A DNA stretch of 5,745 bases from PVC group bacterium (GTDB lineage: Bacteria; GCA-001730085; JADFSZ01): positions 1 through 5,745 of the forward strand of contig JADFSZ010000116.1 in the NCBI GenBank assembly GCA_022560555.1, read 5' to 3'. Of this stretch, positions 1 through 5,745 are shown one piece after another. Both the position numbers and the translations under genes were made by a program. The notes under the pieces are model-generated. The model saw only the letters and a program-made list of their open reading frames with translations, was not told the origin of the DNA and made no database searches. Numbering within the stretch: position 1 is the stretch's first letter; the number at the start of each line of letters is the position of its first letter.

Positions 1-5
1 AAATC

Positions 6-506
6 ATGAAAAAATTACTCATAACAATGATGGCTTTAATGCTGATGGTTGGTATAAGCGCATCTGCAGATGCGGCGACCCCAACAGACACTATCAATGT
101 GACCGTCACCATTACTGCTAGCGGAGTCAGTGTCGTTGTGACTCCTGATGCTTGGGCGATCAGTGACATAGATGCATCGGACTCACCGACTACCGTTGGT
201 ATCGGTCCGGATTTCTTCACGGCGCTCAATGACAGTAATGCGAGTGAAGATCTTACGCTTAGTTCAGCAAGTAGTGATGACTGGACATTCGCTAACACAC
301 CTGGCGCTGATCAGTTCGGAATGAACTTTAGCACCGGCGGAGCGTTGCCAGTGTGGAACACGATTGACTCTTCAACGGGTGGCGAACTAGCAACTGGCTT
401 GGGAGCAGGTGCAGTTCGGACATTCGATTTACAATTGGAAGCGCCGACTTCAACCACGGTCGGAGGAACTCAGCAGACAATTGTTGTCACAGTGACAGCA
501 TCGTAA
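6..506 (+). CDS. Secreted, acidic Thr/Ser-rich small protein (166 aa), possibly a structural subunit; family not recognised
   Basis: ATG at 6. The N-terminus MKKLLITMMALMLMVGISASADA has the basic n-region, hydrophobic core and ASA/ADA cleavage motif of an SPase I signal peptide, with no lipobox Cys. The mature part has no Cys, His or Lys and a single Arg. It is rich in T/S/G/D and has strand-like alternating patterns (TINVTVTITASGVSVVVTP near the N-terminus, TIVVTVTAS at the C-terminus). Only 5 nt precede the start, so no RBS or promoter can be seen. Confidence 0.8.
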   Translation: MKKLLITMMALMLMVGISASADAATPTDTINVTVTITASGVSVVVTPDAWAISDIDASDSPTTVGIGPDFFTALNDSNASEDLTLSSASSDDWTFANTPGADQFGMNFSTGGALPVWNTIDSSTGGELATGLGAGAVRTFDLQLEAPTSTTVGGTQQTIVVTVTAS

Positions 507-528
507 GAGGAAGCCAAAACGATAGATA

Positions 529-560
529 TCTCACCCCGCCTTTTTGAAGGCGGGGTGGGA
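529..560 (+). terminator. GC-rich stem-loop between gene 1 and gene 2, possibly a partial terminator or mRNA-stabilising hairpin (no U-tract)
   Basis: CACCCCGCC (532-540) pairs perfectly with GGCGGGGTG (549-557). The stem can extend outward through 529-531/558-560 (one G-U pair) and inward by two T-A pairs, leaving a TTTG loop. It begins 23 nt after the gene 1 stop codon. The downstream sequence GCGTCTATTACC has no T-run, so it is not a canonical intrinsic terminator. Confidence 0.45.
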
Positions 561-601
561 GCGTCTATTACCATGTCAAAAATAGATAACAAGGGATAAC
601 T

Positions 602-1549
602 ATGAAAAAAAATTTACACTTCATAAGTTTGATAATTATTTTGTCAGGTGTCTTTATCATTCATAATCTTTATGCCGAAGAAGAAACACCGCCTCCAAAA
701 GAAATGGGTCTCAGGGTTGAACCCGGCGGCATGCTGGTTCAATATGTCCCCATAGGCATCACTTATGATTTTAAGAAAGAAGTGGGAATCCCTCTCACGA
801 TTTACAACCGGGATGACCGGGCGCATACCTATGTGCTCACAACGAACAAACCCTCCACGGTCGCGGCAAGAAAATGGCTGAAGGGTTATATTGAAATTCC
901 CAATCCCACGTGGTTTTGGTTTGATCAAAACGAGATCACCGTCCCCGCTCAGGGTACGGCCGAGGTCAATATGTATCTCAAAACTCCGGATGCTGAAAAA
1001 TATTACAATCAGCACTGGGCGATTTCCCTGGGAGTCAGCGGCAAACCCGGATCGGGACAACTGTTTGCTTTGGCCGTCTTTCCGCGCGTTGAGATTGAAA
1101 CATTGAGTAAAGATGATGCCAACGAAAATCCCCAGGGCATATTGGCGACCATGCCGAGCACGCTTGCCTTTGAAGATGTTGCTTTGGGAACAAAAGAGTC
1201 GAGAACGCTTCGAATATTTAACAATAGTGACAAAAAAAATCAATACAAACTGACACCGATGATTTTTCCCGCAGATCCGGCCAAAAGGCAAATATTTCCG
1301 TCGCCGACATACTCCTGGATCCCGGAGGTGAAATGGATTAAGGCGGACAAGAAAAAAATCCGGATCAACCCGAGGGAAGACGCGGAGGTAACGATCAGCA
1401 TAAAAATCCCCGTTGATAAAGAGCATTATCATCGCAAATGGGAAGCGATATTGTTTATTGAACCGGAAGTTGGGATTTCGGCCTTTGCGCGCATTCAAAT
1501 CGAAACGAAATCTGAAAATGAAAACATTGCAAAAGAGAATAGCGATTAA
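602..1549 (+). CDS. Secreted or periplasmic protein (315 aa) built from two tandem beta-rich repeats; family not recognised
   Basis: AAGGGA (591-596) lies 5 nt upstream of the ATG at 602. The N-terminus MKKNLHFISLIIILSGVFIIHNLYA-EEE looks like a signal peptide or N-terminal anchor. The two halves align by eye and both end in R-[VI]-[EQ]-I-E-T (FPRVEIET, FARIQIET). They also share I-x-N-x-x-D, W-x(7-9)-I-x-[VI]-x-[PA], AEV and Y-x-x-x-W-[AE]-[IA] positions. There is no C-terminal hydrophobic anchor; the tail is KSENENIAKENSD. Confidence 0.8.
   Translation: MKKNLHFISLIIILSGVFIIHNLYAEEETPPPKEMGLRVEPGGMLVQYVPIGITYDFKKEVGIPLTIYNRDDRAHTYVLTTNKPSTVAARKWLKGYIEIPNPTWFWFDQNEITVPAQGTAEVNMYLKTPDAEKYYNQHWAISLGVSGKPGSGQLFALAVFPRVEIETLSKDDANENPQGILATMPSTLAFEDVALGTKESRTLRIFNNSDKKNQYKLTPMIFPADPAKRQIFPSPTYSWIPEVKWIKADKKKIRINPREDAEVTISIKIPVDKEHYHRKWEAILFIEPEVGISAFARIQIETKSENENIAKENSD
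704..1507 (+). repeat. Protein-level tandem duplication inside the 315-aa ORF (repeat 1 about nt 704-1102, repeat 2 about nt 1139-1507)
   Basis: Repeat 1 (aa 35-167): ..PLTIYNRDDRAHTYVLT..WFWFDQNEITVPAQGTAEVNMYLKTPDAEKYYNQHWAISLGV..FPRVEIET. Repeat 2 (aa 180-302): ..TLRIFNNSDKKNQYKLT..WIKADKKKIRINPREDAEVTISIKIPVDKEHYHRKWEAILFI..FARIQIET. The similarity is at amino-acid level only, so the duplication is old. Boundaries are approximate. Confidence 0.6.
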
Positions 1550-2342
1550 TTTACCCAGGACGGCCCTGTGGATCTTTTTCTTGATTCTTGCCTCTCCGCA
1601 AGCCGGATGGGCCGCGTCGAGCGGGTCGGTGGCTATTACCGTCACGATCGAACAGATCGCGGGTGTTGAAGTTTCGGCCCCAACGGATCAATCCGGAGAT
1701 CCTAACGAGACATTAAACTATCTTTTTAATGTAGAAAACACGGGTTCGGGTCCCGACAATTTTGATTTAACAACTGAATCGACGGAACGTTTCCGGGTCA
1801 ATTTGCCGCAAGGAAAGAAAACCGGAATCCTGAATCCCGGCGATATCGCTGCTGTTTCGGTTGAAACAACGATTCCCGAGGGTGAGGCGGCCGGGGTCCA
1901 AGACATCCTGACACTTAAAGCAAAATCCCAGATCAATCGAAAAGTGTTTGATACAGATTTTGTCACGACAACGGTAAACACGGCCGCGGGAATTCATATC
2001 GATCCGCCGCGGGACAAATCAGATCAGCCCGGCAAAACAGTTTCCTATAACTTTACATTAGCCAATAGCGGGAATGTGATTGATCAGTATCAATTGATCG
2101 CAACATCGTCTTCGGGATGGAGCGTTGCGCTTCCCGAAGGAAATCTCAGCGACTCCCTCGCTTTTGGAAAGGGAGGCGGCACAAAGCAGCAGATTGCGGT
2201 TGAGATCACGATTGATACGAATGCAGCGGATGGAACGATTGACACGCTGACTTTACGGGGCACGTCTCTCTTTGATCCTTCAGTTTTTCAGGAAGTTTTT
2301 GTAAACACAACAGCCGTGATCCGCGGCCGGAACCAACCCTAA
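1518..2342 (+). CDS. Secreted protein (274 aa from the ATG at 1518) with two tandem NEW3/CARDB/DUF11-like beta-sandwich modules
   Basis: The track ORF starts at 1413, but Met36 (ATG 1518-1520) gives a textbook signal peptide: MKTLQKRIAINLPRTALWIFFLILASPQAGWA-ASS. The two modules share one pattern. Module 1: GDPNETLNYLFNVENTGSGPDNFDL..LNPGDIAAVSVETTIPEGEAAGVQDILTLKAKS. Module 2: DQPGKTVSYNFTLANSGNVIDQYQL..SSGWSVALP..QQIAVEITIDTNAADGTIDTLTLRGTS. This is the pattern I associate with the NPCBM-associated NEW3, CARDB and DUF11 repeat domains. There is no clear SD, and the start overlaps the upstream gene by 32 nt. Confidence 0.75.
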   Translation: MKTLQKRIAINLPRTALWIFFLILASPQAGWAASSGSVAITVTIEQIAGVEVSAPTDQSGDPNETLNYLFNVENTGSGPDNFDLTTESTERFRVNLPQGKKTGILNPGDIAAVSVETTIPEGEAAGVQDILTLKAKSQINRKVFDTDFVTTTVNTAAGIHIDPPRDKSDQPGKTVSYNFTLANSGNVIDQYQLIATSSSGWSVALPEGNLSDSLAFGKGGGTKQQIAVEITIDTNAADGTIDTLTLRGTSLFDPSVFQEVFVNTTAVIRGRNQP

Positions 2343-2365
2343 CGATATCGGCAGGAGCCCTGTTT

Positions 2366-3112
2366 TTATGATTTGTTTAAAAAAACAATGATGTTTTTTA
2401 TGACAAGAGTGACGGCACTAACTGAACAGATTCCTAAAACAACTGTACGGATACGTCCCTGATCCAAGAATGCGGAAAGCCTGGGGGATATCCAGTACCC
2501 TATTAACATCCCCGGAGCAAGGAGGATTCCTATCACGAAATGTTTCATTCCCCACAAACCACCCAACCACATGACGGCGAGCATACCTAGAGACCCAAAA
2601 AAGAAGAGAAATGCCAAAAGCGCCCGTAGACGATTCCCAGGTTCATCCTGATACATCAAAGCTAAAGGCGGCGCACCAATCCCGGTTGTTGAACCCATAA
2701 ACCCGGAAATGGTTCCGATGAGCACCTGGTTTTTCCGAGTCTTTTGGATACGGTTTCCCTTAATGCTGAGAACAACAGCCAAAAGGATAATGATGCTAAA
2801 AATAAATCCAAGGAGTTTGGAATCTACGACACGAACTAAGGCCACTCCGAATATGGCACCGATAAAAATCCCTATCAGGTCCGGAATCACTTCCGTGGGG
2901 TGAAATTCGCGGCGCCCTCGATAGGCCATTTGACTTGTCAGAATCAGACTGGCAAGAATAATCGGCGCCGGCACAAAAACGGGATTGATCAACAACAATA
3001 TCGGAACGGCTATCAAGCCGGCCCCCAAACCCACCGAGGCCTGCACCGTTGCACCAAAAACAATAGCTAAGATAGCTCCGACATAATGCGCTAAGCTAAA
3101 ACCTAATTCCAT
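2366..3112 (-). CDS. TSUP (TauE/SafE, formerly DUF81) family anion/sulfite-exporter-like permease, 248 aa
   Basis: ATG at 3112. The protein is hydrophobic throughout, with about 8 predicted TM segments in a 4+4 internal repeat. Family-typical glycine-rich motifs appear near the start of each half: VGLGAGLIAVPILLL, and ISGFMGSTTGIGAPPLAL in the second half. No obvious SD. The substrate cannot be inferred. Confidence 0.85.
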   Translation of the reverse strand: MELGFSLAHYVGAILAIVFGATVQASVGLGAGLIAVPILLLINPVFVPAPIILASLILTSQMAYRGRREFHPTEVIPDLIGIFIGAIFGVALVRVVDSKLLGFIFSIIILLAVVLSIKGNRIQKTRKNQVLIGTISGFMGSTTGIGAPPLALMYQDEPGNRLRALLAFLFFFGSLGMLAVMWLGGLWGMKHFVIGILLAPGMLIGYWISPRLSAFLDQGRIRTVVLGICSVSAVTLVIKNIIVFLNKS

Positions 3113-3170
3113 ATTTTAAGGATAGTATTTTCTTGGAACATAATGAACATTTTTAAAATTCCATTTTTAA

Positions 3171-3560
3171 CTACAGTTCATGTTCTTTTTCATTAACTTC
3201 AAATTCTTCAGTTTTTTCTTTTTCAACAGTAAGGCTCCATACTCTTATATTGCCGGTGAGGCCAAGCCCAAGCTTTTTGGGATGTTCACCACCCAAACTC
3301 CGGTAGTATTTTTCTATAAGATCATAAACCTTTCTTTTATTATTAATCCCCACCTTATCATCCGGGACATTTTTCATATCAGTGATTTTCCCTTCAAGAT
3401 CGCTGCCGGCCGATTGTTTAATATCTGTATGGAGGTTACGATGCGTTCGACCATCGACATGAAGATCATAATATACTCTAGATATCATGTTTTTTTCATC
3501 ACTTCCGAAATCTTTGGAGTCCAACACACATTTATTAAAGATCATTTTTGCCTTTTTCAT
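3171..3560 (-). CDS. Hypothetical soluble, highly charged protein (129 aa); no family recognised
   Basis: A strong SD, AGGAGG (3572..3567), lies 6 nt upstream of the ATG at 3560. There is no hydrophobic segment. By my count 47 of 129 residues are K/R/D/E (about 36%), and the tail is acidic (EKEKTEEFEVNEKEHEL). I saw no Walker, nuclease, peptidase or HTH motif. Confidence 0.7.
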   Translation of the reverse strand: MKKAKMIFNKCVLDSKDFGSDEKNMISRVYYDLHVDGRTHRNLHTDIKQSAGSDLEGKITDMKNVPDDKVGINNKRKVYDLIEKYYRSLGGEHPKKLGLGLTGNIRVWSLTVEKEKTEEFEVNEKEHEL

Positions 3561-3566
3561 TCTCTG

Positions 3567-3572
3567 CCTCCT
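3567..3572 (-). promoter_or_regulatory. Shine-Dalgarno AGGAGG for the 129-aa gene, one nt after the stop codon of the 144-aa gene
   Basis: The minus strand reads TGA-A-AGGAGG-CAGAGA-ATG. The TGA (3576..3574) ends the 144-aa ORF and the ATG (3560..3558) starts the 129-aa ORF. This arrangement suggests the two genes are translated from one transcript. Confidence 0.6.
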
Positions 3573-3573
3573 T

Positions 3574-4008
3574 TCAATGAATTAATATTTTTGGCTTCCT
3601 CTTATCGTCATCCTCCTCCCATATGTCTTTACATCTATATCCGTAGATGAACATAGCGATATATTGCGGAATAAGAAGGAGAAAAATCCAAACAACAATA
3701 AACATGTCAAATATCATATCCATAAACATTCCTAGGGCGTAATTTTCTTTATATATATTGGACAGGACAAAGCCATTGTGGATGAAAAACCAAAACAAAC
3801 TCATGAGCCACCATATTCTCCAGAGGATATAATTAAGAATTTTCTTTTTAAAAGTATAGCCATAAACCGCAAGAAGATCTATAGGTGAAAGATGTGTCAC
3901 TAGGGTATCAAGAAGTTTTATCGGGGCATACATAAAAAAATAGGGAAATAAAATAAAGGAAGAAACGCTCAATGTAAACACAATCCAAAAATAAATCTTC
4001 CAGAACAT
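3574..4008 (-). CDS. Hypothetical polytopic membrane protein (144 aa), aromatic-rich, with a charged C-terminal tail
   Basis: AAGGA lies 7 nt upstream of the ATG at 4008. There are about four hydrophobic segments: FWKIYFWIVFTLSVSSFILFPYFFMY, IDLLAVYGYTF, ILWRIWWLMSLFWFFIHNGFVL and MFMDMIFDMFIVVWIFLLLIPQYIAMFIYGY. The tail is a charged soluble segment, CKDIWEEDDDKRKPKILIH. No family recognised. Confidence 0.7.
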   Translation of the reverse strand: MFWKIYFWIVFTLSVSSFILFPYFFMYAPIKLLDTLVTHLSPIDLLAVYGYTFKKKILNYILWRIWWLMSLFWFFIHNGFVLSNIYKENYALGMFMDMIFDMFIVVWIFLLLIPQYIAMFIYGYRCKDIWEEDDDKRKPKILIH

Positions 4009-4044
4009 TCATCTTTCCTTATAATAAATCAATAGAATGCGAAT

Positions 4045-4070
4045 ATTATACACCTTTTTGTTATTGGCAA
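4045..4070 (-). promoter_or_regulatory. Candidate internal sigma70-like promoter for the 144-aa/129-aa gene pair
   Basis: The minus strand has a perfect TATAAT (4050..4045) 36 nt upstream of the ATG at 4008. TTGCCA (4070..4065) lies upstream of it, but the spacer is only 14 nt, which is suboptimal. The -35-like hexamer sits within the last codons of the 104-aa gene. AT-rich DNA produces such matches easily. Confidence 0.3.
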
Positions 4071-4375
4071 GAAATAATGACTAAGCCTACAAGCAAAATA
4101 CCCCAAATGGTGATTTTAGTTGTTAAGAACCCTATAAAGAACCCCAAATCTATTTTGTGAAGTTTTTGTGATTTATACAATCGAACATTGTAGAGATAAT
4201 AGGCGAAAAGGATAAAATAGCCAAATGCGCTTGGCCAAATGACAGGCTCTTGATAAACACAAAAGTCCAAAAAATAGATCGCTAAAACCAGATAATACGA
4301 AATCGCGTACGGAACACAACAATCATGACGGTAAAAATTGTAAATCTTCGAAAACAGTCCAAAGATTTTTTTCAT
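4061..4375 (-). CDS. Hypothetical small membrane protein (104 aa from the ATG at 4375; the track ORF begins at a GTG at 4384)
   Basis: The minus strand reads GAGGTGA-GATTG-ATG, an SD-like element 5 nt before the ATG at 4375..4373, so I prefer this start to the GTG at 4384. Three hydrophobic segments are present: YAISYYLVLAIYFLDFCVY, SAFGYFILFAYYLYNV and LGFFIGFLTTKITIWGILLVGLVIIS. A vicinal Cys pair occurs in HDCCVPY. The gene starts 24 nt after the ychF stop. No family recognised. Confidence 0.6.
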   Translation of the reverse strand: MKKIFGLFSKIYNFYRHDCCVPYAISYYLVLAIYFLDFCVYQEPVIWPSAFGYFILFAYYLYNVRLYKSQKLHKIDLGFFIGFLTTKITIWGILLVGLVIISCQ

Positions 4376-4399
4376 CAATCTCACCTCAACTCTTTTATG

Positions 4400-5500
4400 T
4401 CAGGTGCTGACACGAAATTCTGTGACATCCCCATCCTGCATAATATAGTCTTTACCTTCAATGCGCAGCAATCCGGCTTCTCGAGCTCCCTTCTTTCCCC
4501 CATACTTATCGATGGCTTCAAACGGAATAATTTCTGCTCGAATATATCCTTTTTCGAAATCCGTATGGATAACAGCAGCCGCTTTCGGACCCTTTGTCCC
4601 TTTATGGATGGTCCAAGCACGAACTTCCTGCTTACCGGATGTCAAAAAGGTCATTAAGCCCAGACTACTGTAACTGGTACGAATCAAACGATCCAATCCG
4701 GATTCTTTCAAACCAAGCTCTACGAGAAACTCTTTAGCATCAACCTTATCAAGCTGGGCGACTTCTTCTTCTATCAGCGCGCTAATCGGCACAACCAGAT
4801 CTCCGCTTTTTCCGGCCAATGTACGGACACCCTTCACATGGTCATTGTCCATATCCGGCAAATCGTCATCTCCCACATTAGCGGCATAAATGATATTTTT
4901 TGAAGTCAGAAAACGGTAATCACGAACAGCTATTTTGTCTTCATCACTAAGCTCAAGACTACGTGCGGATTTCTCCTGGCCAAGATGCTCTGAGACACGT
5001 GTTAAAACTTCGCATGTTTTCGCCACTTGTTTATCCCCACTCCTAGCTTTTTTAGACAATCGTTTTATCGCTCGATCACAATAGTCCAGATCAGCCAGGA
5101 TCAACTCCAGGTTAATCGTTTCAATATCTCTAACAGGATCAACGGCTCCGTCAACATGCACCACTTGATCATTATCAAAGCAGCGAACGACATGAACAAT
5201 GAGATCGACGTGATGAATATGTTCCAGAAACTGATTTCCTTTCCCCTCGCCCTTTGATGCACCCTTCACGAGACCGGCAATATCAACAAATTCGATCGTC
5301 GCATAAATCTTCTTATCCGGTTCTTCGATTTCGCACAAGCGATCGACTCGACTATCCGGGACTTTAACCACACCGACATTGGGATCAATTGTACAAAACG
5401 GATAGTTAGCTGCCTCAACACCGGCATTCGTTATCGCATTAAAAAGGGTTGATTTGCCAACATTCGGCAAGCCAACAAGACCACATGAAATTCCTGCCAT
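4400..5500 (-). CDS. ychF: Ribosome-binding ATPase YchF (Obg-like GTPase superfamily), 366 aa
   Basis: GGAG lies 8 nt upstream of the ATG at 5500. The G1/Walker A motif is GLVGLPNVGKSTLFNA, followed by NYPFCTIDPN and then DIAGLVKGASKGEGKGNQFL. The central helical insertion and the C-terminal TGS-like region (EVRAWTIHKGTKGPKAAAVIHTDFEKGYIRAEI) match the YchF/OLA1 family along the full length. Confidence 0.95.
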   Translation of the reverse strand: MAGISCGLVGLPNVGKSTLFNAITNAGVEAANYPFCTIDPNVGVVKVPDSRVDRLCEIEEPDKKIYATIEFVDIAGLVKGASKGEGKGNQFLEHIHHVDLIVHVVRCFDNDQVVHVDGAVDPVRDIETINLELILADLDYCDRAIKRLSKKARSGDKQVAKTCEVLTRVSEHLGQEKSARSLELSDEDKIAVRDYRFLTSKNIIYAANVGDDDLPDMDNDHVKGVRTLAGKSGDLVVPISALIEEEVAQLDKVDAKEFLVELGLKESGLDRLIRTSYSSLGLMTFLTSGKQEVRAWTIHKGTKGPKAAAVIHTDFEKGYIRAEIIPFEAIDKYGGKKGAREAGLLRIEGKDYIMQDGDVTEFRVST

Positions 5501-5745
5501 AGGATCATCTCCGCAAATGGTAGATATATTTATTATTTAGTATTCAAATAACGTCTTGTTAAGGCCACAAGAAAAAGGGGTGTCAATGTCAGGCTTTGTA
5601 TTATCCCCAGCCATATCATAGAATGAATATAGCGGATTTCGCCCCCTCGATCAATCAAAAACCTTAAATGAAGATTATTCTGTTTAAGCACAAGAAAGCT
5701 TCTTGGAAAGATTAATAAAACCTACATTGATGTCAGAGATTCAAA

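Follow-up and report, generated by a model that had tools for sequence, protein, structure and literature searches.

A conserved four-gene module of secreted Ig-like proteins in diderm bacteria and its possible role in usher-independent strand complementation

Three adjacent genes at one end of a contig from a PVC group bacterium, here called g1, g2 and g3, raise the question of what a set of exported all-beta proteins, seemingly without enzyme, anchor or usher, might build. The window analysed is this contig in its entirety (5,745 nucleotides), and the three genes are co-directional on its forward strand (Table 1). ORF analysis reproduced exactly the positions, the 95-nt spacing between g1 and g2 and the 32-nt overlap of g2 with g3 that had been given in the initial annotation; the reading frame of g3 is already open from a TTG at 1413. 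Each product begins, as had been claimed, with a signal peptide, recognisable by an n-region rich in K/R, the hydrophobic core behind it and a cleavage site of the AxA type. None of the three contains a further hydrophobic segment or a C-terminal anchor, and because Cys is absent throughout all of them there is no lipobox, both in keeping with the original description. The reported lack of an usher was likewise upheld, as the window has no large beta-barrel gene and none is conserved in about 20 related loci. The operon ends after g3 at a stem-loop detected in a terminator scan, and is convergent with a TauE gene on the minus strand (2366-3112).

Table 1. Features of the module in the window, in nucleotide coordinates.
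Feature	Position	Strand	Remarks
Contig end	1..5	+	Module cut off here; 5' gene missing
g1, small acidic secreted subunit	6..506	+	166 aa; signal peptide residues 1-23
g1 N-terminal tag strand, I30-N-V-T-V-T-I-T37	93..116	+	Six residues past predicted cleavage site
g1 C-terminal strand, QTIVVTVTAS	474..503	+	Second most conserved element of the family
GC-rich stem-loop directly 3' of g1 stop	521..569	+	-36.2 kcal/mol, z = -4.4
g2, exported protein carrying a tandem pair of PapD-like/ASH Ig domains	602..1549	+	315 aa; domains at about nt 710-1102 and 1142-1507
g3, exported protein carrying a pair of CARDB/DUF11(CLIPPER)-like Ig modules	1518..2342	+	274 aa; modules at about nt 1677-1958 and 2016-2237
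g3 N-terminal tag strand, V38-A-I-T-V-T-I44	1629..1649	+	Six residues past predicted cleavage site; motif as in g1
Terminator-like stem-loop and T-run	2350..2374	+	GGCAGGAGCCCTGTT then TTTATGATTT; operon end

Comparison with related loci revealed a conserved but unnamed module of four genes, of which the window carries the last three (genes 2-4); the first, usually coding for a subtilisin, was lost at the contig end. The earlier picture of three genes with no enzyme is therefore an artefact of that truncation, and the accompanying suggestion that further components might lie upstream proved correct, with a gene for a large cargo protein preceding g1 in the relatives. The gene order, in which a large protein with a g1-like domain at its end is followed by g1, one or two copies of g2 and a protein with the N-terminal strand described below, is kept in about 20 non-redundant loci spanning at least ten phyla (PVC, Omnitrophota, Desulfobacterota, Pseudomonadota, Lentisphaerota, Verrucomicrobiota, Hydrogenedentota, Nitrospirota, Bdellovibrionota and Firestonebacteria); the hosts are all diderms and none belongs to Bacteroidota. 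This joint, syntenic conservation of g1, g2 and g3 across phyla indicates that they are not chance ORFs. All-against-all clustering of the ORFs from 20 loci uncovered nothing conserved beyond the g1 domain and the g2 and g3 types, and no usher. The upstream gene codes for a secreted protein of large size, in most cases a subtilisin (S8), the other heads being gingipain-like C25 and thermolysin-like M4 proteases, Ice_binding-like proteins, lectins (LamG/DUF2341) and SBBP propellers. In one relative whose g1 is 98% identical (L030), the upstream ORF terminates 74 nt 5' of g1 with ...WLEFQAPSATGVGGSQQSFTVTVGAQEP and a stop codon, a kind of tail typical of the S8 proteins in L001, L007 and L012. 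Based on this diversity of heads, the C-terminal domain is a common handle rather than a part of the enzymes, and the Ice_binding, LamG and propeller heads make clear that a protease is not obligatory for the module.

At their C-terminus the large head proteins have an Ig domain like that of g1, about 150 residues long and usually without the first beta-strand: when the upstream S8 proteins were compared with an HMM of g1, their C-termini scored 63-78 bits (E 1e-20 to 1e-24) in alignments that begin only at the second strand, and the N-terminal strand is absent from 12 of the 14 copies of the domain in adjacent large proteins. A profile search with g1 recovered 2169 representatives at E<=1e-3, 779 of them at E<=1e-10. 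Among the best 150 of the 2169, 113 are small proteins with the strand directly after the signal peptide and 36 are long; in 35 of these 36 the domain lies 1-5 residues from the C-terminus, with the strand mostly absent. Some long proteins do possess the strand in cis (L021 and several representatives). g1 itself is the free-standing, acidic and hypervariable form of the domain, with an additional N-terminal strand. Its pI of 4.05, its 16 D+E against a single K+R and its Ser+Thr content of 28.7% bear out the initial characterization as a small, very acidic, Thr/Ser-rich protein. Family-wide the most conserved segment is the N-terminal strand (consensus I-x-V-T-V-T-I, with V32, V34 and T35 invariant), and V161, T162, T164 and A165 of the C-terminal strand are also invariant. 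Pfam searches returned no match to g1, Fimbrial included, and the PDB holds no sequence relative of it, the WxL chain of 9i25 included; g1 defines a domain family without a Pfam or NCBIfam model, with 20 close clusters.

The AlphaFold2 (AF2) model of g1 is all-beta (pLDDT 87.7, pTM 0.84). Foldseek searches of the PDB with this model, a check that had been advised at the outset, identified the self-complemented type-1 pilin FimA as the closest fold, the top seven matches being FimA throughout (E 1e-4 to 8e-4, TM 0.4-0.52, rmsd 6.5-7.7 Å), and chaperone-usher pilus subunits account for about 30 of the top 50. The model places the N-terminal strand (strand E7-16, pLDDT 69-81, below that of the core) in cis as a hairpin, with a turn of 2-3 residues to the next strand; given this tight turn and cis placement, exchange would need a domain swap. 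We propose that the N-terminal strand might serve as a donor strand.

An equivalent strand recurs in the gene that follows g2. It was found after the signal peptide in at least 14 such genes (those of L001, L004, L007, L008, L010, L012, L014-L016, L018-L020, L025 and others), whatever domains follow, and it begins 3-8 residues past the signal peptide in all proteins of the g3 class. Outside these genes it occurs in few other ORFs of the same loci, which are mostly antisense shadows of g1. The strands of g1 and g3 are more alike within a locus than between loci (permutation p = 0.015), although this test is weak, its register being wrong for three loci and the loci not being independent. The bodies of the g3-class proteins are unrelated, and include CARDB-like, dockerin-like, Ice_binding+Big_9, FG-GAP, TSP3 and DUF11+PKD versions; one protein ends in a peptidoglycan-binding OmpA domain. 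In g3 itself the two halves align at 33% identity (E 5e-16) as a tandem repeat, followed by a basic C-terminal tail (VIRGRNQP), and close clusters number only 5. Its matches to Ig_VWA7, DUF7507/CLIPPER_2, HYDIN-Ig, NPCBM_assoc and choice_anch_T all fall below the curated cut-offs, with DUF7507 at 25.4 bits against 27 and the TIGR01451 repeat at 14.6 against 24; the CLIPPER/DUF11-type domains have been defined as a family of isopeptide stalk domains with a Lys-Asp-Asn triad (PMC12617251). Of the earlier view of g3 as a NEW3/CARDB/DUF11-like protein, the two-module repeat stands, but g3 is not a fixed component of the CARDB type, its body varying by locus. It belongs to a variable class defined only by the N-terminal strand that it shares with g1.

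In contrast to g1 stands the constancy of g2: between sister MAGs, g1 is 55% identical as against 96.8% for g2 and 99% for YchF, a pattern consistent with g1 as an exposed major subunit and g2 as its conserved assembly factor. Across the loci g2 is the most conserved component (mean column identity 59%), with many invariant W, Y, P and G residues. The two tandem repeats discerned in it at first sight are real, as the two halves of the protein can be aligned with 28% identity (E 4e-11) and AF2 predicts two Ig-like domains (pLDDT 88.2). Foldseek searches with this model retrieved tandem ASH arrays (E 1e-12), the WxLIP structures 9i1y and 9i25 (E 8e-8) and DraB, FimC and PapD (E about 1e-6, TM 0.3-0.4), eukaryotic ASH arrays thus matching better than PapD. 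Pfam models fn3_5 and FixG_C were matched at their cut-offs, and ASH and WxLIP_PGBD below them, the latter at E 9e-4 and also precomputed for the proteins P0029 and P0034; of the WxLIP models, PF06030 (DUF916) scored 19.7 bits against a cut-off of 27.3 and DUF3324 was not matched, nor were PapD_N and PapD_C. In line with the initial annotation, which placed neither g1 nor g2 in any family, neither belongs to a curated family above threshold. From its modelled fold, we propose that g2 may be a chaperone or assembly factor.

The hairpin between g1 and g2, which had also been remarked upon, is genuine: none of 200 shuffles was as good, and a strong hairpin of different sequence (z -3.5 to -12.7) occupies the equivalent site in 12 of 14 relatives. 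It lacks a T-tract and was not called in the terminator scan, and is likely to be an intra-operon attenuator or mRNA stabiliser that sets an excess of g1. Its recurrence in 12 of the 14 loci implies that g1 is made in excess, like a major subunit. We regard the anatomy of the module, comprising the domain, the strand, the synteny, the folds, the hairpin and the hypervariability of g1, as solid.

As for what this module does, we give roughly even chances to a strand-complementation assembly made up of acceptor-domain cargo, g1 (possibly polymeric), strand-tagged g3 and g2 as the chaperone. All four proteins would be exported by Sec, and g2 would cap or stabilise the domains that lack a strand, in the manner of PapD/FimC and WxLIP. 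Next, the acceptor domain of the head protein would be completed by the N-terminal strand of g1, and the acceptor edge of g1, thereby freed or opened, could receive the next g1, giving rise to a short fibre or stalk. A g3-class protein, having a donor strand and no acceptor, would cap the other end as an adhesin or anchor, so that the product would be a non-covalent chain of head, n copies of g1 and g3. Within this scheme we infer the exchange of strands in trans, the polymerisation, the role of g2 and the outer-membrane route. Against it stand the cis position of the N-terminal strand in the g1 model, the long proteins with a strand in cis, the modest TM-scores to FimA, the better match of g2 to ASH arrays than to PapD, the weakness of the co-variation test and the lack, in a core whose hosts are all diderms, of an usher or any further outer-membrane component. 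Somewhat more tentatively, we suggest that these loci could represent an unrecognised class of usher-independent donor-strand surface fibres, widespread in uncultured diderm phyla, with g1 polymerising between two interchangeable classes of cargo; with similar reserve, these classes might be enzymes or adhesins with a C-terminal strand-less acceptor, and adhesins or anchors with an N-terminal donor strand only. The core of the initial reading, that of an uncharacterised secreted assembly or surface module, has held and has been strengthened by the folds and the synteny, while its gene count and its identification of g3 had to be revised.

A rather unlikely alternative, yet the strongest of those considered, is a static, non-polymerising display complex comparable to the WxL systems, in which the g1-like domain would be an envelope-binding module. 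Here g2 would be its counterpart of WxLIP, completing or stabilising this domain and keeping it on the cell surface, and the N-terminal strand would be no more than the fold's first strand or a site at which g2 binds. The WxL/csc clusters of Firmicutes combine a small WxL protein, a large protein with a C-terminal WxL domain and WxLIP, which consists of DUF916, DUF3324 and a TM helix and is predicted to complete the beta-sandwich of its partner with a strand (PMC10599100). Our module has the same architecture: a small protein consists of nothing but the domain, a large and variable one carries it C-terminally, and a single conserved protein with tandem Ig domains is the partner; moreover, g2 resembles WxLIP by fold and, at the sub-threshold level noted above, by sequence, and AF2 keeps the N-terminal strand of g1 in cis. 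[quoted passage not shown] Static display also leaves both the unrelated proteins tagged with the strand alone and the absence of the strand from the large proteins without explanation, and the hairpin-implied excess of g1 together with its FimA-like fold suits a polymer better.

Less probable still is a role of the g1-like domain in sorting: placed at the C-terminus, it would act, like the type IX CTD of Bacteroidota, as a signal for export across the outer membrane or attachment to it, targeting proteases and adhesins to a translocon or shuttle, with g1 and g2 as accessories or decoys. Here too the resemblance is appreciable, since T9SS CTD proteins have a comparable Ig-like sandwich at the extreme C-terminus of the same cargo spectrum (C25/S8 proteases, adhesins and glycan-binding proteins), FadL/TodX or PorV/UPF0164-like barrels lie within 3-8 kb of the module in 4 loci, and neighbouring proteins in L026 and L027 show weak Por_Secre_tail matches. 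Yet most of the loci with long flanks have no such barrel, PorV and PorU are, PorV-like barrels in 2-4 loci aside, not conserved near the module, the S8, C25 and M4 heads have no Por_Secre_tail match (the S8 proteins no TIGR04183 match either), and the hosts lie outside Bacteroidota. A sorting signal, furthermore, provides no role for the strand tag of g3, and leaves a free-standing, hypervariable and over-expressed copy of itself without explanation. That there is no functional unit at all, but adjacent unrelated secreted Ig-like proteins with a 'VTVT' strand arising by low-complexity coincidence, might be argued from the commonness of Thr/Val-rich beta-strands and the weakness of the Pfam matches, but is effectively refuted by the gene order kept across at least ten phyla, the scores of the g1 HMM against the upstream protein and the identical position of the strand in the post-g2 genes.

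If the strand-tag model were true, it would amount to a new and readily recognised grammar of surface assembly with three elements: an acceptor at the C-terminus, a donor strand at the N-terminus and a helper with tandem Ig domains. Thousands of 'hypothetical' proteins from phyla without cultured members could then be annotated, and the proteases and adhesins on display at the cell surface predicted. The model would also imply plug-and-play display of proteases on a stalk and chaperone-assisted strand complementation without an usher in diderms, which raises the question of how the outer membrane is crossed. The donor strand and acceptor domain could also serve protein engineering as a non-covalent 'tag and catcher' pair.

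Among known systems, the chaperone-usher pili (type 1 and P pili) are built from FimA/PapA pilins, FimH/PapG tip adhesins, FimC/PapD chaperones and FimD/PapC ushers, and the incomplete Ig fold of each pilin is filled by an N-terminal extension from the next subunit. They share with the module a small Ig-fold subunit, FimA being the best structural match of g1, with a conserved N-terminal strand of alternating hydrophobic residues, a two-domain 'tip' head whose C-terminal subunit-like domain lacks the strand (FimH/PapG), a gene for a two-Ig protein, PapD-like by fold in the case of g2, adjoining the subunit gene, a hairpin after the major-subunit gene, and a hypervariable major subunit paired with a conserved chaperone, for which g2 is the candidate here. 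They differ in that the module has neither an usher (PF00577) in the window and about 20 related loci nor any Fimbrial, PapD_N or PapD_C sequence match; g2 exceeds PapD in length by about 90 residues and is closer to ASH arrays; the N-terminal strand sits on a tight turn instead of a flexible linker; enzymes, for the most part proteases, serve as heads; the strand-only class (g3) comes in addition; and the hosts are PVC, Omnitrophota, Desulfobacterota and the like rather than the Proteobacteria-type hosts of these pili. The type V pili (FimA/Mfa1) of Bacteroidia depend on a lipobox Cys precursor and an Arg-protease, whereas g1, g2 and g3 lack Cys and show no P_gingi_FimA-type Pfam match. Chaperone-free and usher-less, Sec-exported beta-sandwich subunits that polymerise through donation of a terminal strand are known from TasA/TapA of Bacillus, archaeal bundling pili, threads and cannulae; TapA is a minor protein with a shared donor strand that nucleates or anchors the fibre, and the sharing of this strand by TapA and TasA parallels that by g3 and g1. 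The module differs from these filaments in having no TasA/peptidase_M73 or SipW match (Pfam, NCBIfam), and its two-Ig partner g2 and acceptor-domain enzymes have no counterpart there. As a separate observation, a Peptidase_S26 gene is present in L001 only among the module loci, 3.4 kb upstream of the module. We regard the module as a new variant within the chaperone-assisted and WxL-like kinds of surface system.

The window is a complete contig of 5745 bp from the MAG of a PVC group bacterium. Three plus-strand genes, separated by a 95-nt gap and joined by a 32-nt overlap, lie where the initial annotation had placed them: g1, coding for a small acidic secreted subunit; g2, coding for a tandem-Ig PapD-like/ASH protein; and g3. 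A sequence scan bore out its further observations that each product begins with a Sec-type signal peptide and that none is anchored, as a second hydrophobic segment, cysteines (and hence a lipobox) and a C-terminal sorting signal are absent from all three. The composition and repeats it had described were likewise recovered, mature g1 having a pI of 4.05, 16 Asp+Glu against 1 Lys+Arg and 28.7% Ser+Thr, and the halves of g2 and g3 matching each other at E 4e-11 and 5e-16, respectively. The remaining genes lie on the minus strand and code for TauE, YchF and, in a low-GC stretch between them (GC 0.33-0.38 versus ~0.47 elsewhere), three small unknown products, two of them very hydrophobic, with no Pfam, NCBIfam or PADLOC match; this stretch is ~96% conserved in L029, the corresponding locus of a sister MAG. 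An antisense ORF over g2 is not a gene: its presence in relatives merely shadows the g2 frame, and it looks conserved because g2 is conserved.

Coordinates of features in the window and in related loci on other contigs
Locus	Feature	Position	Strand	Remark
Window	g1	6-506	+	166 aa ORF
Window	similarity break with L029	~419		inside g1
Window	hairpin	521-569		GC-rich, directly 3' of g1 stop, z = -4.4
Window	g2	602-1549	+	315 aa ORF
Window	antisense ORF	644-1645	-	333 aa, rejected
Window	g3	1518-2342	+	274 aa ORF
Window	basic tail of g3	2319-2339		
Window	TauE		-	
Window	low-GC stretch	3171-4384	-	ORFs of 129, 144 and 107 aa
Window	YchF		-	
L001	FadL/TodX-family or PorV/UPF0164-like barrel	13188-14363		
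L010	same	6624-7970		
L026	same	16224-end		
L027	same	380-1324		
L027	same	4117-5766		
L007	ThsB_TIR gene, DUF6602, several tiny ORFs	7969-13547	-	directly downstream of module

These proteins have few close homologs, falling at 90% identity into 20 clusters for g1, 15 for g2 and 5 for g3, and the homologs lie on longer contigs. Wherever the upstream sequence suffices (L001, L004/5, L007, L008, L012), g1 is directly preceded by a same-strand gene for a Peptidase_S8 protein that is large (939-1590 aa) and secreted; in L030, where g1 shares 98% identity with that of the window, an ORF ending in ...WLEFQAPSATGVGGSQQSFTVTVGAQEP*, the characteristic tail of these S8 proteins, stops 74 nt before g1. 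The operon in the window is truncated at the contig end, the cut falling 5 nt before the g1 ATG, and the lack of an enzyme in the initial annotation's title is consequently an assembly artefact; its suspicion of further components upstream was justified. Every upstream S8 protein is hit by the g1 HMM over its C-terminal ~150 residues (63-78 bits, E 1e-20 to 1e-24), and the hit begins only at the second strand, after a Pro-rich linker. Across further loci the head of this upstream protein is Peptidase_S8 (L014, L016, L022), Peptidase_C25 with a propeptide (L015), Peptidase_M4 (L021), Ice_binding (L018, L019), DUF2341+LamG (L024) or SBBP propeller+CHB_HEX_C (L026). As the head domain varies, we interpret the head protein as cargo and not as a dedicated assembly enzyme. 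An obligatory assembly or processing role for S8, comparable to that in type V pili or of sortases, is rejected because the same position holds C25, M4, Ice_binding, LamG/DUF2341 and propeller proteins, and for this reason g1 is also rejected as the inhibitor or pro-domain of a protease.

The g1 protein itself matches nothing in the curated libraries (Pfam, NCBIfam), and its domain has no model in either when distant members are also queried. A profile search with mature g1 across 1.84 billion representatives recovered 2169 proteins at E<=1e-3, 779 of them at E<=1e-10. Its best-conserved parts are an N-strand, I-x-V-T-V-T-I-T, six residues past the signal-peptide cleavage site, and a C-terminal strand, Q-T-I-x-V-T-V-T-A-S. 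Among the best 150 of the 2169 matches, 113 are small and carry the strand immediately after the signal peptide, and 36 are long proteins, in 35 of which the domain lies 1-5 residues from the C-terminus; the long proteins, headed by S8, C25, M4, propellers, DUF2341, TIG and others, mostly lack the strand, with a minority carrying one in cis. The family is large and unnamed, and its grammar of strand and acceptor is distinctive and testable. In P0150, a 3238-aa protein of the representative library, 28 tandem stretches match the g1 profile in its C-terminal half, relating the g1 domain to the repeat units of giant fibrillar-adhesin-like proteins.

Scanning one genome per species with a g2 profile yielded 15 loci, in Omnitrophota, Pseudomonadota, Methylomirabilis, Lentisphaerota, Verrucomicrobiota, Hydrogenedentota, Nitrospiraceae, Bacteriovoracaceae, Firestonebacteria and Elusimicrobia. 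Where flanks suffice, the order is a large protein with a C-terminal g1-like domain, g1, one or two copies of g2 and a protein with an N-strand, so that the neighborhood whose conservation the initial annotation had proposed to check recurs across phyla with four genes. This anatomy of domain, strand and gene order is directly observed. Tandem duplication of g2 is seen in L015, L018, L019, L020, L023 and L024 (Pseudomonadota, Lentisphaerota, Verrucomicrobiota, Methylomirabilis, Bacteriovoracaceae), one copy in L023 and L024 being single-domain and half-size. When the ORFs of 20 loci were clustered all against all, no further conserved gene emerged, and specifically no usher. FadL/TodX-family or PorV/UPF0164-like barrels, found within a few kb of the module in only 4 of ~20 loci, are rejected as a conserved outer-membrane component, though such a barrel is a possible partner despite not being conserved. 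These barrels are often accompanied by response regulators or PilZ genes, and in L026 and L027 neighboring proteins give weak Por_Secre_tail matches. The genes downstream of the module in L007 look like a defence island unrelated to it.

The products encoded after g2, 154 to 899 aa long, are overall not homologous to one another: their bodies comprise one or two CARDB-like modules, a dockerin-like C-terminus, Ice_binding+Big_9/cadherin, FG-GAP, TSP3 repeats, DUF11+PKD and, in one case, a C-terminal OmpA peptidoglycan-binding domain. Common to all is the N-strand, 3-8 residues past the signal peptide: SGSVAITVTIEQI in the window, and NIAITVTI, AGITVTVTL, LSVTVTIE, SIAVTVTID, IAVTVTVE and ATITVTV in other loci. 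Strands of g1 and g3 resemble each other more within than between loci (permutation p = 0.015), a weak signal as three registers are mis-anchored and the loci are related. The curated matches of g3 are all sub-threshold (Ig_VWA7, NPCBM_assoc, choice-of-anchor-T and DUF7507, now named CLIPPER_2; PMC12617251). A basic tail after a beta-strand (VIRGRNQP, VRIRGRR, LIVRR, VIGTNRR) ends the CARDB-type and L004-type g3 proteins, and may serve in anchoring by charge or mark a site of processing. In L018 and L019 (Lentisphaerota) an Ice_binding-like (DUF3494) domain occurs in both cargo classes of one module, once with a C-terminal acceptor domain and once with an N-terminal strand tag.

Neither the g1 nor the g2 family has sequence relatives in the PDB, and both were modeled confidently with AF2 from family alignments. 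The g1 model (pLDDT 87.7, pTM 0.84) has nine beta-strands, the N-strand being the least confident; FimA, the self-complemented type-1 pilin, accounts for all of its best seven PDB matches (E 1e-4 to 8e-4, probability 1.0, TM 0.40-0.52), and chaperone-usher pilus subunits make up ~30 of its top 50. The g2 model (pLDDT 88.2, pTM 0.83) consists of two Ig-like domains and matches tandem ASH/PapD-like arrays (E 1e-12), E. faecium WxLIP without and with its WxL partner (9i1y, 9i25; E 8e-8) and the chaperones DraB, FimC and PapD (~E 1e-6). These folds agree with the beta-sandwich or Ig-like structures that had been anticipated. Among curated models, g2 matches fn3_5 and FixG_C at threshold, and ASH and WxLIP_PGBD below it.

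The hairpin after g1 has counterparts in 12 of the 14 related loci compared, which share its position but differ in sequence and have z of -3.5 to -12.7. It has no T-tract and is not called by a terminator scan; we reject it as an intrinsic terminator and treat it as an attenuator or stabiliser. A hairpin after the subunit gene is the usual arrangement for producing an excess of the major subunit over downstream genes. L029 is collinear with the window from position 419 on at 94-97% nucleotide identity, and its proteins are 98.6% (YchF), 96.8% (TauE), 96.8% (g2) and 86.9% (g3) identical to those of the window, whereas g1 reaches only 55%; exposed major pilins and their chaperones typically show this pairing of a hypervariable subunit with a conserved partner. 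Only the last ~90 nt of g1 fall in the 94%-identical block, a pattern which suggests that recombination has replaced the g1 allele, with its breakpoint in the conserved region around the C-terminal strand. The L029 contig also looks chimeric at its 5' end, with unrelated sequence in place of the g1 signal peptide and N-strand.

Assembly by strand complementation is the best-supported model, and we give it even credence. The head protein would contribute an acceptor domain with one strand missing, g1 both an acceptor domain and a strand, and the g3-class proteins a strand only, the simplest arrangement being a polar chain from the head through n copies of g1 to g3. Beyond the anatomy, we infer trans exchange of the strand, how long the polymer is, what g2 does and how the assembly crosses the outer membrane. 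In the manner of PapD/FimC, g2 would stabilise strand-deficient domains prior to assembly; alternatively it might do so permanently, as predicted for WxLIP on the WxL domain (PMC10599100). Four points speak against strand complementation: the g1 N-strand is followed by a tight turn and stays in cis in the AF2 model, some long proteins have cis strands, the TM-scores of the g1 model are modest, and the core module lacks an outer-membrane component in the 20 loci clustered. The initial annotation's reading of an assembly or surface module was largely right, missing the fourth gene and the logic of strand and acceptor.

A non-polymeric display complex similar to the WxL clusters, with which the module shares a small/large/partner logic, is a less probable explanation; unlike those clusters, the module has no WxL sequence match and g2 no TM helix. 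It is rather improbable that the g1-like domain is a sorting signal of the type of the T9SS CTDs, which it resembles in cargo spectrum and C-terminal position but not in sequence or host range. That the genes form no functional unit at all is scarcely credible.

The module resembles chaperone-usher pili in the modeled fold of its subunit, in a putative tip protein whose subunit-like domain lacks the strand, in a proposed helper with two Ig domains, in the hairpin of the operon and in the hypervariable subunit, but it has no usher and no PapD or Fimbrial sequence match. It is a member of neither these pili nor the WxL clusters, and it lacks the defining features of type V pili and of TasA/SipW. 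We found no published description of it in the open-access literature, and rate it as a variant, not previously described there, that belongs with the chaperone-assisted, strand-complemented surface assemblies.
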